Origin: Escherichia phage EC148
Reading direction: 5' to 3' (one strand)
Sequence record: NC_106721.1
DNA length: 64,000 nt
How positions within the stretch are numbered: position 1 is the first letter of the stretch; the number at the start of each line of letters is the position of its first letter. A program made the position numbers and the translations under genes. The notes beneath the pieces are model-generated. The model was not told the DNA's origin and ran no database searches. It was given only the letters and a program-made list of their open reading frames with translations. Of this stretch, positions 1 through 64,000 are shown in pieces.

Positions 1-537
1 TAATCAGCTTGCATCCAGAGATTACGAAGAGATCGAACATTGCCCAAATTCCAGAATTTCCACGGAACTACCTCTTCATTGGTTCCAGCATGGAATGTGT
101 TTGCAGAGTAGATAGTCATATCAAACTCTGGGCCATTACCATAATACAAAGCATTTTCGCCTAGAGCCAACTCCATAATATTTTGAGCCATAGAGAAGGC
201 AGCATAGTTTGAGCCAAATTTATTAGTGCAATGATGTTTACCATTTTGGAAGGCAATCAGTTTTGGATTACGTTCCTTCATAGCTTCCATAATGTGAATA
301 GCAGACGGGCTATTTTTAGCTTGATCCATCCAGAATGCTAGAGTAGATGCTGTAACTTTAGCACCAGAATTAAGCTGATCTTGTACATCCAAAGTAACAA
401 ATACTAGATCAGGGTCTTTATCAATTCCATGCATAGCCACAAAAGCGAAAGAAGGCATTGCGATATGAGTAGTACCACAATCTCCTGGAGTTCCCAGAGA
501 TTCAATATCTAGCATACCAAATGGTTTTACTTTCATA
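1..537 (-). CDS. DEDD-family 3'-5' exonuclease (DnaQ-like), C-terminus cut by window edge
   Basis: ORF runs off the left edge; ATG at 537. My hand translation gives MKVKPFGMLDIESLGTPGD with a DxE (DIE) Exo I-like motif and a later YYGNGPEFD segment. Fold assignment is by motif only. Confidence 0.5.
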
Positions 538-564
538 AGTTATCCTTTATTGTGTAGAAAACTA

Positions 565-801
565 TTAAAGAGCTGTCTCTTTAATAGACTCCCACTTCTT
601 GGGGTCTTTAAAACCAGGGAGCATATCCTCACTGACATCCCAGTTCTCTTCCATAGAGAAGTCGGGCCATTCATCCCAACTACCTTCCAACTCTTCATAA
701 CAGGTATCCATTACCTCATGACTAGAAAGTCGTGTATAATCCCTAGCTGACTTATGGGTGGTAGCACGGTTAAAATCATTCTTTGCCACAAAATTACGCA
801 T
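565..801 (-). CDS. hypothetical acidic protein (78 aa)
   Basis: ORF track; GGAG-type RBS upstream; sits in a co-directional early operon. Confidence 0.45.
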   Translation of the reverse strand: MRNFVAKNDFNRATTHKSARDYTRLSSHEVMDTCYEELEGSWDEWPDFSMEENWDVSEDMLPGFKDPKKWESIKETAL

Positions 802-802
802 A

Positions 803-833
803 GTTTCTCCAAATAAGAGGGGCTTTCGCCCCC
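803..833 (-). terminator. intercistronic GAAA-tetraloop hairpin plus U-rich tract (attenuator or processing site)
   Basis: Minus-strand RNA GGGGGC-GAAA-GCCCC then CUUAUUUGG. Confidence 0.4.
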
Positions 834-842
834 TGATTTAAA

Positions 843-1058
843 TCACTTGCCCAGCAGTTTAAGGATATTTTCCATAATAGTTTGGGCAGATTTTTCACTC
901 TTGTTGGTTTCAGCCAACTTTAAAGCGAGTTCTTCCTGCTGTTTCTGAATATCAGCTGCGATTTTTTGATCAGCCTCAATACGAGCTTGAAGCTCATCAG
1001 TGATAGTGGTAAAGGAAGCAACGATTTCAGTAACAGAACGTGGTTTCTTAGAGAACAT
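843..1058 (-). CDS. hypothetical coiled-coil protein (71 aa)
   Basis: ORF track; followed on the minus strand by a GAAA-tetraloop hairpin. Confidence 0.45.
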   Translation of the reverse strand: MFSKKPRSVTEIVASFTTITDELQARIEADQKIAADIQKQQEELALKLAETNKSEKSAQTIMENILKLLGK

Positions 1059-1122
1059 AAAAAATATCCTTGATTAGTTAGAGAATTAGTGGATTGTAGG
1101 GGCTTCTGCCCCTATTTATCTA

Positions 1123-1638
1123 TTACTTCGCTTTACGCTTGCGAGCTGGTTTAGCAGATTTACGAGCAGAATCACCAGTGAACTTAATGCCTACACCGTA
1201 ACACAGAGCGCGAACATTATCTTTACTATACTCTACGCCAAAGATATTTGGCTTAACAGAACCAAACTGTCCACGAGTATCGCGCAATACATCTGCTGTT
1301 GGTTTACGCTTCTGGTTAACTGCCTTCTCGTAGTCTTTCATAGACATACCATTACGAGAGAACAATTCAGCCCCAGCGTTGAAACTCAAAGATACTGGGA
1401 CAGATTTGTGGCCGTAATTTTCTACATACATAACCATTTTGTAGGATTTACGGGTGGCATTTTTAGCTTTAGGCTTCTTACGAATCGGAGCCGGATTATT
1501 CAATGCTTGCGCAGCCTGAGCATCGGTAGGATGCTTACGCAGGTGACGTTCCAGACGAGCTTTGCGATTAGCCTCGGTCTGCGGGAAAGTTTTAACTGCC
1601 GGGGCTGCTTGAGTTTTTGCGTTTTTCTGCTTAGCCAT
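1123..1638 (-). CDS. hypothetical Lys/Arg-rich protein (171 aa), possible nucleic-acid binding
   Basis: ORF track; basic N- and C-terminal tails; T5-type early promoter directly upstream (1677-1705). Confidence 0.55.
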   Translation of the reverse strand: MAKQKNAKTQAAPAVKTFPQTEANRKARLERHLRKHPTDAQAAQALNNPAPIRKKPKAKNATRKSYKMVMYVENYGHKSVPVSLSFNAGAELFSRNGMSMKDYEKAVNQKRKPTADVLRDTRGQFGSVKPNIFGVEYSKDNVRALCYGVGIKFTGDSARKSAKPARKRKAK

Positions 1639-1676
1639 TATTTGTTTTCCTTTTTGTTTATCAATTTATGAAGTAT

Positions 1677-1705
1677 ATTATACGAGAATTTGAAGCGTTT
1701 AGCAA
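1677..1705 (-). promoter_or_regulatory. T5-type early promoter (TTGCTA-17-TATAAT)
   Basis: On the minus strand: -35 TTGCTA, 17-nt spacer, -10 TATAAT, then CATAAATTGATAA initial region. Confidence 0.65.
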
Positions 1706-1713
1706 ATGAATTT

Positions 1714-2163
1714 TTAATTTATTAACTGTAAGCTTCTTTTAATTTCAGACCTTACTTGCATCAAAAGGACTCCTAAAGTATTATCCCCGATGCCTCGGCA
1801 AACACCCCAATATGTATCTCCCCAGGTATTTCCTTCGATCAAAGTTGCATTTTCTGTTGCTAACAGTTTATCTCTTAAATCAGGAATTGCAAACTTTAAT
1901 CGTAAAAGCTCTAGCATTACATCATCTTTTACTTTATCCCAGTCAGAGCGTAGGGTTAATTTACGTCCTCTACGTTTAGCAACTCCTGCATTTAGGGAGC
2001 GGAGTACATGAGCTACATCATCTTTTTGGTCGGATTTCATAGCCTGAAAAGCATGTTCTACAGTATCAGCATGCCATATCTCATTTAGATATTCGAAAGT
2101 AATTGGTGATAAATAAAAGTTAGATAAGAAACTATAAGTACCTTTAAATTCAGTAATCTTCAT
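1714..2163 (-). CDS. NADAR-domain protein (YbiA-like, DUF1768)
   Basis: Motifs FLSNFYLSP, VEHAFQAMKS and GNTWGDTYWGVCRGIGDNTLGVLLMQVR line up with my recollection of E. coli YbiA (FSNF, SEHYFQAQKF, ENDAYWGDGG...LGYLLMELR). Confidence 0.8.
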   Translation of the reverse strand: MKITEFKGTYSFLSNFYLSPITFEYLNEIWHADTVEHAFQAMKSDQKDDVAHVLRSLNAGVAKRRGRKLTLRSDWDKVKDDVMLELLRLKFAIPDLRDKLLATENATLIEGNTWGDTYWGVCRGIGDNTLGVLLMQVRSEIKRSLQLIN

Positions 2164-2444
2164 TTTTTACGCCCCGCATCTTTAGCCTCCTCGGCTGTAT
2201 AGATATACTGATAAGCCCCTTTGGAGTAGGCTGGAGCAGTACACATTTTCTTACGCTCAATCTCTTCTTGAGCTTTTCTTTCGCGTTCCGCTAATTCTTC
2301 GTCCAAATAAACTAAACGTTGTTCTGGAGGAGGTGGAAGACGTGTTTCTGGCTCGCCAATATTAGCCTTTCTTATTTGACGAGGTGATTGTGCACGTTTT
2401 CTCAATGGTTTAAATCCTAATGAATTTGAGTTATAGATCCGCAT
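2160..2444 (-). CDS. hypothetical protein (94 aa)
   Basis: ORF track; ATGA overlap with the downstream gene; T5-type promoter upstream (2472-2500). Confidence 0.5.
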   Translation of the reverse strand: MRIYNSNSLGFKPLRKRAQSPRQIRKANIGEPETRLPPPPEQRLVYLDEELAERERKAQEEIERKKMCTAPAYSKGAYQYIYTAEEAKDAGRKK

Positions 2445-2471
2445 AAAGCCCTCCTCACTTTCAATACGAAT

Positions 2472-2500
2472 ATTATACTAAATTATAGGGCTTTAAGCAA
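2472..2500 (-). promoter_or_regulatory. T5-type early promoter (TTGCTT-17-TATAAT)
   Basis: Minus strand; hexamers and spacing read directly. Confidence 0.6.
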
Positions 2501-2521
2501 GAGAATTTTTTAATTTATTTA

Positions 2522-2998
2522 TCACATCTCAGCCATTTCAGCTTCAGTAATAACTGTATTACATAAGGCGTCTACAGCCTCATTACCACTAATACCAGAA
2601 TGTCCTTTAACCTTAATAAAGGTAGGGTTAGTATTATGAAAGTTGATATACTGCTGTGTTAATTTAAATGCTTCCTGCCAAAGTTCTAGATTAAGAGGAA
2701 CTTCACCATCTGCTTTCTTCCAGCCTTTCCTTTGCCAAGAAAACATCCAACTTTCCATGCCATTTTTGCAATAAGCAGAGTCAGTATAGATAGCAATTGG
2801 TCTATTATCTTTTTTAACAGACCAACGTAGGGCTTCTACGATAGCTGTGAGTTCCATCTCATTATTTGTAGTTTTAGGATTATAACCAGATTTAGAACCT
2901 AAACGATCGTCGTTATCATCATAGACAATAAAACCCCAAGCACCTGGACCTGGATTAGACTTACAAGCACCATCTGTGTAAATGTGGAAAACCGACAT
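2522..2998 (-). CDS. rnhA: ribonuclease H (RNase HI type)
   Basis: Motifs TDGAC, ELTA, YTDS and VKGHSG...NEAVDALC. Start moved to the ATG at 2998..2996 (GGGAGG RBS, TAATG overlap with the upstream gene) instead of the TTG at 3010. Confidence 0.85.
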   Translation of the reverse strand: MSVFHIYTDGACKSNPGPGAWGFIVYDDNDDRLGSKSGYNPKTTNNEMELTAIVEALRWSVKKDNRPIAIYTDSAYCKNGMESWMFSWQRKGWKKADGEVPLNLELWQEAFKLTQQYINFHNTNPTFIKVKGHSGISGNEAVDALCNTVITEAEMAEM

Positions 2999-3279
2999 TA
3001 TACCTCCCAACTAATTTTAAGACCCATGTCTACAAAGGCGGCTTCTCGGTAGTATTGAGAGAGATGATACCCCTTATCCGATAAGGTTTTTAGTACCGAT
3101 TTAGCGGCTCCTGGCATTTCTCTAGGATTATATAGCCACCTAGCGTAAGGATTATCTCGAATAATTACTTCTGTATTTCCAGACTTAGCAGCTTCTACAA
3201 TCTTTTCTTCTATAAACTTTAGAAAAGCGGGTACTTCTGTTAATCCTGCAAGTTCTTGGGCTTCTTTGGCTGAAATCAT
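2998..3279 (-). CDS. hypothetical protein (93 aa)
   Basis: ORF track; translationally coupled to neighbours. Confidence 0.5.
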   Translation of the reverse strand: MISAKEAQELAGLTEVPAFLKFIEEKIVEAAKSGNTEVIIRDNPYARWLYNPREMPGAAKSVLKTLSDKGYHLSQYYREAAFVDMGLKISWEV

Positions 3280-3479
3280 GGCTTTTCACCTTCTGCTACA
3301 CTTCTGGTTTTTGGTGGGATGGGAGGGTTAGGTTTTATAGCCGCTAATTCCCTATCTAAGAATTCCTCTATTGCTCTATCTACAAAGTAGTCATAGGGTA
3401 AATGATAATGTTCTGATAGAGTAAGAAGTTTGTGCTCTTGGCTTTCTGTTAAATAAACTTTCTTTCTAAAGAGTCCCAT
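3276..3479 (-). CDS. hypothetical protein (67 aa)
   Basis: ORF track; a 34-bp perfect palindrome lies immediately upstream. Confidence 0.45.
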   Translation of the reverse strand: MGLFRKKVYLTESQEHKLLTLSEHYHLPYDYFVDRAIEEFLDRELAAIKPNPPIPPKTRSVAEGEKP

Positions 3480-3504
3480 ATGTGTATCTCCAATCTATAA
3501 AATA

Positions 3505-3538
3505 TATTATATTTAAATTTCGAAATTTAAATATAATA
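3505..3538. repeat. 34-bp perfect palindrome
   Basis: TATTATATTTAAATTTCGAAATTTAAATATAATA equals its own reverse complement; centre between 3521 and 3522. Confidence 0.9.
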
Positions 3539-3552
3539 GCCCCGAAGGGCTA
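3525..3552 (-). terminator. intrinsic terminator after thyA
   Basis: Minus-strand hairpin UAGCCC-UUCG-GGGCUA followed by an A/U-rich run. Confidence 0.5.
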
Positions 3553-3558
3553 TTTAAA

Positions 3559-4413
3559 TTACACAGTGAATGGATATGCAATAGCAGGATGGTGTTCGTA
3601 ACCACGAACAGTAAAATCATCCTTATTTACCCAGGTCAATACATCCTCCAGAGTTCGGATATTTGGATTGATTTCTAGAGTAGGAGGTGCAAAGGGTTCA
3701 CGATCAAATTGCTTATGCTCCATCAAAACATTATACTGATCCTCATAGATATGAAGATTGATAATCTTCTGGCGTGCAATCCCTGGTTTAAGGCCTGTAA
3801 TCTGTGCCATTAATGCTAGAAGCGTATAGCACTGAACCATGTTAAATACTTGGCCTAACAGGAAGTCATTAGATCTCTGGAAAGAGTTCAGATATAATGT
3901 ATCTCCCAAAATAGAGAACTGATGAGTATGCATACATGGACGTAAGCAACCCTTTGAGAACTCCCCCGGATTCCAGAAGGTTAGAATTTCCCCACGATCA
4001 TCAATGCCCTTTTTCAGATTATGATAAATCTTGGCTAGTTGGTCAAACATAAGACCATCGGAATTAGTCCACTGACGTCCTTGAACACCATAGACTCGTC
4101 CCATATCATCCTCACCTTTACGGTATGGATTGTCTAGCCAAGCTAAGTTTTCATTTGCATTAGCATTCCATGTGTTAACACCAATAGCGCGGAATTGTGC
4201 TGCTGAATCATACCCACGTAGATACCCAATCATTTCCATTATTGCTTGTTTTGCAAACGCCTTACGAGTAGTAATAAGTGGGAATTCACCTGCACCTACG
4301 TTAAAAGTAAAATCTGCATCAATAATGGTGAGGCAACGAACCCCTGTTCTGGGATTCGTTACCCACTGACCTTCTGATAGAATACGTTTTCCAACTTCTA
4401 TATACTGATCCAT
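3559..4413 (-). CDS. thyA: thymidylate synthase
   Basis: 284 aa; RPCMHTHQF active-site region and [13 protein letters not shown] motif match the ThyA family. Confidence 0.9.
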
Positions 4414-4946
4414 TAATAAGTAACCAATTCCTGTACAAATCGCAGGCTGTTATCACTGTTTGCGCCAGTTGCGTAAACTAAACGAGTAGATTCATAGTTG
4501 TAATCTAGAATCGTATTATCCAGATATACATCTGCCTCTAGTTTTTGATTACTAAAGATTGTGGATACAAAAGCACTTTCAATATGACCATATTGATACA
4601 TTTCTAGAAGAAGGTTAGCACCACCTAGAACTACTGTCTGCTGATCTTTCAGAAATGTAGGTAAAGCATCCCCAATCTTAGAAATTGGGGTGTAAATATC
4701 ATGTGTAATATCATCTGGCAGTGGACGATCAGCACGAATAAATAGGTCAGAAGCTCCAATCATACGTTCTCTAACGGCGTATGGAAGAGCTAAATAAGTA
4801 CCCGCACCAATGATGATGTTATCTGGATTCAACACGTCCAGTTGAGAATAGAAAGCATCTAGTTCTTCTTTGAAGGAACCCCATGGAAGTTTACCGCGGA
4901 GGCCGAACTCCCCATTCGGCCCAACTGCATACATTGCTGTAATCAT
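4413..4946 (-). CDS. dihydrofolate reductase
   Basis: 177 aa; N-terminal GxxGxLPW and internal VVLGGANLL resemble DHFR; sits next to thyA as in T-odd and T-even phages. Confidence 0.75.
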
Positions 4947-6088
4947 AAGAAATCTCCAAATTCATTACCCAGATCTTTCAGAGTATCAGTAGAGGTCTCA
5001 GTTACCTGACCTACACGGTAGGCTGCACCAATCTGGATTTCTTGTGGAGCAGGCTGTAGAGAAGTAGTATCCAACCAGTTCATAATCCACGGAATAGGGT
5101 TTTTGGTGATTACTGGTAAATGACTAGGCCATTCTACACCGATGTGCATAAATGCATTACGTCCCACAAAATACAGATATTCTTCTAGAAGTTCTGCATT
5201 CAAGCCAATCAGACTACGACCTTTGAAAATGAAATGACCCCATTCAATTTCAGTTTTCAGAGTTTTCAGGAGCTGTGCTGGTGCTTTAGCCACTGCTTCA
5301 TCTACCAGATCTTTGTCAAATTGCTGAAACATAATCTGGATGATTGCTTTGGACATCTGAGTGTGCAGAGCTTCATCTTTAGCGATTAATTGCAGATTTT
5401 TAGCAATACCTTGCAGAATATCGTTCTCTGCTAATGCAAAGGTACATGCAAAGGATGCGTAAAACTGCATTGCTTCCAGACCATAGATCGCAAAGTAAGC
5501 GTCTAATAGTTTAGCCTGAGTTTCACGTTTAACTTCAGGGAACTCAGTTTCTGGATATGTATTGTCGCCACGATGATCGCGTACTGCGATGAAATACTGA
5601 CCTAACTGGTACAGTTCATCGAATAGTTCAACAGAATCAGCGATGCGCGCGAATGCTTCTTGGTTTTTGGTTACAGAATCAATAAATTCTGCTGGATCAG
5701 TCAGCACATTACGAATAATATTGCTATAAGCACGACTATGCAGGTCTTCAAAATAGCTCCACTGTTTGAGCATACCTTCCAATTCTGGACGACTTACAAG
5801 CGGCATAATAGCTGCTTCAGGGGCACGACTGATAAAGGAATCAGTTTGAGTTTGCCATGCTAAGTTCAGGAGTGTAATTTCCTGAATTTCTCGTGGGAGA
5901 TTAGGCCATTGTTTCTTATCTGCTTCCAGACTGATTTCAGTTTCAGTCCAAAATTGAGAGCGCTGCAGAAGTGCCAGACGTTCTAGTTCTGGATGTGCTA
6001 CACGTACATAATCTGCGATACCGAGAGAATCTCCCAGGAAAAGGTCGGCGTTAGTATGATCCCAATTCAGGTTTAGTAAAGTAGTCAT
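4943..6088 (-). CDS. nrdB: ribonucleotide reductase class Ia beta subunit
   Basis: 381 aa directly downstream of nrdA; ferritin-like length and position; T5-type promoter and terminator in the nrdA-nrdB spacer. Confidence 0.8.
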   Translation of the reverse strand: MTTLLNLNWDHTNADLFLGDSLGIADYVRVAHPELERLALLQRSQFWTETEISLEADKKQWPNLPREIQEITLLNLAWQTQTDSFISRAPEAAIMPLVSRPELEGMLKQWSYFEDLHSRAYSNIIRNVLTDPAEFIDSVTKNQEAFARIADSVELFDELYQLGQYFIAVRDHRGDNTYPETEFPEVKRETQAKLLDAYFAIYGLEAMQFYASFACTFALAENDILQGIAKNLQLIAKDEALHTQMSKAIIQIMFQQFDKDLVDEAVAKAPAQLLKTLKTEIEWGHFIFKGRSLIGLNAELLEEYLYFVGRNAFMHIGVEWPSHLPVITKNPIPWIMNWLDTTSLQPAPQEIQIGAAYRVGQVTETSTDTLKDLGNEFGDFL

Positions 6089-6119
6089 TGATTTTCCTCT
6101 TTCTCACTATTTCAGGAAT

Positions 6120-6148
6120 ATTATAGCAAATCTGGTAGCGATTAGCAA
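6120..6148 (-). promoter_or_regulatory. T5-type early promoter upstream of nrdB (TTGCTA-17-TATAAT)
   Basis: Minus strand; sits just after the nrdA terminator. Confidence 0.65.
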
Positions 6149-6154
6149 GTAAAA

Positions 6155-6187
6155 TTTCAAAGAAAAAGGAGACCCGAAGATCTCCTT
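6155..6187 (-). terminator. intrinsic terminator after nrdA
   Basis: Minus-strand hairpin AAGGAGAUC-UUCG-GGUCUCCUU followed by UUUUCUUUG. Confidence 0.7.
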
Positions 6188-6194
6188 GTTTTTA

Positions 6195-8525
6195 TTAAAT
6201 AGTACAACCGCCTGATGCACAACCAGCTGCTTCTTCTCCAGCACCACCACCATTTGCGGTGTTGAAGTTAGCATAATACCAAGTTTTCCACCCGTATTTA
6301 ACAGCAGTCATGAAATCACGAACTACTACTGGGCCAGGAATAATTTCATTCTCAAACTTGGTGTAGTCGTAGTACATATTAGTACTAACAGACTGGCTGA
6401 AGAATTTCTGCATAGTTGCTACCCATTTGATCCACTCGATACGATCTACATCATAAGCCAATTTATAGCTCATTAACGTTTCCCAATCGGTTGCACCTGG
6501 AGCAATTGCAATTACTTTATTTACTGCACTACCCTTGATAGATACAATCTTACGAGGTGGTTCGATAGAGTTAGTAACACCTAACAGAACAGAAGAACTT
6601 TCTCCCGGCATCTGAGCAGTCAGAACAGAGTTACGCATACCATATTTCAGAATATCTGCACGCAGAGACTCCCAGTCCATTTCTAGACCTACGGATACCA
6701 GCTCATCAACAGTTTTCTTGTACGTGTCGATTACCAGAATTCCTTTAGATGGTTTAGTACGATCAAACCACTCACATGCACCCTGTTCCTTAGCCAGGCG
6801 TACAGAGGCTTTATGCAGGAAGTAAGACAGTTTTTCAGCCTCACGGTGGATCCAGTTACGAGCTTCAATACCTTCGTAAGCCAGACCTTCTGCTGCCATT
6901 GCACCTGCTGCGTTCATTAGGCCAATACCGACATTACGACGTTTCTTAGCCGTATATTCCATAGTTGGGAACGGATAATCCTGAATTTCAATAATTGTAT
7001 CAACGAATTTCAGAAGGATGTAGCAAGTTTTTTCCCACTCAGCCAGAGATTCCATGCGTCCAAGTACAACACCACCTAAGTTACACAGAGATACTTCACC
7101 AATATCCTCCGGCTTCATTTGATCAAGCTGCTCTTTTGTCTTGTACAGCTCTGTAATGTGATGGAACGGGCGTGTAGGCTGAGTAATTTCAACACAAAGG
7201 TTTGTCATACGGATCGGATCAAGGAAGTTACCGTGACGATTAGATTCCCCAATGTGGTGAGCATACATACGTCCTGTTTCCATTCGGATACGTAGCCAAG
7301 TATCTAGGATTTCTTTTGCAGAGACTTTAGGAGCTGCAGGAACTGTTTTTCCTTCGTGGTCGATCTTTGTAAGAGATGCCACACGTTTCTCCGCTGCCAC
7401 GTAGATTTCTTCAAATTTAGCCTCGTCATCACTATAAAACGCTTCATGAACTTCTGGAGCATAGAAGTATGACATTAGCGTAATATCTTCGTTTTTAAGA
7501 TAACGTTTTAACAAAAGATTGTTAAAGCTCAGAGAATAATCCATCTTATCGATTTTATTCTCATCTGTAGCACGTTGTTGCTTAACCTGCATCAATTGAA
7601 TGATTTCAGGGTCGAAGTATGGATAAGACACTGTAGCAGAACCACCACGAGTTTGCTGAGTATTGGCCTTTACTGAGCGGTCAATGTGTCGATAATACGG
7701 CAGTTTTCCGGAATGCGGGAATGCCCCATTTCGCACCGGATCAGCAATTGATCGGCTTTCAAGATGATACCCGATTCCCGCTCTGGCTGCGACCATTTTG
7801 AAGACGATGTGCTCGGCGGTGTCGATTGAATCCAACGTGTCAGTGGAATCCACGAGACAGCAACTAGCAAATCCACGGTCACTAGAGCGCAGACCAACCA
7901 GTGGCGGCGTAGGAACGTTGATTTTGTGGAGCGACATTGCGTTGTAGAGGTCGATTGCATCTAGAATTGTCCAGTTAGGTTGAGATAACATCGCCATTGC
8001 CATACCCATGTAGGCGAATTGCGGGGTTTCATAAATTTCACCAGTGGCTATATTACGACGGGAATACTTATCAAAGAACTGCTTCAGCCCACCACTAGTA
8101 AAAAGACGGTCACGATCATGGTCGATAACCTGATTCAGAGCTTCAAATTGCTCATCGGTAATCCATGCACTCATGTCTTCCCATGCACCTACGCTAACCA
8201 TGTGGTCATGGAAGAAGCGTAAAGAAGGTGGTTCGAAAGAGTCATAAAGGCGTTTACGCATTTGCGCAAGACGTAATTCCTTTGCTGGCACATCGTATGC
8301 TGGATTATCTTTAATAAGACTTTCAGCAGCTTTAATTAATGCATCCATCAGAGTGTCGGAATCTACAACCCCTTTAGGCAGAGTTTTTTGAGCAGCCATA
8401 GTAATGGCTGACCAGCTTACATCAACTGTTTTGCAACCATACTCTGCCCAACCATTGATTTTTTCAGGAGCAAAGTCTTCTACAGTACCGTCACGTTTAA
8501 TTACTTTTTCAATGCGATGGCTCAT
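6195..8525 (-). CDS. nrdA: ribonucleotide reductase class Ia alpha subunit
   Basis: NLCVEI active-site motif present. Start set at the ATG 8525..8523 (MSHRIEKVIKRDG, AAGGAAA RBS) rather than the ORF-track start at 8630. Confidence 0.9.
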   Translation of the reverse strand: MSHRIEKVIKRDGTVEDFAPEKINGWAEYGCKTVDVSWSAITMAAQKTLPKGVVDSDTLMDALIKAAESLIKDNPAYDVPAKELRLAQMRKRLYDSFEPPSLRFFHDHMVSVGAWEDMSAWITDEQFEALNQVIDHDRDRLFTSGGLKQFFDKYSRRNIATGEIYETPQFAYMGMAMAMLSQPNWTILDAIDLYNAMSLHKINVPTPPLVGLRSSDRGFASCCLVDSTDTLDSIDTAEHIVFKMVAARAGIGYHLESRSIADPVRNGAFPHSGKLPYYRHIDRSVKANTQQTRGGSATVSYPYFDPEIIQLMQVKQQRATDENKIDKMDYSLSFNNLLLKRYLKNEDITLMSYFYAPEVHEAFYSDDEAKFEEIYVAAEKRVASLTKIDHEGKTVPAAPKVSAKEILDTWLRIRMETGRMYAHHIGESNRHGNFLDPIRMTNLCVEITQPTRPFHHITELYKTKEQLDQMKPEDIGEVSLCNLGGVVLGRMESLAEWEKTCYILLKFVDTIIEIQDYPFPTMEYTAKKRRNVGIGLMNAAGAMAAEGLAYEGIEARNWIHREAEKLSYFLHKASVRLAKEQGACEWFDRTKPSKGILVIDTYKKTVDELVSVGLEMDWESLRADILKYGMRNSVLTAQMPGESSSVLLGVTNSIEPPRKIVSIKGSAVNKVIAIAPGATDWETLMSYKLAYDVDRIEWIKWVATMQKFFSQSVSTNMYYDYTKFENEIIPGPVVVRDFMTAVKYGWKTWYYANFNTANGGGAGEEAAGCASGGCTI

Positions 8526-8563
8526 TTGGCTTTCCTTTTTATAGTTATCAGGATTTAAGGAAT

Positions 8564-8592
8564 ATTCTACTTTATTATCGGTCATTAGGCAA
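8564..8592 (-). promoter_or_regulatory. sigma70-like promoter upstream of nrdA (TTGCCT-17-TAGAAT)
   Basis: Minus strand; follows a terminator hairpin. Confidence 0.5.
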
Positions 8593-8607
8593 ATAAAATT
8601 TTCTGAT

Positions 8608-8640
8608 AGAAAAGGCCCGAGTATTTTCATACCCAGGCCC
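8608..8640 (-). terminator. intrinsic terminator upstream of the nrdA promoter
   Basis: Minus-strand 11-bp stem with GAAA loop followed by UUUUCU. Confidence 0.6.
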
Positions 8641-8667
8641 TGTATATTACCAGTCTAGCTTTTTAGC

Positions 8668-8889
8668 TTATTCAATTACTTTAGTTCTAGCTACTTCTTT
8701 TAATAGAATATCTATGGAGGTGCTCAACTCGTTATAATTGAATGGTTTATTTGGATTTGAGGTTACAATTTTCCACGCTAGGGTTGTCTTAGGACTTTCT
8801 TCCCCTTCCTTACGTGTAATCATATTAGCAGCACTCAGTGAAGTACGATGTATTTTAGTTTTACGGCTCAGATGAACGACGTTTCCCAT
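8668..8889 (-). CDS. hypothetical protein (73 aa)
   Basis: Internal ATG at 8889..8887 sits 1 nt after the phoH stop. The longer ORF-track version would overlap phoH by 68 nt. Confidence 0.4.
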   Translation of the reverse strand: MGNVVHLSRKTKIHRTSLSAANMITRKEGEESPKTTLAWKIVTSNPNKPFNYNELSTSIDILLKEVARTKVIE

Positions 8890-8890
8890 A

Positions 8891-9652
8891 TTACACCTTC
8901 CCCATGTCTTTAAAGATGTCATAGAATGCTTTAGACTCAACAGAACGAACGTTATCAATCAATTCGATCATTGAGAATGGGGCATTTTCGTATTTCTCAT
9001 AGACTTCCATAAGGAGTGCTAGACCTGAGTCACCTTTAATGTCTTTCTGAGCTATATCTCCGCAGATAATTAAACGGCAGTCTTGCCCTACACGAGTTAG
9101 AAGACAAATCATTGCCTCAACGGAAATATTCTGAGCTTCATCGACAATTACATAGGAGTTGTTGAAAGTTCTGCCACGAGCATGTTCGACAGCCAAAAAT
9201 TTAATTTTCTGACGTTCGACATATCCCTTATAGGCATGATCGCCGATGGCCCATTTCATACCATCAGCTATTGGCTCCAACCAAGGCTCTAGCTTTTCTG
9301 CTAGATCACCAGGAAGCATACCAAGAGACTTACCTAGAGGTTCATTAGGACGTACGAGGATCACTTGCTCAATATCTGAGTGAATGTCTACGAGTTCCTG
9401 AGCTGCAAGAACGGACGGAATAAAGGTTTTACCAGTACCTGGCTCACCGATGCCCACAGTCACTGTGTTGTTCTTGATCATATTGATATATGATTTTTGC
9501 TCGCGGTTTTTACCTACTAGGGATTTAGCAACTGGGTTAGCGTAATCATTAGAAAAATCAGCCTGAATTACGTTATTCTCATACTTGTTGCCACGCTTTC
9601 TTGAACCATTGCGGTTCTCTCTTTTTTGACGTGCTTTTCCCATAAATAACAC
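8891..9652 (-). CDS. phoH: PhoH-like ATPase
   Basis: 253 aa; Walker A GEPGTGKTF; typical PhoH length. Confidence 0.85.
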   Translation of the reverse strand: MLFMGKARQKRENRNGSRKRGNKYENNVIQADFSNDYANPVAKSLVGKNREQKSYINMIKNNTVTVGIGEPGTGKTFIPSVLAAQELVDIHSDIEQVILVRPNEPLGKSLGMLPGDLAEKLEPWLEPIADGMKWAIGDHAYKGYVERQKIKFLAVEHARGRTFNNSYVIVDEAQNISVEAMICLLTRVGQDCRLIICGDIAQKDIKGDSGLALLMEVYEKYENAPFSMIELIDNVRSVESKAFYDIFKDMGKV

Positions 9653-9716
9653 TCCTATAGTGTACTTCGCTAACAGAGGATCAACAAAAAGATCTTGTTT
9701 ATCAACTTACAAATAT

Positions 9717-9745
9717 ATTATACCAATATATACAGTAAAAAGCAA
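9717..9745 (-). promoter_or_regulatory. T5-type early promoter upstream of phoH (TTGCTT-17-TATAAT)
   Basis: Minus strand; divergent from the nrdD promoter. Confidence 0.65.
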
Positions 9746-9937
9746 CTACAATTTTAAATAAGCCTATGATATTGCATTTAAATAAAAAATTTGCTTGCTT
9801 TTAACGTGAGATGTGTGATACTAGATAATCATTTTATATCGCGTGCACGAGTGCGTGATTATACAATTTTTAATAGAGATTGGCAAATAAAATTTTTTGA
9901 CTCAGATCATGTTACAGAACTTTATAGTAAAATATTG

Positions 9938-9966
9938 TTGACATCCACCCTCGAATGAGTTATAAT
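9938..9966 (+). promoter_or_regulatory. consensus sigma70 promoter upstream of nrdD (TTGACA-17-TATAAT)
   Basis: Perfect -35 and -10 hexamers with a 17-nt spacer. Confidence 0.75.
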
Positions 9967-9995
9967 AGTAGTCTTAGTTAGAGAAGGAGAGTATA

Positions 9996-11870
9996 ATGAA
10001 TCGCAATGAAGAACTAAAGTATAAAGAAATGCAGGCGTTAATTAGAAACTGCAAAGAGATTATCGAAGGGTCAGCAGATGAAGAGCTGCTGTTTAATAAT
10101 GCCAATAAACCCTCAGAACGTTTCCCTACACAGAGGGATATGCTTGCAGGTGAATTGAGTAAGTATCTGATTCTAGAAGAAATGCCAATTCAGATTCGAA
10201 ATGCTCATATGATTGGGGATATTCATTTCCATGATGCTGATTATGCTGCATTAGGCATGACTAATTGTTGTCTGGTAGCTCTGGAAGATATGTTGAAGAA
10301 TGGTATGAAGGTTGGTAATGCTGAAATTAGCACTCCAAACTCTATCACTACTGCGGCAGCTATTACAGCTCAGATTATCACACAGGTTAGCTCCCATCAG
10401 TATGGTGGTACTTCCGTGGATCGCCTTGATGAAGTATTAGCTCCTTATGTTCGTAAATCCTATGACAAAAATCATGCGTTTGCAAAACGTTGGACTAAAG
10501 ATGAGGCCAAAGCATCAGTAATGGCTACGGAGATGACTGAAAAAGAAGTTTATGATGCCTGTCAGGGTCTAGAATATGAAATCAATACCATGTTCAACTC
10601 TAATGGTCAGAGTCCATTTATTACCTTTGGTTTTGGTCTAGGAACTTCTTGGGAAGCACGTCTAGTACAGAAAGCAATACTGAAAGTACGCATGGATGGC
10701 TTAGGTATCAATAAACGTACAGCTATCTTCCCGAAACTGGTATTTGTACTTCGTGATGGCGTTAACATGAAACCAGGAGATGTTAATTATGACATCAAGA
10801 AGTTAGCTATGAAATGTACTGCTGAACGTATGTATCCAGATTATATCAGCTATGATAAGGTTGTGGAAGTTACTGGTGACTATAAAGTTTCTATGGGCTG
10901 CCGTTCATTCCTAGCTGCTACAGAAGATGGTGAAACTGCCGGTCGTAATAACTTAGGTGTTGTTTCTGTAAACTTGCCTAGAATTGCTATCGAAGCTGAA
11001 GGAAATATTGATCTATTCTTTGATTTGCTTGAGCTACGTGTGGATACAGCATTAAAAGCGTTGGAGTGGAGAGTTGATCGCTTAAAATACATTCAAGCTA
11101 AAGCTGCACCCATCCTCTATATGTCAGGAGCCTTTGGACTGCGCTTGGAGCCTGATGAATACGTATTCGATCATTTCTATAACCGTGCTTCTGTATCTCT
11201 AGGATATATTGGTTGTCATGAAATGCTACAGTTCATGTTTGGCAAAGATGTAGACACAATGTCCGAGACCAGCATCAAGTTTGTTCAGCGTGTATTGCAG
11301 TACATGCGAGATAGAGTCGATCAGAAGAAGGAAGAAACTAAGTTAGGTTATAGCCTGTATGCTACACCGTCAGAGTCCCTGTGTGATAGGTTTTGCCGTT
11401 TAGATCGTGAATATTTCCCGGAGCATGAAGATATTCTGTCCAAAGGATACTACACTAACTCTCACCACCTTGATGTGGAACGTAAAGTTGCTCCCAATGT
11501 GAAATTTGATTATGAATCTAACTTTACTCCGATTGCTTCTGGTGGGTGTATTTCCTATGTAGAACTACCGGATATGAAACGATTCCCAGATGCACTAGAA
11601 TGGGTTATTAATTATGCTGCTAGTAAAGTTCATTACTTCGGTATTAATACTCCAGTGGATTCTTGTGGTAAATGTGGATTCTTAGGTGAAACAATAGCAT
11701 CCGAAGATGGATTTAAGTGCCCTATCTGTGGTAATCATGACCCCGAAACTCTTGAAGTAACTCGTCGAGTTTGTGGGTATCTTGGAAATCCAGGTGCTCG
11801 TCCATTTAACCCAGGCAAACAGCATGAGGTTATGGGCAGGGTGAAACATCAGGATATTCGAGCTAAGTAA
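9996..11870 (+). CDS. nrdD: anaerobic ribonucleoside-triphosphate reductase (class III)
   Basis: 624 aa; C-terminal glycyl-radical motif RVCGYLG and Zn ribbon CGKCGF...CPICG; consensus promoter and AAGGAG RBS upstream. Confidence 0.9.
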   Translation: MNRNEELKYKEMQALIRNCKEIIEGSADEELLFNNANKPSERFPTQRDMLAGELSKYLILEEMPIQIRNAHMIGDIHFHDADYAALGMTNCCLVALEDMLKNGMKVGNAEISTPNSITTAAAITAQIITQVSSHQYGGTSVDRLDEVLAPYVRKSYDKNHAFAKRWTKDEAKASVMATEMTEKEVYDACQGLEYEINTMFNSNGQSPFITFGFGLGTSWEARLVQKAILKVRMDGLGINKRTAIFPKLVFVLRDGVNMKPGDVNYDIKKLAMKCTAERMYPDYISYDKVVEVTGDYKVSMGCRSFLAATEDGETAGRNNLGVVSVNLPRIAIEAEGNIDLFFDLLELRVDTALKALEWRVDRLKYIQAKAAPILYMSGAFGLRLEPDEYVFDHFYNRASVSLGYIGCHEMLQFMFGKDVDTMSETSIKFVQRVLQYMRDRVDQKKEETKLGYSLYATPSESLCDRFCRLDREYFPEHEDILSKGYYTNSHHLDVERKVAPNVKFDYESNFTPIASGGCISYVELPDMKRFPDALEWVINYAASKVHYFGINTPVDSCGKCGFLGETIASEDGFKCPICGNHDPETLEVTRRVCGYLGNPGARPFNPGKQHEVMGRVKHQDIRAK

Positions 11871-11878
11871 GCTAATCA

Positions 11879-11910
11879 GCCGGGTTGCTAGTCGACCTGG
11901 CTTTTATTTT
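11879..11910 (+). terminator. intrinsic terminator after nrdD
   Basis: Stem GCCGGGU/ACCUGGC with 9-nt loop, then TTTTATTTT. Confidence 0.65.
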
Positions 11911-11912
11911 AT

Positions 11913-11941
11913 TTGCTTTCAGCCAAAAATTTATATATAAT
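11913..11941 (+). promoter_or_regulatory. T5-type early promoter (TTGCTT-17-TATAAT)
   Basis: Followed by AGATTTATAAATTTGAGAGGAG. Confidence 0.7.
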
Positions 11942-11969
11942 AGATTTATAAATTTGAGAGGAGAAAGAT

Positions 11970-12350
11970 ATGGAATTAAAGCCCTATATAGTTGAATCTA
12001 CATGTGGTAGTTTCCATCTGGGTGTAGATGATATTGCTGAGGCTGTCTTTGCTGCCACAGGTGATTACTCGCATATAGAGGGTGTTGGATACCCTACCAT
12101 TATTGGCGATTGGGTGGGAACAAATCTAGATGTATCGCCTTATAACCCATATTGCTTGTTTGATGAAGACAGAGATGAAGTAAAATGTAATCTTGAATTT
12201 GTGTATAATAGAGTGTTAAAAGTATACCAACGTAGCCCCAATGGGTACGAAGATATTACTTGGAGTATTAAACAGTATCTTAAAGATGTATACTCTAGTT
12301 TTTCTGACGAAGACCTAGAAACAGTTGCAGTGGAGTTTAATAATGACTAA
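11970..12350 (+). CDS. hypothetical acidic protein (126 aa)
   Basis: ORF track; T5-type promoter 11913-11941 and GAGGAG RBS. Confidence 0.5.
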   Translation: MELKPYIVESTCGSFHLGVDDIAEAVFAATGDYSHIEGVGYPTIIGDWVGTNLDVSPYNPYCLFDEDRDEVKCNLEFVYNRVLKVYQRSPNGYEDITWSIKQYLKDVYSSFSDEDLETVAVEFNND

Positions 12351-12549
12351 GAATGTGAAACACCTTAAATATCGCTTAATTTACAACGGACGTATGGAAA
12401 CAGAAGATCTGGCCCAATTAGCTATTAACTCTAATGAGGTTACAGTGCGTGCACTGGCAATTGAAAAGTTGCGTGCCTCTTATGAAAATCGTGTTATGGA
12501 ACTAGAGGAGAAACTTTATGGCATTCTCGAAGCCGATACTACCAGATAA
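12343..12549 (+). CDS. hypothetical protein (68 aa)
   Basis: ATG at 12343 overlaps the upstream stop (TAATG); the ORF-track start at 12325 is less likely. Confidence 0.4.
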   Translation: MTKNVKHLKYRLIYNGRMETEDLAQLAINSNEVTVRALAIEKLRASYENRVMELEEKLYGILEADTTR

Positions 12550-12739
12550 GGGTTTAAACTCCGCTTTGGAAAATGCATTAATGCAGCAGTGGGAAACTGG
12601 CTATAAGGATGGTGTTGAATCCTGCGCTACTATGCTAGAAGTTATTGCTAATACCTTAATGGAGAAAGGCAATAAAGAATTAGCTGAGCTATTAGACAGT
12701 ATTGGGCAAAACTTCAGAGAACAGGTGAAAAATGCGTAG
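12518..12739 (+). CDS. hypothetical protein (73 aa)
   Basis: ORF track; GGAGAAA RBS upstream. Confidence 0.45.
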   Translation: MAFSKPILPDKGLNSALENALMQQWETGYKDGVESCATMLEVIANTLMEKGNKELAELLDSIGQNFREQVKNA

Positions 12740-13568
12740 ATTAATTATTATTAGTGGTGCGGGTTTGAGTGTTGAAAGTGGTGTACGAGCCTTCCGTACT
12801 GATACTGCTAGTGGTAAAGCATTGTGGGATGACTATGATCTAGAAGAAGTATGTAATATTCATGCCTTTCGTGGTAATTTTTATCATAAAACCCATATGT
12901 TTTACAACAAGCGTCGTGAAGAGCTAAAAACTGTTGAACCCAATCTTGCGCATTTGCGTATTGGTGAATGGTATAAACAATATCCAGGTCAAGTAGTAAA
13001 CTTGACTACCAACGTTGATGACCTTATTGAGCGTGCTGGCGTTCCACATAGTGACATTCTGCATATTCACGGATATTTAAAAGAGGTTGTTGTAGCTGAT
13101 AGCTACAATAGTAGCAATAAACGGATTATTGATGTAGGATACAATTCTATTGATCCAGATGATTATAAATGGGTTAAACCTAATGTAATCTTCTTTGGAG
13201 AGCATGCTCCTGCATACGCAGAAATGTATAATGTTTTTGACGGTATTACCAGTCAAGATATGATCATTGTGGTTGGTTGCTCTAACCAAGTAATTAACTT
13301 CTACTGGGAATTATTTCCTGTTCTTAATAGGACTGCTGCGAAATTTATGGTAGTTAACTACTATGATAGTGCCCTCGCGGCGGAACCGGGCTATCAAGGT
13401 ATGACTCGTAGTGAGATGTACCAGCTGGAAGAACGTGGTGTCCCTTACTGGAGTAAAGGTGCGGTAGATGCTTTTAGTGATCCTGATTTTATTGCTCGTG
13501 TAGAAGCTCATTTAGAGGGTAGACCTTATGTGTCGAGAAGCAAGGGAAACAGATATGTCCATAGTTAA
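12732..13568 (+). CDS. Sir2-family protein (NAD+-dependent deacylase or NADase fold) without the zinc ribbon
   Basis: Motifs GAGLSVESGVRAFR, PNLAHLRI, TTNVDDL, HIHG, VIFFGE and IIVVGCS match sirtuin Rossmann-fold signatures; no 2xCxxC Zn module present. Confidence 0.75.
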   Translation: MRRLIIISGAGLSVESGVRAFRTDTASGKALWDDYDLEEVCNIHAFRGNFYHKTHMFYNKRREELKTVEPNLAHLRIGEWYKQYPGQVVNLTTNVDDLIERAGVPHSDILHIHGYLKEVVVADSYNSSNKRIIDVGYNSIDPDDYKWVKPNVIFFGEHAPAYAEMYNVFDGITSQDMIIVVGCSNQVINFYWELFPVLNRTAAKFMVVNYYDSALAAEPGYQGMTRSEMYQLEERGVPYWSKGAVDAFSDPDFIARVEAHLEGRPYVSRSKGNRYVHS

Positions 13569-13737
13569 ATCTGTGTATACACACCCCGATGATATATTTG
13601 TATGGGCGGATGGTAGTTGGTGCTATCGCTGTGAGCTGTGGGAGATGGACTATAAATCCGATGACTATGGTGTTATATATGTTGATACGGTTGAGTATGA
13701 TACGTTCTTAGAAAGGAACAAAAATGGAAATAAGTAA
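13555..13737 (+). CDS. hypothetical small protein (60 aa)
   Basis: ATG at 13555 (MSIVKSVY...); overlaps both neighbours; start uncertain. Confidence 0.35.
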   Translation: MSIVKSVYTHPDDIFVWADGSWCYRCELWEMDYKSDDYGVIYVDTVEYDTFLERNKNGNK

Positions 13738-14230
13738 TACTCCAATTATTTTTCTAGATATTGATGGGGTGCTCAATTCGAGCATCTCCCACCATCATGC
13801 ACCTGATGACGAAAAGATTTTCTTTGGAAGTGATTGGGTTTTCAAACCGCTTCTCAAGGCTTTTCAGGACTTTATTCGTCCTTCTCCGATAATGATTGTT
13901 GGAGTATCCTCATGGTTCTCTGTCAGGAATGAGATGGAGAACGTTCAGATTATGACCGGATTAGGTCTTATCGATCGTTTTCTTGGTACAACGGATTTTA
14001 CTGGGGGTGGATTATCTAGGGGTAATTCTGTTCTTCGCTTCGTTGAAAAGCATAAGCTCAAACATTGGTGTGTTCTGGATGACGCTGGTGCTATGATGTA
14101 CCAGTATCCAACGGTTATAGTCAACGGTAGAACTGGAATAAATCTTCAAGATTTAATGGCTGTTAGCTATATGCTAGAATTTAGTCCAGATCTTGAAATG
14201 TGTAAAGCCCTACAACAATTTAAGGTGTAA
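13724..14230 (+). CDS. HAD-superfamily phosphatase-like protein
   Basis: 168 aa; motif I FLDIDGVLN (DxDG), motif II VGVSSW, motif IV VLDDAG. Confidence 0.6.
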   Translation: MEISNTPIIFLDIDGVLNSSISHHHAPDDEKIFFGSDWVFKPLLKAFQDFIRPSPIMIVGVSSWFSVRNEMENVQIMTGLGLIDRFLGTTDFTGGGLSRGNSVLRFVEKHKLKHWCVLDDAGAMMYQYPTVIVNGRTGINLQDLMAVSYMLEFSPDLEMCKALQQFKV

Positions 14231-14232
14231 AT

Positions 14233-14661
14233 ATGTTCAATAATGTATTCTCTAAAGAAGCTAACCCAATTTTGGTTAACTTTTGGCGTACTCTACCGGC
14301 TAGCCTGTATAATGAGGCTATTAACTCCTTGAAAATATGGTGTGAGAATAACGAAATCTCCTTTGCTTTTAAAGATGATATTGATGAGGCCCCCTGTATT
14401 GGTTTAATTGTGCAGGTAGAGGATGGTCTTGAAGAGATTGTGGGCTGGAAAGAGTTAGACGAAATGGGCTTAGTTTTTGCGTTAAATTATAAGCTGTTTA
14501 TGCCTGCTAAGCATCGCCTTGTTGTTAACTATAAAACTAGTGAATCTCCTGGTTTTCAGGTTAATGAACGTTATGGTTGGTCTTACTCACCGGAAGAAGT
14601 AAATGAGGGGATTCAGAAACTTCGACGTTTCGGGTATATGATCCCAGGTTTAACTGCTTAA
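14233..14661 (+). CDS. hypothetical protein (142 aa), paralog of the next gene
   Basis: Shares ...PC[IV]G...W.EL..MGL[IV].ALN..LF.P...PGL[TN] with 14671..15063. Confidence 0.55.
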   Translation: MFNNVFSKEANPILVNFWRTLPASLYNEAINSLKIWCENNEISFAFKDDIDEAPCIGLIVQVEDGLEEIVGWKELDEMGLVFALNYKLFMPAKHRLVVNYKTSESPGFQVNERYGWSYSPEEVNEGIQKLRRFGYMIPGLTA

Positions 14662-14670
14662 GGAGGCAGA

Positions 14671-15063
14671 ATGGAACAAGTATATTGGCGTCAGATTGAT
14701 CCTAGTTTGGTGAAACGTGCGGAGAAGCTGCTACAACGTTGGTTGGGGGTAAGACAAGCCTCCTTCACTTTTCCGGAGCAGCAAATAGATGATCCCTGTG
14801 TTGGTGTTTTCCTATCCGGCTACGCGGGGGAATGGGAGTTGGATTGGAATGAGTTGTCTGCTATGGGTTTAATTGTTGCCCTAAATTTCTCTTTGTTCCA
14901 CCCACGTGGTTTGGCCATATGTCGTGTGTCGGATGATGGTTGTTCGCCCCATCTTTTACAGGTGGAAGATGATATTTGGGAGTACACTCCAGATATTCTC
15001 AAAGAAGCTAAAGAACAATTAAACCGTGTTGGGATTTATGTTCCAGGCTTAAATGATGAATGA
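14671..15063 (+). CDS. hypothetical protein (130 aa), paralog of the previous gene
   Basis: Tandem duplicate of 14233..14661; AGGAGG RBS; followed by an intrinsic terminator. Confidence 0.55.
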   Translation: MEQVYWRQIDPSLVKRAEKLLQRWLGVRQASFTFPEQQIDDPCVGVFLSGYAGEWELDWNELSAMGLIVALNFSLFHPRGLAICRVSDDGCSPHLLQVEDDIWEYTPDILKEAKEQLNRVGIYVPGLNDE

Positions 15064-15086
15064 TTTTTATTAGCTGAACTCTGATT

Positions 15087-15112
15087 ACCGAGTCATTTTG
15101 GCTCGGTTTTAT
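15087..15112 (+). terminator. intrinsic terminator after the accessory cluster
   Basis: Stem ACCGAG/CTCGGT with 9-nt loop, then TTTTA. Confidence 0.55.
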
Positions 15113-15154
15113 CCGTACTCAAGACCAATGATAGCACCATCCGGAAAATTTTAC

Positions 15155-15183
15155 TTGCAGGATGCCCAAAATCTTGATATAAT
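15155..15183 (+). promoter_or_regulatory. T5-type early promoter (TTGCAG-17-TGaTATAAT) heading a ~500-nt untranslated region
   Basis: Extended -10 TG present; conserved ATTTATATTGAATTGAGAGAC downstream; no ORF for ~500 nt. Confidence 0.6.
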
Positions 15184-15682
15184 ATTTATATTGAATTGAG
15201 AGACATTAGTAAAAATTGATTTTGCTAATTTTTCTTGTTTACAATCCGCGATACGGAACAGTTAGGCTGCCCCATTAAGGGTTGTTTTAACTGTTACGTG
15301 TTAGTTTTTAAACAAATAGTTAATAGAATACTTAGCGATCTGCGTCCCATAGGAACCCTGGTAAGGCCTCGAAGCAACCTAGTATGAGGTGGTTGTGAAG
15401 TGAGATGGGAGGAGTGAAAAACTCCGAGACGTGATTCTGTAAGTTATATTGCATCTAGTATGAGCTAGTATATGAAGCATTAGGTGAGCAAATCTGGCTT
15501 AGCGGCCATCCTCAAGGATTTGTGCGATATAGCAAAGCAGCAGCGCAGCGTGAAAGTGGAAGTTGCCACCCCCCTTCAGTATTTGCGATTAATTTGTTGA
15601 GAAATTGACAGTAACAGTTGTTCTATTCTTTCTGAATAGTCCTAAAGAAAACTTATTTTATTTCCAACACAGGAGTATTGTT

Positions 15683-18472
15683 GTGTTCTCAATCCTACAA
15701 GGTCATGCAGGATTTCATCGCGATTTAGCCACAGGCAATTGGCGAGAAGTTAAAGCAGAAGACTATCTTTTTGCTAAAAGATTTTCCTCAAAGCATCCTG
15801 AAGGTAAACCAGCCTCAATGCCCTTCAAGTTTGATGTAATTGATGAAGTTGATCCTCAAACCCTAGTAGAAATGCTTCCTCTTATGAGACGTTTAACGTC
15901 TGACCCTCATATCGTTGCGGTACGAGGTCGATGTCTTGCACCTAAAAATAATGTGCGACGTAAGAAGGGCAACTTTAATGTATCTAATCCAAGTCATATA
16001 ATTGCAATGGACGTGGATGGTATTGTAGATACAGGTGGTTGTAACAAGTTTGATCTTGTTGGCATGGCTCGACATATTATTAGGATGTTAAATAGTATTA
16101 GTGAGGATATGTTTCCTCTTGATGCAGGGTTTATCGCTCATGCATCGTCTTCGGCTGGGCTAAAACCAGGTATCCGAATGCACTTAATACTAGAATCTAA
16201 TGTTAAAGTAACTCAGGGTCAAATCAAATTCTTATTTACATCTATCAATGAAAGTAGTAGACAAAAGTACGGCTTTGATATTGCCGACTTAGCTTATTAC
16301 TCTTCCGTACAGCTCCATTATTTTGCAGATCCGTTATTTACTGATGGTATAGTAGATCCGTTTAAGGCGGAGGGTGCTTCACGTCTGGTATTTGTTAAAG
16401 GTTCTAAAGTAAATTTACCAAATAATCTGGTTGACTATGAAACAACTAGAGGTGAGTTTAAGGAGGAGTTTTACTCTTTACTCGATCAAATTAAAGGTAA
16501 AAAAGCTGCCTCTGATAAAGTAGAGGAAACTATCAGCGAACTAGAAGAAGCTGAGGATGGGGTGTACTTGCGTATTATCCCCAAACTATACCATAGAGCA
16601 TTAGAGGATGGTGTTGATTTTGCATGGCTAGAAAAAGAAATCCGTCCAGCCTTATCAGAATATATCGCAACTAAAGATAACAGTCGTAATATTCAAGATT
16701 ATTTTAATAACGGTCGTAAGCAGGCTCTGAAAGCGTTTGTTAATAATTCTAAACGCGATATACCCGATATTTTAAAAGGTATTCCACTTAAAAAGCTAGA
16801 AACTAATTCTCTAGAAACTGATAATTTCTTGAAACTAAATACTGTGCCACCAGAAGGTTATATGACTTTTGTAAAAGCGAGTTTAGGCACAGGTAAAACC
16901 ACGGCGGTTGTGCGTTGGTTAGATTCAGGAGTTATTAAAGGTAATTTTTTAGCAATTACCAATACTAGAGCACTGGTATCTTCAAATGCTAAGAAATTTA
17001 GTGCAGGACAATACGATAAGTCTGTAGATATGCTTAATTTTAAGCGTGGTGCTATTGACCGTATGTCCACAACTATTCACTCTTTGCATAAGTTCAAGAG
17101 TTTTATTGGTCAAATTGATGCAATCTTTATCGATGAATGTGATGCAGTAATGAACGACCTATTATTCGCCCCGGTTGTTAAACAACGTCGTGAATGTATT
17201 CAGGTTCTTCGGGATATTCTTGCAACTGCAAAAATCATTATATTATCTGATGGGGATATTAGTGCAGAAACAATTGAAGCATATGGTTCTTTGATTGAGT
17301 TTGATAAACCGGTTGCATTTTATAATCATCACCGTAAAATGCTATCAAAAGCTCATGCTTATGAGTTCCCTGATGAATCCAGTATTTGGGTTGCACTTCA
17401 GACTTCTCTAGAGATGGGTGAGAAATCTATCCTAGTATCTGACTGTGGGCCAGATGAACTGAATGAGAAGGGCATGGCATTGCGTCGTAATACGGGTGCG
17501 TTAGTTAAGGAAATCCACTCAAACTCTACATCTGATGTGGATATTAGACGTATTCTGGATTATACAACTAATGAGCTAATTGACCAACAAATTGATTGCT
17601 TATTATGTAGTCCATCCGTAACGAGTGGAGTTGACTTCAACTATTTTGATAACGTATTTGTTATTACTAGAACTAGTAACCAGGCGCCAAACATGCGTTT
17701 CCAAGCAATCAGGCGCGACCGTGGTGCTCAGAATATTTATTATTTTATTGATAAATCTACGAGTGGATTCTCCGCAGGTTCTGAACAATATAACATTGAT
17801 GAAGGTTGGCTGGAATTAGCACAGCAATTATACGCACGTCGTAGGGAGCTGGAGTCTAGGAACTATACTAGTACTTTACGTTATTACTTGCTTGATCAGG
17901 GTGCAACTATTGATATTTTCAGTGAAAGCTGGGGAAATATCGAAGGTGCAGGAAAAGAGTACACGGAAGAGCGAATCAAAGCCATTTTGTATTCAACTCC
18001 TGATTATTGTGCTCCACGCCATGCAGATGCGTATGAAGCTAAACTACTTCTTGTTCGCTACTATCATCTTGAGTCTATCAAAGATGTAACAGTTGAGCAT
18101 GTTGAACAATATATCAAGGATAAACCGAATGATCGAGCGGCATTCTTCCATAAGATGCACGAGATGTTCTGGGAGGATATTAAGAAGTGTTCAAATGTCA
18201 CTATCAAACCATTCATAGAAGCTCTGAAAGGTAAGAAGAAAGATTTCTTCCTTAAAACAGGTCAAAGTGCTAACCCAAAATATGCCAGAATGTATCTTGG
18301 TATGATGGGTATTGGTAAGGATATGAACACGGAGAATATTGTAGACTGGTACAGAACTTATTGTAAAATCGAGTGTATGCCAATCCCATATAAGTTTATG
18401 ACTGATGAGGAAAAACATATGCATGATGAAGCAATGGCAGAGCTAGGTGCTAGAAATGACAGTGAAGAATAA
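15683..18472 (+). CDS. large replication-initiation NTPase (T5 D2-like, origin-binding-protein/helicase type)
   Basis: Walker A SLGTGKTT and Walker B IFIDECD. Start set at GTG 15683 (AGGAG RBS 7 nt upstream) rather than TTG 15605. D2 equivalence is from position and size only. Confidence 0.6.
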   Translation: MFSILQGHAGFHRDLATGNWREVKAEDYLFAKRFSSKHPEGKPASMPFKFDVIDEVDPQTLVEMLPLMRRLTSDPHIVAVRGRCLAPKNNVRRKKGNFNVSNPSHIIAMDVDGIVDTGGCNKFDLVGMARHIIRMLNSISEDMFPLDAGFIAHASSSAGLKPGIRMHLILESNVKVTQGQIKFLFTSINESSRQKYGFDIADLAYYSSVQLHYFADPLFTDGIVDPFKAEGASRLVFVKGSKVNLPNNLVDYETTRGEFKEEFYSLLDQIKGKKAASDKVEETISELEEAEDGVYLRIIPKLYHRALEDGVDFAWLEKEIRPALSEYIATKDNSRNIQDYFNNGRKQALKAFVNNSKRDIPDILKGIPLKKLETNSLETDNFLKLNTVPPEGYMTFVKASLGTGKTTAVVRWLDSGVIKGNFLAITNTRALVSSNAKKFSAGQYDKSVDMLNFKRGAIDRMSTTIHSLHKFKSFIGQIDAIFIDECDAVMNDLLFAPVVKQRRECIQVLRDILATAKIIILSDGDISAETIEAYGSLIEFDKPVAFYNHHRKMLSKAHAYEFPDESSIWVALQTSLEMGEKSILVSDCGPDELNEKGMALRRNTGALVKEIHSNSTSDVDIRRILDYTTNELIDQQIDCLLCSPSVTSGVDFNYFDNVFVITRTSNQAPNMRFQAIRRDRGAQNIYYFIDKSTSGFSAGSEQYNIDEGWLELAQQLYARRRELESRNYTSTLRYYLLDQGATIDIFSESWGNIEGAGKEYTEERIKAILYSTPDYCAPRHADAYEAKLLLVRYYHLESIKDVTVEHVEQYIKDKPNDRAAFFHKMHEMFWEDIKKCSNVTIKPFIEALKGKKKDFFLKTGQSANPKYARMYLGMMGIGKDMNTENIVDWYRTYCKIECMPIPYKFMTDEEKHMHDEAMAELGARNDSEE

Positions 18473-18689
18473 AAAATGGGAAACAAGGAAGTTCCCAGTA
18501 AAAGAACGTAAAGTTCCTGTTTACGACACTTCGGAAAAGCTATGTAGGGTGGTACCGCATAGATTAGCTGGCATCCCTAATATATCCGAATGGTTACTTA
18601 AACAACGGAAAACAAACGTGTCTCTTCGCATCGGCTTTGAGTTAGATAAAGTCTATGCTGAACTTGCTTCTTTGCTCAAGGAATCGTAA
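18447..18689 (+). CDS. hypothetical protein (80 aa)
   Basis: ORF track; overlaps the 3' end of the D2-like gene; start uncertain (alternative ATG at 18456). Confidence 0.4.
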   Translation: MLEMTVKNKKWETRKFPVKERKVPVYDTSEKLCRVVPHRLAGIPNISEWLLKQRKTNVSLRIGFELDKVYAELASLLKES

Positions 18690-18697
18690 AAATTTAT

Positions 18698-18726
18698 TTG
18701 CATAGTGCAAAAAATTTCTGTATAAT
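18698..18726 (+). promoter_or_regulatory. PN25-like early promoter (TTGCAT-17-TATAAT)
   Basis: The -10 and following 26 nt (TATAATAGATTCATAAATTTGAGAGAGGAGTT) match phage T5 promoter N25 as I remember it. Confidence 0.8.
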
Positions 18727-18757
18727 AGATTCATAAATTTGAGAGAGGAGTTTAAAT

Positions 18758-19462
18758 ATGGCTGGTTCTCGTAGAAAGAAACATATCCATGAAATCCCGG
18801 ATGAAGTCTTTAAAAAGGTTATAGAGCATCTGGAGAACGGTGGTACCAAGAAAGCAGCATGTGAAATGCTCGGCGTATCATCCAATCCAACTATGGAAAG
18901 GATGATTGAAGAATGGCAAGACCGCCAGATTCAAGTGGCTGAAATGAAGAAAAAGAAACGTGGCACACTCATTGAAGGCATTGAGTTAGCTAACGTTATT
19001 GAACAGTATTTGTCTGGTGATTCTTTTGAAGAAATTGCCGATCGTAATTACCGCTCTGTAGCAATGGTTAAATCTGTTCTGGAACGATATGGTGCTCTGC
19101 TTCGTTTGAATGATATTGTAGATCCATTGAATCCTCCAATTATTCCTGATGATGCTGTAGCAGAAGAATTTGCAGTTGGTGAGCTTGTTTGGGTTCCTGG
19201 ATACCAGTGTATCGGTGAAATCAAAAAAGCAATGGATAACCCTGTTGGTTGTTACCGTGTATGGCTTCTATCAGAAGGCAAACAACAGAACGTTCATTAT
19301 ATGAATTACGAGCTGGCTTCTGTTAAACATCTGGAAAAGTTAGGGGTAGACGTAAAATCTCTAGGATATAAGTGGACTCGTGAAGAAATTATTACGTTGA
19401 TTAACGAAGCTGTTAAGGCTGCCCTGAAACTTGATAAAGAAAAAGGAAAACGCCGTGAGTAA
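18758..19462 (+). CDS. helix-turn-helix DNA-binding protein (234 aa)
   Basis: N-terminal HTH-like segment GGTKKAACEMLGVSSNPTMERMIEEW; driven by the PN25-like promoter. Confidence 0.6.
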   Translation: MAGSRRKKHIHEIPDEVFKKVIEHLENGGTKKAACEMLGVSSNPTMERMIEEWQDRQIQVAEMKKKKRGTLIEGIELANVIEQYLSGDSFEEIADRNYRSVAMVKSVLERYGALLRLNDIVDPLNPPIIPDDAVAEEFAVGELVWVPGYQCIGEIKKAMDNPVGCYRVWLLSEGKQQNVHYMNYELASVKHLEKLGVDVKSLGYKWTREEIITLINEAVKAALKLDKEKGKRRE

Positions 19463-19706
19463 GCTAACAGATTTGCTTAAAGATGGGGAAGTAAAAACTC
19501 TATATCGTAGAAGCTGGGATAATGACAATAATGGCTTAGTGTTACTAACTTTAGACGCTGACTCAGATGTAGTTACCCAACATACCTGGGTAGCTGGTAA
19601 TTATCCCTATAGTGAGGTTGTTACGTTAACAGTATGCGAAGCTATTGCTGACGATTGGGAGATTGCCAGCATTGATGATATGCTTGCTGTTGGCCTGGTG
19701 GAGTAA
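19455..19706 (+). CDS. hypothetical protein (about 83 aa)
   Basis: GTG at 19455 with AAGGAAA RBS; the ORF track begins at TTG 19431. Confidence 0.4.
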   Translation: MSKLTDLLKDGEVKTLYRRSWDNDNNGLVLLTLDADSDVVTQHTWVAGNYPYSEVVTLTVCEAIADDWEIASIDDMLAVGLVE

Positions 19707-19723
19707 CTACAGAAAAATTTCAG

Positions 19724-19752
19724 TTGCTTAATCCTATAATTCTTGATATAAT
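19724..19752 (+). promoter_or_regulatory. T5-type early promoter (TTGCTT-17-TATAAT, extended TG)
   Basis: Hexamers and spacing read directly. Confidence 0.65.
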
Positions 19753-19809
19753 ATTCTCATAGTTTGAAAGAACTATTCTGTTTAATTCTTAATTAAGGAA
19801 ATATAAAAT

Positions 19810-20220
19810 ATGACTACTCCAACTCAGTGGACTGATGAACTGTTCGAAAAAATGTCTTCCGAATACGTTGCTCGTATGGAGCAATTCCCAGAGGATGAAC
19901 GTCCGGGTGTTAGCATGGAAATTGTTAGCGAAATTGCTCAGGAAAATGGTGTAACTCCGAACGGTTTTCGTATGAAGTTGACCAAAGCAGGTGTATATAT
20001 CAAGAAAGCTGCTGGCTCTGCTTCTAAATCTAGTGCATCTACTGGAGAAAAAGCTTCTGGTGGTTCTCGCACTTCCAAAGCCCAAGCTCATGCCGATCTT
20101 CGTTCAGCATTCTCTGATGCTGGCCTAGCACCAGATTTTCTGGATGATGCAATTATCGACAAACTGACCGGTAAAGCGGCTGCTCATCTGGCAGAAGCAA
20201 TCCGAGCTATCACTAAGTAA
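19810..20220 (+). CDS. hypothetical protein (136 aa)
   Basis: ORF track; AAGGAAA RBS; T5-type promoter 19724-19752. Confidence 0.5.
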   Translation: MTTPTQWTDELFEKMSSEYVARMEQFPEDERPGVSMEIVSEIAQENGVTPNGFRMKLTKAGVYIKKAAGSASKSSASTGEKASGGSRTSKAQAHADLRSAFSDAGLAPDFLDDAIIDKLTGKAAAHLAEAIRAITK

Positions 20221-20256
20221 TTTTTAGATAAATCCACCAACAAAAGGAACACAGTT

Positions 20257-20553
20257 ATGACCAAAGCTGAAATTATCGCACAATGTGAAAAATTTGGTGA
20301 GTTTTATCTTCATTACGAGAAACTTCGTCAGAAAGGAACCACGTACCTTCAGGGTACGATGGAATTTGATCCAGCCCAAGATAAATATCTGGCTGAGCGT
20401 ATTAAACGTGAACGTATTCGTAAAGCGAAAGATGATGAGATCCTTGTCTTCTCTCGTACTAATGATAGCTTCCGTTTTATTCCTGTCGAGAAAGTCCGTC
20501 GTGTGACTAGCCTCCAATCAGAGTTAGATCGTGCTTCTCCAGTAGGCCGATAA
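20257..20553 (+). CDS. hypothetical protein (98 aa)
   Basis: ORF track; AAGGAA RBS; terminator downstream. Confidence 0.5.
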   Translation: MTKAEIIAQCEKFGEFYLHYEKLRQKGTTYLQGTMEFDPAQDKYLAERIKRERIRKAKDDEILVFSRTNDSFRFIPVEKVRRVTSLQSELDRASPVGR

Positions 20554-20563
20554 GAAACCAATT

Positions 20564-20587
20564 AGCCCCTATATGGGGCTTTTTGTG
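20564..20587 (+). terminator. intrinsic terminator
   Basis: AGCCCC-TATAT-GGGGCT followed by TTTTTGTG. Confidence 0.7.
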
Positions 20588-20603
20588 TATTTGGGATATG
20601 TAA

Positions 20604-20912
20604 ATGAGCGAACAGGTAAATCAAAACTATGAAGGACACGTTGATGACCAGTCCATCATACTTTGGGAGAAGGAGGGGGAACAAGTAAGATTAACAGTAT
20701 CTGAATTTCGTGGGAATCTATACATGGGTATTCGTTACTGGCTTCTTGATATTAATGATGAATGGTTTCCAACGAAATCTGGCTTCTCTTTTCCTTACAC
20801 CCTAGAAACAACATCACAGCTTTTCTATGCGTTTACACAGATTCTTAGCGAATCTGAGGTTTTACATGAAGTACAGAAACGAGCTGAAGAACTCAAAGCC
20901 AAGAATGCCTAG
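20604..20912 (+). CDS. hypothetical protein (102 aa)
   Basis: ORF track; terminator hairpin overlaps the stop codon. Confidence 0.5.
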   Translation: MSEQVNQNYEGHVDDQSIILWEKEGEQVRLTVSEFRGNLYMGIRYWLLDINDEWFPTKSGFSFPYTLETTSQLFYAFTQILSESEVLHEVQKRAEELKAKNA

Positions 20913-20929
20913 TTCTTGGCTTTTTCTTT
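20898..20929 (+). terminator. intrinsic terminator overlapping a stop codon
   Basis: GCCAAGAA-TGCCTAG-TTCTTGGC followed by TTTTTCTTT. Confidence 0.7.
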
Positions 20930-20939
20930 ATAAATGTAT

Positions 20940-20968
20940 TTGCTTTCAACTCAGTTTTGTTATATAAT
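20940..20968 (+). promoter_or_regulatory. T5-type early promoter (TTGCTT-17-TATAAT)
   Basis: Followed by ATTTATATAAATTAATGAGAGGG. Confidence 0.65.
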
Positions 20969-20998
20969 ATTTATATAAATTAATGAGAGGGTTGCAAA

Positions 20999-21271
20999 GT
21001 GAAAAAGATAAGTATAAGTACACTTAAACCTTTCCCGTACATCGGACAGCCTCTTATACTTATGTGGGAGGGGAAGATTAATGGAGAAAAGTATACTAAA
21101 ACTAGAAGTGGGTATAAGCTGATTTCACTTCATTACGAAAAAGAAGTATTAGTAGCTGAAATATACTCTCCGTTGTCAGATAGGCTAGTAAAAACTACAT
21201 ATTTGCATCTTTGCAAAAATTATACATGGCACGGATCCACTAGACAACCCACATACTATGAGGCAGAATAA
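20999..21271 (+). CDS. hypothetical protein (90 aa)
   Basis: GTG start; T5-type promoter 20940-20968. Confidence 0.45.
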   Translation: MKKISISTLKPFPYIGQPLILMWEGKINGEKYTKTRSGYKLISLHYEKEVLVAEIYSPLSDRLVKTTYLHLCKNYTWHGSTRQPTYYEAE

Positions 21272-22243
21272 ATGACCAATGTAAAAGACTTTATTAAACG
21301 TTGCCAAGAAGCATATTATCAAGGTATGTCTTTAATCTCTGATGAAGAGTATGATTGCCTGGTAAAACGCTTTCCGTTAGAAGAAGAGATCGGACCTAAG
21401 GGCGATATTCCACATCTGTATCGTATGTATTCTTTACAGAAAGTTTATTATAATCGTGGAGATAAACCTCCGTTTAACCCGTTAGGTCAAGTAGAAACTG
21501 ATAAGTTAGATGGTTGTGCAATTTCTCTGTTATATATTAATGGCGAATTTGTTCAAGCACTAACTCGTGGTAATGGTATTCTAGGGAATGATGTCACAAG
21601 CAACGTAAGATTGCTGAATATCCCTAAAAAGATTTCCCAAAAAGTACCTACTCAAATCACTGGTGAAGTTCTAATTACAAAAGAAGTAGAAAATAAACGT
21701 AACTTTGCCTCTGGTGCTATTAACCTCAAAGATAGTGATGATTTTGTACAACGTATCGGAGAAGGTGGTTTAATCTTCGTTGCATATGGTATCCAGTGTT
21801 CTGCTGAATCTGTAGGTATTACAGAAGCATATTTAAAAGATATGCTTTGGCTGGAGAATGAGAACTTCTTAACAGTTGTTAATGTGCGTTCCTTCTTTAA
21901 ATGGATTCCGACGGATGGTAAAGTTGTTCGTATTAATGACAACAACAAATTCTTCCGTGAAGGCTGGACTAATAAATTCCCTCGTGGAGCATTCGCTATT
22001 AAAGAGGATGAAGAAGGCGAGGTTACAACTCTTACTAAAGTTGAATGGCAGGTAGGGGCTTCTGGTAAAGTAACTCCAGTTGGTTATTTCGAACCGGTAA
22101 TTATTGATGATGCTACAATTGTTAAAGCGACTCTTAATAACGTTGATTATATTAACTCTCTTGATCTAGAGATCGGTTGCCAGATTCGAGTGATTCGTGC
22201 TGGTGGTGTAATCCCGTGCATAGTAGAGCGAGTATACGAGTAA
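21272..22243 (+). CDS. NAD+-dependent DNA ligase, N-terminal subunit (adenylation and OB domains)
   Basis: 323 aa; KxDG adenylation motif KLDGCA; ends before the Zn-finger region. Confidence 0.8.
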   Translation: MTNVKDFIKRCQEAYYQGMSLISDEEYDCLVKRFPLEEEIGPKGDIPHLYRMYSLQKVYYNRGDKPPFNPLGQVETDKLDGCAISLLYINGEFVQALTRGNGILGNDVTSNVRLLNIPKKISQKVPTQITGEVLITKEVENKRNFASGAINLKDSDDFVQRIGEGGLIFVAYGIQCSAESVGITEAYLKDMLWLENENFLTVVNVRSFFKWIPTDGKVVRINDNNKFFREGWTNKFPRGAFAIKEDEEGEVTTLTKVEWQVGASGKVTPVGYFEPVIIDDATIVKATLNNVDYINSLDLEIGCQIRVIRAGGVIPCIVERVYE

Positions 22244-22293
22244 TACATAACCCTTTGCTACCCATCTACCATATCGGAATTATAAAGTGGTTA

Positions 22294-22322
22294 TTGACAT
22301 TTTCGCCGCTTAGGTATATACT
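22294..22322 (+). promoter_or_regulatory. sigma70 promoter in the ligase spacer (TTGACA-17-TATACT)
   Basis: Consensus -35, 17-nt spacer, near-consensus -10. Confidence 0.6.
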
Positions 22323-22386
22323 AGTATCATTCAGTTGAGGGATAGAAAGTTATGGCGAGGGTAAGCAAAGTTAGTTAAAATTGTAG

Positions 22387-22415
22387 TTGCTAAATGCTTA
22401 AATACTTGCTATAAT
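22387..22415 (+). promoter_or_regulatory. T5-type early promoter in the ligase spacer (TTGCTA-17-TATAAT)
   Basis: Followed by ATTTATATAAATTGATAAGGAAG and the ligase C-subunit start. Confidence 0.7.
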
Positions 22416-22445
22416 ATTTATATAAATTGATAAGGAAGAAATTTG

Positions 22446-23216
22446 ATGAAAATCGAAATTCCAACACAATGTCCCTCTTGTGGTTCTAAGCTAGATCTTG
22501 TCAACGGACAATTATTTTGTCGGAATAAGTCCAACTGTCCAGCGCAATCAAGTAAGTTAATTGAGAACTTCTGTACAAAAATGAAGTTAAAGGGTTTTGG
22601 TCCAAAAACTATTGAGAAGCTGGAGCTGACGAAGATTTCAGAACTATTTTACCTAACCGAAGAAGATTTGGTTAGAGCCGTGGGTAGCAAGGTTGCCGCT
22701 AAGTTAATTAGCGAATTAAATACTAAAGTTCGCGGAGACATTGACTTTGGTTCAGTTCTCGGTTCTTTAGGAATCCCTCTAATTGGAGAGGTTGCAGCAA
22801 AGAAATTATCCCAAAATTGCACTAGCTTCCACGATGTGAAGGCTGACGGCAAGGCTGGAGAAAATTATAAAGCCTGGCTAAATTCCCCACAAGGCAAGGA
22901 TGTTATCGAATTACCGTGGAAATTCTCAACTGGTGCTAAAGCTAAAACCGTCGTTACTGATGATTTAGTTGCCCAGCCAAATGGAATCGCGGTATGTATT
23001 ACCGGATCTTTGCAAGACTTTGCAAATCGAACGGATGCAACAAACTATTTAGAAGGTCTAGGATATACGGTTAAGAAATCTGTTACCAAAGACGTCAAAT
23101 ACCTAATCTGTGAGGATGAATCGAAGCGTTCTTCCTCATCTTATAAGAAAGCCGAAACGAATGGGATAGAAATCCTGTCGATTAAAGAACTATTGGAGAA
23201 AAATAATAATGTCTAA
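22446..23216 (+). CDS. NAD+-dependent DNA ligase, C-terminal subunit (Zn finger, HhH, BRCT-like)
   Basis: Cys4 Zn finger CPSCGSKLDLVNGQLFCRNKSNCPAQ at the N-terminus; ATG at 22446 with AAGGAAG RBS. Confidence 0.8.
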   Translation: MKIEIPTQCPSCGSKLDLVNGQLFCRNKSNCPAQSSKLIENFCTKMKLKGFGPKTIEKLELTKISELFYLTEEDLVRAVGSKVAAKLISELNTKVRGDIDFGSVLGSLGIPLIGEVAAKKLSQNCTSFHDVKADGKAGENYKAWLNSPQGKDVIELPWKFSTGAKAKTVVTDDLVAQPNGIAVCITGSLQDFANRTDATNYLEGLGYTVKKSVTKDVKYLICEDESKRSSSSYKKAETNGIEILSIKELLEKNNNV

Positions 23217-23976
23217 ACTGAACTGGAACGTAGAAGGTGTAACCGAGTCTCTGAAAGCAAAAGCCACTGCTCTGGGTGTTTCTGTAATCTCTCAAGAACA
23301 AGTAGCCGCTATCGCCGCTGAACTGGCTGCTGAAACTGGCAAAGATGTTACCGCCCGCTCTGTTGGCTCTAAACTGCGTAAAGAAGGTTTTGAAGTACAG
23401 AAAGCTAACGAAGTACAGAAATCCCCGTGGACTCCTGAGCAGGAAGCTGAACTGGTTGATTTCCTGAACGCTCATGCTGGTCAGTATACCTATGCTGAAA
23501 TCGCTGCTGCTGTAGCTGGTGGTCAGTTCGGTGCTAAGCAGGTACAGGGTAAGATTCTGAGCCTGGAAATGACCGCTTCTGTTAAACCAACTGAAAAAGC
23601 TGCTGCTGTTCGTTCCTTTACTCCGGATGAAGAAACTGATTTTGTTAATCAGGTTGTTGCTGGTGCTACTATTGAAGCTATCGCTGCTCACTTCGGTCGC
23701 AATATTAAGCAGATCCGTGGTAAAGCTCTGAGTCTGCTTCGTGAAGGTCGTATCGCTGCTATGCCGGTACAGGAAACCTCAAGTGCTAAAACTCGTGAAG
23801 ATCTGTTAGAAGGTCTGGATCTGGTTAACATGACTGTTGCTGAGATCGCTGAGAAAACTGGTAAATCTGAGCGCGGTGTTAAATCTATGCTGTCTCGTCG
23901 TGGTCTGGTTGCTAAGGACTATGATGGTGCCGCTAAGCGTGCTAAACTGGATGCAAAAGCTGCGGCTGCTGAATAA
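23209..23976 (+). CDS. abundant repeat-containing DNA-binding protein (possibly T5 D5-like)
   Basis: 255 aa; host-optimal codons throughout; four internal ~55-aa repeats with an HTH-like core; strong terminator downstream. D5 equivalence is positional inference. Confidence 0.45.
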   Translation: MSKLNWNVEGVTESLKAKATALGVSVISQEQVAAIAAELAAETGKDVTARSVGSKLRKEGFEVQKANEVQKSPWTPEQEAELVDFLNAHAGQYTYAEIAAAVAGGQFGAKQVQGKILSLEMTASVKPTEKAAAVRSFTPDEETDFVNQVVAGATIEAIAAHFGRNIKQIRGKALSLLREGRIAAMPVQETSSAKTREDLLEGLDLVNMTVAEIAEKTGKSERGVKSMLSRRGLVAKDYDGAAKRAKLDAKAAAAE

Positions 23977-23994
23977 TCTGGTAAATTAAACCTA

Positions 23995-24025
23995 AGGGGA
24001 GGGGGCTATGCTCCTTCCCCTTTTT
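23995..24025 (+). terminator. intrinsic terminator after the D5-like gene
   Basis: G-rich stem pairing with CCTTCCCC (one bulge), then TTTTT. Confidence 0.65.
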
Positions 24026-24058
24026 GCATTTAGAAGGCACGAAAGCGTGCAAAGGAGA

Positions 24059-25531
24059 ATGACCTTGTTTAACGTGCAAGCTGTAGTGTTGAAGATGCTT
24101 CTAGCTTCCGAACAGAAGCAAATAGCATTGGAAACATTCTCAAAACTGCATAAAGATCATTTTAATGACGCTTTCTCCTCAATTTACCAAGCCGTCCAGA
24201 ATTATTATAAAAAATATAACACAATGCCGTCCATTGACGCACTTATGCTTGAAGCTAATAGGAACGCCCGCCTTTCTCAAGCCCTAGTCGTCTTAGCTAA
24301 CACTCAAATTCCAGAAGTGAGCATGGAACAGGCACTTGAAGTCCTAGAGGCCGAGTATACACAGGATTTATTCCTGAAGCTTCTAGAAACAGACGTGCTT
24401 CAAGATTTAACAATGCTGGATCAGGGAGAAATTCTCAACCGAGTTGCCTCCCTTCACTTAAAATTAGAAGAGAAAGTAACGAATACTGGAAAAGTATTCA
24501 ACGCAGATAACATGCGTATTTTCCAGAGAGAAGAAGATACCAAACTGAACTTAATCGCTCTTGGTATTTGTAATGAGTTCGATGCTCAAATTGGTTTAGC
24601 TCGCACAGAAACGTTACTGCTTGGTGGTTGGCGTGGTACTGGTAAATCCATTATCTGTTCAAACATACAGGTTCAGCAATATTTGAATGGAGATATTGCT
24701 CCATACTTCTCAATTGAGATGAAAGAACATGAAGTATTTAGACGTAATCTAGCCATGTTAGCCGGGGTATCAGCACTAGCAATGCGTAATAATACTCTAG
24801 AAGGTGCAGCTCTATTGAGATTAGCCAGAACTAGAGCTAGAATGTTCAACGGGGGTGAAGAGCTTTTCGATAACTTCGTTAAACAGTATACAATGGCTAA
24901 GATGAGTGATTTCTACGATATGGAGAGTAAGCTAATAGAGGGGTATGAACTACATACTCCTATGATTATCGTTTATGACCCTGAACTGTCCATTACAACA
25001 GTTGACGTAGAATTAAATAAATTAGTTGCTAGATATGGTGATAAAGTTACAGTAGCTTTACTGGACTATATTAACCAAACCCGACTTCCAGATTCTAAAA
25101 CCATTGATATGTATGACTGGAAGGAACAGATGGTTGTTAGCTCGTCTTTCAAATCCATCTGCCAGAAACATAACGTGGCTGGCGTAGCTCCCTACCAGAT
25201 CGATCAAGATGGTAGAACACGTATGTCAAAGGGGATTCTTGATTCCGCAGACATGGCTGCTAATCTTAATGCTGCTAAAGCTGATAATGGTCAAGGTGCT
25301 ATTATGTTTGACTTTGTTAAGACTCGTTCTTCTGATAGCGTGAAGTTTATGCCTAAAATGAATTGGGAAACTCTGCGAATGGATAATACTACCAACCTAG
25401 CAATGGAAGATATATCTCAAATGGAAGCTGAGTTCGTTATCCCTATTGAGAAGGATAAGCCGGCTCAACCTAAACGTTCTAAGAAAGACAAAACTGAAAA
25501 TTCAACAGGTGAACAGGCCAGCGATATATGA
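24059..25531 (+). CDS. DnaB-like replicative helicase
   Basis: Walker A GGWRGTGKS, FSIEM (DnaB H1a-like) and VALLDY (Walker B-like). Start set at ATG 24059 (AAGGAG RBS), downstream of the terminator the ORF-track start would overlap. Confidence 0.7.
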   Translation: MTLFNVQAVVLKMLLASEQKQIALETFSKLHKDHFNDAFSSIYQAVQNYYKKYNTMPSIDALMLEANRNARLSQALVVLANTQIPEVSMEQALEVLEAEYTQDLFLKLLETDVLQDLTMLDQGEILNRVASLHLKLEEKVTNTGKVFNADNMRIFQREEDTKLNLIALGICNEFDAQIGLARTETLLLGGWRGTGKSIICSNIQVQQYLNGDIAPYFSIEMKEHEVFRRNLAMLAGVSALAMRNNTLEGAALLRLARTRARMFNGGEELFDNFVKQYTMAKMSDFYDMESKLIEGYELHTPMIIVYDPELSITTVDVELNKLVARYGDKVTVALLDYINQTRLPDSKTIDMYDWKEQMVVSSSFKSICQKHNVAGVAPYQIDQDGRTRMSKGILDSADMAANLNAAKADNGQGAIMFDFVKTRSSDSVKFMPKMNWETLRMDNTTNLAMEDISQMEAEFVIPIEKDKPAQPKRSKKDKTENSTGEQASDI

Positions 25532-26418
25532 GTAGAATAACAGAACTACTTGATCTGAAAGGCATTGAATATAAAGACACAGGTGGGGACATCCTCATCT
25601 GTTGTCTCAATCCAGATCATGACGATAAACACCCAAGTTTGCGTATTGATCCTGAAACAGGTATTATGCACTGCTTGAGTTGTGGCTTCGGTAAAGGTAT
25701 ACCGAGCATTTACCATTATTTTAATGAGACTCAGTACCGACAGTCTCCAAGACTATCGCAGGTACGTAAAAAGATTTCAGAGATTAGGAATGGATCTACA
25801 AATCTTGCAATTCCTGAATCTGCTTACCTTTTCGAAGGTGATTTCCGAGGTATAAGTTCTAAGACCTTGAAGAAATACTTTGCTTTCCAACACCAAGCAG
25901 ACTGGGAAGGCAGAATTGTATTCCCAATCACAGATGCTGTTGGACGCAATATCCTATTTTTGGGTCGTTCTATAAACAGTTCTGCCCCTCCTAAATACTT
26001 AGTAAAACCAAAACAAGTTTCACCACCGATTTTCCCTGTACGATATAATACTCCAGTTCTTATTCTAGTTGAAGGTATCTTTGATATGCTGAACCTAGAG
26101 GATAATGGTATAGACTATGCTTCTTGCTGCTTTGGTACACATCAGTTTACTTCAGATAACATTGCAGATAAGTTTAGCCCTTATATTATTGCTGGTGTAA
26201 AAGTTGTTGTTATCTTACTAGATAATGATGCTTCTGGTAATAAAGCTGCACAAGCGTTGGCCAAGCTAATTCGTACAAAAACGCGTTTAACACCTGTAGT
26301 GGCTAACTTTCTTCTACCCGAAGGTAAAGACCCTGGTGACTTAAATAAAGAAGAAATTGATATGTTAGCAAAACGTATTGAAATTTTAGTTGCTGAATCG
26401 CTTAAAGATTTGGTATAA
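25528..26418 (+). CDS. DNA primase (DnaG-like, Zn-binding plus TOPRIM)
   Basis: 296 aa; N-terminal CHC2-type Zn motif (CCLNPDHDDKH...HCLSCG); ATGA overlap with the helicase. Confidence 0.75.
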   Translation: MSRITELLDLKGIEYKDTGGDILICCLNPDHDDKHPSLRIDPETGIMHCLSCGFGKGIPSIYHYFNETQYRQSPRLSQVRKKISEIRNGSTNLAIPESAYLFEGDFRGISSKTLKKYFAFQHQADWEGRIVFPITDAVGRNILFLGRSINSSAPPKYLVKPKQVSPPIFPVRYNTPVLILVEGIFDMLNLEDNGIDYASCCFGTHQFTSDNIADKFSPYIIAGVKVVVILLDNDASGNKAAQALAKLIRTKTRLTPVVANFLLPEGKDPGDLNKEEIDMLAKRIEILVAESLKDLV

Positions 26419-26419
26419 T
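26390..26419 (+). promoter_or_regulatory. sigma70-like promoter inside the primase 3' end, reading into the DNA polymerase gene
   Basis: TTGCTG, 18-nt spacer, TGgTATAAT with extended TG. Confidence 0.5.
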
Positions 26420-26480
26420 ATATTGGTAAGTTAGAGAAGAAACACTGAAGTTATACTTACTTACCAAGAGGAGATTAAAT

Positions 26481-29048
26481 TTGAAAATCGCAGTAGTTGA
26501 TAAAGCTCTAAATAACACTCGTTACGATAAACATTTCCAGCTATACGGCGAGGAAGTTGATGTATTTCATATGTGTAACGAGAAGTTATCTGGTCGTTTG
26601 CTTAAAAAGCACATTACTATTGGAACACCAGAAAATCCATTTGATCCGAATGATTACGATTTTGTTATACTAGTAGGTGCTGAACCTTTCCTGTATTTCG
26701 CAGGTAAGAAAGGCATTGGTGACTATACTGGTAAACGTGTAGAATATAATGGATATGCTAACTGGATTGCAAGTATCAGCCCAGCCCAGTTACACTTTAA
26801 GCCTGAAATGAAACCAGTTTTCGATGCAACAGTAGAGAATATCCACGATATTATCAATGGTCGTGAAAAGATTGCAAAAGCTGGTGATTACCGTCCTATT
26901 ACTGACCCTGATGAGGCGGAAGAATATATCAAGATGGTGTATAATATGGTTATCGGACCTGTCGCATTCGACTCCGAAACCTCAGCACTATACTGTCGAG
27001 ATGGTTATCTGCTTGGTGTTTCTATATCTCACCAAGAGTATCAGGGTGTATATATCGATTCTGATTGTCTCACAGAGGTTGCAGTATATTATCTCCAGAA
27101 AATTCTGGATAGTGAAAACCACACTATTGTTTTTCACAACTTGAAGTTTGATATGCACTTTTATAAGTACCATCTGGGACTTACTTTTGATAAAGCACAT
27201 AAAGAACGCAGGCTCCATGATACAATGTTGCAGCATTATGTTCTAGATGAGCGTCGTGGTACTCATGGCTTGAAATCTCTAGCAATGAAGTATACCGATA
27301 TGGGTGACTATGACTTTGAACTAGATAAGTTCAAAGATGATTACTGCAAAGCACATAAAATCAAGAAAGAAGATTTCACCTATGATTTAATTCCGTTTGA
27401 TATTATGTGGCCTTACGCTGCAAAAGATACCGATGCCACCATACGCTTGCACAACTTCTTCTTACCAAAAATTGAGAAGAATGAAAAACTTTGCAGTCTG
27501 TATTATGATGTTCTAATGCCTGGTTGTGTATTTCTCCAGCGTGTTGAGGATCGTGGTGTACCAATTTCTATTGATCGCTTGAAAGAAGCTCAGTATCAGT
27601 TAACTCATAATCTGAATAAAGCTCGTGAGAAACTATATACTTATCCAGAAGTCGTTCAGCTAGAAAAAGATCAGAATGAAGCGTTTAATCCAAACTCTGT
27701 TAAGCAGCTACGTGTTCTTCTGTTTGATTATGTTGGCTTAACTCCAACAGGTAAATTGACGGATACTGGAGCAGACTCTACAGATGCAGAAGCTCTGAAC
27801 GAACTGGCTACGCAGCATCCAATTGCTAAGACTCTACTAGAGATTCGTAAGCTGACCAAGCTGATCTCTACTTATGTTGAGAAGATTCTTCTGAGTATTG
27901 ATGCAGATGGTTGCATTCGTACTGGTTTCCACGAACATATGACTACTTCTGGTCGTCTGAGTTCTTCTGGTAAACTGAACTTGCAACAGTTACCTCGTGA
28001 TGAATCTATTATCAAGGGTTGTGTAGTAGCTCCTCCTGGGTATCGTGTAATCGCATGGGACTTAACAACTGCGGAAGTTTATTATGCTGCTGTTCTATCT
28101 GGGGATAGAAATATGCAACAGGTATTTATCAATATGAGAAATGAACCTGATAAATACCCGGACTTCCACTCTAACATCGCACACATGGTATTTAAACTCC
28201 AATGCGAGCCTCGTGATGTTAAAAAGTTATTCCCAGCTCTGCGTCAGGCTGCTAAGGCAATTACCTTCGGTATTTTGTATGGTTCTGGCCCAGCTAAAGT
28301 AGCTCATTCTGTTAACGAAGCTCTTCTGGAACAGGCTGCTAAGACAGGAGAACCGTTTGTTGAATGTACTGTTGCGGATGCGAAGGACTATATCGAAACT
28401 TACTTCGGTCAGTTCCCACAGCTTAAGCGTTGGATTGATAAGTGCCACGATCAGATTAAGAATCATGGATTTATCTATAGTCACTTTGGTCGTAAGCGTC
28501 GTCTGCACAATATCCACTCCGAAGACCGTGGTGTTCAGGGTGAAGAAATTCGTTCTGGATTTAACGCAATCATTCAGTCTGCTTCCTCTGATAGCCTCCT
28601 TTTAGGTGCTGTAGATGCAGATAATGAGATCATTTCTCTTGGCCTAGAACAAGAGATGAAGATTGTTATGCTGGTTCATGACTCCGTGGTTGCTATTGTT
28701 CGTGAGGATTTGATCGACCAATACAATGAAATCCTGATTCGTAATATTCAGAAAGACCGTGGTATCAGTATTCCTGGCTGTCCGATTGGTATTGATTCAG
28801 ATTCTGAAGCTGGAGGTTCTCGTGACTATTCTTGTGGTAAGATGAAGAAACAGCACCCATCAATCGCTTGTATTGATGATGATGAATATACTCGTTATGT
28901 CAAGAGTGTATTACTTGATGCAGAGTTCGAGTATAAGAAACTAGCTGCAATGGATAAAGAGCATCCAGATCATAGCAAATACAAGGATGATAAGTTTATT
29001 GCTGTATGTAAAGATTTGGATAACGTAAGAAGGATTCTCGGTGCTTGA
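26481..29048 (+). CDS. DNA polymerase, family A, with 3'-5' exonuclease domain
   Basis: 855 aa; Exo I AFDSETSALY; motif B RQAAKAITFGILYGSG; motif C VHDSVV. TTG start at 26481 with GAGGAG RBS. Confidence 0.9.
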   Translation: MKIAVVDKALNNTRYDKHFQLYGEEVDVFHMCNEKLSGRLLKKHITIGTPENPFDPNDYDFVILVGAEPFLYFAGKKGIGDYTGKRVEYNGYANWIASISPAQLHFKPEMKPVFDATVENIHDIINGREKIAKAGDYRPITDPDEAEEYIKMVYNMVIGPVAFDSETSALYCRDGYLLGVSISHQEYQGVYIDSDCLTEVAVYYLQKILDSENHTIVFHNLKFDMHFYKYHLGLTFDKAHKERRLHDTMLQHYVLDERRGTHGLKSLAMKYTDMGDYDFELDKFKDDYCKAHKIKKEDFTYDLIPFDIMWPYAAKDTDATIRLHNFFLPKIEKNEKLCSLYYDVLMPGCVFLQRVEDRGVPISIDRLKEAQYQLTHNLNKAREKLYTYPEVVQLEKDQNEAFNPNSVKQLRVLLFDYVGLTPTGKLTDTGADSTDAEALNELATQHPIAKTLLEIRKLTKLISTYVEKILLSIDADGCIRTGFHEHMTTSGRLSSSGKLNLQQLPRDESIIKGCVVAPPGYRVIAWDLTTAEVYYAAVLSGDRNMQQVFINMRNEPDKYPDFHSNIAHMVFKLQCEPRDVKKLFPALRQAAKAITFGILYGSGPAKVAHSVNEALLEQAAKTGEPFVECTVADAKDYIETYFGQFPQLKRWIDKCHDQIKNHGFIYSHFGRKRRLHNIHSEDRGVQGEEIRSGFNAIIQSASSDSLLLGAVDADNEIISLGLEQEMKIVMLVHDSVVAIVREDLIDQYNEILIRNIQKDRGISIPGCPIGIDSDSEAGGSRDYSCGKMKKQHPSIACIDDDEYTRYVKSVLLDAEFEYKKLAAMDKEHPDHSKYKDDKFIAVCKDLDNVRRILGA

Positions 29049-29538
29049 TTTCAAATTGCCCGTCTATGCGTTACGGGCGTTTGTATCAATTGAGCAAGAA
29101 GGTGATTATTCCGTAATTACAACAAGATATAATAAATATGTGCTAGATAACAGGAAGTTGCCTGGCACGTTTTCTCAACGTAGGCTCATTCTATTTGAGA
29201 AACGGAAAGAATTACCGTACAAGCTCTATCCTATTAGAGGTAGAATATCAATGTTGTCCCAATTAGTTGGGTCAAAGCGTAGCCAATTTATAGATTCTGA
29301 TGGAAATCTTATTAATTGGAAGAAAACTACGTTCTATGATGTTGTTACCTCTAAAGTTTTGAATTCAGCTAGAATTTATAACGGAAAATACCAATGCTAT
29401 GTAGCTAAAGTTCCATACCCATTTGTATTATCCTATGTTCCAGCTTATATAAGCTATATTCTGGTAAATAATAGCCCTGTTATTTATCAAGTCCATCAAG
29501 AGGAGCCTGAAATTCCTAGACTTAGAATAAAATTATGA
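29041..29538 (+). CDS. hypothetical protein (165 aa)
   Basis: GTG start overlapping the polymerase stop (GTGCTTGA). Confidence 0.45.
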   Translation: MLDFKLPVYALRAFVSIEQEGDYSVITTRYNKYVLDNRKLPGTFSQRRLILFEKRKELPYKLYPIRGRISMLSQLVGSKRSQFIDSDGNLINWKKTTFYDVVTSKVLNSARIYNGKYQCYVAKVPYPFVLSYVPAYISYILVNNSPVIYQVHQEEPEIPRLRIKL

Positions 29539-30887
29539 AGGTTGTTATATCTAATAAAGCCTATTTCAAGCCCGATGATGAACTTTGGGATTATTGTAGT
29601 AAGCAAACCACTTATCACATAGAGACAATGACTAGTAAATACCCTATTATGTATAAGAATAGTGGTGTTGTTGCTAAAGAGATTAAGTGGATTCCTATCA
29701 CGCGTCTGGATTTATTAGATGCTAAAGGAGTAAAATACGAATTAGTAGATAAACGTACATTAGCTCCGGTAGATATACCAAAACCTAAGTTCAAGCTGCG
29801 TGAAGAAGACCAGCTCCCAATATATGAAGAGTGCGATGATACCTGTATTATTAATGGTAAGCCTGGGTTTGGTAAAACTATCCTAGCCCTTGCACTTGCG
29901 TATAAATTTGGCCAGAAAACTTTGGTAATCTGTACGAATACATCCATTCGTGAAATGTGGGCAGCAGAAGTTCGTAAATGGTTTGGGTTTGAACCGGGCA
30001 TTATAGGTTCTGGGAAATACAATATTGATCCACCAATTGTAGTCAGTAATATTCAAACAGTGAATAAACATGCGAATAATCTTTCTAAAGTATTCGGTAC
30101 TGTTATAGTTGATGAAGTTCACCATTGTGTGGCTACAACTTTCACCAACTTCCTAGAAATATCATGTGCTCGCTATAAGATTGGACTATCTGGAACATTA
30201 AAACGGAAAGATGGTCTACAAGTTATGTTCAAAGATTTCTTTGGATATAAGATCTTTAGCCCACCGGTTAATAATACTGTTGCACCTACAATCCATAGGT
30301 ACTCCGTGCCTGTTGAGTTATCAGGAAACCAAAACGTACCATGGGCATTACGTGCTAATGATGTGTATAACCATCCTGAATATCGAGAGACTATTATAAA
30401 CTTAGCACACTTATACGTGAATATGGGGCATAAAGTACTCATTGTAAGTGACAGAACAGAGTTAATCCAAACAGTACTAGAAGCTCTCGCACAGCGTGGT
30501 GTTACAACATATGAAATTATAGGGGCAACCCACTTGGATGACCGATTAAAAATTCAGGAAAATATAGCAAAAGGTGGGCCTTGTGTACTTGCAGCAGCTC
30601 AAAGTATCTTCTCTGAAGGTATTTCCCTTAATGAGCTATCTTGTTTAATAATGGGGAGTCTCATTAATAATGAATCTCTCATTGAACAGCTTGCAGGACG
30701 TGTTCAACGTATTGTCGATGGTAAACTCGACCCTATTGTTGTAGATCTAATTATGAAAGGTGGCACTGGACTAAGACAGGCTTCTGGACGTATGGCAGTA
30801 TATCGTAACAACGGGTGGAAAACTATTACCATGACTCCTGAGAAAGCAGTTCAATTAGCTAAAATTGCATTTGGCAACAGCTCATAA
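29535..30887 (+). CDS. SF2 helicase (T5 D10-like)
   Basis: 450 aa; Walker A GKPGFGKT, Walker B VDEVHH. Confidence 0.75.
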   Translation: MKVVISNKAYFKPDDELWDYCSKQTTYHIETMTSKYPIMYKNSGVVAKEIKWIPITRLDLLDAKGVKYELVDKRTLAPVDIPKPKFKLREEDQLPIYEECDDTCIINGKPGFGKTILALALAYKFGQKTLVICTNTSIREMWAAEVRKWFGFEPGIIGSGKYNIDPPIVVSNIQTVNKHANNLSKVFGTVIVDEVHHCVATTFTNFLEISCARYKIGLSGTLKRKDGLQVMFKDFFGYKIFSPPVNNTVAPTIHRYSVPVELSGNQNVPWALRANDVYNHPEYRETIINLAHLYVNMGHKVLIVSDRTELIQTVLEALAQRGVTTYEIIGATHLDDRLKIQENIAKGGPCVLAAAQSIFSEGISLNELSCLIMGSLINNESLIEQLAGRVQRIVDGKLDPIVVDLIMKGGTGLRQASGRMAVYRNNGWKTITMTPEKAVQLAKIAFGNSS

Positions 30888-30899
30888 ATGATGTATAAT
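30871..30899 (+). promoter_or_regulatory. sigma70-like promoter (TTGGCA-17-TGTATAAT)
   Basis: Overlaps the D10-like stop; followed by ATATACATAAATTTGAGAGAG. Confidence 0.55.
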
Positions 30900-30970
30900 A
30901 TATACATAAATTTGAGAGAGAAAGTTTCGGATTGATAAGAAAGTCCGAAGCAGAAAAATAAAAATTTTAG

Positions 30971-31000
30971 TTGCTAAATTCTCTCGAAATCTAGTATAAT
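30971..31000 (+). promoter_or_regulatory. T5-type early promoter (TTGCTA-18-TATAAT)
   Basis: Second tandem promoter; followed by ATATACATAAATTCGAGGAG with no start codon nearby. Confidence 0.55.
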
Positions 31001-31107
31001 ATATACATAAATTCGAGGAGAAAACAAAAATTAAATTCTTCGATTATGAAAAGCTATACTTACTAGCTAGAGGAAATTCCGACCTAATTATCAAGCTATT
31101 CAAAAGA

Positions 31108-31392
31108 ATGCTTACAGAGCCTGATGCTCATCAATTATTGGTCGGTTCCTCATTCATTTTGAATGAATCAACAATAGTTGATAATCCAAATAAATTGTCT
31201 AATAGACAACTGGCAGAATATCTAGGAATTTTAAGTCTACGAAATTATGCCGAATACAAGTTTACAAACGATCCTAGTTTGGACATACAATATGTTCCAG
31301 TATGGATACCACGTTTAGTAATCGACACTAACCCACTAATCGCAATTAACAAATCGAAATTAATCTTTAAAGAGGAAATAAAATATGGCTAA
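31108..31392 (+). CDS. hypothetical protein (94 aa)
   Basis: ORF track; weak RBS; lies downstream of two tandem promoters. Confidence 0.4.
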   Translation: MLTEPDAHQLLVGSSFILNESTIVDNPNKLSNRQLAEYLGILSLRNYAEYKFTNDPSLDIQYVPVWIPRLVIDTNPLIAINKSKLIFKEEIKYG

Positions 31393-32158
31393 GTCTTGGG
31401 GCGAAACTACTGGCGGTTCTAACGATAAAATCGAATTCCTGAAGTTCAACAACGGTATCACTCGTGTTCGTATCGTTTCTGGTGTTCTTCCACGTTATGT
31501 CTATTGGCTGACTAATAAAGAGGGTAACGTAGCTCCTTTCGAATGTCTCCGTTTTAACCGTGACAAAGAGAGCTTTGTTCGTGGTAAAGCTGATCCGGTT
31601 CATGAGATGGGCTTCTTCGAGAAAGAGCTGGATAAAGATGGTAATCGTGTTCCGCTGAAACCGAAGAAAAACTATATCGCTTTTGTTATCGACCGTTCTG
31701 ATAACAAACTGAAAGTAATGGAAGTCAAGGCTACTATTCTGAAAGGCATCCAGTCTATCATGAAGCAGCTGAGCCTGGCAACTCCGTTTGATATTGATAT
31801 TTCTATCGAGAAAAAAGGTAAAGGTTTCGATACTGAGTATGATGTACAGCAGATTGCTGCTATGCAGTTCCAGATTAAGCTGCAAGATCCTAACAGTGCA
31901 GAATCTAAGCAATATGCTGCAGATGTAGATCTGATCGGTGAAGCTATGTGTGATGAAGATGGCGACATCATTAAGTTCGAAAAAGTTCCTTCTCTGGAAC
32001 AAACCTATCCGGTTCCTACCTATGAAGAGCAGAAAGAAGCAATTCTAGCCTTCATGGAAGGTCGTGAGAATAAAGATGATGATGCCAAATCTGGTAATAG
32101 CAATGCAGGCTCCCAGAAAGGTATTGACACAGAAGCTGCAAGCGATCTGGATGACTAA
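31385..32158 (+). CDS. putative ssDNA-binding protein
   Basis: 257 aa; strongly host-optimised codons; acidic C-terminal tail (EAASDLDD); strong terminator downstream. Function is inferred. Confidence 0.4.
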   Translation: MAKSWGETTGGSNDKIEFLKFNNGITRVRIVSGVLPRYVYWLTNKEGNVAPFECLRFNRDKESFVRGKADPVHEMGFFEKELDKDGNRVPLKPKKNYIAFVIDRSDNKLKVMEVKATILKGIQSIMKQLSLATPFDIDISIEKKGKGFDTEYDVQQIAAMQFQIKLQDPNSAESKQYAADVDLIGEAMCDEDGDIIKFEKVPSLEQTYPVPTYEEQKEAILAFMEGRENKDDDAKSGNSNAGSQKGIDTEAASDLDD

Positions 32159-32164
32159 TAAATA

Positions 32165-32189
32165 GAGGGGCTTCGGCCCCTTTCTTTTT
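32165..32189 (+). terminator. intrinsic terminator after the SSB-like gene
   Basis: AGGGGC-TTCG-GCCCCT followed by TTCTTTTT. Confidence 0.75.
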
Positions 32190-32194
32190 AACCA

Positions 32195-33172
32195 ATGAGA
32201 ATATTATTTAGTGCTGATCATCATATCAAACTAGGACAAGATAAAGTTCCAAAGGAATGGCAGAAGCGTCGCTTCCTGATGCTAGGAGAACGGTTAAATG
32301 ATATATTCCATAATCATAACTGTGATCTTCATATTGCTGGTGGTGATATACTTGATGTTGCCGACCCGTCGTCAGAAGAAATAGAACTGCTTGAACAGTT
32401 CATGTCAAGACTTGACCATCCAGGCAAAATCTTTACTGGAAATCATGAAATGTTAACGAAAACCATTTCATGTCTATATCATTATGCAGGAGTTATTAAT
32501 AAAGTAACGAGTGGTAAGTGGGAAGTAATTACCAAACCATATCGTTCCCCTGAATTTGATATTGTTCCATATGACGAAATCCATAAATCTAAGTGGAAAC
32601 CATCTGAATCAAAACTATGTTTCACGCATGTTCGTGGTGAAATCCCTCCACATGTAAAACCAGAAATTGATCTAACTAAGTACAACTGTTATGATACTGT
32701 AATTGCTGGCGATTTACATTCTTATACTAATAGCCAGACTATCGGATCTACTAGACTCCTCTACCCAGGGTCTCCATTAACTACATCGTTCCATAGAGAA
32801 CGCACAAAAGGTACAAATGGTTGCTTTATCGTTGATACCGACACATTAAAAGTAGAATGGATTGAACTCGGTGATTTACCACAACTGATTCGTAAAACAA
32901 TCGGAGCTGGTGAAGAGATGGAACCTAGTGATTATGATCGTGTAGTCTATGAAGTTACTGGTGACGTTGTTCAATTAAAGTCTATCAAAGACTCTGATTT
33001 ATTAGATAAGAAGATTAACCATCGAGTTACTAAAGACGCTAAGTTAAATCTTGTTGATCTTGATATGTTAGGCGAACTTGAACTTTACTTCCGTGAAGTT
33101 GAGAAGCTATCTCAAGGCGACATTGATAGAATCTTGGCTAGAGCTGCGAAATATGTCAAAGATTACAATTAA
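32195..33172 (+). CDS. Mre11/SbcD-like nuclease (metallophosphatase)
   Basis: 325 aa; motifs FSADHH, GGDILD, GNHE. Confidence 0.8.
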   Translation: MRILFSADHHIKLGQDKVPKEWQKRRFLMLGERLNDIFHNHNCDLHIAGGDILDVADPSSEEIELLEQFMSRLDHPGKIFTGNHEMLTKTISCLYHYAGVINKVTSGKWEVITKPYRSPEFDIVPYDEIHKSKWKPSESKLCFTHVRGEIPPHVKPEIDLTKYNCYDTVIAGDLHSYTNSQTIGSTRLLYPGSPLTTSFHRERTKGTNGCFIVDTDTLKVEWIELGDLPQLIRKTIGAGEEMEPSDYDRVVYEVTGDVVQLKSIKDSDLLDKKINHRVTKDAKLNLVDLDMLGELELYFREVEKLSQGDIDRILARAAKYVKDYN

Positions 33173-34991
33173 GACACTAAAATTTAGTAACGTTATGTCT
33201 TACGGTAAGGACATCGTAATTCATCTCGATAAGAATCCCGTTACTCAACTAATCGGGGGCAATGGGCTAGGGAAATCTACAATTGCTACTGTTATTGAAG
33301 AACTATTCTATAATAAGAACTCACGCGGTATTAAGAAAGATGCTCTGTTCTCTTGGTCTTCTCCGAAAAAAGAATACGATATGCACGCTTATTTCTCGAA
33401 AGATGAGGATGAGTATGAACTGCATAAAGTAGTTAAGTCAACTGCTAAAGTAACTCTTATTAAGAATGGGGAAGATATTAGTGGACACACGGCAACCCAA
33501 ACATACAAGATGATTGAAGAAATTATGGGTGGTGACTTCCAAACATTCACCAAACTGATTTATCAATCGGTGGGCTCCAATCTAGACTTTCTAAAAGCAA
33601 CGGATGCAACACGTAAGGCTTTTCTTGTTAACTTGTTCAATCAAGAACAGTATAAAGAAATGTCAGAAACTATTAAGGCTGACCGTAAAGAAATAGCAAA
33701 TACCTTAAACAATTTGCAAGGCCAAATGGCTGTAATTACGAAAATCCTTAATGGAAAGAATAATCTAGGAACTCTACAGGAACCTGTAGAAGTACCGGAG
33801 TTTGATGAAGAACCATTAGCACAAGAACTTACTGAATCGAAAATTAAGGCGGCATTAGCCAAGTCTCAAGAGGCTAATATTACTAAATTGCGTAATTTGG
33901 ACAAAGCTGTACAAGTTGCCGAACAATCTTTCGAACCTTTCAAAAATTTACCCGCGCCCACCGACCAAAACGAAGAGATCTCAAGTGTTACGCGTGACCT
34001 AACGATTGTGACCTCACGTGCGGGTGAAGTTAAGAAACGTTATCAGAAGTTCAAGCAAGAGGCTTCAAATACTGAATGTCCTACTTGTGGTACTCATCTG
34101 GATACAACTGCCGCTCAAAAAGCAATGGATATGGCTAGAACAGAATATGATCCTCTGTTCAAAGAGAAGCAATCTCTTGAAGCTAAGCTAGAACAGTTGA
34201 GGAAAGAACAACTTGAGTACGTTGCGTATATTAGAGCAAAGGATGCCTTGGATAAAGCAGTGGTAGCTAGGGACGAGTTCAAAAATTCAATGAGTGATGC
34301 TTCTTTTGAAGAACTCAATGTGCAAATCCTACAGGTGCAAATCCGACAATTAGAACAGGAAATCGCTGATGGACGTTCTAAGGTTGCAATTGCCAAAGAG
34401 CATAATGCAAATGTCGAATTAGCCAATGCAAAATATAAAGCGAAACTAGAACAGATTGAGAAAGCTGAAGCAGAAATGTCCGAGATTACTTCCAAATTAA
34501 ATGAAGTATCAGAAGCTGTTGCTGATCTCGATATTCTGATTGCTGCATTGAAGAATTTAGTAGGATATAAACTAGAGCATAGTGTGAAAGTATTTGAAGA
34601 ACTAATTAATAAATACCTTTCTATTATGACTGGCGGTAAATTCGCACTTGGATTTGAACTTGATGAAACAAAATTACAAGTAGTAATCTTCAATGATGGA
34701 AATCGTACCAGTATGGAGAACTGCTCTACTGGTCAACAGAGTCGAATTAACCTAGCAACCCTGTTAGCTATTCGGATGCTGTTAACATCTATTAGTAAAG
34801 TTAATATTAATCTTCTATTCCTTGATGAAGTAATTAGCTTTATTGATACGAAAGGACTTGACACTCTTGTTGAATTATTAAACGAGGAAGAAAGTCTAAA
34901 TTCTATCATTGTTTCTCATGGGCATACGCATCCACTAGCTCATAAGATTACTGTCAAAAAAGATGCAGAAGGATTTTCCTACTTAGAATAA
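33153..34991 (+). CDS. Rad50/SbcC-like ATPase
   Basis: Walker A GGNGLGKST, long coiled coil, signature-like CSTGQQS, Walker B LFLDEV. Start set at ATG 33153 (MSKITIK). Confidence 0.8.
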   Translation: MSKITIKTLKFSNVMSYGKDIVIHLDKNPVTQLIGGNGLGKSTIATVIEELFYNKNSRGIKKDALFSWSSPKKEYDMHAYFSKDEDEYELHKVVKSTAKVTLIKNGEDISGHTATQTYKMIEEIMGGDFQTFTKLIYQSVGSNLDFLKATDATRKAFLVNLFNQEQYKEMSETIKADRKEIANTLNNLQGQMAVITKILNGKNNLGTLQEPVEVPEFDEEPLAQELTESKIKAALAKSQEANITKLRNLDKAVQVAEQSFEPFKNLPAPTDQNEEISSVTRDLTIVTSRAGEVKKRYQKFKQEASNTECPTCGTHLDTTAAQKAMDMARTEYDPLFKEKQSLEAKLEQLRKEQLEYVAYIRAKDALDKAVVARDEFKNSMSDASFEELNVQILQVQIRQLEQEIADGRSKVAIAKEHNANVELANAKYKAKLEQIEKAEAEMSEITSKLNEVSEAVADLDILIAALKNLVGYKLEHSVKVFEELINKYLSIMTGGKFALGFELDETKLQVVIFNDGNRTSMENCSTGQQSRINLATLLAIRMLLTSISKVNINLLFLDEVISFIDTKGLDTLVELLNEEESLNSIIVSHGHTHPLAHKITVKKDAEGFSYLE

Positions 34992-34994
34992 AAC

Positions 34995-35477
34995 ATGGCT
35001 GTAGATAGTAGAGAGAAAGGTAAACGTGGTGAATATCAGGTAAGAGATATTCTACGTGAGCGTACAGGTCTTGAGTGGGAACGTGTTCCTGGCTCTGGTG
35101 CTTTTGGCCAGAGCCACGGACTGAAAGGTGACATCTACCTTCCACCACAAAGCGGACACATTAGTAAATACTGCTTCGAAGTTAAGTGGTATAAAGATGA
35201 TAATATATCAAGTAATTTATTTAATGTTGGTGAATCCACTCTAGAGAAGTGGTGGCAGCAGTGCTCACGTGAAGGTGAGCAGATGAACTCCAAACCTGCA
35301 TTAATATTCAAAAAAGACAGAGGACAGTGGTTAATAGCTTTGGATAGCTCAGACCCAATGGTTGACAACTTAATGAGTCGTACCCATATGGTGTTAAATA
35401 AGAAAGACATGGAAATCGTAATTGGTTTATTTGAACCGTGGCTACATCATGCATCTGTTGAGGACTTAATTAAATAA
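34995..35477 (+). CDS. PD-(D/E)xK nuclease, possible Holliday-junction resolvase
   Basis: 160 aa; GDIY...FEVK pattern fits a PD-(D/E)xK core. Confidence 0.45.
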   Translation: MAVDSREKGKRGEYQVRDILRERTGLEWERVPGSGAFGQSHGLKGDIYLPPQSGHISKYCFEVKWYKDDNISSNLFNVGESTLEKWWQQCSREGEQMNSKPALIFKKDRGQWLIALDSSDPMVDNLMSRTHMVLNKKDMEIVIGLFEPWLHHASVEDLIK

Positions 35478-36352
35478 TGAGTAAATCCTGGGGAAAATTT
35501 ATTGAAGAAGAGGAAGCTGAAATGGCTTCCCGTCGTAACCTAATGATTGTCGATGGAACTAACTTAGGCTTTCGCTTCAAACATAACAACAGTAAAAAAC
35601 CATTTGCCTCAAGTTATGTTTCCACTATTCAGTCTCTAGCAAAATCTTATTCTGCTAGAACTACAATAGTTTTAGGAGATAAGGGGAAGTCTGCATTCCG
35701 CTTAGAGCATTTACCTGAGTATAAGGGTAATCGAGATGAGAAATACTCTCAGCGTACGGAAGAGGAGAAAGCGTTAGATGAGCAGTTCTTCGAGTATTTG
35801 AAAGATGCTTTCGAGTTATGTGAAACTACATTCCCAACTTTCACTATTCGGGGTGTAGAAGCAGATGATATGGCAGCTTATATTGTTAAACTGATCGGGC
35901 ATCTATATGATCACGTTTGGCTGATTTCTACTGATGGTGACTGGGATACTTTATTAACTGATAAAGTATCTCGCTTCTCTTTCACAACACGTCGTGAATA
36001 CCATCTTCGTGATATGTATGAGCATCATAATGTTGACGATGTAGAGCAGTTTATCTCCCTGAAAGCAATTATGGGTGATTTAGGGGATAATATCCGAGGT
36101 GTTGAAGGTATTGGGGCAAAGCGCGGGTATAATATTATTCGTGAATTTGGTAACGTTCTGGATATTATTGATCAGCTTCCACTGCCTGGAAAACAGAAAT
36201 ATATACAGAATTTAAATGCTTCGGAAGAATTGCTTTATCGAAACCTAATTCTGGTTGATTTACCTACCTACTGTGTGGATGCTATTGCTGCTGTAGGTCA
36301 AGATGTATTAGATAAATTTACAAAAGATATTTTGGAGATTGCAGAACAATGA
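35477..36352 (+). CDS. flap endonuclease / 5'-3' exonuclease (T5 D15-like)
   Basis: 291 aa; N-terminal LMIVDGTNLGFR resembles the Pol I 5'-nuclease family; size matches T5 D15 as I recall it. Confidence 0.85.
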   Translation: MSKSWGKFIEEEEAEMASRRNLMIVDGTNLGFRFKHNNSKKPFASSYVSTIQSLAKSYSARTTIVLGDKGKSAFRLEHLPEYKGNRDEKYSQRTEEEKALDEQFFEYLKDAFELCETTFPTFTIRGVEADDMAAYIVKLIGHLYDHVWLISTDGDWDTLLTDKVSRFSFTTRREYHLRDMYEHHNVDDVEQFISLKAIMGDLGDNIRGVEGIGAKRGYNIIREFGNVLDIIDQLPLPGKQKYIQNLNASEELLYRNLILVDLPTYCVDAIAAVGQDVLDKFTKDILEIAEQ

Positions 36353-36795
36353 TTAAAATTAAATTAACTCATCCAGATTGTATGCCTAAGATTGGTTCCG
36401 AAGATGCCGCAGGTATGGATCTGCGAGCATTCTTTGGTACTAATCCTGCCGCAGACTTACGCGCTATTGCACCAGGCAAATCTCTTATGATTGACACCGG
36501 TGTCGCGGTAGAAATTCCGCGAGGTTGGTTCGGTTTGGTAGTTCCTCGTAGTTCTTTAGGTAAACGCCATTTGATGATTGCAAATACCGCAGGAGTGATT
36601 GACTCAGACTATCGTGGAACTATTAAGATGAATCTGTTTAACTACGGTTCTGAAATTCAAACTCTGGAGAATTTTGAAAGACTTTGTCAGCTAGTAGTAG
36701 TACCACACTACTCAACTCATAATTTTGAAATCGTTGACGAACTAGAGGAGACTGATCGTGGGGAAGGCGGATTTGGAAGTTCAGGAAGCAAATAA
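36349..36795 (+). CDS. dut: dUTPase
   Basis: 148 aa; motif GVIDSDYRG. Confidence 0.9.
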   Translation: MIKIKLTHPDCMPKIGSEDAAGMDLRAFFGTNPAADLRAIAPGKSLMIDTGVAVEIPRGWFGLVVPRSSLGKRHLMIANTAGVIDSDYRGTIKMNLFNYGSEIQTLENFERLCQLVVVPHYSTHNFEIVDELEETDRGEGGFGSSGSK

Positions 36796-37021
36796 TTTTA
36801 CTGATCCTAATATGATAGGTATTGATACTAATATGTTAACTTATCAGATTAAAACTGCTGAACCAGAAACGTTTGTGCTAAAAACAGATAAAGAAGGTAA
36901 TGTTACTTTCTGGGACCCTGAAGGTTTTGTAGAGCTTTGTACTAATACGGATAATGAGCATTTAAAACTACTATTAGCTATTTATAATCTTGGTATTATA
37001 GAAGGTTGTAGAAGCAAGTAA
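36758..37021 (+). CDS. hypothetical protein (87 aa)
   Basis: ORF track; last gene before the bidirectional terminator. Confidence 0.4.
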   Translation: MGKADLEVQEANNFTDPNMIGIDTNMLTYQIKTAEPETFVLKTDKEGNVTFWDPEGFVELCTNTDNEHLKLLLAIYNLGIIEGCRSK

Positions 37022-37024
37022 TAG

Positions 37025-37061
37025 AAAAACCCCGGTGGATTTTGTCCACCGGGGTTTCTTT
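37025..37061. terminator. bidirectional intrinsic terminator between the convergent early and late operons
   Basis: AAAAA, 10-bp stem CCCCGGTGGA/TCCACCGGGG with 5-nt loop, then TTTCTTT. Confidence 0.8.
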
Positions 37062-37077
37062 GTACTATGTATATGTA

Positions 37078-39846
37078 CTATGAGTTATCTGGCTTAATAA
37101 GCTCGCTAACAAGTTTCTTCAGTTCGGTTAATTCTTGCTCAAGTTTGTTAACTTTATCAGCTTGATAACGAAATGCGCAAGCTAGATCTGCCATAATGAC
37201 GTTGTTATCAAGTGCTAATGTGTCATCTGCTTTGTCAACAACAATTTGGCGGTCTACATATTCTTCACCGTCATCGTTAACACCTATAACATCTGCAAAA
37301 ATATCTCCACCAGGAATTAATTTTACATATTCCGGGTCTATTTTTAGAAGGTCTTGGGCTATTAAGCCAAATCGCTGTATGTTGCTTCCATTGTATTTAA
37401 ACATTGTCGGAAGCCACTGCATAACGCGATCATAGCTTTCTTTTCCATCTGTATAGATTATATCGTGCTTTAAATCTCTGTCAGAGTTAGCGGCCTTTTG
37501 AAAAATGAAGTTTCCATTTGATGACCATGTGGTTATATCGTTTGAGGCTGGTTGAAACTGGAAGTTACAGAAAAAATTACCATCACCACGAAGTCTTAAC
37601 GAGCAAAAAGGCCAAGCATTATTTCCCTGTGGGATAAGACCCCAAGTTGCACGAATTGGATAACCACCAGTTGATTGTGTACCCCATGAAAGGCCAGGCG
37701 CCCATCCACCATCATTGTTAGGAATAATCTCGCCCCAAACAAGAGCATTACCCCAATAGTTAGGATCATCCCAGCCCATTTGTTGGGTTTTGCCAGTGTA
37801 TTGAGCAGAATGAGTTCTGCCGTCAGGGTAAAACTTGTGCATATAGGACTGTATCCCTGCTTGATACAATTCTATTCCAAAAGATTCAACGTGTGTGTCG
37901 CCTCTTCTGATTAAACCAGCGATAGCGTAATCGTCATACCAGTTGTAACGACTTACACCAGTCCATGTGTTTATTGGTGGATTCATGATTGAGAATAGTT
38001 GTGACGCATTGCGTTCATTCCCGTCTGCATAAATACCAGCCCCAGGAGCTAAGGAAATACTTTTCGCTCCCGAAAAAGTACCATTTTCATTAAACTGATA
38101 ATACTGTGCTAACCCATTATGAAATACGCCTATTGTATGCTTTCCTACGCCTACTTGAGTCTCAAAATACGACTGAGAAGAACCAATATCTTCGCCTTGG
38201 GTATTCTTTAGTTTTGAATGGTATATACCTGCGTTTGCAGTAACTGCATTTTCCGTTTCATTTTCAACATTAAGACTAAGGAACTTTGGCGCATGTTTCT
38301 CACCAAGCCCTATATTATTTCTGATACCATTCGCATCCTTAGCACCTGTACCACCAAATTGAATACCTAGTGGTAGCCATTGATCGGTGGTAGCATCATA
38401 AACGCCCCAATGATCCCCGTCAGCTGGAATGGTTAGATACTTGTTTTTATTTGGAGAATATAAAACTGTTTCTCCAGAATTCTGAAACAGCCTATCAACT
38501 CCTAAATTATATCTAGCACCTTCAGGAGTATCTGCTCCTGTACCCCCAGCCGCAGTTGATAATGGAAGAGTTTCCCATGAAATTCCGTCACCTGTTGCAT
38601 TTCTCTGAAGTACAATAAGACCATCATCTCTAATAACAAATCTATATAATCTATTATGTGAATATAAAAAAGTATGAACCCCATCTTGCACAAGTGAGTC
38701 TATAAGGAGTGTCTGACGAGAAGCATTGATATCCAACAGATCTGAAAGATTATTTTCTTTTAATAACGATTTACTAATGATACCTTCAGCTTTTCCAGCA
38801 GCCACTTCCGCGCGCCCAGCGTCTGTAGATGCGCTTTGTGCGCTACCAGCAGCATTGCTAGCTTGTTGTCCTGCTTCGATAGCGCTATTGCTTGCTTGTG
38901 CAGCGGAAGCAGCAGCAGCATCTTTTAGCGTGGTAGTTTCGGACACAGCAGCGTCCTTAATTCCCTGTGTGTCTATTTTTAGCTGCTCAACGTCTGATTT
39001 TAAAGCTACTGTCTCTGCTACTGCAGTATCCTTAATACCTTGTGTATCTATTTTTAGCTGTTCAACATCTGATTTTAAGCCTTGAATAGTAGTTACTGAT
39101 TGGCTAGCTGAGGCTGCGGAATGGGCTGCATTGGTTTCACTAGTTTTTGCATTGGTTTCACTAGTTTTTGCATTAGTTTCACTAGCTTTTGCATTAGTTT
39201 CCGAGGTTTTTGCAGCGGATGCTGATGCGGCGGCTTGTGCAGAGAATATTTCTGCCCCATCTCTATAGCCTTTAGAATCCGAAGCAGAAGCAGCAGCATT
39301 AGTTTCACTAGCCTTTGCCTTATCTTCACTAGTCTTTGCTGCAATAGCAGAAGCAGCAGCATTAGTTTCACTAGCCTTTGCATTAGTCTCACTAGTTTTT
39401 GCGTTAGTCTCACTAGTTTTTGCGTTAGTCTCACTAGTTTTTGCATTAGTTTCACTAGCCTTTGCCTTATCTTCGCTAGTTTTAGCATTAGTCTCAGATA
39501 TTTTAGCTGCAGCTGCTGATTCCTCCGATTTAGTAGCTGATGCAGCAGATTGAGTAGCAGATGTAGCGGACTGAGTGGCAGAGGCTTCAGAAGCTCCAGC
39601 AGAAATAGCAGCTTCCTGTTCAGAGTTCTTAGCATTAAGCTCCGAAGTTTTAGCCGCTATCTCAGAATCTTTTGCAGCTGCAGCAGACTTAGCTGCAGCC
39701 TCAATAGAAGATACTAACTCACTTGCAGTAATAGAGCTAATAGAATTACCTAGAGTTACTGTATATCTAGGAAACTTACTAGCAGTAGCTTTAGTATCAT
39801 CAATATTTAATATTTGTTGTACAATAATTTTAGTAGTTACTGCCAT
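37078..39846 (-). CDS. ltf: L-shaped tail fibre protein with C-terminal intramolecular chaperone
   Basis: 922 aa; N-terminal K(T/A)SETNA heptad repeats; C-terminal ...NVIMADLACAFRYQ...LEQELTELKK segment resembles self-cleaving chaperone domains. Confidence 0.75.
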   Translation of the reverse strand: MAVTTKIIVQQILNIDDTKATASKFPRYTVTLGNSISSITASELVSSIEAAAKSAAAAKDSEIAAKTSELNAKNSEQEAAISAGASEASATQSATSATQSAASATKSEESAAAAKISETNAKTSEDKAKASETNAKTSETNAKTSETNAKTSETNAKASETNAAASAIAAKTSEDKAKASETNAAASASDSKGYRDGAEIFSAQAAASASAAKTSETNAKASETNAKTSETNAKTSETNAAHSAASASQSVTTIQGLKSDVEQLKIDTQGIKDTAVAETVALKSDVEQLKIDTQGIKDAAVSETTTLKDAAAASAAQASNSAIEAGQQASNAAGSAQSASTDAGRAEVAAGKAEGIISKSLLKENNLSDLLDINASRQTLLIDSLVQDGVHTFLYSHNRLYRFVIRDDGLIVLQRNATGDGISWETLPLSTAAGGTGADTPEGARYNLGVDRLFQNSGETVLYSPNKNKYLTIPADGDHWGVYDATTDQWLPLGIQFGGTGAKDANGIRNNIGLGEKHAPKFLSLNVENETENAVTANAGIYHSKLKNTQGEDIGSSQSYFETQVGVGKHTIGVFHNGLAQYYQFNENGTFSGAKSISLAPGAGIYADGNERNASQLFSIMNPPINTWTGVSRYNWYDDYAIAGLIRRGDTHVESFGIELYQAGIQSYMHKFYPDGRTHSAQYTGKTQQMGWDDPNYWGNALVWGEIIPNNDGGWAPGLSWGTQSTGGYPIRATWGLIPQGNNAWPFCSLRLRGDGNFFCNFQFQPASNDITTWSSNGNFIFQKAANSDRDLKHDIIYTDGKESYDRVMQWLPTMFKYNGSNIQRFGLIAQDLLKIDPEYVKLIPGGDIFADVIGVNDDGEEYVDRQIVVDKADDTLALDNNVIMADLACAFRYQADKVNKLEQELTELKKLVSELIKPDNS
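39128..39505 (-). repeat. two arrays of 21-bp tandem repeats inside ltf, encoding K(T/A)SETNA heptads
   Basis: Units such as GCATTGGTTTCACTAGTTTTT repeat 4 times (39128-39211) and about 9 times with variants (39296-39505). Confidence 0.9.
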
Positions 39847-40268
39847 TATTTAGTTACCCCATCACTGATAAATACTTTACCCTCCATTATACGAAAGGAG
39901 CTAATTGCAGATCCTATAACATCTCTAGTCATAATTATATCATAGTATCCTGCGAATCGCTGACGAGGGTTATATTTATCTCTATCTTTAGATGCTCTAG
40001 CCCCTATATTTTCCACAGATTCTACTGGCAAACTTATAGCTACAGCCCCTTGAGCAGCATCAATAATATTAGTAGTAAAGGATGCTAATATCTCCGCATT
40101 CTCATCTAGGCTATTTTTTATAGTACCCCTTAGAGAATACCCGGTTAAGTTAACGGGGGTATTTGTAGGTGGATAAGTACTATCATCAACATCTAAGAAC
40201 TGCATCATTAAACCATATGGTACTTTCTCATCTATTACTAAATCTATAACTCTATTTTCAGTACTCAT
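39846..40268 (-). CDS. tail collar protein (p132-like)
   Basis: 140 aa; assigned by size and position next to ltf. Confidence 0.45.
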
Positions 40269-40271
40269 TAT

Positions 40272-42344
40272 TTACCTTATATGGATGTACCCGTTTTGCA
40301 GGTCTATCTTCATTCTGTAATAGGCTTCCGGATTATCAGATAATGCAGCGTTTCTATCATAAATAACGTTAACACCGATCTGAGATAAGAAGGCATTATT
40401 TGCTACAATCTTACTGGCGGTTACCGTACCATTAACTATCATATCGCCATGCAGTACCATTGCTGGGTTAACCCAACCGGAACCATTCCATTGACGAGTA
40501 AATGCAGATTGCGGAGCATTACTATTAAACTCTGTCAATACATCATATCTAACTGGAGGACTACCAAAGTTATTCTGGAAGAAGGCATTAGCCTGCCCAT
40601 CATCCCAACCACCAAGACCAGGAATACCTAAGGAATACATTCCAGAACCACGTTGTCCATCATGTCCTATAGTACCTTCAGTACCACTCCACTGAACTAC
40701 ATCAGACCAGCTAGTACCTGCAAGTAGCTTATTAGTAACTGGGTCAAGTGTACCCGTAGTCGCATAGATATTTTGTGTCATATCTGTACGATTAGGTGGA
40801 GTTTTTGACCAACCAGGAGGCGGATAATCTTGTTCTAGTGGCTTTGCTGGAAGTGCAGTTGATATCTTATAAACAAATACTGTTTGCTTGCCCTGTATAC
40901 CTGTTTGGATATCTACATCGCCATTTGGTGTTCCAATTACTACTCCACTAGAAATACGTAGTACATCACCATCATAACGAATCCACTGTGTGGCATTACC
41001 AATGTCTAACTTAGCTTTGGCAGAGGTATTATCCATGCCCATCCAAATACCGGAGTTATTATCCCCCCAAGATTTACCTTGAGTGTAAATTGCTGGATTA
41101 TCCTTACCGGATAAGTTAGTCATGATAAAATTCGCAGCATTAATATCTCTAGTAATTACTTTACCATCAACGTTAACAACACGGTTTATAGGATCAAAAG
41201 AAATAGGTGCTTTTCCCTCTTCATCTAGCAGACCAATGTTAATAGCACCAGTAGCTGCATCGATTAAGAATGTCTGTCTCCAGATTTCTCCATCTTTCAT
41301 GCTGCCCTTAATAAAGGCATAGTTAACATCAATACCAGTCTCATTGACAAAGCTGTTATCTAGAGGAGTATCTTCATTCAATATAAATGTTACAGGAGCT
41401 GATTCTGTTATATCTTGTTTATTTGGTCCCCAGGCAATTGATGATACCTTAAAGGTATGTTCAACTTTCCATGGGAATGATATAATTGTTGCAGCTCTGG
41501 CAGCACCAACGTTTATCTTTTGAGCTTTAGCCCAGCCAGTCTTAGCGTATTCTTCAGAATTTATATATGTAACCAAGAACTCACGAACATTAGCACCACC
41601 ACCGCGTTCCCAATCCCACTCAATTCTAACATCATATCGTTCTTTACCATCAGCAATTCGTGCAGCTTTAAAAACAATATTGATAGGTGCAGTAGGAGGA
41701 ACAAAATTATAAGCTACTGTTAAAATATTAGGGAATTCATAGTACCCAGAAGAATCAACTGTAACACCATCAGGCATAGTTACTTGACCAGATATTCTGA
41801 TCTTATAATCTCCGATAGGAACTCCACCAAATTTAATAGTAGAACCTAAAGCCCCAATGTAATACTTAGTCCAAGGACTGTCTTCAGTAGCTGTACTTTT
41901 TAACTCAATAGTACAGTAGCTTGCTTCACCAGTTGTTTCTACGACAACTATCGGTGCACCTACCCCAACATCCACAGGTTCTGATTCAGATCTTGCTGCA
42001 ACAATTATTGGCTTCTCTTTTGTCCTAAAGTTAGTCTCATTAGAGAGATTGATACCAATCTTAGCCTCTAGCAGTTCAGAATCAATAATAGAGTCGTAGA
42101 AAGCCCCTTGAATCTCGTAAGAGGTTGAAGGGGTCAGGTTATTAATCATTATGAAGAAAGTATCTATACCAGTATAATCACGTCTATCTATACTTTCTCC
42201 TGTCTTTAACCAAAAAGATCTACCAATAACGTCATAGTCAGTATATATAGAGTGCTGGACATATGCCATTGTATATCCAGTCATTATACTATTTAAGACC
42301 ATTTTGGCTGGTGCATTATTCGAAATCATTAAATGGATGCCCAC
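40272..42344 (-). CDS. baseplate/central fibre protein (pb4-like)
   Basis: 690 aa; assigned by size and order; no search run. Confidence 0.55.
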   Translation of the reverse strand: MGIHLMISNNAPAKMVLNSIMTGYTMAYVQHSIYTDYDVIGRSFWLKTGESIDRRDYTGIDTFFIMINNLTPSTSYEIQGAFYDSIIDSELLEAKIGINLSNETNFRTKEKPIIVAARSESEPVDVGVGAPIVVVETTGEASYCTIELKSTATEDSPWTKYYIGALGSTIKFGGVPIGDYKIRISGQVTMPDGVTVDSSGYYEFPNILTVAYNFVPPTAPINIVFKAARIADGKERYDVRIEWDWERGGGANVREFLVTYINSEEYAKTGWAKAQKINVGAARAATIISFPWKVEHTFKVSSIAWGPNKQDITESAPVTFILNEDTPLDNSFVNETGIDVNYAFIKGSMKDGEIWRQTFLIDAATGAINIGLLDEEGKAPISFDPINRVVNVDGKVITRDINAANFIMTNLSGKDNPAIYTQGKSWGDNNSGIWMGMDNTSAKAKLDIGNATQWIRYDGDVLRISSGVVIGTPNGDVDIQTGIQGKQTVFVYKISTALPAKPLEQDYPPPGWSKTPPNRTDMTQNIYATTGTLDPVTNKLLAGTSWSDVVQWSGTEGTIGHDGQRGSGMYSLGIPGLGGWDDGQANAFFQNNFGSPPVRYDVLTEFNSNAPQSAFTRQWNGSGWVNPAMVLHGDMIVNGTVTASKIVANNAFLSQIGVNVIYDRNAALSDNPEAYYRMKIDLQNGYIHIR

Positions 42345-45178
42345 TCCACAGACTGTTCTCCATCATCTCCTTCTGCTCTAATACGAAAATATAGTTTTCT
42401 ATTTATTCCTAGAGCATCACTGTTATGAAGAGCAAAATCTGCCTTATTATACATTAATAAATAGTCATAAGTATACTGATTTTCAATACGTACACTTCTT
42501 AGCATTCTATTCTGGGAGTCATAGATTTCCAGAGTATAGAATATACTTTCTATTATATCTTCTTCTGGTATCCTATCCCAAGCTAGTTTTACATCTGGGC
42601 CTACAAATTCAGTTACATCCCCAGAAGCCGTATTAGTTACCCTAAAATTAGATACTACACTTAGGTTTTTAGCAGAGTTAAGTTCTATAGATAAGGTTAC
42701 TGGAGAACTTCTTCTACCATTTATATCCACAGCCCTTATTTCAAATATCGCTAAGCCTGCAGGCTCTCCAATTATCTCTTGGATCATGCGTTCATTGGGA
42801 TTTGTTTCTAGTTGCTGCACAATATAAGGCTCAGCATGCCCGGAATGCACGATAGAGTAATAAACTACGTTATTAGTTAAGCTTGGAAGCCAAGATAACT
42901 CACCATTTTTTCCTATAGAACCAACTAAACCACCGGGTGTAGGAGTATATTTAAAATCTCTAGGAGGAAGAACGTTGTTACTAATATCTGGTATATCATT
43001 ACCACTATTATCTACTTGATCAGAGTTGATAAATACATCTTCCCCATACTCCTGTAGAGTAACATTTATCTTTCCTTCTCTAGAGTTTTCGACTTCATCT
43101 ACTAAAAAGTACTTCTTATCCCATCCGTAACGGTCGTATGTAAATGCAATAGCATCGTTAGGCTCAATACCAATGAATTGATATGGTAAAGAAAATGAGA
43201 GGGTTCTAGAATACCTAGATTTCTTAAGTTCTCTGTCTGCAAAACTTCTAGCAGTATAGTAGTTAGTTATATTTGCAAAAGATAATTGTAATTTTTTATC
43301 TAAATTTTTATCCTGCTCTTTATATTTAGAGTTATAAAAGGTAATAGAGTTAGTTTTCCAGCTAAGAGCTGGGTCTACTATGGATGCTTGAACTGAGTTG
43401 AATTTATTTCTACCAGTAGTATCTGATAGCTCTAAATCACCATAAGTATCCAGAAAATTAATCTCTAATGGAGTATTAGAATATTTTTCTACAGTAATCC
43501 TATATTGACCAGATAAGTTGTTAATAGCCCCACCGTAGGATTCTAGTAAACCTTGCACATTTTTAAATACTGATTCAGATGTATCTAGAATAGTATTCAT
43601 TTGTACTATTTGTCTATTTTCTGCTAATGGATCAGTCCACCCAACATATCTCCAGTATGGCTGCCAGGATACTTGGTAAGATTCATCTATAATATCTAAG
43701 ATAGCAGCTTCTTGTACCAATTGTTGTAGGGGGAACTGATCAATAGCAATGTTTGCACCATACCTATCTGAAGTTAAGTAGTCAAGTGTTTGCCAAATAC
43801 CATTTAAACTAGTACTATTAGCAGTTACTCTACCATCAGGATGATAGATTTTTATCTTCTTACCCTGAATCTCAGCACTAACTTCTGGAATCTCAGTTCT
43901 ATTTTCATTAATAGTAAAGCGTACTACCGCGTATGCAGTATCTAATAGTTTATATCTAGCATCCCAGTACTCAGGCCCATTACCGTTCATATTTTGGAGA
44001 TAGAACCCACGTTCCTTCGCTATATTTACTAATACTTCAGAAGCCGTTTGATCAGCTTTTCCATGATAAGTCCAAATCCTTATATCACCATTACCATCAT
44101 TATATTTATATTCCTGACCGTGCACAGAAGGACTACTAGAAGATATTCCTGATGCTATTCTTTGCATGGTGTCTCCTGCTACTTTTTTAACACCGAAACA
44201 GGTTCTAGCAGAGCTATCATTAGAGTCCATACAAATCATAGGGTTATCCCCAAAGGAAAAGTCAAGAAAACCGTCTATCTCTCCTTCAGCAAAAGCGTAT
44301 ACTACGTAAACTATATTAGGATTGTGTAATTCCGTATCCGCAAAAATAGGTATTCCCGGTATTTTCTGTACACCATAAACTACTGGTATATACTTAGCAG
44401 CAAGGTTAAAATCTATATCTACTTCTTTAGTAACAGTCTCATAATACTTTTTAAGACTATAACTTCTAGATAGTCCAAATAGCTTTTTCTTAGACTTTAG
44501 CTTGTATCTTTCTTCCTGTACCTGATACTTTGCTAGAATAGAGATACTTTTATTGGCATGAAAGAACCCATAATCTTCCTGGTATTCAAGTCTTTTAGCC
44601 CCGTTAGATGGAACTAATTGTCCTGCTACAACCTCAAGCCCTCTATGAGAAGCATCATCAGTAAACCTACCGTTAACCCTATCAAAATCATAGAATTGGT
44701 TAGAACAATTCCAAGTAATTGTAGAGGTTCCAACCCCAGAAGTACTAATGTTGTCCTTAATACCTCCACCAGTAATTCTCCCTCTAAAGTATAATAAAGG
44801 GCCATTTGTGTCTGGGTCTACAGGTAAAATAGAACCATCCTCTGTAATAATTGCTTGGTGGATTGATACTAGTCTATCTAAAAAGGATACACCATTCTGC
44901 ACTAATTTCAGTACTTCATCCTGTGCTGTACCTGTAATAGTAAAAGATAGGCTGCCAATAGATAAATCTCTATTTTGTTTATGTGTGCTAATAGACTTAA
45001 CTTTACCGGCCTGGTACAAAATACCATTATATAGTACATCTCTAAAATAGTCAGTTAAGTAAATAAAAGCAGTACTAGTACCTGTAGAGCCGGGTAATTC
45101 TAGAGAAATTAGACTAGCAGTTTTTATTCTGCTATTATTTTTTAAGTAGTTTCTAGCACTATCTAATATTTTTTTCAT
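42329..45178 (-). CDS. baseplate hub protein (pb3-like)
   Basis: 949 aa; size and position between the Dit-like and pb4-like genes. Confidence 0.65.
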   Translation of the reverse strand: MKKILDSARNYLKNNSRIKTASLISLELPGSTGTSTAFIYLTDYFRDVLYNGILYQAGKVKSISTHKQNRDLSIGSLSFTITGTAQDEVLKLVQNGVSFLDRLVSIHQAIITEDGSILPVDPDTNGPLLYFRGRITGGGIKDNISTSGVGTSTITWNCSNQFYDFDRVNGRFTDDASHRGLEVVAGQLVPSNGAKRLEYQEDYGFFHANKSISILAKYQVQEERYKLKSKKKLFGLSRSYSLKKYYETVTKEVDIDFNLAAKYIPVVYGVQKIPGIPIFADTELHNPNIVYVVYAFAEGEIDGFLDFSFGDNPMICMDSNDSSARTCFGVKKVAGDTMQRIASGISSSSPSVHGQEYKYNDGNGDIRIWTYHGKADQTASEVLVNIAKERGFYLQNMNGNGPEYWDARYKLLDTAYAVVRFTINENRTEIPEVSAEIQGKKIKIYHPDGRVTANSTSLNGIWQTLDYLTSDRYGANIAIDQFPLQQLVQEAAILDIIDESYQVSWQPYWRYVGWTDPLAENRQIVQMNTILDTSESVFKNVQGLLESYGGAINNLSGQYRITVEKYSNTPLEINFLDTYGDLELSDTTGRNKFNSVQASIVDPALSWKTNSITFYNSKYKEQDKNLDKKLQLSFANITNYYTARSFADRELKKSRYSRTLSFSLPYQFIGIEPNDAIAFTYDRYGWDKKYFLVDEVENSREGKINVTLQEYGEDVFINSDQVDNSGNDIPDISNNVLPPRDFKYTPTPGGLVGSIGKNGELSWLPSLTNNVVYYSIVHSGHAEPYIVQQLETNPNERMIQEIIGEPAGLAIFEIRAVDINGRRSSPVTLSIELNSAKNLSVVSNFRVTNTASGDVTEFVGPDVKLAWDRIPEEDIIESIFYTLEIYDSQNRMLRSVRIENQYTYDYLLMYNKADFALHNSDALGINRKLYFRIRAEGDDGEQSVEWASI

Positions 45179-45789
45179 AGACTTTCCCGTAAATTTAGTG
45201 AGATGTTGGAGTATGTTCCGTTATTATTTAGTGTAGATCCAAAAGCATCACCATTCATGAGTTTTGTTCTAAATAGGATTCCATTAAATACTGGCTTCTC
45301 CGCTCCAGTAGTAGTTATAAATAAATCAGGGTATAAGTTTATAGACCATGTATTACCTGATTTGTTAAATGATGTTATTTTATATACTTTTGGGTGGTTA
45401 GACAGCTTAAATAGATCCCCCGGTTTTGGGGTACCTGTAAGAAACCCTTTTGTATCCATAGTTATATTAGAACCCTTCTGTCCAGCAGGTATATTTACTA
45501 GACTAGTATTACCTCTAACTCTAAAAGCTTCGTATTGGGGTAATATAACATCTATATAACCACCAGTCCTTTTGTATTCTAGAATAAAAGCATCTAGAAC
45601 ACTATATTCATCTGGAAATAATTCTGGATAAGAAATATTTATACCCCAGTATTGAGCAGATACCTTAACTTCGTTAACTTTACCATTTGGTAACTCATCA
45701 CGAATTACTGGGTCATTATCAATCAGGTTAACACTTTCGAATCCTAAGCCTGAAAGTTCTGGATTCGTGTATGGGTCTGGTAATCTCAT
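45175..45789 (-). CDS. distal tail protein (pb9/Dit-like)
   Basis: 204 aa; immediately downstream of the tape-measure gene; own sigma70-like promoter and AAAGAGGAGAAA RBS. Confidence 0.6.
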   Translation of the reverse strand: MRLPDPYTNPELSGLGFESVNLIDNDPVIRDELPNGKVNEVKVSAQYWGINISYPELFPDEYSVLDAFILEYKRTGGYIDVILPQYEAFRVRGNTSLVNIPAGQKGSNITMDTKGFLTGTPKPGDLFKLSNHPKVYKITSFNKSGNTWSINLYPDLFITTTGAEKPVFNGILFRTKLMNGDAFGSTLNNNGTYSNISLNLRESL

Positions 45790-45816
45790 AGTTAATTTCT
45801 CCTCTTTAATAACAAT

Positions 45817-45845
45817 ATTATAATAGTATTAGAAAATTTTATCAA
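45817..45845 (-). promoter_or_regulatory. sigma70-like promoter upstream of the Dit-like gene (TTGATA-17-TATAAT)
   Basis: Minus strand; located just after the tape-measure terminator. Confidence 0.55.
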
Positions 45846-45862
45846 GAAATTTTTATTTTTCC

Positions 45863-45891
45863 ATAAAGAAAAGGAGGACTCAAAGTCCTCC
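45863..45891 (-). terminator. intrinsic terminator after the tape-measure gene
   Basis: Minus-strand GGAGGACU-UUG-AGUCCUCC followed by UUUUCUUUAUGG. Confidence 0.65.
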
Positions 45892-45898
45892 TCCAGTT

Positions 45899-48800
45899 TT
45901 AAGAATTTCCTAATGTTTTCAGACTAGCACCGTTCTCATTCAGAGCTAATTCTACTGCGTCTCTTAGAGCACTACTATTACTAGAAGCAAACTCTCTAAA
46001 ACTTGCAGCATCCATAGCACTAATATTCAAGATGATAGGTCTTCCTGAAGTTGAGTTAGATGAAGTTTTTAGCTCATCATTAGGTGTAGCTTTCATAGGA
46101 ATCATAGGGGTAACTACTTCTGTACCATGCTCACCCATTTGATAGCTAACCCCAGGGTACATATTACCACCCTCAGCACGAGGAACGAAAGAGTTAGCGC
46201 TACCTATACCTTGATCGCCACGAATATAAGACAGTTCACCTGCATTAGCAGACATGGACACATCTATATTCTTCTGACGTTCTCCTAAGGTTAGGTAACT
46301 AGTTGTATCCGCTCCAGAATCTGCAATACTTGACATACCAGATGCAGAAGATGCTTGAGCAAGAGCTAAGGCACCTGCCAAACCTGCCGCCACCATCAAA
46401 GGAATAGAGAACGGGTACGGTACAGCTGTCGCCGCTTGCATTACAGCTACTGCAGTTTGGATGATGATCTGCTTCTTAGCTGCGTCTTGTTGAATCTTCA
46501 ACTTTTCAGCTTCTAGTTTCTTCAACTTAGCTTTAGATGCTTCTGATTTACCATCACGTTTCTGCTCTGCTGCAATAGCCTGATCAATTGCACTAACCTG
46601 TTGACTAGTACTATATTGAATCATAGAGGCCACAGTCTGCATACCTGCTGCGATCGTGGAAGTAGTGTCTAAAGACCCCATAGAGAACTGAATCATAGCA
46701 TTGGTTAAATTACCCATGCTTTGAGCTACAGCAGTTGCTTCGGAATTTAACTCAGATAGTTTAGAAATTGCCTGATCATAAGAAGCCATTCTATTTCCCA
46801 TATCAGCAAAATCTTTATCTTCTCCAGATAGTCCAGTTGTAGGAGTGTACACAGCACCTAAAGAAGATCCAACAGAAGCTTGCATCTCCGCATTTCTCTG
46901 TGCCCTTAAACCTGCTAGTTGTGCCCTAGTTTCAGCTATCTTTTTATTATATTCCGCTTGTGCCGCAGCATTACCTAATGTTTTCTGCTTTAAGTCTTCA
47001 TATAATTTTAGCTGTTCCTGTAAGCGCTCCGCATTTCCCATTAATGGTTTAGCAGTAAATTGTCTTTGCTGTTCTTCCTCTCTACCAGCAGCCATTGAAG
47101 CAATCTGATCTTGGCGGAATTTCCAGATTTCACGTTCAATTTGGGCTTGAGCACGTCTAGACTGTTCCGCCTCTTTCTGTTTATCAGCTTGTTTTGTATA
47201 CCATTCGTACTTCTCTTTTTCAATGGTCAATTCAAGATTTAACTGTGCTAAACGATACTGAGTATCTGTCATAGTACGGTTATTTAAGAGAGCTATCTCA
47301 CGGTCTACACCCAGAATTTTATCTGTATAATCCTTAACTTTCTTCTGAGCTTCCATACCCTGATTGGTAAGCTTAAGTTTCTCCAGCTGAATTTTTTCAA
47401 TCTCTTTCTCAACAGCTTTATTTCCCTGATTAGTTTGAAGTACACGGCGTAAAGCAGCCTCTTGCTCTTCTAACTGTTGGAGTTCTAAACGCCTACCGGC
47501 TTCCTGTGCTTTTTCTTTATCTTTAGTTTGGTTGTATACGTCAGCTATCTTCTGTTGAACTGCTAACTGGTTCTTAGTCTCATTACCGGTTAGTTTAACG
47601 TACTCAGATAAGGCCTGAGACGCAGTTTTCATTTCAGACAGAGTATTATAGCCTAGGTTAAGGTTTTTAACATACTCGTCTGCACTTTTACCAGTACCTT
47701 GAGATAGTGATTCTATATTTTTTATAGCATCTGCTAAAGTAGCACTAGTCTTAGCAGCAGTATCTGTATTCTGAGCAACGTTCTGTATATCATTAGCTAA
47801 GTCACTAGCAGTTTTCTTAGTCTGATTATATGCCTTTTGTTGTTCAGTTAGTCCTTTTAATACAGTAGAGTTAAAATCGTATACAGCATCAGGATCAGTA
47901 GTATCTCTCTGTAGATTAATCTGTTTCTGAAACTCTGGATTAGCTTTTGCAGCAGCAGCTCCAGCAGCCTGATAAGCTGATTTCCAAGCATTGAGGTTCT
48001 CTGTAGAATCCTCTACTTCCTTACCGAGTCTAGTTACTTGTAGACCCATAGCTGCGGTTTCTTCTACAAACTTTTTATTAGCTTCGGAAGCACCCGCGGC
48101 TGCAATACCAACAGGAATACCTTCACCAACTTGACGTATAGCTAGTTTTGTATAGAAATCTGCTTGTTCCATTCGTTTATCGAACTCAGATTTTAGCTTA
48201 TTACGCTTATCAAGAGATTCCTTATACATATCTAGAGCTTTATTATAGCCTTCTTCAGAAGCAGCTAAACTTAAAGCAACAGCACCAACGTTGGTAGGGT
48301 CTATCTGTCTATTAGTTTTTTCTTGAGCTCTAGCTGCCTCAGCAGATATAGAAGCCTGAGATGTATAAAATACTGTGTTGATAGCATCAATTACTGGCCC
48401 TAAATACTTAGCAGCAGCTTGTTGTATTTTTCTTAGTGCAGCATCTGCATTAGCAGCAAATTGCTCCCATGGAGTTGCACGTAGTACTTCATCTAGATAG
48501 CCAAACCGTTTAGTAGATTCAGCAATTACTGCATTAGCATATGCTTGTTGCTTCTGGAAAGTGGTAAGACTATTAACATTATATGTTATACCTGTGTTTG
48601 CAGCATTTAACTGTTTAACATAATCAGCGTATGCGTCATTAAGACGGATAGTGACACCAAGTTCATCCAGAAGTTCGATTTCTTGTTTAGATACGCCCTT
48701 AATTACACGGTTAAGTGCATCAGTCATATCAACGCCAAGAACAGCAGCCGCACGACGAGCTACTAAACCAAATTTATTAAGTTGTTCAGCATCAAATCCA

Positions 48801-49579
48801 TAAGCAGATGCTGAAGATGCCTGTCTCATTGCTTCCTCAAAAGAAATAGCATATCCAGCAGCTTCTTGTAGTGATCTAGCAAGGGTCTGAACAGGAGTAC
48901 CTGTCTGAGTACCTACTATAACACCAAATTTTTCTAGACGATTTAGCTGATCACCTAGTTTAAGTTGTTCAAATGCTGATTGCAAAACGAAGATGTTGGA
49001 AGCAAGAGCTGCGTACATAATAGGTAGACTACCACCGATCTTAGCCATTGCCGCAAAATCACGAGTTGCACCACGTGCTGAACCAGAGGTATTACCAATA
49101 GCTCTAGAAGCTCTACCAGCGGCACCAGCAGTGTCGTTAAAACCTCTAGCTGTACCACCTAATGCTCTATTAGTATCGTATAATCTATCCTGGACTTTTT
49201 CTGTTGCAGCTGCAACATCATTACCCATTGTTTTAACAGATCTAGAAACTCCATCAAATCCAATTTCTAGTTTATCTGTTACTTCAATAAGTTGGATAGC
49301 CAGGTAATCTAGCTTATCACCAATACCATCAATGGATTTAGTAATACCAGCCATACCCCTACTAGCTTGCATTTTAGTAAGACTTTTCGCTGCTCTGTCT
49401 GCTGCCCTCTCAATGGAATAAAGAGTTCTGGGCATTTTACCTAACTGCTCATTTGTCAGTTCGGAAGCAGCAGCAGCATTTTCCAACGCATCAGATACGT
49501 TTTCAATAGACTTTGCAGTACGAGTTGCCCCCTTCTGTTTAACGTCTATTAGTAATTCTCGTATTAGCTTATCAGTCAT
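45899..49579 (-). CDS. tail tape measure protein (pb2-like)
   Basis: 1226 aa; largest tail-module ORF; Ala/Gln-rich, charged, helix-prone composition. Confidence 0.85.
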   Translation of the reverse strand: MTDKLIRELLIDVKQKGATRTAKSIENVSDALENAAAASELTNEQLGKMPRTLYSIERAADRAAKSLTKMQASRGMAGITKSIDGIGDKLDYLAIQLIEVTDKLEIGFDGVSRSVKTMGNDVAAATEKVQDRLYDTNRALGGTARGFNDTAGAAGRASRAIGNTSGSARGATRDFAAMAKIGGSLPIMYAALASNIFVLQSAFEQLKLGDQLNRLEKFGVIVGTQTGTPVQTLARSLQEAAGYAISFEEAMRQASSASAYGFDAEQLNKFGLVARRAAAVLGVDMTDALNRVIKGVSKQEIELLDELGVTIRLNDAYADYVKQLNAANTGITYNVNSLTTFQKQQAYANAVIAESTKRFGYLDEVLRATPWEQFAANADAALRKIQQAAAKYLGPVIDAINTVFYTSQASISAEAARAQEKTNRQIDPTNVGAVALSLAASEEGYNKALDMYKESLDKRNKLKSEFDKRMEQADFYTKLAIRQVGEGIPVGIAAAGASEANKKFVEETAAMGLQVTRLGKEVEDSTENLNAWKSAYQAAGAAAAKANPEFQKQINLQRDTTDPDAVYDFNSTVLKGLTEQQKAYNQTKKTASDLANDIQNVAQNTDTAAKTSATLADAIKNIESLSQGTGKSADEYVKNLNLGYNTLSEMKTASQALSEYVKLTGNETKNQLAVQQKIADVYNQTKDKEKAQEAGRRLELQQLEEQEAALRRVLQTNQGNKAVEKEIEKIQLEKLKLTNQGMEAQKKVKDYTDKILGVDREIALLNNRTMTDTQYRLAQLNLELTIEKEKYEWYTKQADKQKEAEQSRRAQAQIEREIWKFRQDQIASMAAGREEEQQRQFTAKPLMGNAERLQEQLKLYEDLKQKTLGNAAAQAEYNKKIAETRAQLAGLRAQRNAEMQASVGSSLGAVYTPTTGLSGEDKDFADMGNRMASYDQAISKLSELNSEATAVAQSMGNLTNAMIQFSMGSLDTTSTIAAGMQTVASMIQYSTSQQVSAIDQAIAAEQKRDGKSEASKAKLKKLEAEKLKIQQDAAKKQIIIQTAVAVMQAATAVPYPFSIPLMVAAGLAGALALAQASSASGMSSIADSGADTTSYLTLGERQKNIDVSMSANAGELSYIRGDQGIGSANSFVPRAEGGNMYPGVSYQMGEHGTEVVTPMIPMKATPNDELKTSSNSTSGRPIILNISAMDAASFREFASSNSSALRDAVELALNENGASLKTLGNS

Positions 49580-49594
49580 GTTTTATTTTTCCCA

Positions 49595-49628
49595 ATAAAA
49601 AAGGCTCTGGGCAAATCACCCAGAGCCA
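49595..49628 (-). terminator. intrinsic terminator between the chaperone genes and the tape-measure gene
   Basis: Minus-strand GGCUCUGGG-UGAUUUG-CCCAGAGCC followed by UUUUUUAUUGGG. Confidence 0.65.
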
Positions 49629-49662
49629 AGCCTCATCGTGGAACGCCCATTGGAGGAAACTT

Positions 49663-50031
49663 TTACCGTGCACGAGATCTAGCATGTGGCTTAACGTTAG
49701 GAATCCTTCCGTTTTGCGGTTTATGCTGCTCAGCACGCTTACGTGCAGCATCTACAGCTTTAGCATCAAATATATTGATAATGTGTAGAACGAATTCTTT
49801 TTCTATAGGATCAGTAATCCCATAAATATCAAATAAAACACCTAATGCAGCCTTATCCTTACCTATAAAAATAGGGAAGTCACCCGGTATGAAACAGTCA
49901 ATTAGACTGTTATAAATATTCATACTAATAGATACAATAGGTGGAAAATCTTCGAGTTCAACGGGCATAGCCTTAGGATCAGGCTCTATACCCATTGACT
50001 CGCAAAGTATTAAATATTGTTGTTTAGTCAT
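49663..50031 (-). CDS. putative tail assembly chaperone (122 aa)
   Basis: Position immediately upstream of the tape-measure gene. Confidence 0.4.
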   Translation of the reverse strand: MTKQQYLILCESMGIEPDPKAMPVELEDFPPIVSISMNIYNSLIDCFIPGDFPIFIGKDKAALGVLFDIYGITDPIEKEFVLHIINIFDAKAVDAARKRAEQHKPQNGRIPNVKPHARSRAR

Positions 50032-50092
50032 TTTAGATGCTGAGCTTTTAATACATTTGTCTGCAAAATCAGCAACAGCATCTAGGAGTTCT

Positions 50093-50497
50093 TTACGCTT
50101 TTGGGCTACGAAAAGTGTCTAAGTGGAACACTGTTTGGTTGATCCAAGAATCAAACGCAGCAGAGTTCTGCATAAGCATTACAGCATTATCGCGGCTAAA
50201 AGGAACTTCAGTAGCGGGATCAGCATCTGTTTCAATCAGCATCAGTTTTTCAACGTCACCTACAGTCAAACCAGTCCAACCTTTAATAGCTGCGTCAACA
50301 AATGCTTCAATGAACTTATCATCATCCTGCACTTGTATCAGTGTACCATTAACCCATTCGTCACGTTTAGCAGAAGAAATAACACGTTTAGAGGTAGCGC
50401 GAGACATATAGTTAAGTTCTAGTTTAAAGTTTGGCATACCTGGGTAGGAAAGAGTAATAGTACGAGTATCAAGAGTAATATCTTTTAAATTAATCAT
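50093..50497 (-). CDS. putative tail assembly chaperone (134 aa)
   Basis: Position between the tail tube and tape-measure genes. Confidence 0.4.
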   Translation of the reverse strand: MINLKDITLDTRTITLSYPGMPNFKLELNYMSRATSKRVISSAKRDEWVNGTLIQVQDDDKFIEAFVDAAIKGWTGLTVGDVEKLMLIETDADPATEVPFSRDNAVMLMQNSAAFDSWINQTVFHLDTFRSPKA

Positions 50498-51393
50498 TTT
50501 TTAATTTCTCCAAAGAAATCTATTCTCACTGGGTCTGAAGAAGCAGTAGGTATAATATCCCACTCAACTCTATACACATCTGAGAAATCTAGGCGTTTTG
50601 TAATACGTGCTGAAGGAAAATCTATAGAAATATTATTATTTCTTATATTTAAAGGTACATCTACCTCTGGTTCGACATTGTAAACCATATCTCCTGCAAA
50701 ACGTTTTAAGTAATATAGAGAAATAGTTGCCGAAGCATTCATTTCATTTACATAAGCTCTTTTATTATTATAGATTTTATTTATATCAAAAACACTCTTA
50801 TCTTCTCTCCAAGAGCACTGCTGCTGGAAAGATAAAGAGGCAGAGATAAGACCTGGTAAGACGCTACCATTAGTAGAAGCTATTACTGGGCTATAAGACA
50901 TTACTTCACCCTGTATAATAGAACCTGCTTCTCTATATGTAGATACTTCGGAAAATTTCCCCGATTCAATACCAACATTAAGAATTGGTATGTTCTTATC
51001 TAAAGAAAAATCTACCGTAGATACATAACAGTTTTCAAAATATACACAGTTATTATCTTTATTTACTATATAGATATTGAACATAATAGGTTCAATATTA
51101 TTACTATATAGTGGGAGTAAGAAAGTATTACCTTTTCTATCAAAACCTAACCATTCAAAGAAGTTAGCCTCAGTAAGAGTATTACTGAAATTTACTGCTA
51201 GAGAGATAGAAGAGGGGGTTTGAGCATTTATAATAGAGTCTGCATAGTTAGTTCTACGATGAACAGTCCTACGAAGAGTCTTGAATTCCTCGTAGGAAGT
51301 CTGTATATCATAGTTTGATAGGGCATCAAAATGAAATGCCCTACCATCATACTCAACTATAACTTTTGACTCTCTCATTAGAGAGTAGTACAT
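50494..51393 (-). CDS. minor tail protein (p140-like)
   Basis: 299 aa; ATGA overlap with the downstream gene. Confidence 0.45.
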   Translation of the reverse strand: MYYSLMRESKVIVEYDGRAFHFDALSNYDIQTSYEEFKTLRRTVHRRTNYADSIINAQTPSSISLAVNFSNTLTEANFFEWLGFDRKGNTFLLPLYSNNIEPIMFNIYIVNKDNNCVYFENCYVSTVDFSLDKNIPILNVGIESGKFSEVSTYREAGSIIQGEVMSYSPVIASTNGSVLPGLISASLSFQQQCSWREDKSVFDINKIYNNKRAYVNEMNASATISLYYLKRFAGDMVYNVEPEVDVPLNIRNNNISIDFPSARITKRLDFSDVYRVEWDIIPTASSDPVRIDFFGEIKK

Positions 51394-51397
51394 TTAA

Positions 51398-52804
51398 TTA
51401 GCCACCAGCAGTAACTGTAATGCTCTTAGTACCTTCTACACCAGAACCGTCTTTAGCTACAGCTTTGACAGTAACAGAACCTGTCTTAGTAGTGTCCGCA
51501 GTTAATAAACCAGATTCTGGATCAATTGTAGCTGCATCACCACTAGAAATAGACCAAGTTACAGCACTATTAGTAGCATCTGGCGGAGTTACTTCAACAG
51601 ACATCTGTAGAGTATTACTGTTCTGTACTGAAGTAGCATTACCAGCAGATTTAACTGTGATTGATTCAACTAGTTTTGGTGGAGTTTTAGCTCCATCTCC
51701 TGTAGCAATCAGATTAGCCACAGTGGTTTTAGTATACTTGTTAGAGAAACCAAGATAACCTTCATCACCAGTATCCAAATCTGTAGGGATAGCTTTAAAC
51801 TCTACTGAAGTACCAAGTACATCATCAGTCTCAATAGTAGGAATGTTAACGTGAGCCTGTTTAGCAACCAGCACAGCTGCCGGACGTTCATCATCGTATT
51901 CACCACCAAGGATAAGTGCGATTTCAAACTTGTTAACTACCTTCAAGGTTTTGATAAGATCTTTGTACAGTTCCATAGAACCAAGAGATTTATCATTTAG
52001 ATAGGCAGTTAGTGAACCAGTTAATTCAAATGCACCAGTAAATGAACCGATCGGAATATTTACACGGGACATAATATTCGGGGTTAGGTACGTGATGTTG
52101 TTATTAATGGTGAAAGTACCACCAGTAATAGGGATATCATATGCCTTATCAGAATCCATATCCTTAATTTTCAGGATAGTCAGTTTGTTCTTAATATAAG
52201 AACTCTGAATAGTCATATAAGTTTCATCATCAATACCTACAGTATCAGGATCAAATGGTTGCTCATCCAAAGGAATAAGCTGGTTACCATTACCTGACCA
52301 AGTTACACGACCAATATCCTCAATATCAACGTTAACTTCTGCCTGGTTGATCTGGCAAGAGTCGATGTAACTCCATGCTTTGTCAGTCAGGATGTAGATA
52401 TGCAGCATTGCCAGTTCGTGGTACGCGTTATCTTTAAAGTTAACCATAAAATTGGTTTCGTTATTATGTGCTCCTGTGTCACCTTCTAGGTTAAGAGCTT
52501 TACCACTAGAAAGAGCGTGCCATAACATATAGTCAGGAACAATCTGTTTGTTAGTAGTTTTATCTTTATACGGAAGGATATAAGTAGAGAAACTCCACTC
52601 AGCCGCGTTTAAAGAGTCATTAAAACGTTTAGAACCACGAGTTGGACGCGGACCAGCTTCATTAACAGTAATATCTGTTGAGTTACTGTCCTGACCCCAA
52701 GAAATATCATCCTGAACTAGAATCTCTTGCGTGTTGGTCTTATTATGACCAGTCTTAACCGTAGACACGAAGATTCGAGTATTACGTAATAGTTGTAAAG
52801 ACAT
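51398..52804 (-). CDS. tail tube protein with C-terminal Ig-like domain (pb6-like)
   Basis: 468 aa; C-terminal Ig-like segment ...SVTVKAVAKDGSGVEGTKSITVTA; host-optimised codons. Confidence 0.7.
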   Translation of the reverse strand: MSLQLLRNTRIFVSTVKTGHNKTNTQEILVQDDISWGQDSNSTDITVNEAGPRPTRGSKRFNDSLNAAEWSFSTYILPYKDKTTNKQIVPDYMLWHALSSGKALNLEGDTGAHNNETNFMVNFKDNAYHELAMLHIYILTDKAWSYIDSCQINQAEVNVDIEDIGRVTWSGNGNQLIPLDEQPFDPDTVGIDDETYMTIQSSYIKNKLTILKIKDMDSDKAYDIPITGGTFTINNNITYLTPNIMSRVNIPIGSFTGAFELTGSLTAYLNDKSLGSMELYKDLIKTLKVVNKFEIALILGGEYDDERPAAVLVAKQAHVNIPTIETDDVLGTSVEFKAIPTDLDTGDEGYLGFSNKYTKTTVANLIATGDGAKTPPKLVESITVKSAGNATSVQNSNTLQMSVEVTPPDATNSAVTWSISSGDAATIDPESGLLTADTTKTGSVTVKAVAKDGSGVEGTKSITVTAGG

Positions 52805-52830
52805 TTAATTATTTTCTCCTAATCTGTAAC

Positions 52831-53316
52831 TTATCTGCGAAGTGACCTACGTGGAGGCTGATACCTCACTGTTACATTTATTTCTGCTAAACCATATGGG
52901 GCCAGTAGACCCTCATCTGTACTAACTGATGTAATGATCATATCAGTTGCCTCACATGGGAAGATCGATCCATTAGGTTTACTAACAGTATATTCTAAAT
53001 TTCCACCTGTGTCAATAACGGTTTTTATATCCGCTACGAGTTTTTCAAGTTGCTCTTGAATGTCTGTTTTCTCTTTATCGTACACCAGGATTGGAAGTTC
53101 TAAAAACATCCACTGTTGGCCTGAAGGAAGATACTGCCCAGTTTCAGTTCCGATATGAACTGCCACATAAGGAAACTCTCGTATTTCCTCAAATTTATAA
53201 GTTTGACGAGAAACGTTTCCATATAGGTTATTAAAATATTCGTCAGGTTGAGAACCGTCCAACTGTTTAGATATACGGTCAACCAGAGCTTGTGCAATAC
53301 TTGTTCTATGATCCAT
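52831..53316 (-). CDS. tail terminator protein (p142-like)
   Basis: 161 aa; position between the head-completion and tail-tube genes. Confidence 0.45.
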   Translation of the reverse strand: MDHRTSIAQALVDRISKQLDGSQPDEYFNNLYGNVSRQTYKFEEIREFPYVAVHIGTETGQYLPSGQQWMFLELPILVYDKEKTDIQEQLEKLVADIKTVIDTGGNLEYTVSKPNGSIFPCEATDMIITSVSTDEGLLAPYGLAEINVTVRYQPPRRSLRR

Positions 53317-53319
53317 TTA

Positions 53320-54087
53320 TTAGGTTCCTTGATTAACCTTGATTTTATATCTAGAGTGAATCAGGTCTCTTGCAGCTTTTGCTATAGCCTCACCAATAAG
53401 TTTTTGTGGGTTTCTAGCACCTGGGTAGGGTCGTAAAGATAATCTTCTATATGTAGATACTGCTGGATTAAATACAGAATATGGACGTACCATATAATTA
53501 TACGTCACGTTTAGTTCGGGGGCACCTTTACTAGTCTCTGCATCCCTAAGCATAACATCTTTAATTTTTAGAGAATTTGCAAATCTACCAGTTCTAAACT
53601 TTAATGGCGCTCCTGCCTTTTTCATATCTTTTATCAAATATTCCTTAGCAACTATTTCAAGAATAGTACGCATATTACTATTTGATACAAAACGACCGGA
53701 AGCACCTGTTACTGCACCAGAATAACCATCTTCCACATCTCTAGGATCACCGAAGTTTACCTGTACTCTACCTGTAGAACGTTTTTTACCTACAGCAGAT
53801 TTTTTACCAGCGGTTGCTTGTATTAAGTTCTCTAGAGCACCTAAATCTCCCGAAAGATCTAAACTAGAGGATACCGCTTTTAGTATAGAGGCTGTTCTAA
53901 CATCAAGAAGATCTTGTGATACGGGTTTTGAAAACTTAAAAGATACTTGAGCAACAGTACCATCTCTGGTAGGATCTTTTAACCCTGTCTCAACAGAGTA
54001 CACAACAGTATTCTTATTATTTTCAGATCGTCCTGCAGTATCTAGCTGCTCTTTAATAATTTGTTTAGCTAGATCGGAAAGAGACAT
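53320..54087 (-). CDS. tail completion / connector protein (p143-like)
   Basis: 255 aa; assigned by position. Confidence 0.4.
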   Translation of the reverse strand: MSLSDLAKQIIKEQLDTAGRSENNKNTVVYSVETGLKDPTRDGTVAQVSFKFSKPVSQDLLDVRTASILKAVSSSLDLSGDLGALENLIQATAGKKSAVGKKRSTGRVQVNFGDPRDVEDGYSGAVTGASGRFVSNSNMRTILEIVAKEYLIKDMKKAGAPLKFRTGRFANSLKIKDVMLRDAETSKGAPELNVTYNYMVRPYSVFNPAVSTYRRLSLRPYPGARNPQKLIGEAIAKAARDLIHSRYKIKVNQGT

Positions 54088-54599
54088 TATACTCTCCTGT
54101 ATACTTCAATAATAGTACGAATATGCTCTGGAATACCAGACTTAGTGCTATTGAAGGTTACTGTTTCACCACCAATTGTTTTAGCTTGGCGATAATCTTG
54201 TTTATGCCAATGATCTACTAGCATACACGCTGCTAACTTAAGATCTTCAGGCACTGGGTTAAATCCACCTTGTGTATACGCTACGTCCATATAACCTTCT
54301 GGAGGATTAAATTTGAGAAGGATAATACCGTCAGAGTATAGTTTATACTGCTCTGGGTCAATCTCATTATCATTAATCGTCACTTTAGTTACGGAGGTAG
54401 CAGATGGTGAACTCAGAAAATATTTCCTACGTGTAGGTTTTGTATTGATTAACTGGTCTACCGCATCAGCATCATCCATGCCTAGAAGGCTCGTAATCAG
54501 CGCATTGGCAGCAGTAATCATCATTTCTACACCGGATTCTAGTTCAGGTCGCTTTAAGCTACCATATAATCTATAATCTTCGGCTGTAATGATTTGCAT
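54087..54599 (-). CDS. head completion protein (p144-like)
   Basis: 170 aa; immediately downstream of the capsid terminator. Confidence 0.45.
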   Translation of the reverse strand: MQIITAEDYRLYGSLKRPELESGVEMMITAANALITSLLGMDDADAVDQLINTKPTRRKYFLSSPSATSVTKVTINDNEIDPEQYKLYSDGIILLKFNPPEGYMDVAYTQGGFNPVPEDLKLAACMLVDHWHKQDYRQAKTIGGETVTFNSTKSGIPEHIRTIIEVYRRV

Positions 54600-54611
54600 T
54601 TATTTTTCCCC

Positions 54612-54640
54612 AATAAAAAAGGAGAGCCGAAGCTCTCCTT
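54612..54640 (-). terminator. intrinsic terminator after the major capsid gene
   Basis: Minus-strand GGAGAGC-UUCG-GCUCUCC followed by UUUUUUAUUGGGG. Confidence 0.75.
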
Positions 54641-54659
54641 ATCGGCTGAAAAGCCTGTA

Positions 54660-56036
54660 TTAAGATGCAGCGTAAGCACCAGATACAACGCCGTTATTAA
54701 AGTAACGTTGCAGGTTAACACGCTGAGTAACGTAGTACGCATCACGCTGTTTACCAGCTTGGCGCTCACGTTCAACAGTAACAGCACGCTGACGCGGCAT
54801 TACGAAGTTATCTTTATAAACAATAACTGCGAACTCTGCAGAGTTAGCTTTAGCCGGGAAGAACTCAGAAACTACAACCGGCAGACCGTAAATACGACCA
54901 ACCTGACCTTGCAGTTTAACAGCATCATTACCAACTTGGGCAACATCCTGCCATTCTTCATCTTCCAGCAGATCGTAATAAGCATCCATAGATACAATCA
55001 GTACCAGTTTGCTCAGTTTCAGACCATGACGGCCCAGTTTACGGCGCAGTTTAGAGATAGTTTTAGCAGTTACCAGAACAGAACCATCAGCTTTAGCTTC
55101 AGTAATAACTTTAGCACTATCGCCTTCAGCCAGTTTCAGCAGACCCTTAGGCTTACCAGTACCGTCACCAGTCATGAAAGCTTCTTCGATAGAAACAGCG
55201 TGTGCTTCAATCAGACGCTTACGCAGCAGCGGTAGCAGGGAGAAGATTGCATCTTCTTCAGTTTCATCAGTAATGAAGGACTTAGCAGCCAGTTTATAGG
55301 TTTTGAACTGAATTTCAGTCAGAGCACCTTTAACTTCGTCACCAGTAGTAGCATCAGTACCATATGCGCTAGCATCTACCCAAGTAGCTTTACCAGCATC
55401 TGGTTCAACCAGCATAGTAAGAATTTTGCTGGACATTGGCAGTTCTTCAAACAGAGCACCAACTACTAGTTCTTTCTGCAGGTCACGAATAATACGCTGG
55501 GAGAAAATAGTTTCGTAGCTTTCACTAGAAACTTCTACTGAAGAGGACTGGTTTACAGTTTTCAGGTGTCTCTGGCCATGTTCGGTATCAAATACACCTT
55601 TTTCCATCACGTAAGACAGAAGAACCAGTTTTTCAACTTCATCTTCAAAGTTTTCCTGAGTACCGTACAGTGCTTTAGCTACGCTATCACCAACGAAGGA
55701 ACGACCTTCACGAGCTGCTAGCAGAGATTTGATTTCGTCCTGAAGACCAACAATAGTTTCCTGCTGTTTTTCTACAGTCTGTGCAAACAGTTCTGCGCTC
55801 TTCTTAGATTTCTCATCCAGGGATTTAACCAGTTCCAGAGCTTCTTCTAGCTTCTGACGATCTTCGCCAACTGCTTTAGAAACCAGGTCATTCATACGAG
55901 CCAGTTCTTTTTCTTCCTGCTCTTTACGCATACGTTCAGCTTCAGCAGCTTTCTGAGCAGCGGTCAGACCTTCCAGAGATTTAGCCAGATCACCCAGACC
56001 AAGTTCTTCTTTCAGCTTATTAATATCAATAGTCAT
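54660..56036 (-). CDS. major capsid protein with N-terminal scaffolding domain (pb8-like, HK97 fold)
   Basis: 458 aa; coiled-coil N-terminal ~150 aa then capsid-like body; host-optimised codons; strong terminator downstream. Confidence 0.85.
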   Translation of the reverse strand: MTIDINKLKEELGLGDLAKSLEGLTAAQKAAEAERMRKEQEEKELARMNDLVSKAVGEDRQKLEEALELVKSLDEKSKKSAELFAQTVEKQQETIVGLQDEIKSLLAAREGRSFVGDSVAKALYGTQENFEDEVEKLVLLSYVMEKGVFDTEHGQRHLKTVNQSSSVEVSSESYETIFSQRIIRDLQKELVVGALFEELPMSSKILTMLVEPDAGKATWVDASAYGTDATTGDEVKGALTEIQFKTYKLAAKSFITDETEEDAIFSLLPLLRKRLIEAHAVSIEEAFMTGDGTGKPKGLLKLAEGDSAKVITEAKADGSVLVTAKTISKLRRKLGRHGLKLSKLVLIVSMDAYYDLLEDEEWQDVAQVGNDAVKLQGQVGRIYGLPVVVSEFFPAKANSAEFAVIVYKDNFVMPRQRAVTVERERQAGKQRDAYYVTQRVNLQRYFNNGVVSGAYAAS

Positions 56037-56053
56037 TTTTAAATAATTCTCCG

Positions 56054-56686
56054 TTATTCTTTAACGTAGCCTAAAGCTATCGCAAGTTTTTCTAGTTCAG
56101 AAAGATTACGTTCTTGAGCTGGGACAGCTTTAGAACTTATTGCAGTAAAAGATTTACGCCATTCAGTATAATCATGACCATTCATACTCTTAGCGAGATT
56201 GAATGTTGAGTCCTGATTACAAGGTACAGAAACTACCGAAACTTCGTATAGTTCTAAATCTTTAATAATAAATATATCAGTAGCTTCATCCCACTCTGCA
56301 TCTAGGCAGCGGAATCCGATACTAAAAGTTTTCAGTACACCGTTTTTAATTAGCGAAAAGATAGCCGGGTCAGAACTTTCATAGATCTCACATTCGATTT
56401 CGAGACCCATTTCAGTAGGATTAAGATCAATACACTTGCCGATTGGACGACGATGGTCGTGTCCGAAAAGAATAATCGGGTTTTTCATGTAGTTAGCAAG
56501 TGCATTAGATGTTTTCCATGCAGAGGCAGGAATTACATCACCAGCGCGATCTTTACTAATTGTATTAGCGAATCCACGGATTTTTACAACACCCTCTTTG
56601 GATTCGCTATCAATAGATTTAATATAAGCATCTAAATGAACCGGTGCTGATTTTAACTTGTTATAGTCAATAGCAGCTTGTGTCAT
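56054..56686 (-). CDS. prohead maturation protease (HK97-family)
   Basis: 210 aa; FGHDH motif; located between the portal/decoration and capsid genes. Confidence 0.7.
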   Translation of the reverse strand: MTQAAIDYNKLKSAPVHLDAYIKSIDSESKEGVVKIRGFANTISKDRAGDVIPASAWKTSNALANYMKNPIILFGHDHRRPIGKCIDLNPTEMGLEIECEIYESSDPAIFSLIKNGVLKTFSIGFRCLDAEWDEATDIFIIKDLELYEVSVVSVPCNQDSTFNLAKSMNGHDYTEWRKSFTAISSKAVPAQERNLSELEKLAIALGYVKE

Positions 56687-56689
56687 TTA

Positions 56690-57172
56690 TTAGCCTCCAA
56701 CACCGGGATTAACCGTTACTGTGCATGCAGTAGAAGGTTTACTAACTTTCTTGCTATCTGTAACCGTTACTTTATAGACTCCCGAATCATCAGTAGCTGC
56801 TGCAGGCTTAGTATAGGTAGCTCCTGAAGCATCTGGAATAGGAGAACCATCTTTAGTCCATGCATAAGTATAAGGACCAGTTCCGCCGGTTGCAGTAACA
56901 GAAAGTGTTAATGCTGTACCTTCTGTAATAGACATACTAGCAGTTAAATCTTTAGAAAGAGTTAATGGTGGAGCAGGAGGAACTGCTTTACCATAAGCCT
57001 CTACAAATTTCTTCCATACTTTACGGTTAGTATGCGCAGATGAAAGTCCTAGTTCTCTACGCAGAAAAGCATAGCTAGGAACATATTTATGCGCAGCAAC
57101 CGTAGCAAAGAAGATATGAGATTCTGGTAGTTTTTCACCAAAAATGGTCTTTAGACCATTATAATCAATCAT
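56690..57172 (-). CDS. capsid decoration protein with Ig-like domain (pb10-like)
   Basis: 160 aa; C-terminal Ig-like segment ...TYAWTKDGSPIPDASGATYTKPAAATDDSGVYKVTVTD. Confidence 0.6.
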   Translation of the reverse strand: MIDYNGLKTIFGEKLPESHIFFATVAAHKYVPSYAFLRRELGLSSAHTNRKVWKKFVEAYGKAVPPAPPLTLSKDLTASMSITEGTALTLSVTATGGTGPYTYAWTKDGSPIPDASGATYTKPAAATDDSGVYKVTVTDSKKVSKPSTACTVTVNPGVGG

Positions 57173-58386
57173 TCTTTATCTCCCTCGGTGGAACCTTGAG
57201 GTCTGCCACCTTCTTGACCAGATACACCTGTTGCAGAACCAGCAACGTTAGCAGGAATACGAATCTTATCCATCTGCTCATCATCTAAAGGTTCAAGGTT
57301 CAGCTCTAAACGAGCTTCGTTACCAGTCATAATACCATTATTAACCAATGAGGTTAAATGTTTAGCCTCAGCTTCTTTATCTGGTGTTAATGCAGCTACT
57401 TCCTTAGTATTAGGAGTAATCTTATAACCAAAAAAGAAAGTAAGAGAACTAGTCAGTTTGTTCAGCATAGGAATGATAGTCATATAATAGAACAGTTCGA
57501 TATTTGGTCGAATGTTCGCATTATTACCACCATCAAGCAGTACTTGCGGAACACCAAAGGCTAGACAGATAGATTTATTAAATCCTTCAATGTCTTCCTT
57601 GAAGTCTAGGTCTTTAAAAGAGGATATTTGGGAGTACGGTTTAGCTTTCATACCACCATCTAGAATCAGGACAGAGGACTGACCAGTACTAGGATTATAA
57701 TCTAGTTGTAATTCTTCTTGTTTACGCTCACGCAATTTCTTGTTCAGGATTTCATCCGTCTCAAGAATAAGACCAATCACAGTTCCATTATCGAGGAATT
57801 TCTCTTTAAAGTTAAGCATCTTAGAACGCTTCTCAAGAGAGTCAATAACAGTAGCAACACGAGATTGTCCAGAAATTTGAGAATTTGTGCCACACACGTA
57901 ACTGTTATCCTTTATAAAGATAATCTCATCTACGCGATAGTCTATCTGGTTATTAAATATAAATTTTTTGATAAACTTATTGGCATCTGCCTCTACTTGC
58001 ATTAATGCAGCAGGGACATGGTAAAGTGCTGTGCCATCCCAATAGATGTATGCACAACCTTCAAAAAGTAGGTCAGTGACTACAAGTCTACGGAATGTGC
58101 TTATATCCATGAATGGATTAGGTCGTACATTTAAGAGAGTGTCTAGAGTCTTTGCCTTGATGCCATTGGCATACGTGACAATATTATATTTATCTCCGAC
58201 AGTATAAGAACACTCCGCCGCACTATCTATAACCATATTAGCAGTTCTATTGAGAATCTCAATTTTACTGTAGGCTTGTCCAGTGGTAAAAGGCTTACGG
58301 TTAGTGCGATGACTAACTGGTTCCATGTCTCTTATAATACGTTGACCCGGATTTAGCTTTTCAGTAATCCAGCTTTTAAAACCCAT
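57169..58386 (-). CDS. portal protein
   Basis: 405 aa; position between terminase/HNH and the head genes. Confidence 0.7.
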   Translation of the reverse strand: MGFKSWITEKLNPGQRIIRDMEPVSHRTNRKPFTTGQAYSKIEILNRTANMVIDSAAECSYTVGDKYNIVTYANGIKAKTLDTLLNVRPNPFMDISTFRRLVVTDLLFEGCAYIYWDGTALYHVPAALMQVEADANKFIKKFIFNNQIDYRVDEIIFIKDNSYVCGTNSQISGQSRVATVIDSLEKRSKMLNFKEKFLDNGTVIGLILETDEILNKKLRERKQEELQLDYNPSTGQSSVLILDGGMKAKPYSQISSFKDLDFKEDIEGFNKSICLAFGVPQVLLDGGNNANIRPNIELFYYMTIIPMLNKLTSSLTFFFGYKITPNTKEVAALTPDKEAEAKHLTSLVNNGIMTGNEARLELNLEPLDDEQMDKIRIPANVAGSATGVSGQEGGRPQGSTEGDKE

Positions 58387-58823
58387 TATAAGAACCTTGC
58401 GAATCCTGATTTTGTTTCAGTCTTGACTTGTGTCTTTTCTTGAGGATTCTGTAATTTGTCTTTCTGCTTTTGAACCCACACTTTTTGCTTATTAGCAGAA
58501 AATAAAGGAGGTTCTTTTGTGTAAACCTTATGTAATAATTGGTGATGGTGTACACAAAGGGTAACAGTGTCTTCTACTAGCTCATGCCTATATCGATCAT
58601 AGAATGCCGTCCTATTTGAAAGGACTATTTCTTCGTCAGTGAAATCCAATTGGAGTTCTTTAGCAAATTTTTTAACTAGTAGAGACACCGTATGGTAATG
58701 ATGAAGCTCTAATTCTTCAGCACAACCGCAGATAGCACATTGAGAGTCTTTTTTATATTGACTTTTTATTCCGTCTCTCATAAGGGATATAGCATCGCGT
58801 TTATATTTTATATTGCTTGCCAT
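58386..58823 (-). CDS. HNH endonuclease
   Basis: CAICGCAEELELHHYH ... CVHHHQLLHK (HNH/Zn motif). Start set at ATG 58823..58821 (GAGGAG RBS) instead of the ORF-track start at 58910. Confidence 0.7.
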   Translation of the reverse strand: MASNIKYKRDAISLMRDGIKSQYKKDSQCAICGCAEELELHHYHTVSLLVKKFAKELQLDFTDEEIVLSNRTAFYDRYRHELVEDTVTLCVHHHQLLHKVYTKEPPLFSANKQKVWVQKQKDKLQNPQEKTQVKTETKSGFARFL

Positions 58824-58937
58824 AGTGTTCTCCTCAACTGTATGAATATAGTATACATAATCGTATCGAATTTGTAAAGGGGATTTTAAAATGCAGGAAT
58901 GGGATACCAACTGAGTAGTATCCCTTCCTATACTTAT

Positions 58938-60254
58938 TTATTTACCACGGGAAATAGAGTAAATTCCATAGCGCAGAGCATCACAGAGGTGAGAGTTAGC
59001 ATCATGACGTGGTTTTTCACGTGATAATTTTTCTTCACCTTCTTGGAAATCCCACTTGTAATTCTGCAATGCGTGAATTAATGAGGAACATGAAGCATCC
59101 ACAATAATCTTGCCTTGTTGGAATAGTGCTTGTAAACATGCTAATCCATCTAGGACAGATTTTTTAGCTGGAGCCGATGCAATTTCATGTTCATAAGCTA
59201 AGTCCTGACGGAACTGAGCTGCGGCAGAGTCAACAAAAACACGATCAACTTTATAACGATCTATACAGTGCTGAATGTAAGCCGCATGCTGAGCTGTGGT
59301 TTTCTCCGCCTGCTGGTACTCTTCTAATACATAGTAGGTATCTGTATCATAGTGGTACTTAATAGTAAGAACTGCTGTAGGATCACGATAACCAACGTCA
59401 ATACCAAGCAACGTTTCGAATGCTTCATCATCTTTAAAGAAGTGACGCATACCTTTAAGGTCTTTAACATGGTCTATAGCATTAAAGGTATCAAAGATCT
59501 GACCTTCGAATACAGAGAAGTCAGCCTCATATTCCTGACGAAAGTAGTTTTTACTAACTGTACGACGTGCTTCTTCGATATCATTCAGATCAGCACGTGG
59601 GTTATCACGATACGTACCATGAATAGATACCCAGTTAGGTAATGTATCATCAAATCCATAGGCATAAAACTCTTTAAACCAGTTACCACCACGAGGAGTA
59701 GAGATAAATAGAGCCTTAGAGTTTGGTTTATCTAGGGTAGGACGCAACTGAACTCTAAAGGCATCACCACCCACATCGGAAATTGCCGCCTCATCAAAGA
59801 TGATAAAGTCATATGAACGCCCAACTGCGGAGTCAGCCTGCGCCGCAGAAGCTAGTTTAAACAGAGAACCATTAGCTAACTCAATCTCTTTATCTTTAGC
59901 ATTCTCACGTTCGGTTTGTAGGCCATATTTTTTAATAAGACCACGAATCTGAGACCATCCGATGTTGGCCAGTGAGTAGTTAGGAGCAACTACTAGCACC
60001 TTTACGTTAGGCTCCAGCAACTTTAGAAACCCAAGTGTGTATGCGATGAAGGATTTACCTACACGGCGTGATACACACGCCGTTACAAAACGATGTCTAG
60101 GGTCTTCTAGCGCATTGATAATCGCTATTTGAGGACCATTAGGTGTAATACCCTCTTGAGCTAGTATTCCTGAAACAGGTAGACGAAAGAAACGTTTGTC
60201 TATTCCGAAATCAATAACATCAACTGTGTTAACGTAGGGTCTTGATACTTCCAT
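58938..60254 (-). CDS. terminase large subunit
   Basis: 438 aa; P-loop VSRRVGKSF; C-terminal nuclease-like half. Confidence 0.85.
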   Translation of the reverse strand: MEVSRPYVNTVDVIDFGIDKRFFRLPVSGILAQEGITPNGPQIAIINALEDPRHRFVTACVSRRVGKSFIAYTLGFLKLLEPNVKVLVVAPNYSLANIGWSQIRGLIKKYGLQTERENAKDKEIELANGSLFKLASAAQADSAVGRSYDFIIFDEAAISDVGGDAFRVQLRPTLDKPNSKALFISTPRGGNWFKEFYAYGFDDTLPNWVSIHGTYRDNPRADLNDIEEARRTVSKNYFRQEYEADFSVFEGQIFDTFNAIDHVKDLKGMRHFFKDDEAFETLLGIDVGYRDPTAVLTIKYHYDTDTYYVLEEYQQAEKTTAQHAAYIQHCIDRYKVDRVFVDSAAAQFRQDLAYEHEIASAPAKKSVLDGLACLQALFQQGKIIVDASCSSLIHALQNYKWDFQEGEEKLSREKPRHDANSHLCDALRYGIYSISRGK

Positions 60255-60736
60255 TACTTCTTACCTCCAGTAGCTAGGGAAGTAATTAAGTCCATGTAGT
60301 TTTGATCCCCAGCTCCAGCAATAATATTATTCTGGATATTGGTCTGATTAGCAGGAGCACGGACGGCAGCTTTAGCTTTTTCTAGCTCCACCATCATTTT
60401 CATCTCTTCCATCTTCATTTTATGTGCCTTCCAGAGAATATCCATAATATCCTGGTCAGAACCCATGCCAGTTTCTTCCAGTTCCTCCAGCTTACGTTTA
60501 ATAACTTCATCTAGAACACCGAACAAACGATCTCTGTTACGGAATCCACTCTCCATAAAAATATCGTTCAAGTAATTCTTAACTTCACTACGATTCATAA
60601 TATCTCGGAAAGCAATTTCAGACATTCCAAGACTACGTGCGGCAGAAGGCACATCGCTACCGCACTGTAAATAAGCTTCAATCACATCCATCCCTTCAGG
60701 GGACATAAGATCTGGTACTAATACATCATTTGCCAT
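60254..60736 (-). CDS. terminase small subunit (putative)
   Basis: 160 aa; N-terminal HTH-like segment; immediately upstream of the large subunit with ATGA overlap. Confidence 0.55.
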
Positions 60737-60746
60737 ATTTCCTCCT

Positions 60747-62504
60747 TTAGGTAAGGCGTTGAACTGTTACTCTTAATCTAGGTAGAAAAACTGCACTACC
60801 TAAACTTACGTGCATAACTACCCCTAACTCTACATTTCCATTCCCCAGATTTTTAGCAGTATATATAAAACTATTTCTACTTAGGGCATTGTTAGGTGTG
60901 TATCTAAAAGCAGATGTAGTATGAAAAGGTACTAAATACCCTACTGGTAATGTTAAAATCTGGTGGAATATCGCGTCACCATTACTATAACTATATGCTC
61001 TTCTTCCTTGCACCTGAAACACACCGTTATTCCATGTATTAGCAGGGACACCTGCACAGTTAAGATTACCTGATATAACTTCAGTGGTAAGAATTACTGT
61101 AGCATTGCCACCCGGTATACCTAGCCCAATAGTTGATAAACCAACGTATCTATCTCCTGTTCCTGGGTAGCTGGGGGTAATATCATCTCCCATATAAGAA
61201 CTACCTACATTTCCACCAAAAAGTCGTAATGGAACTGCTGATGGTCCCCAAACAACCCCGTGTTCATTACCGATAGTATTATCATTAGAGTTTACGTACC
61301 ATTGCTTACCAGCTCCGAATTTGTAAATACTAATTTGAGACTTAGCCCCTCCATAGTCCACAGGAGACCATAAACTCCCGTTACTAGAACCTACAAGTTC
61401 ACACCTTGCGGTGGTATCCCCAAAGGCCCCAGTATATGCTGCATTATTTCCAATATATTCCATATCTGGTCTATAACCTAAGTTACCGAAAGCGTTCTGG
61501 TTAATAAACTTGTATCCAGTATTGGGAAGACTAACCCCTTTAATTATGAAATTAGAAGGAGATATAAGAATATCTGAACCAGTAAAAGGATTACCAGAGA
61601 TACTCATACCACCATTTGAGTATCTTAAATTCAAAACGTACCAAATAACTTTAGTAGGAGTTATGTTATACCAATCTTGTAGTATTGTAGAATCACCAGA
61701 TTGATTAGCTAAATTAGTTGTAGAACCCCTACAAACAAACCTATTACCCCCATCATGATACATAGTATTTACATTACCAGGAAGACCTTGTCTTACCCCA
61801 CCATACCCACGTATGTTAGAGTTACAAACATAGAACCAATCGTGCCCTCTGTGTGCTGATCCTAAAGGAGACATCCATCCTGGGTCCCAGTAATTTTGGT
61901 TATTCCCATCTATAGGTACTGTACTACTATTAGTAGGGAATCCTAACTGTGCAAAAGCTTCTGCAACAGTAACCCCTACTGGAGCTCCTGCACCTGGCCT
62001 AACTATACCATGATACGTACTATGTAGGGTAGTTCCACCAGTACCATTCCTAGAAATAGATTCTTCATGCCCTATAGATGGATTATAGTTATATGTACCA
62101 GATGCCAGGCTATTACCAAATGCAAATCCACTAGTCTGGGAAACACTAGCAAAAGATCTAAAAGGATCTGCTTGAGTGGCAACTATAGTTTGACCCACCT
62201 TACTCTGAGTACCATTAAGAAAAGCTCTGTGAGTACCATTAATCTCAATAGCAGTTAATATAACTCTACCAGGATCGTTAGATTTAATATTTATTATGTC
62301 AGAGGGCATCTGACATACAAAAAACCCATTTCCGGCATTTCCTAACCCAGCCTCATAAGTACCATCAACTAGGACAAATGGCATATCACTATGAAAAATA
62401 CTATTGGCATTTGGACTATAGTGACGATTAATGTCACCACCAGATTCAGTATTTAAAGATAGTACGGTCTTACCATCGCTATATTTTCCAGCGAAAAAAC
62501 CCAT
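60747..62504 (-). CDS. receptor-binding tail protein (pb5/Oad functional analog)
   Basis: 585 aa; Gly/Asn/Ser/Tyr-rich; divergent from an llp-like lipoprotein gene as in the T5 oad-llp arrangement. Confidence 0.6.
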
Positions 62505-62529
62505 ATAATCTCCTATTATAAAAATGTAT

Positions 62530-62558
62530 TTGCTTTCATCCCTCTATTTTGCTATAAT
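62530..62558 (+). promoter_or_regulatory. T5-type early promoter driving llp (TTGCTT-17-TATAAT)
   Basis: Followed by AGATTCATAAATTAGAAATGGAGAG and the llp ATG. Confidence 0.7.
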
Positions 62559-62589
62559 AGATTCATAAATTAGAAATGGAGAGATAAAT

Positions 62590-62856
62590 ATGAAAAAGTT
62601 TGTGATTGCACTAGTTGCCGCAGTTATGTTATCTGGTTGTGCACCTGCTCCCAAACCATTTTGTACTGGATTTGTAAAATCTTTTGGTGGTGCGGGAGAA
62701 GAACATTACGGCCTCAAGGTTCAAAAAGTTCGTATTAAGGGAGATCGCTTCCCAGTAGTACAGCTCCGTACTAAGTTTGGATGGTGGGATCTCAGTCAGT
62801 TTGACCTTAAATATGGTGATTGTAAATTTAAACTAGAGCAATCTAACTACCTGTAA
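62590..62856 (+). CDS. llp: receptor-blocking lipoprotein (Llp-like)
   Basis: 88 aa; signal peptide with lipobox LSGC; T5-type early promoter 62530-62558. Confidence 0.7.
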   Translation: MKKFVIALVAAVMLSGCAPAPKPFCTGFVKSFGGAGEEHYGLKVQKVRIKGDRFPVVQLRTKFGWWDLSQFDLKYGDCKFKLEQSNYL

Positions 62857-63034
62857 TTAGTATAAAGCAAAAAGACATCTAAGTAAACTAAATTTTTTAT
62901 TTTTTGGATGGTATATTGGCAGAAACCACTATGTAAGAAAATGAGAAGTCCTTCTAGGAAGTCACAAGCATGGTTGGTTATATACAAATTATAAAATATT
63001 TTTAAAATACCATACTCATAGGAGCAAGAAAGAT

Positions 63035-63163
63035 ATGTCAAATAAAAGAAAGAACAGACGCGGAGAAGTGTACGAAGCGTGGATTAATATTTACGGATTT
63101 GGTTTTGTATTATTCCTAATCTTCGTAGGTTTTTGGTTAGCAGCTATGGCGGGGTGGATTTAA
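63035..63163 (+). CDS. small membrane protein (42 aa)
   Basis: Found by hand (below the ORF-track cutoff); AGGAG RBS; basic N-terminus then one hydrophobic helix. Confidence 0.4.
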   Translation: MSNKRKNRRGEVYEAWINIYGFGFVLFLIFVGFWLAAMAGWI

Positions 63164-63318
63164 TGGAATGGGTAATTATTGGCATATTCGTCTTATTGAT
63201 ACTTCTCTTTGTAGGCTTACGTGTAATAGATACCTCTGTAACCCAAACAGAAATTAAATTAATGCAGTTGAGTAATAGATTATCTAGAATTGAAACTTTA
63301 TTAGAGGAGCGTAAATAA
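63163..63318 (+). CDS. small membrane protein (51 aa), MEWVII family
   Basis: ATG at 63163 overlaps the upstream stop; N-terminal TM helix and C-terminal SRIETLLEERK. Confidence 0.45.
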   Translation: MEWVIIGIFVLLILLFVGLRVIDTSVTQTEIKLMQLSNRLSRIETLLEERK

Positions 63319-63425
63319 TGGAATGGGTAATTATTGCACTACTGGGGATTGTGATTATTGGGCAATGTATTTTAGATAATCATTTAGCTAGAATTGAAAC
63401 CTTACTATCGGAGAAACGTAAATGA
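63318..63425 (+). CDS. small membrane protein (35 aa), MEWVII family
   Basis: Found by hand; MEWVIIALLGIVIIG...ARIETLLSEKRK; paralog of the previous gene; TAATG overlap. Confidence 0.4.
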   Translation: MEWVIIALLGIVIIGQCILDNHLARIETLLSEKRK

Positions 63426-63616
63426 TGGAAGTGGGAATTACACTAATAGTAATATTAGTCTGGGTAATCCTCATTGTCTCTCGTATCGTGTATCTCCGCC
63501 TAAAAACTCTAGAAGCTCAGGTGAAACAACAACAAGTTATTCTAGAAAAGTTAGTACTACTGCAACGTTGTGATAGCACCCGTATTCTGCAAATTGAGAG
63601 GGAATTAGATGTTTAG
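63422..63616 (+). CDS. small membrane protein (64 aa)
   Basis: ORF track; N-terminal TM helix then predicted coiled coil; ATGA overlap. Confidence 0.45.
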   Translation: MMEVGITLIVILVWVILIVSRIVYLRLKTLEAQVKQQQVILEKLVLLQRCDSTRILQIERELDV

Positions 63617-63854
63617 TATTGTAATTGCTTTTATTATCGGGATACTTGCGGGAGTTTTCGGGACAACTGCGGCAATCAACAAGCATCGTAAATATATTGC
63701 GGAAGTATCGCGGGAGATTGCGGAAAGGGAGCGGAAGTTTGACGAGAAACGTGCGGAGTTTGAGCGGGAGTGGTCGGACGGATCTCGGGCGTCGCGGAAG
63801 AGATTCCGTGAGTTCAGACCAGAACACAGGTTTGATGACCATTCTATGCGCTAA
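63609..63854 (+). CDS. small membrane protein (81 aa) with charged GC-rich C-terminal half
   Basis: ORF track; N-terminal TM helix; C-terminal Arg/Glu-rich region encoded by unusually GC-rich DNA. Confidence 0.45.
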   Translation: MFSIVIAFIIGILAGVFGTTAAINKHRKYIAEVSREIAERERKFDEKRAEFEREWSDGSRASRKRFREFRPEHRFDDHSMR

Positions 63855-63967
63855 TTTGACTTTTGCCAAATTTCATAAGATTACACATGGAGGTGTGTCC
63901 AGTGGGTCGGGGGAGAATACTTAGTCTGCTAACCGCCACCCCCCGTTACTATTATCATGGTAATTGT

Positions 63968-64000
63968 TTCACCCTGCAACCATTTTAATTGCAGGGTGAA
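63968..64000. other. 12-bp perfect inverted repeat (hairpin) at the window edge
   Basis: TTCACCCTGCAA (63968-63979), 9-nt loop, TTGCAGGGTGAA (63989-64000). Confidence 0.7.

Follow-up and report, generated by a model that had tools for sequence, protein, structure and literature searches.

A probable host-recognition and lytic-conversion module of the BtuB-specific BF23 type in a T5-like phage

Toward the right end of the 64,000-nucleotide stretch of Escherichia phage EC148 DNA analyzed here (NC_106721.1; "the window"), the ORF list places a gene for a 585 amino acid protein on the minus strand (60747-62504) back to back with a gene, llp, for an 88 amino acid lipoprotein precursor on the plus strand (62590-62856). 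The locus raises the question of which host receptor the larger protein recognizes, and whether the smaller protein, a candidate receptor-blocking (superinfection-exclusion) outer-membrane lipoprotein, closes that same receptor to other phages. The original prediction, made from the DNA letters alone, had paired a 585 amino acid minus-strand ORF divergently with an 88 amino acid lipoprotein carrying the lipobox LSGC, and its coordinates and lengths were exact. Very probably, a T5-like phage (Tequintavirus) uses this locus for host recognition and lytic conversion, in the BtuB-specific version known from BF23.

In such a module the 585 amino acid protein would be a late-expressed receptor-binding protein (RBP) at the tip of the straight central tail fibre, and its irreversible binding to the vitamin B12 transporter BtuB would trigger DNA ejection. 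The divergent llp gene, read from its own sigma-70 promoter, would yield a lipoprotein precursor that receives its lipid at Cys17 and is then delivered to the outer membrane, where it sits in the inner leaflet; by binding BtuB, Llp would make it unusable as a receptor and exclude superinfecting BtuB-dependent T5-like phages, and probably would also prevent progeny phage from being lost on debris. As T5 Llp does with FhuA, Llp probably attaches to the BtuB plug on the periplasmic side and so brings about an allosteric closure of the extracellular loops. Gene structure, sequence identity and homology, synteny, the promoter, and the lipoprotein features come from the present analysis; for BtuB dependence and exclusion activity we rely on publications about proteins that are identical or nearly so, and the periplasmic jamming of the BtuB plug is what we infer.

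The gene pair and its surroundings

The RBP and llp start codons diverge across an AT-rich intergenic region of 85 bp (62505-62589), and each gene is preceded by a Shine-Dalgarno sequence read directly from the DNA: AGGAG (62510-62514, minus strand), 5 nt upstream of the RBP ATG, is kept in the aligned BtuB-type phages, and GGAGAG (62578-62583, plus strand), 6 nt upstream of the llp ATG, is identical in five Tequintavirus BtuB-type sequences. By PHROGs assignment, terL occupies 58938-60254 and terS 60254-60736, the latter only 10 nt from the RBP gene. The predicted T5 oad-llp arrangement was thus found in full, with a full-length pb5 homologue adjoining the terminase genes near the right terminal repeat and divergent from a lipoprotein gene whose product is identical to BF23 Llp; the gene order is common to T5, BF23, DT57C, Bas32, OSYSP, and Stitch. 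Neither ORF is a chance reading frame, as tblastn detects homologues of the RBP in 539 phage records and of the lipoprotein in 400.

When positions 60400-63400 were compared by megablast, vB_EcoS_MM-1 and MM-2 matched with 99.9% identity over 100% of the query, and a further 437 T5-like records, mostly of Salmonella and Escherichia phages, were also found. MM-1 and MM-2 (PV577657/8) are Tequintavirus isolates from German sewage that were grown on E. coli K-12 W3110. The MM-1 record labels the two products as a receptor binding tail protein and a Cor superinfection exclusion protein; their genes have the terminase genes on one side and, on the other, a series of small ORFs extending to the right terminal repeat. 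A literature search found no paper describing phage MM-1.

Five small ORFs also follow llp in the window, head to tail on the plus strand between that gene and the right terminal repeat (63035-63854), and encode 42, 51, 35, 64, and 81 amino acids. They match, in order, phrog_8596, 6369, 6369, 5851, and 6447, and the N-terminal segment of most of them is hydrophobic. The second is a paralogue of the third, with the same start (MEWVII) and the same PHROG, and the 81 amino acid product has a sub-threshold match to LapA_dom. The number and length of these ORFs differ among relatives, BF23 and OSYSP carrying a single 63 amino acid Orf1 that replaces the first ORF(s). Mapping onto the MM-1 annotation, where the right terminal repeat runs from record position 107633, puts the start of the repeat at about 63896, and the window (ending at 64000) therefore ends just within the terminal redundancy. 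On the other side of the terminase genes, a 145 amino acid ORF on the minus strand (58386-58823) separates the portal gene from terL; it has no Pfam match and is hypothetical in the MM-1 and T5 annotation, and its Cys/His-rich motifs (CAICGC...HHYH...CVHHHQLLH) suggest a zinc-finger or HNH-like protein.

The receptor-binding protein and its predicted receptor

We place the 585 amino acid protein in the pb5/Oad/Hrs family of receptor-binding tail-tip proteins, as a probable BtuB-type allele. It matches PHROG 4815, "receptor binding tail protein", over its full length (residues 1-585, E 6.7e-275), the T5 pb5 structures in the PDB (8b14_B/8a8c_B, E 2e-50), and T5 pb5 end to end by BLASTP (E 2e-55). 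All RBPs compared keep the N-terminus MGFFAGK and the C-terminus QRLT. The similarity search against characterized T5-family RBPs that had been proposed earlier predicts BtuB: the protein is 97.9% identical to the RBP of Bas32 (IrisVonRoten), 73% to that of DT57C, 67% to BF23 Hrs (69% in global alignment), and 56% to the RBP of Yersinia phage phiR2-01, all four of which have BtuB as receptor. Identity to the FhuA binder T5 pb5 is 29% locally and 35% globally, and to the FepA-binding RBP of H8 28% and 35%, so the suggestion that the receptor might be other than FhuA agrees with these values. Receptors are not reported for the RBPs of MM-1 (100%), OSYSP (72-73.5%, the global value being 73.5%; its record calls it similar to that of SPC35), and the Epseptimavirus phages (about 70%; Stitch, 70.5% globally). 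The tblastn ranking is empty between 55.6 and 30.5% identity, which puts the window RBP cleanly within one cluster. Its length had been judged short against the roughly 640 amino acids attributed to T5 pb5, and that protein does have 640 residues, but a length of 585-595 amino acids is a trait of the whole BtuB-type clade and not of this phage alone.

The receptor predicted for the window phage is thus BtuB, based on the cluster in which its RBP falls together with published work on identical and near-identical proteins. In global alignment, the RBP groups with those of phages shown by experiment to be BtuB-dependent, apart from the FhuA and FepA clusters, and it is paired with a BF23-type, BtuB-blocking Llp. 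Maffei et al. described three RBP clusters, BtuB, FepA, and FhuA, that are predictive of the terminal receptor, and list BtuB as the terminal receptor of Bas32 in their table; IrisVonRoten is also described as BtuB-dependent in PMC10373560. BF23 Hrs binds BtuB and BF23 Llp blocks it, btuB mutants resist DT57C, and on cells expressing the DT57C llp gene from a plasmid BF23 and DT57C plated more than 100-fold less efficiently, with T5 unaffected (PMC4728585). FepA specificity was considered and ruled out by the 28% identity to the H8 RBP.

The gene encoding this protein is mosaic. Sliding nucleotide identity is 93-97% in terS (to DT57C) and 94-98% in llp (to BF23 and DT57C), but drops to 59-81% inside the RBP gene relative to BF23 and DT57C. 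At the protein level, comparison with OSYSP gives 100% identity over residues 1-90 and 97-100% over residues 331-390, with low stretches of 40-70% at residues 91-270 and 47-70% at residues 451-570. Four loops of T5 pb5 enter FhuA, including L1 near residue 115, L2 near 170, and L4 at 570-590 (PMC9586334), and the alignment suggests that these loops fall in or near the variable stretches. Relative to Bas32, the RBP gene has 168 synonymous and only 12 nonsynonymous codon differences, which points to an old allele under strong purifying selection. In the phage database, this RBP allele (at least 95% identity) occurs in about 100 records and this Llp (at least 95%) in about 179, and one blocker therefore serves several RBP alleles. 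The pattern of a variable RBP beside a nearly invariant llp was already described by Golomidova et al. in 2016 (PMC4728585).

Two other readings of the locus turn on the RBP. That the pair is indeed an RBP/Llp module, but with an RBP allele uncoupled from its BtuB-type Llp and directed to FhuA, FepA, or some other TonB-dependent transporter, would be in keeping with the RBP gene being a recombination hotspot (60-80% nucleotide identity to BF23 and DT57C inside the gene versus 94-98% across llp) in which the presumed receptor-contact regions are the most divergent. It has a published counterpart in Citrobacter phage Cit2, whose RBP is 97% identical to that of the window: PMC12980165 (2026) gives the identity between the RBPs of Cit2 and T5 (NC_005859) as 96.9% and infers that Cit2 uses FhuA with a "decoupled" BtuB-type Llp. 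That identity could not be reproduced, however, since direct comparison of the Cit2 RBP (758-2515 of locus L011) with the 640 amino acid pb5 of NC_005859 (4428-6350 of locus L010) gives 30%, although the other values in that paper agree with ours (66.7% to BF23, 73.2% to DT57C, and 27.7% to H8). The FhuA inference for the Cit2 allele is therefore unsupported by the sequences cited and looks like an error; by sequence, the Cit2 allele belongs in the BtuB cluster, and FhuA specificity, which had come into consideration through that paper, was ruled out by the same 30%. Further against a change of receptor, the allele is 69-74% identical (globally) to each BtuB binder tested versus 35% to the FhuA and FepA binders, the 97.9% identical Bas32 protein has BtuB as its listed receptor, and DT57C, whose RBP is as divergent from BF23, uses BtuB experimentally and is excluded by a BF23-type Llp (PMC4728585). 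We regard a non-BtuB receptor as very improbable. Even further from plausible is that the 585 amino acid protein is a non-adhesin structural tail protein and the lipoprotein an unrelated moron. Neither Pfam nor NCBIfam has a model matching the 585 amino acid protein, but it is a full-length homologue of T5 pb5, whose complex with FhuA is solved, and the lipoprotein has the same sequence as a receptor blocker whose function has been tested; the homology data effectively refute this reading already.

The lipoprotein, its promoter, and the block of BtuB

Expression of llp from a promoter of its own, as had been predicted, is supported by a sigma-70-type element on the plus strand at 62530-62558: a -35 hexamer TTGCTT (62530-62535), a 17-nt spacer that includes the TG of an extended -10 (62550-62551), and a -10 hexamer TATAAT (62553-62558). 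The BF23 record DQ097178 annotates these same elements as minus_35 and minus_10 signals of llp. Both hexamers and the 17-nt spacing are invariant in all seven intergenic regions aligned (window, BF23, DT57C, Bas32, OSYSP, Stitch, and T5), and the TG one base upstream of the -10 is present in six of them, T5 being the exception; the T5 records do annotate divergent promoters in the same RBP-llp spacer. A generic promoter scan left the llp promoter unflagged because its -35 matches TTGACA at just three of six positions. The promoter would make llp transcription independent of the late RBP transcript, and its timing is presumed early from what is known of T5. No terminator is claimed for llp, as a scan after the gene found none and the 185 nt downstream folded without significant structure (z -0.54).

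The 88 amino acid protein starts MKKFVIALVAAVMLSGC, comprising a basic n-region, a hydrophobic core, and the lipobox L-S-G-C. The signal peptide spans residues 1-16, and Cys17 (62638-62640) is followed by Ala at +2, giving the cleavage context MKKFVIALVAAVMLSG|C-A; Pfam LPAM_1 matches with 23.9 bits (cutoff 20). Under the +2 rule of Lol sorting, Ala at this position predicts an outer-membrane lipoprotein, and the residue is not the Asp that would argue otherwise; Llp is thus predicted to reside in the outer membrane. It is 100% identical to BF23 Llp (AAZ03643) and one residue different from DT57C Llp, and its exclusion of BtuB-dependent phages is expected from the literature on these two proteins. 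Llp matches PHROG 1119 over all 78 profile positions (1-78, E 1.8e-26), a family that T5 Llp also matches (E 1.1e-19). Three Cys residues do not vary: Cys17, Cys25, and Cys78, of which the last two (positions 9 and 62 of the mature protein) occur in all 12 family members compared. In T5 Llp, a Cys11-Cys58 disulphide ties the termini together (PMC9586334), and the pattern of lipid-Cys plus Cys25/Cys78 parallels the lipid-Cys plus Cys11-Cys58 of that protein, here as seen in sequence conservation.

T5 Llp binds the plug of a TonB-dependent transporter from the periplasm and causes the extracellular loops to fold inward (PMC9586334). A T5-like jamming of the plug is, by analogy, the most likely mechanism for the BF23-type protein as well. 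In a fuller proposal, the BF23-type and T5 proteins are distant homologues, and the former jams the plug of BtuB on its periplasmic side and thereby shuts the extracellular face through reverse allostery; the evidence tips the balance only modestly in favor. The family is narrow: a homologue search of 5.8 billion proteins found 11 clusters, which made for a shallow AF2 alignment, and NCBIfam and Pfam gave nothing beyond the generic lipobox model. A PDB sequence search with Llp returned noise, matching no solved structure, and no structure of a BtuB-Llp complex was found. T5 Llp was the single best structural match in the PDB, and Foldseek of the Llp model against the PDB gave nothing with an E-value below 0.39; the model weakly supports a fold shared between BF23-type and T5 Llp. 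Alignment of the Llp family to T5 Llp by hhalign was limited to the signal peptide and first Cys, and homology of the mature domains is therefore not claimed as demonstrated. To our knowledge, older papers called the two types of Llp non-homologous.

It may be that the module is as described but that Llp blocks BtuB in a way unlike that of T5 Llp, through direct occlusion from outside, interference with BtuB assembly, or an effect on TonB coupling instead of loop conformation. We consider this unlikely. The window and T5 lipoproteins fall in one PHROG family and resemble each other in lipoprotein architecture and size, in the pattern of Cys residues, and in the position and promoter of their genes; T5 Llp tops the structural matches; and Ala at +2 predicts an outer-membrane, periplasm-facing location like that of T5 Llp. 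Moreover, RBP alleles with different contact loops, at least three of them, are all served by an identical Llp, which fits general closure of the receptor better than competition for a single epitope. If correct, jamming of the plug from the periplasm would explain how one invariant Llp (98.9-100%) can serve at least three RBP alleles whose receptor-contact regions retain 67-74% identity: the RBP would be free to diversify by recombination as the loops of BtuB vary, because the blocker would work on the periplasmic side, which is conserved.

Comparison with known systems

There is nothing new about the locus as such. The gene pair, the allele, and the mosaic evolution are all already published, for BF23 (2006), DT57C (2016), and the BASEL phage Bas32 (2021), and a near-identical locus (MM-1) is in GenBank. 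What the analysis does allow, with confidence, is an annotation label, a BtuB-dependent Tequintavirus with a BF23-type superinfection-exclusion lipoprotein, and the label is useful for phage cocktail design because loss of btuB or expression of Llp would give cross-resistance to the many phages sharing BtuB. Of minor value are the corrected FhuA assignment for Cit2 and the weak, model-based structural support for a shared fold of the BF23 and T5 types of Llp.

Compared with BF23 hrs-llp (DQ097178; Mondigler, Ayoub & Heller 2006), the locus shares gene order, divergent orientation, intergenic promoter, and BtuB receptor class; the Llp proteins do not differ at all, and the two phages also agree in the small ORFs farther downstream and in the right terminal repeat. 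BF23 Hrs does differ, being 67% identical and 595 rather than 585 amino acids long, with the largest differences at residues ~91-270 and 450-570. MM-1/MM-2, Bas32, and Cit2 have the same RBP allele (100, 97.9, and 97%, respectively) and the same Llp (98.9-100%); the MM-1 locus is essentially identical to that of the window (99.9% DNA identity over 3 kb), and Bas32 departs from the window RBP gene mainly at synonymous sites. In DT57C and DT571/2 (Golomidova et al. 2016, PMC4728585), a BF23-type Llp with one substitution accompanies a divergent RBP, with a recombination boundary between the two genes; with 73% identity to the window RBP and 71% to BF23 Hrs, the DT57C protein represents a third allele.

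In the FepA-binding phage H8 (AC171169), the RBP gene (44702-46612 of locus L009) adjoins a terS that is 94% identical to that of the window; tblastn (E <1e-3) detected no BF23-type or T5-type Llp homologue in the first 100 kb of the 104-kb record, and an H8 blocker, if one exists, would be of a different sequence type. The T5 oad (pb5)-llp pair shares the architecture, promoter hexamers, pb5 fold family, PHROG 1119 lipoprotein, and Cys pattern, and its complexes have been solved (FhuA-pb5, 8a8c and 8b14; FhuA-Llp, 8a60). T5 differs in having FhuA as its receptor, in its RBP (29% identical, 640 amino acids), and in its Llp, which is 28-30% identical to that of the window, has 77 amino acids, and is not cross-protective; a similar small beta-barrel fold is tentatively predicted for the two lipoproteins. 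The Cor lipoproteins of T1/phi80-like phages are likewise small, reside in the outer membrane, and inactivate a TonB-dependent transporter used as a phage receptor; they fall in the same PHROG family, and Cor of phage grams gives a weak direct match to the window Llp (34% identity, E 7e-4). Cor differs, however, in belonging to another phage family, in its genomic context downstream of gpJ, and in its targets, which are mostly FhuA.

Follow-up and report, generated by a model that had tools for sequence, protein, structure and literature searches.

Phage T5 serves as a model, and the structure of its lipoprotein Llp, an example of superinfection exclusion through blocking of the outer-membrane receptor, has been solved. 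In the lytic coliphage T4, two early, non-essential small membrane proteins, Imm and Sp, act after adsorption. Entry of DNA can also be blocked without touching the receptor, as in the case of HK97 gp15, a small inner-membrane protein encoded by a YebO-like moron, whose specificity depends on the tail of the incoming phage (PMC3594210). The locus described here lies beside an llp gene and encodes small membrane proteins, which have no sequence relationship to gp15. No similarity to HK97 gp15/YebO, T4 Imm, or P22 SieA was found in searches of Pfam, PHROGs, NCBIfam, PADLOC, and PDB sequences; the Pfam scan gave no YebO match, and Imm and Sp, without PHROG or Pfam similarity, also differ in number of transmembrane helices (TMs) and in topology. 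Moreover, gp15 is a single prophage-expressed gene of a temperate phage, whereas the present locus is a coupled array of the three- to five-gene type in a virulent phage.

The window is the whole 64,000-nucleotide stretch of Escherichia phage EC148 (NC_106721.1) that was analysed. It comes from a Tequintavirus and is 99.7% identical to phage MM-1. At positions 63035–63854, on the plus strand, it contains five consecutive open reading frames of 42, 51, 35, 64, and 81 codons (o1 to o5) with overlapping stop/start junctions. T5 (T5.159–162, NC_005859) and BF23 (Orf1–4, DQ097178, 2006) carry orthologues in the same order and with the same overlaps, also flanked by llp and the right terminal repeat. 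The T5 orthologues show 75–94% protein identity and are likewise annotated as having a single transmembrane domain. Relative to T5, the window has one extra gene (o2), and its llp is of the BF23 type rather than the T5 type. The first-pass annotation had described the five frames correctly in number, size, and span, but it had presented some of them as found by hand. This implied novelty does not hold, since all five are annotated in MM-1, DaisyDussoix, and HildyBeyeler, four of them in T5 and BF23, and the families are found in PHROGs (8596, 6369, 5851, and 6447). The genes are thus not new. They are known, annotated accessory genes, and as sequence features they are ordinary; genes of the T5.159–T5.162 type occur in essentially all T5-like phages, of which more than 400 have been sequenced. 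A literature search found no paper mentioning T5.159–162, neither the Llp structure paper nor the BF23 genome paper discusses the downstream frames, and the HIDEN-SEQ preprint contains no T5-group data.

The first gene, o1 (63035–63163, plus strand), is the 42-residue orthologue of T5.159 (phrog_8596, 6e-31) and is found in 427 phage records. It is predicted to be tail-anchored, with a basic N-terminus (KRKNRR) and a C-terminal TM at residues 22–39 that carries G/A-xxx-G/A motifs. Alignment shows two conserved motifs, RGEVYExWIN..GFG and a terminal AAMAGW[IL]. The next two genes are paralogues, as had been noted from the letters alone. Both match phrog_6369, they share 37% identity, and their first 19 nucleotides are exactly alike. 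The gene o3 (63318–63425, plus strand; 35 residues; 3.8e-26) is the orthologue of T5.160 and occurs in at least 189 records. It has an N-terminal TM followed by a short heptad helix, with the invariant motif GQC[IV]LDNHLARIE. The gene o2 (63163–63318, plus strand; 51 residues from the ATG; 1.5e-16) is the extra T5.160 paralogue. Its coiled-coil tail is 16 residues longer than that of T5.160 and has L, I, V, or M at 78% of the a/d heptad positions. This is a minority variant, present in only 33 of about 430 genomes.

The orthologue of T5.161, o4 (63422–63616, plus strand; 64 residues; phrog_5851, 7.5e-31), consists of an N-terminal TM and a 44-residue heptad coiled coil ending in an invariant ERELDV. 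Profile comparison with hhalign gave a probability of 81% for a match to the o2/o3 family. It exists as two deep allelic types with 42% identity and is missing from 9 of 34 loci. Finally, o5 (63609–63854, plus strand; 81 residues; phrog_6447, 6.4e-48) is the orthologue of T5.162, and its core is found in 442 records. An N-terminal TM with an invariant G11xxxG15xxG18 is followed by a long, highly charged helix; the AlphaFold2 model shows one helix over residues 2–68 (pLDDT 68.6). After residue 66 the C-terminal tail is swappable, and at least five tail variants occur, associated with homing-endonuclease insertions. All five PHROG matches span the full profile length.

Each of the five genes is preceded by a purine run resembling a Shine-Dalgarno sequence. 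The junctions o1/o2 and o2/o3 are TAATG and o3/o4 is ATGA, in agreement with the overlaps first described; o4/o5 departs from that description and is an 8-nt overlap (ATGTTTAG). Across 34 of 34 loci, all junctions overlap by 1, 4, or 8 nt, whichever genes are present. Because the overlaps are retained whatever the gene content, translational coupling, which had been proposed from the overlaps, is likely. The array is far beyond chance expectation.

Synteny was compared in T5, BF23, MM-1, DaisyDussoix, HildyBeyeler, and 24 IMG/VR loci. The order was llp, array, right terminal repeat, all on the same strand and with overlapping junctions. The number of array genes ranges from three to five, with a duplication of the T5.160 gene (giving o2) and loss of o4, and the reading frames are intact in 34 of 34 related loci. 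Conservation of o1, o3, and the o5 core is strong among phages of Escherichia, Salmonella, and Yersinia, and the families reach as far as Epseptimavirus and Eos.

Very short genes in AT-rich DNA might be chance or decaying open frames which yield no protein, and two of them, o1 and o3, have close to zero RNA-seq reads. This explanation is rejected as almost certainly wrong. In 22–31 distinct sequences per gene, the annotated frame is the sole stop-free one of the six and the one with the lowest dN/dS, and most other frames contain many stops. The genes are under purifying selection, with dN/dS of 0.13 for o1, 0.17 for o3, 0.45 for o4, and 0.23 for the o5 core (0.37 for the whole o5 gene). All indels are in-frame, and start, stop, and Shine-Dalgarno junctions are conserved. 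The missing reads, in turn, fit a mapping limit: with 150-nt reads and a length fraction of 0.9, genes of 108–129 nt would escape counting, and a 96-nt gene within a highly expressed operon likewise received 0–3 reads. Near-zero counts for o1 and o3 are therefore most likely a mapping artefact affecting genes below 135 nt.

The array adjoins llp, as first reported. This gene (62590–62856, plus strand) encodes the receptor-blocking lipoprotein of the BF23 (BtuB) type, has 88 residues with the lipobox LSGC, and ends 178 nt before o1. Its product is 100% identical to BF23 Llp and only 30% identical to T5 Llp, over 67 residues. It matches phrog_1119 (Cor superinfection exclusion) at 1.8e-26 and Pfam LPAM_1 with 23.9 bits against a cutoff of 20. 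Its dN/dS is 0.20. Assignment to the Cor/Llp group follows from the lipobox cysteine, the family profile match, and the neighbouring 585-residue receptor-binding protein (RBP) gene, from which llp is divergent.

Upstream of llp lies a sigma-70 promoter (62530–62558, plus strand), with TTGCTT as –35 element (62530–62535), a 17-nt spacer, and a TG-extended –10 element TATAAT (62553–62558). Hexamers and spacing are invariant in the window, T5, BF23, SuperGirl, and Eos. The BF23 record DQ097178 marks both hexamers as llp –35/–10 signals, and the T5 record marks a promoter there. A simple promoter scan missed this site, since TTGCTT matches TTGACA at only 3 of 6 positions.

Between llp and o1 lies a spacer (62857–63034, plus strand), the degraded remnant of a gene for a 104-residue acidic protein that is present here in Epseptimavirus. 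In SuperGirl and EPS7 this 104-residue frame (phrog_16810) occupies the position of the spacer, and T5 retains a short in-frame remnant. A scan of the spacer found no terminator-like site, and no promoter is annotated there in the T5 and BF23 records. Two candidates for an internal o1 promoter were considered, a TG-extended TATATT at about 62909–62917 and the scan candidate TATACA-16-TAAAAT. Neither was adopted, as T5 lacks the –10-like element and close relatives carry a mutated form of it (GGTGTACT in Bas33 and L006). As the spacer has neither a terminator nor an annotated promoter and the one invariant promoter lies upstream of llp, llp and o1–o5 probably form one transcription unit. That o1–o5 are the distal part of the early llp unit, with no further coding unit ahead of the right terminal repeat, is strongly supported. 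The repeat starts at about 63896, 42 nt past the o5 stop, and runs on to the window end at 64000 (boundary from the MM-1, T5, and BF23 annotations; no strand assigned). Within it, a hairpin with a 16-bp stem can be read at 63964–64000, where it is cut by the window end. This hairpin is likely to be a bidirectional terminator for the llp–o5 transcript and for dmp.

Since the array is immediately 3' of llp and co-transcribed with it, its products might aid the biogenesis, sorting, or function of Llp. Such a helper role is very unlikely. Llp alone suffices for receptor blocking (PMC9586334). The array is conserved beside non-homologous Llp types: o1, o3, and o5 are kept next to the Llp/RBP modules of T5, BF23, and H8. 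In phage Eos, moreover, the TTGCTT-17-TATAAT promoter stands directly ahead of the o1 homologue, with no lipoprotein gene in between.

Expression of the unit can be followed in public RNA-seq data for the related phage Bas33 (PRJEB101990), which are not strand-specific. At 20 min, values were 219/127 TPM for llp, 162/137 for o2, and 462/408 for o4; o5 was unexpectedly low at 22/13. When the second step of DNA transfer is blocked, llp, o2, and o4 drop to about zero TPM, which shows that transcription occurs only once the genome has fully entered. Early timing of llp is given by Decker et al. (1994), as far as that work is summarised in PMC9586334.

Fitness data come from a K-12-based CRISPRi-ART screen, in which T5.159–162 were scored 'Not Fit'; this is weak evidence, since only 17 of 162 T5 genes were scored Fit and amber-defined essential genes such as D10, D13, and N4 were also Not Fit. 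Together with the variation from three to five genes, the T5.160 duplication, and the o4 loss, it is the basis for proposing that the array is accessory and that plaque formation on laboratory E. coli does not need it.

The first-pass annotation had every frame beginning with a hydrophobic helix. This applies to o2–o5 and not to o1, whose N-terminus is basic and whose TM is C-terminal. In o2–o5 the basic residues come after the TM, with none ahead of it. By the positive-inside rule alone, which is weak for o2 and o3, the N-terminus of o1 would be cytoplasmic and o2–o5 would be N-out/C-in, so that all the soluble parts are predicted to be cytoplasmic. Those of o2, o3, and o4 are predicted to be leucine-zipper-like heptad coils, and that of o5 a single charged helix. 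Their predicted location argues against periplasmic or outer-envelope roles. Taken together, o1–o5 are very probably genuine, coupled genes for single-pass inner-membrane proteins in the llp unit. The products may form a hetero-oligomeric membrane complex, as suggested by the tight coupling, the heptad coils, and the GxxxG-type TM motifs of the universal o1 and o5.

Proteins with an N-terminal TM and a coiled coil, encoded beside a lipoprotein gene, superficially resemble an i-spanin with its o-spanin. The array proteins might thus be periplasm-spanning envelope proteins (type II, N-in/C-out) which partner Llp as Rz partners Rz1. This reading is rejected as highly improbable. The positively charged residues lie behind the TM and not in the N-terminus, giving a predicted topology opposite to that of an i-spanin. 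The tails, at 16–64 residues, are much shorter than those of Rz/Rz1, and tails of 16–44 residues are too short to cross the periplasm; the adjacent lipoprotein is a characterised receptor blocker; and T5 already has Rz-like spanins elsewhere.

Single TMs with charged cytoplasmic tails are common in holin-associated proteins, and some antiholins, T4 rI among them, can be made early. The predicted inner-membrane location and cytoplasmic tails would also suit regulators of lysis timing, antiholin-like or holin-modulating, with the cytoplasmic part of the T5 holin T5.041 as their binding partner. This role is rather unlikely. In T5, the endolysin (T5.040), the holin, and the Rz-like spanins (T5.044/T5.045) form a cluster of their own at 19.9–23.2 kb, about 90 kb from T5.159–162, and this distance weakens the idea. 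The endolysin is not adjacent, no PHROGs or Pfam match to holin or antiholin families was found for o1–o5, and the array is transcribed from the early llp promoter and not together with the lysis genes.

Nothing scored above threshold for o1–o5 in Pfam, NCBIfam, PADLOC, or PDB sequences. The best sub-threshold matches were to LapA_dom, FtsL-like, SecE, and HIV Vpu, all of which are compositional or architectural. LapA (PF06305), ZapG/YhcB (PF06295), and FtsL-like (NF049847) proteins share with o5 a short N-terminal TM and a charged helix. Nevertheless, o5 stays below the curated cutoffs, with 22.2 versus 28 bits for LapA_dom, 13.8 versus 33.5 for ZapG-like, and 15 versus 50 for FtsL_COG5462, and these matches probably reflect composition. 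When 1.84 billion representatives were searched exhaustively with an o5 profile, no homologues outside T5-like phages were found, and word-indexed searches with o5 and o1 returned T5-like phage proteins only. The positional analogues in Eos (78, 107, and 183 residues) match no annotated family.

For function, the leading proposal, still a tentative one, is that o1–o5 provide an inner-membrane second layer of lytic conversion or superinfection exclusion. After complete entry of the phage's own genome, the putative complex would change the inner membrane in such a way that T5-like phages arriving later fail to complete DNA entry; HK97 gp15 offers a precedent for such an activity. Alternatively, it might shield the infected envelope in some other way. 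The layer would be receptor-independent and would complement Llp. Since o1–o5 enter the cell last, any action of theirs would have to follow entry of the phage's own DNA, and the retention of o1, o3, and o5 beside unlike Llp/RBP types agrees with a target shared by all T5-like infections. Cytoplasm-facing coils would, however, be equally suited to many other roles.

A specific form of this proposal, which must be called doubtful, makes the hetero-oligomeric complex the T5-group counterpart of T4 Imm. The complex would block translocation of incoming T5-like DNA independently of the receptor, perhaps by disturbing the channel that the tape-measure protein forms. Position at the genome end would delay expression, so that the phage avoids excluding itself. 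In such a complex, o1 and o5 may be the universal core, and the variable coiled-coil paralogues o2, o3, and o4 may tune specificity.

Anchored cytoplasmic coils could instead be host-takeover or counter-defence effectors which bind and neutralise a component of the host inner membrane. Candidate targets would be a protease, an abortive-infection or defence sensor sitting in the membrane, or the machinery of division or transport, and the effect would matter in natural hosts, not in laboratory K-12. The array genes are lineage-restricted ORFans of variable content, expressed early along with llp, and dispensable in the K-12-based screen. Further, o4 and o5 evolve faster than the rest (whole-gene dN/dS 0.45 and 0.37), and PHROGs places the o5 family under 'moron, auxiliary metabolic gene and host takeover'. 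On the other hand, o1–o5 match no known anti-defence or defence families, and conservation of o1, o3, and the o5 core across three host genera is unlike that of hypervariable arms-race genes. Host takeover or counter-defence is thus not likely, though conceivable.

Should o1–o5 make up a second exclusion layer at the inner membrane, or a host-takeover complex directed at the membrane, this would complete the account of lytic conversion. The design of cocktails from T5-like phages would be affected as well, since exclusion of one member by another is a concern there.

One further frame in this region, a 110-residue antisense ORF at 63537–63869, was dismissed as a by-product of the codon composition of o5. 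Antisense frame –1 shares the wobble positions and mirrors the statistics of the coding frame in every gene, including llp.

Five overlapping ORFs beside llp, the receptor-blocking lipoprotein gene, form a real and conserved gene array. Together they fully occupy positions 63035-63854 of the window on the + strand, where the first-pass annotation had placed them: o1 (63035-63163, 42 aa), o2 (63163-63318, 51 aa), o3 (63318-63425, 35 aa), o4 (63422-63616, 64 aa), and o5 (63609-63854, 81 aa). A purine-rich, Shine-Dalgarno-like run precedes each of them. Overlap by ATGA or TAATG, as described earlier, is found at the first three junctions (TAATG for o1/o2 and o2/o3, ATGA for o3/o4), but o4 and o5 share an 8-nt overlap, ATGTTTAG.

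The array is conserved and already annotated, and represents no new type of element. Over its final 1.5 kb the window matches Escherichia phage vB_EcoS_MM-1 at 99.7% identity and DaisyDussoix at 97%; both are Tequintavirus (T5-like) phages. The novelty implied earlier is lost, since MM-1, DaisyDussoix, and HildyBeyeler already carry annotations of all five genes, as hypothetical or membrane proteins. T5 carries four of them (T5.159-T5.162), each labelled 'contains single transmembrane domain', and the BF23 hrs-llp record of 2006 carries Orf1-4. The proteins belong to PHROGs 8596, 6369, 5851, and 6447. Searches of Pfam, NCBIfam, PADLOC, and PDB sequences gave no match above threshold, and no mention of T5.159-162 was found in the literature searched.

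Arrays with three genes (o1, o3, o5), four genes (as in T5), or five genes can be found. When 50,697 phage records were surveyed by tblastn, the o5 core turned up in 442 records, o1 in 427, the window-type alleles of o4 and o3 in at least 192 and at least 189, and o2 in 33. The five-gene form of the window is a minority variant. The paralogy of o2 and o3, proposed previously, is real: both match phrog_6369, their identity is 37%, and they have the first 19 nt as well as a 13-nt block exactly in common. Recombination at these identical starts could convert the five-gene form into the four-gene form and back. Word-indexed searches with o5 and o1 found no homologs beyond T5-like phages, and when an o5 profile was searched exhaustively against 1.84 billion representatives, only five clusters came back, all T5-like.

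Evidence that the ORFs are genes comes from the comparison with related phages that the first-pass annotation had called for. Homologous ORFs were taken from 34 related loci, covering T5, BF23-type phages, Epseptimavirus, Yersinia phage phiR2-01, H8, Eos, and 24 IMG/VR genomes. Throughout these loci the frames are intact and the lengths conserved, and genes overlap at every junction of every locus, irrespective of gene content. Of the six frames compared as a control, only the annotated one has zero stops, and it also has the lowest dN/dS (o1 0.13, o3 0.17, o4 0.45, and o5 core 0.23, compared with 0.20 for Llp). Indels in o5 homologs keep the frame. Among the conserved motifs, o1 carries RGEVYExWIN..GFG and, at its C-terminus, AAMAGW; o3 carries GQCILDNHLARIE; o4 has ERELDV at its C-terminus; and o5 carries EFEREWSDGSRASR[KR]RFR. 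That the ORFs are spurious is hardly credible.

A 110-aa antisense ORF with a TTG start (63537-63869, minus strand) overlaps o4 and o5. It was rejected as a gene and appears to be a by-product of o5 codon composition, because the codon-aligned antisense frame mirrors coding-frame statistics in every gene tested.

Four of the proteins, o2 to o5, have a transmembrane (TM) helix at residues 1-20, with basic residues after it and none before; an acidic residue at position 2-3 is also conserved in o2-o4. By the positive-inside rule, an N-out/C-in topology is strongly predicted for o4 and o5 and more weakly for o2 and o3. An initial hydrophobic helix had been ascribed to o1 as well, wrongly. Its N-terminal tail is basic (KRKNRR), with five basic residues, and its TM segment lies at the C-terminal end, so that the protein is tail-anchored and predicted to be N-in. 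By this prediction, every soluble part faces the cytoplasm. A spanin-like role is excluded for practical purposes: the predicted topology of o2-o5 is wrong for it, the tails are too short, and the Rz-like spanins of T5 (T5.044/045) adjoin the holin and endolysin genes, about 90 kb away.

The tails of o2, o3, and o4 form an unbroken, leucine-zipper-like heptad pattern, with L, I, V, or M at 75-78% of a/d positions. A profile comparison of o4 with o2/o3 gives 81% probability over 31 columns, which falls short of proof for TM-plus-coil sequences, and o4 may be their distant paralog. The universal members, o1 and o5, have small-xxx-small TM motifs; G11, G15, and G18 are invariant in o5. Half of the o5 tail consists of charged residues, and it has no hydrophobic seam. 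In the AlphaFold2 model (pLDDT 68.6), o5 is a single helix over residues 2-68, followed by a disordered tail. Conservation is limited to residues 1-66; the last ~15 codons (63807-63854) exist in at least five unrelated versions, and these correlate with insertions of homing endonucleases at the 3' end of the gene. The inserted HNH homing-endonuclease genes of relatives lie at or overlap this end, immediately before the terminal repeat (loci L028 3137-3352, L032 2927-3424, and L034 2896-3435).

Upstream of the array are the receptor-binding protein (RBP) gene (60747-62504, minus strand) and llp (62590-62856, + strand). Because Llp is identical (100%) to BF23 Llp and the RBP shares 67% identity with BF23 Hrs, the receptor module is by sequence of the BF23/BtuB type. 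Similarity to T5 Llp is marginal only.

Upstream of llp, on the + strand, is a near-consensus promoter with a -35 element (TTGCTT, 62530-62535) and, after a 17-nt spacer, a TG-extended -10 element (TATAAT, 62553-62558). The window, T5, BF23, SuperGirl, and the divergent phage Eos all have it unchanged; in Eos it lies directly 5' of the o1 homolog without an intervening lipoprotein gene. The T5 and BF23 records annotate promoters solely upstream of llp. No terminator-like site was found between llp and o1. The right terminal repeat, by the MM-1, T5, and BF23 annotations, starts at about 63896, some 42 nt past the o5 stop, and about 70 nt into it a 16-bp-stem hairpin (63964-64000, cut by the window end) is likely a terminator. 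Hence llp and o1-o5 most likely make up a single early transcription unit, in which the o1-o5 cassette is the constant part and the lipoprotein the exchangeable part.

The 9-nt loop of the hairpin is inverted between the window (CCATTTTAA) and MM-1 (TTAAAATGG, locus L001 4470-4508), in otherwise 99.7% identical sequence. This has the form of a 'flip' within the inverted repeat, and it ended the megablast match at query position 1480.

The 178-nt spacer between llp and o1 (62857-63034) is the degraded, non-coding remnant of a 104-aa acidic gene (phrog_16810) found there in Epseptimavirus (L028 2217-2531, L029 2231-2545). In T5, a short stretch of it survives in frame, ending ...AIARVF* (L003 4164-4326). 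A minus-strand 'hypothetical protein' annotated in this region of MM-1 (L001 3348-3488) is probably spurious.

Transcription can be followed in public RNA-seq data for Bas33 (HildyBeyeler), which has the five-gene array, sampled 20 min post infection (two replicates, non-strand-specific; PMC13250531 Dataset S1). TPM values in replicates 1 and 2 were 219 and 127 for llp, 162 and 137 for o2, 462 and 408 for o4, and 22 and 13 for o5. When daunorubicin blocks second-step DNA transfer, all four drop to ~0 (PMC13250531); the genes are therefore transcribed and not pre-early. The ~0 reads for o1 and o3 look like a mapping artefact, because these genes span 129 and 108 nt, mapping needed alignment of 90% of each 150-nt read, and a 96-nt gene within a highly expressed operon likewise has ~0 reads. 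Counts across bas33_0187 to bas33_0191 are very uneven (o4 1704 reads, o5 104, downstream HNH 5363), with a tenfold drop along the cassette at o5 (PMC13250531 Dataset S1).

In a T5 CRISPRi-ART screen, T5.159-162 and llp were all 'Not Fit' (PMC11879866). This is weak evidence that T5.159-162 are dispensable, because only 17/162 T5 genes received Fit calls and amber-defined essential genes were missed (PMC11879866). The cassette is best explained as encoding an accessory, translationally coupled inner-membrane complex, probably hetero-oligomeric, expressed early from the llp promoter. The preferred reading of its function, held tentatively, is that the complex would act at the inner membrane, independently of the receptor, as a second layer of lytic conversion or superinfection exclusion. 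Such a role would fit co-expression with the receptor blocker and accessory behaviour. Conservation whatever the receptor type would point to a target shared by every T5-like infection, and a position at the far end of the injected DNA would keep the cassette inactive until the phage genome that carries it is inside. There is a precedent in small exclusion proteins of the inner membrane, HK97 gp15 among them.

Membrane-targeted effectors of host takeover or counter-defence are a slightly less probable reading, and modulation of lysis timing is rather improbable. That the proteins help Llp is quite unlikely: receptor blocking needs Llp alone (PMC9586334), the cassette is conserved next to non-homologous Llp types, and Eos has it without llp. 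The remaining probability falls to something else. As a gap in the picture of a model phage that experiments can address, the array is of modest interest.

Eos, a divergent member of the Markadamsvirinae, lacks a lipoprotein gene beside its RBP gene (L033 2490-3887). There, a 38-aa o1 homolog is followed by three larger ORFs of 78, 107, and 183 aa, which have no family assignment. Each combines an N-terminal TM segment with a coiled coil, and the arrangement resembles an enlarged form of the cassette architecture.

Follow-up and report, generated by a model that had tools for sequence, protein, structure and literature searches.

A GC-rich gene tail, a terminal-repeat boundary and a hairpin at the right end of a T5-like phage sequence

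Why do a GC-rich stretch, a C-rich decamer and a perfect inverted repeat lie together in the last 350 bp of the 64,000-nt stretch of DNA analysed here (the window)? The first-pass annotation had taken the three features as possible packaging, nicking or replication signals close to a terminal repeat of the T5 type, or as parts of a horizontally acquired patch. We arrived at a plainer explanation, to which we assign a probability of roughly 80%. The last 350 bp represent the junction of the unique part of a T5-like genome with the right terminal repeat of ~10 kb, and they comprise the GC-rich tail of a gene, a spacer, the repeat boundary and a hairpin that most likely works as an RNA element, while the decamer is a coincidence. 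The main elements, namely gene, boundary and hairpin, are already annotated in T5 records. The features and their coordinates are listed in Table 1.

Table 1. Features at the right end of the window and the related site near position 15,565
Feature	Position	Strand	Basis
Second copy of the decamer, in the leader ~110 nt upstream of a replication-origin-binding protein / helicase gene	15565..15574	+	Exact match
Gene for a small single-pass membrane protein of 81 aa with a charged C-terminal tail	63609..63854	+	ORF listing; PHROG; CDS in relatives
GC-rich core, Arg/Glu/Ala-rich tail codons with dense GCGG / GCGGRAG	63640..63800	+	55% GC
Near-invariant non-coding block AAATTTCATAAGATTACACATGGAGGTGT, directly outside the repeat	63868..63896		Per-column conservation
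Boundary of unique region and right terminal repeat, equivalent to the first base, or left terminus, of the mature genome	63896..63897		Homology to relatives
First 104 bp of the right terminal repeat, non-coding, from the genome end to the 3' end of dmp	63897..64000		Aligned with the left ends of T5 and MM-1
Imperfect stem-loop near the terminus	63908..63945	-	Predicted fold only
Decamer GCCACCCCCC, +39 to +48 of the terminal repeat	63935..63944	+	Exact match
Stem-loop between convergent orf4 and dmp, putative terminator / 3'-end hairpin	63962..64000	-	Inverted repeat, fold, covariation, annotation

Position of the window and start of the terminal repeat

The last kilobase of the window matched 259 phage records, almost all of them from T5-like phages of Escherichia and Salmonella, with vB_EcoS_MM-1 and MM-2 as the closest matches (99.8% identity). 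On the basis of this similarity, we assign the window to a Tequintavirus genome in standard T5 orientation. Its start corresponds to ~42 kb on the MM-1 map, and the left terminal repeat lies outside it. The window differs from MM-1 by the inversion of the hairpin loop described below, and from T5_ev212 in gene content. ARAGORN detected no tRNA in the whole window, and no Rfam match at E <= 1 was obtained for positions 62500-64000.

The start of the terminal repeat was located by homology to relatives with mapped ends. The annotated right terminal repeat of MM-1 (107633..118039) begins at the base aligned with 63897. The first base of the BF23 genome, the termini of which were determined by PhageTerm (PMC10644984), aligns with this same position. 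Base 1 of T5 AY543070 (right terminal repeat annotated at 111532..121750) aligns with 63896, the repeat annotation of SIA3lw ends at the boundary base equivalent to 63896/63897, and the starts of five IMG/VR contigs fall no more than 3 nt from the boundary. The agreement of these ends places the boundary at 63896/63897. In MM-1 and T5, where both copies of the repeat were aligned, the sequence to the right of the boundary is duplicated at the left end of the genome. The flanking genes are in line with this assignment, with the llp operon and orf4 on the left, inside the window, and dmp, encoded on the minus strand, on the right. The latter gene lies just past position 64000, contiguous with matching sequence in MM-1, T5 and 20 other loci (T5 dmp CDS, complement(124..858)). 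With the boundary at this position, the decamer (+39) and the hairpin (+66) come to lie inside the repeat. The earlier suspicion that this neighbourhood approaches a terminal repeat was thus well founded: the region even crosses the boundary, and both elements fall into the first ~105 bp of the repeat.

The gene order at the T5 boundary (AY543070) and in MM-1 is the same as in the window, that is, receptor-binding protein gene, llp/cor, small membrane ORFs, orf4/T5.162, a spacer of ~40 bp and the repeat. T5 and MM-1 also share the boundary bases GGTGTG/TCCA (the slash marks the boundary), and the first 104 bp of their repeats align base for base with those of the window. There are nevertheless differences from T5. 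The first 20 bp of the repeat read GGGTCGGGGGAG in the window and GCCTCCGGCGAA in T5, the C run is one C longer in the window, and the window contains one extra small ORF, a second copy of phrog_6369. The two adjacent ORFs concerned (63163-63315 and 63318-63422) both match this family and both start with MEWVII. They represent a tandem duplication without a T5 counterpart, and the number of small ORFs following llp is four in T5 and five in the window and MM-1.

Two unrelated alleles of the first ~110 bp of the repeat (63897-64006) were observed among the T5-like phages, in a comparison covering 30 loci. Allele A is carried by the window and T5, and allele B by many relatives, including four of the loci; one locus joins the left part of allele B to the hairpin of allele A. 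The length of the T5 repeat differs between the records AY543070 and AY587007, with 10,219 and 10,139 bp, respectively. Both records place the hairpin at the same coordinates (70-144), and they must therefore disagree either on the other boundary or within the unique region. A small ORF that runs across the boundary (ATG at 63887 to TAA at 63988) was discarded as a gene candidate; its frame is shifted in T5 by the one-base difference in the C run, and the corresponding peptide of allele B is unrelated.

The hairpin between orf4 and dmp

The 12-bp perfect inverted repeat seen at the right edge in the first-pass annotation is indeed present, and it is truncated by the end of the window. Its arms, TTCACCCTGCAA at 63968-63979 and TTGCAGGGTGAA at 63989-64000, are 100% complementary and enclose a loop of 9 nt (63980-63988). 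The full left arm comprises 63962-63979, and the right arm, starting at 63989, extends to about 64006 in relatives. The stem of MM-1 has 18 bp (AATTGTTTCACCCTGCAA, equal to window positions 63962-63979), and the T5 stem is the same except for a single mismatched pair. Perfect hairpin-type inverted repeats of at least 12 bp occur three times in the window, the terminal hairpin included.

This element was already known, as the T5 record AY587007 annotates positions 69..105 as a 'putative rho-independent terminator', and the 1994 record X75922 lists an inverted repeat at 1312..1351, between orf4 and dmp, as a repeat_region. Sequence, position and loop orientation of the T5 element are the same as in the window, except that the outer stem is perfect in the window (AATTG/CAATT) and carries one mismatch in T5. 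Our analysis adds the covariation, the replacement by a second allele, the bias towards the RNA of the dmp strand and the absence of a canonical U tract.

The hairpin folds with z-scores of -2.9 to -5.5, and its pairing has been kept in evolution. Changes on both sides of a pair were found at 4 of 18 pairs in allele A (12 distinct sequences) and at 3 of 16 pairs in allele B (7 distinct sequences), which amounts to seven such pairs over the two alleles. The stem of allele B, located at the same place, is of unrelated sequence. The covariation score exceeded that of every shuffle and was far above those of all slid registers. Among the non-Watson-Crick cells, 24 are G.U pairs exclusively in minus-strand RNA, compared to a single one exclusively in plus-strand RNA. 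Wobble pairs additionally extend the pairing into the loop on the minus strand. This bias is suggestive of the dmp transcript as the selected strand, at about seven pair positions (6 vs 1) in related sequences; some 19 distinct sequences underlie the 6:1 ratio. In a DNA palindrome, template switching between the arms is another possible source of compensatory changes.

As expected for a terminator, the hairpin is a stable stem-loop that contains G+C and directly follows a gene. In T5, the end of the stem lies 13 nt past the stop codon of dmp, a pre-early gene read leftward. On the minus strand of the window, no U run directly follows the stem (ACCAUGAUAAUAG). The plus strand, read from MM-1, continues with UCAACUUUAAUUAUU, which is U-rich and does not form a run. 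A simple terminator scan called the hairpin on neither strand in the window, in T5 or in a B-allele phage. With neither a U run nor a call by the scan, the element is not a canonical intrinsic terminator. In the papers searched, we found no transcript-end (term-seq, 3' RACE) or cleavage data for T5 at the hairpin or at dmp.

We infer that the hairpin acts most likely as RNA, either as a terminator or as a 3'-end-protecting hairpin between convergent genes. In the dmp transcript, it would form at the 3' end and stop RNA polymerase or block 3' exonucleases ~65 nt before the end of the DNA. The ~65 bp between boundary and hairpin are non-coding DNA with predicted structure and include the C-rich decamer. 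In the right-hand copy of the repeat and in concatemers, the hairpin would additionally stop rightward transcripts of the llp operon that run antisense into dmp. Hence, dmp would probably be served by the hairpin of either repeat copy, and the llp operon by that of the right-hand copy and of concatemers.

The first-pass annotation had considered a packaging or replication signal instead, but the hairpin is better read as the known putative terminator downstream of dmp. The hairpin might nevertheless be a maturation signal at the DNA level, with a cruciform or snap-back structure that aids terminase or primes the synthesis by which the repeat is duplicated; a palindrome near the T7 concatemer junction has reportedly been proposed to have such a maturation role. 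In line with this idea, the hairpin is found at a constant distance of ~65 nt from the terminus in both alleles, and the palindrome is perfect over 18 bp in the lineage of the window. The inverted loop of MM-1, MM-2, FGS029, SIA3lw and probably S.Ent 1-35-3 shows that the arms interact as DNA. Loop inversion is, however, a general by-product of any long inverted repeat. At the DNA level, the arms of allele B and T5 contain C.A / A.C mismatches, which only minus-strand RNA turns into G.U pairs. The T5 stem, 13 nt from a stop codon and flanked by convergent genes, occupies the usual place of a terminator. We consider a DNA-level role in maturation unlikely and less well supported than the role as RNA; as DNA, the arms of several relatives contain mismatches.

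The inverted loops deserve a comment of their own. The window, T5 and BF23 have the loop CCATTTTAA, and MM-1, MM-2, FGS029 and SIA3lw its exact reverse complement TTAAAATGG; the loop of S.Ent 1-35-3 is probably reverse-complemented as well. The flanks differ otherwise, and the inversion is therefore recurrent. It is present in both repeat copies of MM-1, and it is the reason why the 99.8% match to this phage stops at 63979. Thus, template switching between the arms does happen here. Small loop inversions flanked by hairpin stems are known from chloroplast non-coding DNA. The present case is alike in that a 9-nt loop is exactly reverse-complemented between near-identical genomes with unchanged arms; it differs in that it concerns the terminal repeat of a phage, with the same orientation in both MM-1 copies.

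The GC-rich tail of orf4 and the C-rich decamer

The 81-aa protein encoded to the left of the boundary matches phrog_6447 'membrane protein' over its full length (E = 6e-48) and consists of one transmembrane segment and an Arg/Glu/Ala-rich tail. Its gene is the homologue of T5 orf4 / T5.162, the last gene of the rightward llp operon, where it closes the series of small ORFs that follow llp, the gene of the receptor-blocking lipoprotein. It is annotated as a CDS in MM-1 and in the T5 records AY543070 and X75922. The protein is conserved in 23 relatives, with one Ser residue switching its codon family from TCG to AGT, and the 81-codon ORF is clearly coding.

The first-pass annotation had described the last ~350 bp as GC-rich, and we found 49.0% GC in 63650-64000 compared to a window mean of 39.0%. 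Segments of 351 bp have a standard deviation of 3.4 points, and 0.4% of them reach 49.0%, though two other stretches of the window are equally rich (starts 7554-7777, up to 51.6%; starts 23213-23423, 49.6%). The distribution within the region is uneven, with the highest GC content in the core given in Table 1, 33% in the spacer (63855-63896) and 48% in 63897-64000. The core consists of the tail codons of orf4, in which GCG accounts for 6 of 8 Ala, CGG for 5 of 13 Arg and TCG for 3 of 6 Ser codons; in the 32 long ORFs of the window, these codons contribute 8%, 1% and 3%, respectively, to their families. The GCG, CGG, TCG and GAG codons of the charged tail are thus sufficient on their own to account for the GC excess, and the codon choice also gives rise to a dense cluster of GCGG on the same strand. 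The tail has a heptad-like organization (IAEVSRE, IAERERK, FDEKRAE, FEREWSD), and the first two units share 15 of 21 nt. TRF, at a score of 30, found no tandem repeat behind the GC-rich stretch, and we suggest that an old 21-nt duplication could explain both the motif spacing of 10-11 nt and the codon choice.

The dense GCGG cluster might alternatively mean that the stretch doubles as a protein-binding array, with the GCGGRAG copies serving as sites for the small terminase or another protein. Such an array would consist of same-strand copies spaced ~10-11, 21-22 and 30 nt apart, 100-250 bp to the left of the cut. Six of the 11 copies of GCGGRAG in the window are located within 153 bp of the tail, all on the plus strand, and the total of 11 was not attained in any shuffle. 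In a ~106-kb composite of MM-1 1-44000 and the window, the tail is the densest GCGG segment, with nine copies compared to five in the next best. The motif appears in two reading-frame registers (GCG-GAR and nnG-CGG) formed by codons with a share of 1-8% in their families elsewhere, relatives retain the cluster with 6-9 GCGG each, and the cluster is close to both the cut site and the gene of the small terminase. The variation at synonymous sites, however, is about equal in the tail (~74% of invariant-residue codons) and in the transmembrane half (~69%), and no extra synonymous-site constraint was shown for the tail. Furthermore, single copies have been lost through changes of CGG to CGA or AGA in 3-6 of 24 sequences, and the spacing corresponds to the 3.5-residue period of the heptad-like protein, so that the old duplication could account for spacing and codons alike. 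We regard a binding array as doubtful and attribute the cluster to the codon choice of the tail.

An origin of the segment from a GC-richer source, which the first-pass annotation had also brought up, appears very improbable. Composition and codon usage are far off the genome norm, but the deviation is limited to the second half of one gene, the first half of which is compositionally normal. The gene, with the same odd codons, is present in all 23 T5-like relatives examined, T5 included, without the patchy presence of an acquired island, and flanking repeats and mobile-element genes are absent here. The homing endonuclease insertion of relatives sits after codon 67 and not around the GC-rich segment. 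The GC-rich tail is coding sequence whose unusual codons are common to all these relatives, and it is therefore not a recent import.

Several further observations concern orf4 and its surroundings. Many relatives have an extra gene after the orf4 homologue, and the last 14 codons of the latter are replaced (ten loci). In SP01, HildyBeyeler and ECOP18, the extra gene, which sits between orf4 and the conserved boundary block, is annotated as a homing / HNH endonuclease. An exact direct repeat of 18 nt, AAGTTTGACGAGAAACGT, links the orf4 tail (63735-63752) with positions 53199-53216, inside the minus-strand structural gene 52831-53316; ~0.06 exact matches of this length are expected in the whole window. 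Two candidates were rejected. Four of six frames of the tail are open in nearly all relatives, which is expected from the composition and gives no evidence of a second, overlapping gene. A leftward promoter-like site antisense into orf4 (63869-63841, minus strand; TTGGCA, 17 nt, TAGAAT; 10 of 12 matches) has its -35 part in the variable 12 nt upstream of the conserved block and is not kept in T5.

As reported earlier, the decamer GCCACCCCCC recurs as an exact copy on the same strand in the leader of the replication gene (Table 1), and these two plus-strand copies are the only ones in the window. With up to one mismatch allowed, there are two matches compared to 0.75 expected, and two were reached in 16 of 100 shuffles, so that the frequency in the window is consistent with chance. 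Recurrence elsewhere in the window is nothing special for this region, as it was observed for 56 of the 342 decamers of 63650-64000 compared to 73 +/- 13 in forty other 351-bp segments. MM-1 1-44000 contains no further copies besides that of the same repeat element. The copy in the repeat is not conserved, being shortened by one C in T5 (C5), interrupted in BF23 (GCCACACCCG) and absent from allele B. Of three relatives, two retain the copy at 15565, and the third has GCCACCCCAC in its place.

A functional motif shared by the repeat and the replication-gene leader, such as a protein-binding or nicking site, hence has next to no probability: the two exact same-strand copies, the three C6 runs in the window, two of them with the same preceding GCCA, and the retention of the 15565 copy in 2 of 3 relatives stand against a match at chance level, a repeat copy that is altered in T5 and BF23 and missing in the B-allele phages, the lack of additional copies in MM-1 1-44000 and the lack of any resemblance to the T5 nick consensus. 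The sharing of the decamer with 15565 is a coincidence. The only visible role of the decamer is that of one arm of the predicted terminus-proximal stem-loop, a fold that is predicted on both strands. In the predicted structure, a G run at 63909-63913 is paired to a C run at 63940-63944, and TTAG (63921-63924) to CTAA (63929-63932) in the inner stem. In relatives, the partner of the right arm is a different left arm (CGGCG in T5), which pairs with the adjoining CGCC, and allele B has an unrelated ATGAGA/TCTCAT stem at this place.

The suggested nicking signal finds no counterpart in the region. The T5 nick consensus is 5'-R/GCGCRGG-3' (PMC3517423, citing the AY543070 annotation), and it has no match in 63650-64000. 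The matches in the window are at 12621 (-), 33951 (-), 36120 (+) and 59837 (-), the last being the nearest. In MM-1, RGCGCRGG occurs at 9932, 10862 and 36862, always on the minus strand, to which six of the seven matches in window and MM-1 thus belong. Several of them are close to the classical major nick positions, at about 8%, 32% and 65% of the genome.

A conserved block at the presumed left-end cut

According to the general account of direct terminal repeats, recognition takes place at a fixed position, and synthesis that starts from staggered nicks produces the repeat (PMC5557969). If this account applies here, the boundary would be the site of the left-end cut in concatemers, that is, the cut creating the left genome end would be made at 63896/63897 in replicating DNA. 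In the papers searched, we found no experimentally defined recognition site for T5 and no sequence-level definition of how the two cut sites are chosen for 10-kb repeats of the T5 type.

A highly conserved block lies directly outside the repeat. The spacer before the boundary has 42 bp, and its last ~29 bp (-29 to -1) are almost invariant in 17 distinct junction sequences, whereas the preceding 12 nt and the repeat side vary. The block is retained even at three loci with a replaced upstream gene. A second allele of its left part, AATTTCTTTGGATTACGTACGCGTGGGTGTG, exists in some relatives. A conserved non-coding sequence that adjoins the cut is what a recognition site of terminase would look like, and from its conservation and position we take the block as the best candidate for the recognition sequence of the left-end cut. 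Of the packaging signal that the first-pass annotation had envisaged, this much is retained: the ~29-bp block outside the repeat fits a packaging or cleavage signal, while decamer and hairpin are not read in this way. Tentatively, the block, possibly helped by the GCGGRAG array 100-250 bp upstream, would direct the T5 terminase to the left-end cut, a proposal that we put forward as one possibility and not as the expected outcome. A comparison of the left and right cut sites revealed a shared AAATTTC heptamer and a weak GATTAC/GATTGC resemblance, from which nothing can be claimed. The direct-terminal-repeat sites of the T7/T3 type likewise combine a fixed cut (PMC5557969) with conserved non-coding sequence and a palindrome near the boundary; their repeats measure 160-230 bp compared to 10 kb here, and there is no sequence similarity.

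The value of these results is mainly one of annotation, as the start of the terminal repeat is fixed in the window and the three odd-looking features are accounted for. Further interest may attach only to the boundary block, the codon usage of the orf4 tail and the behaviour of the hairpin. The hairpin, with its two alleles, its strand-biased wobble pairs and its recurrent loop inversion, provides small, clean examples of structure-level selection and palindrome dynamics. If the block does direct the left-end cut, the signal would be located on the unique side of the boundary, and packaged DNA would lack it at the left end. The boundary block lends itself, at little cost, to mutagenesis or terminase-binding tests.
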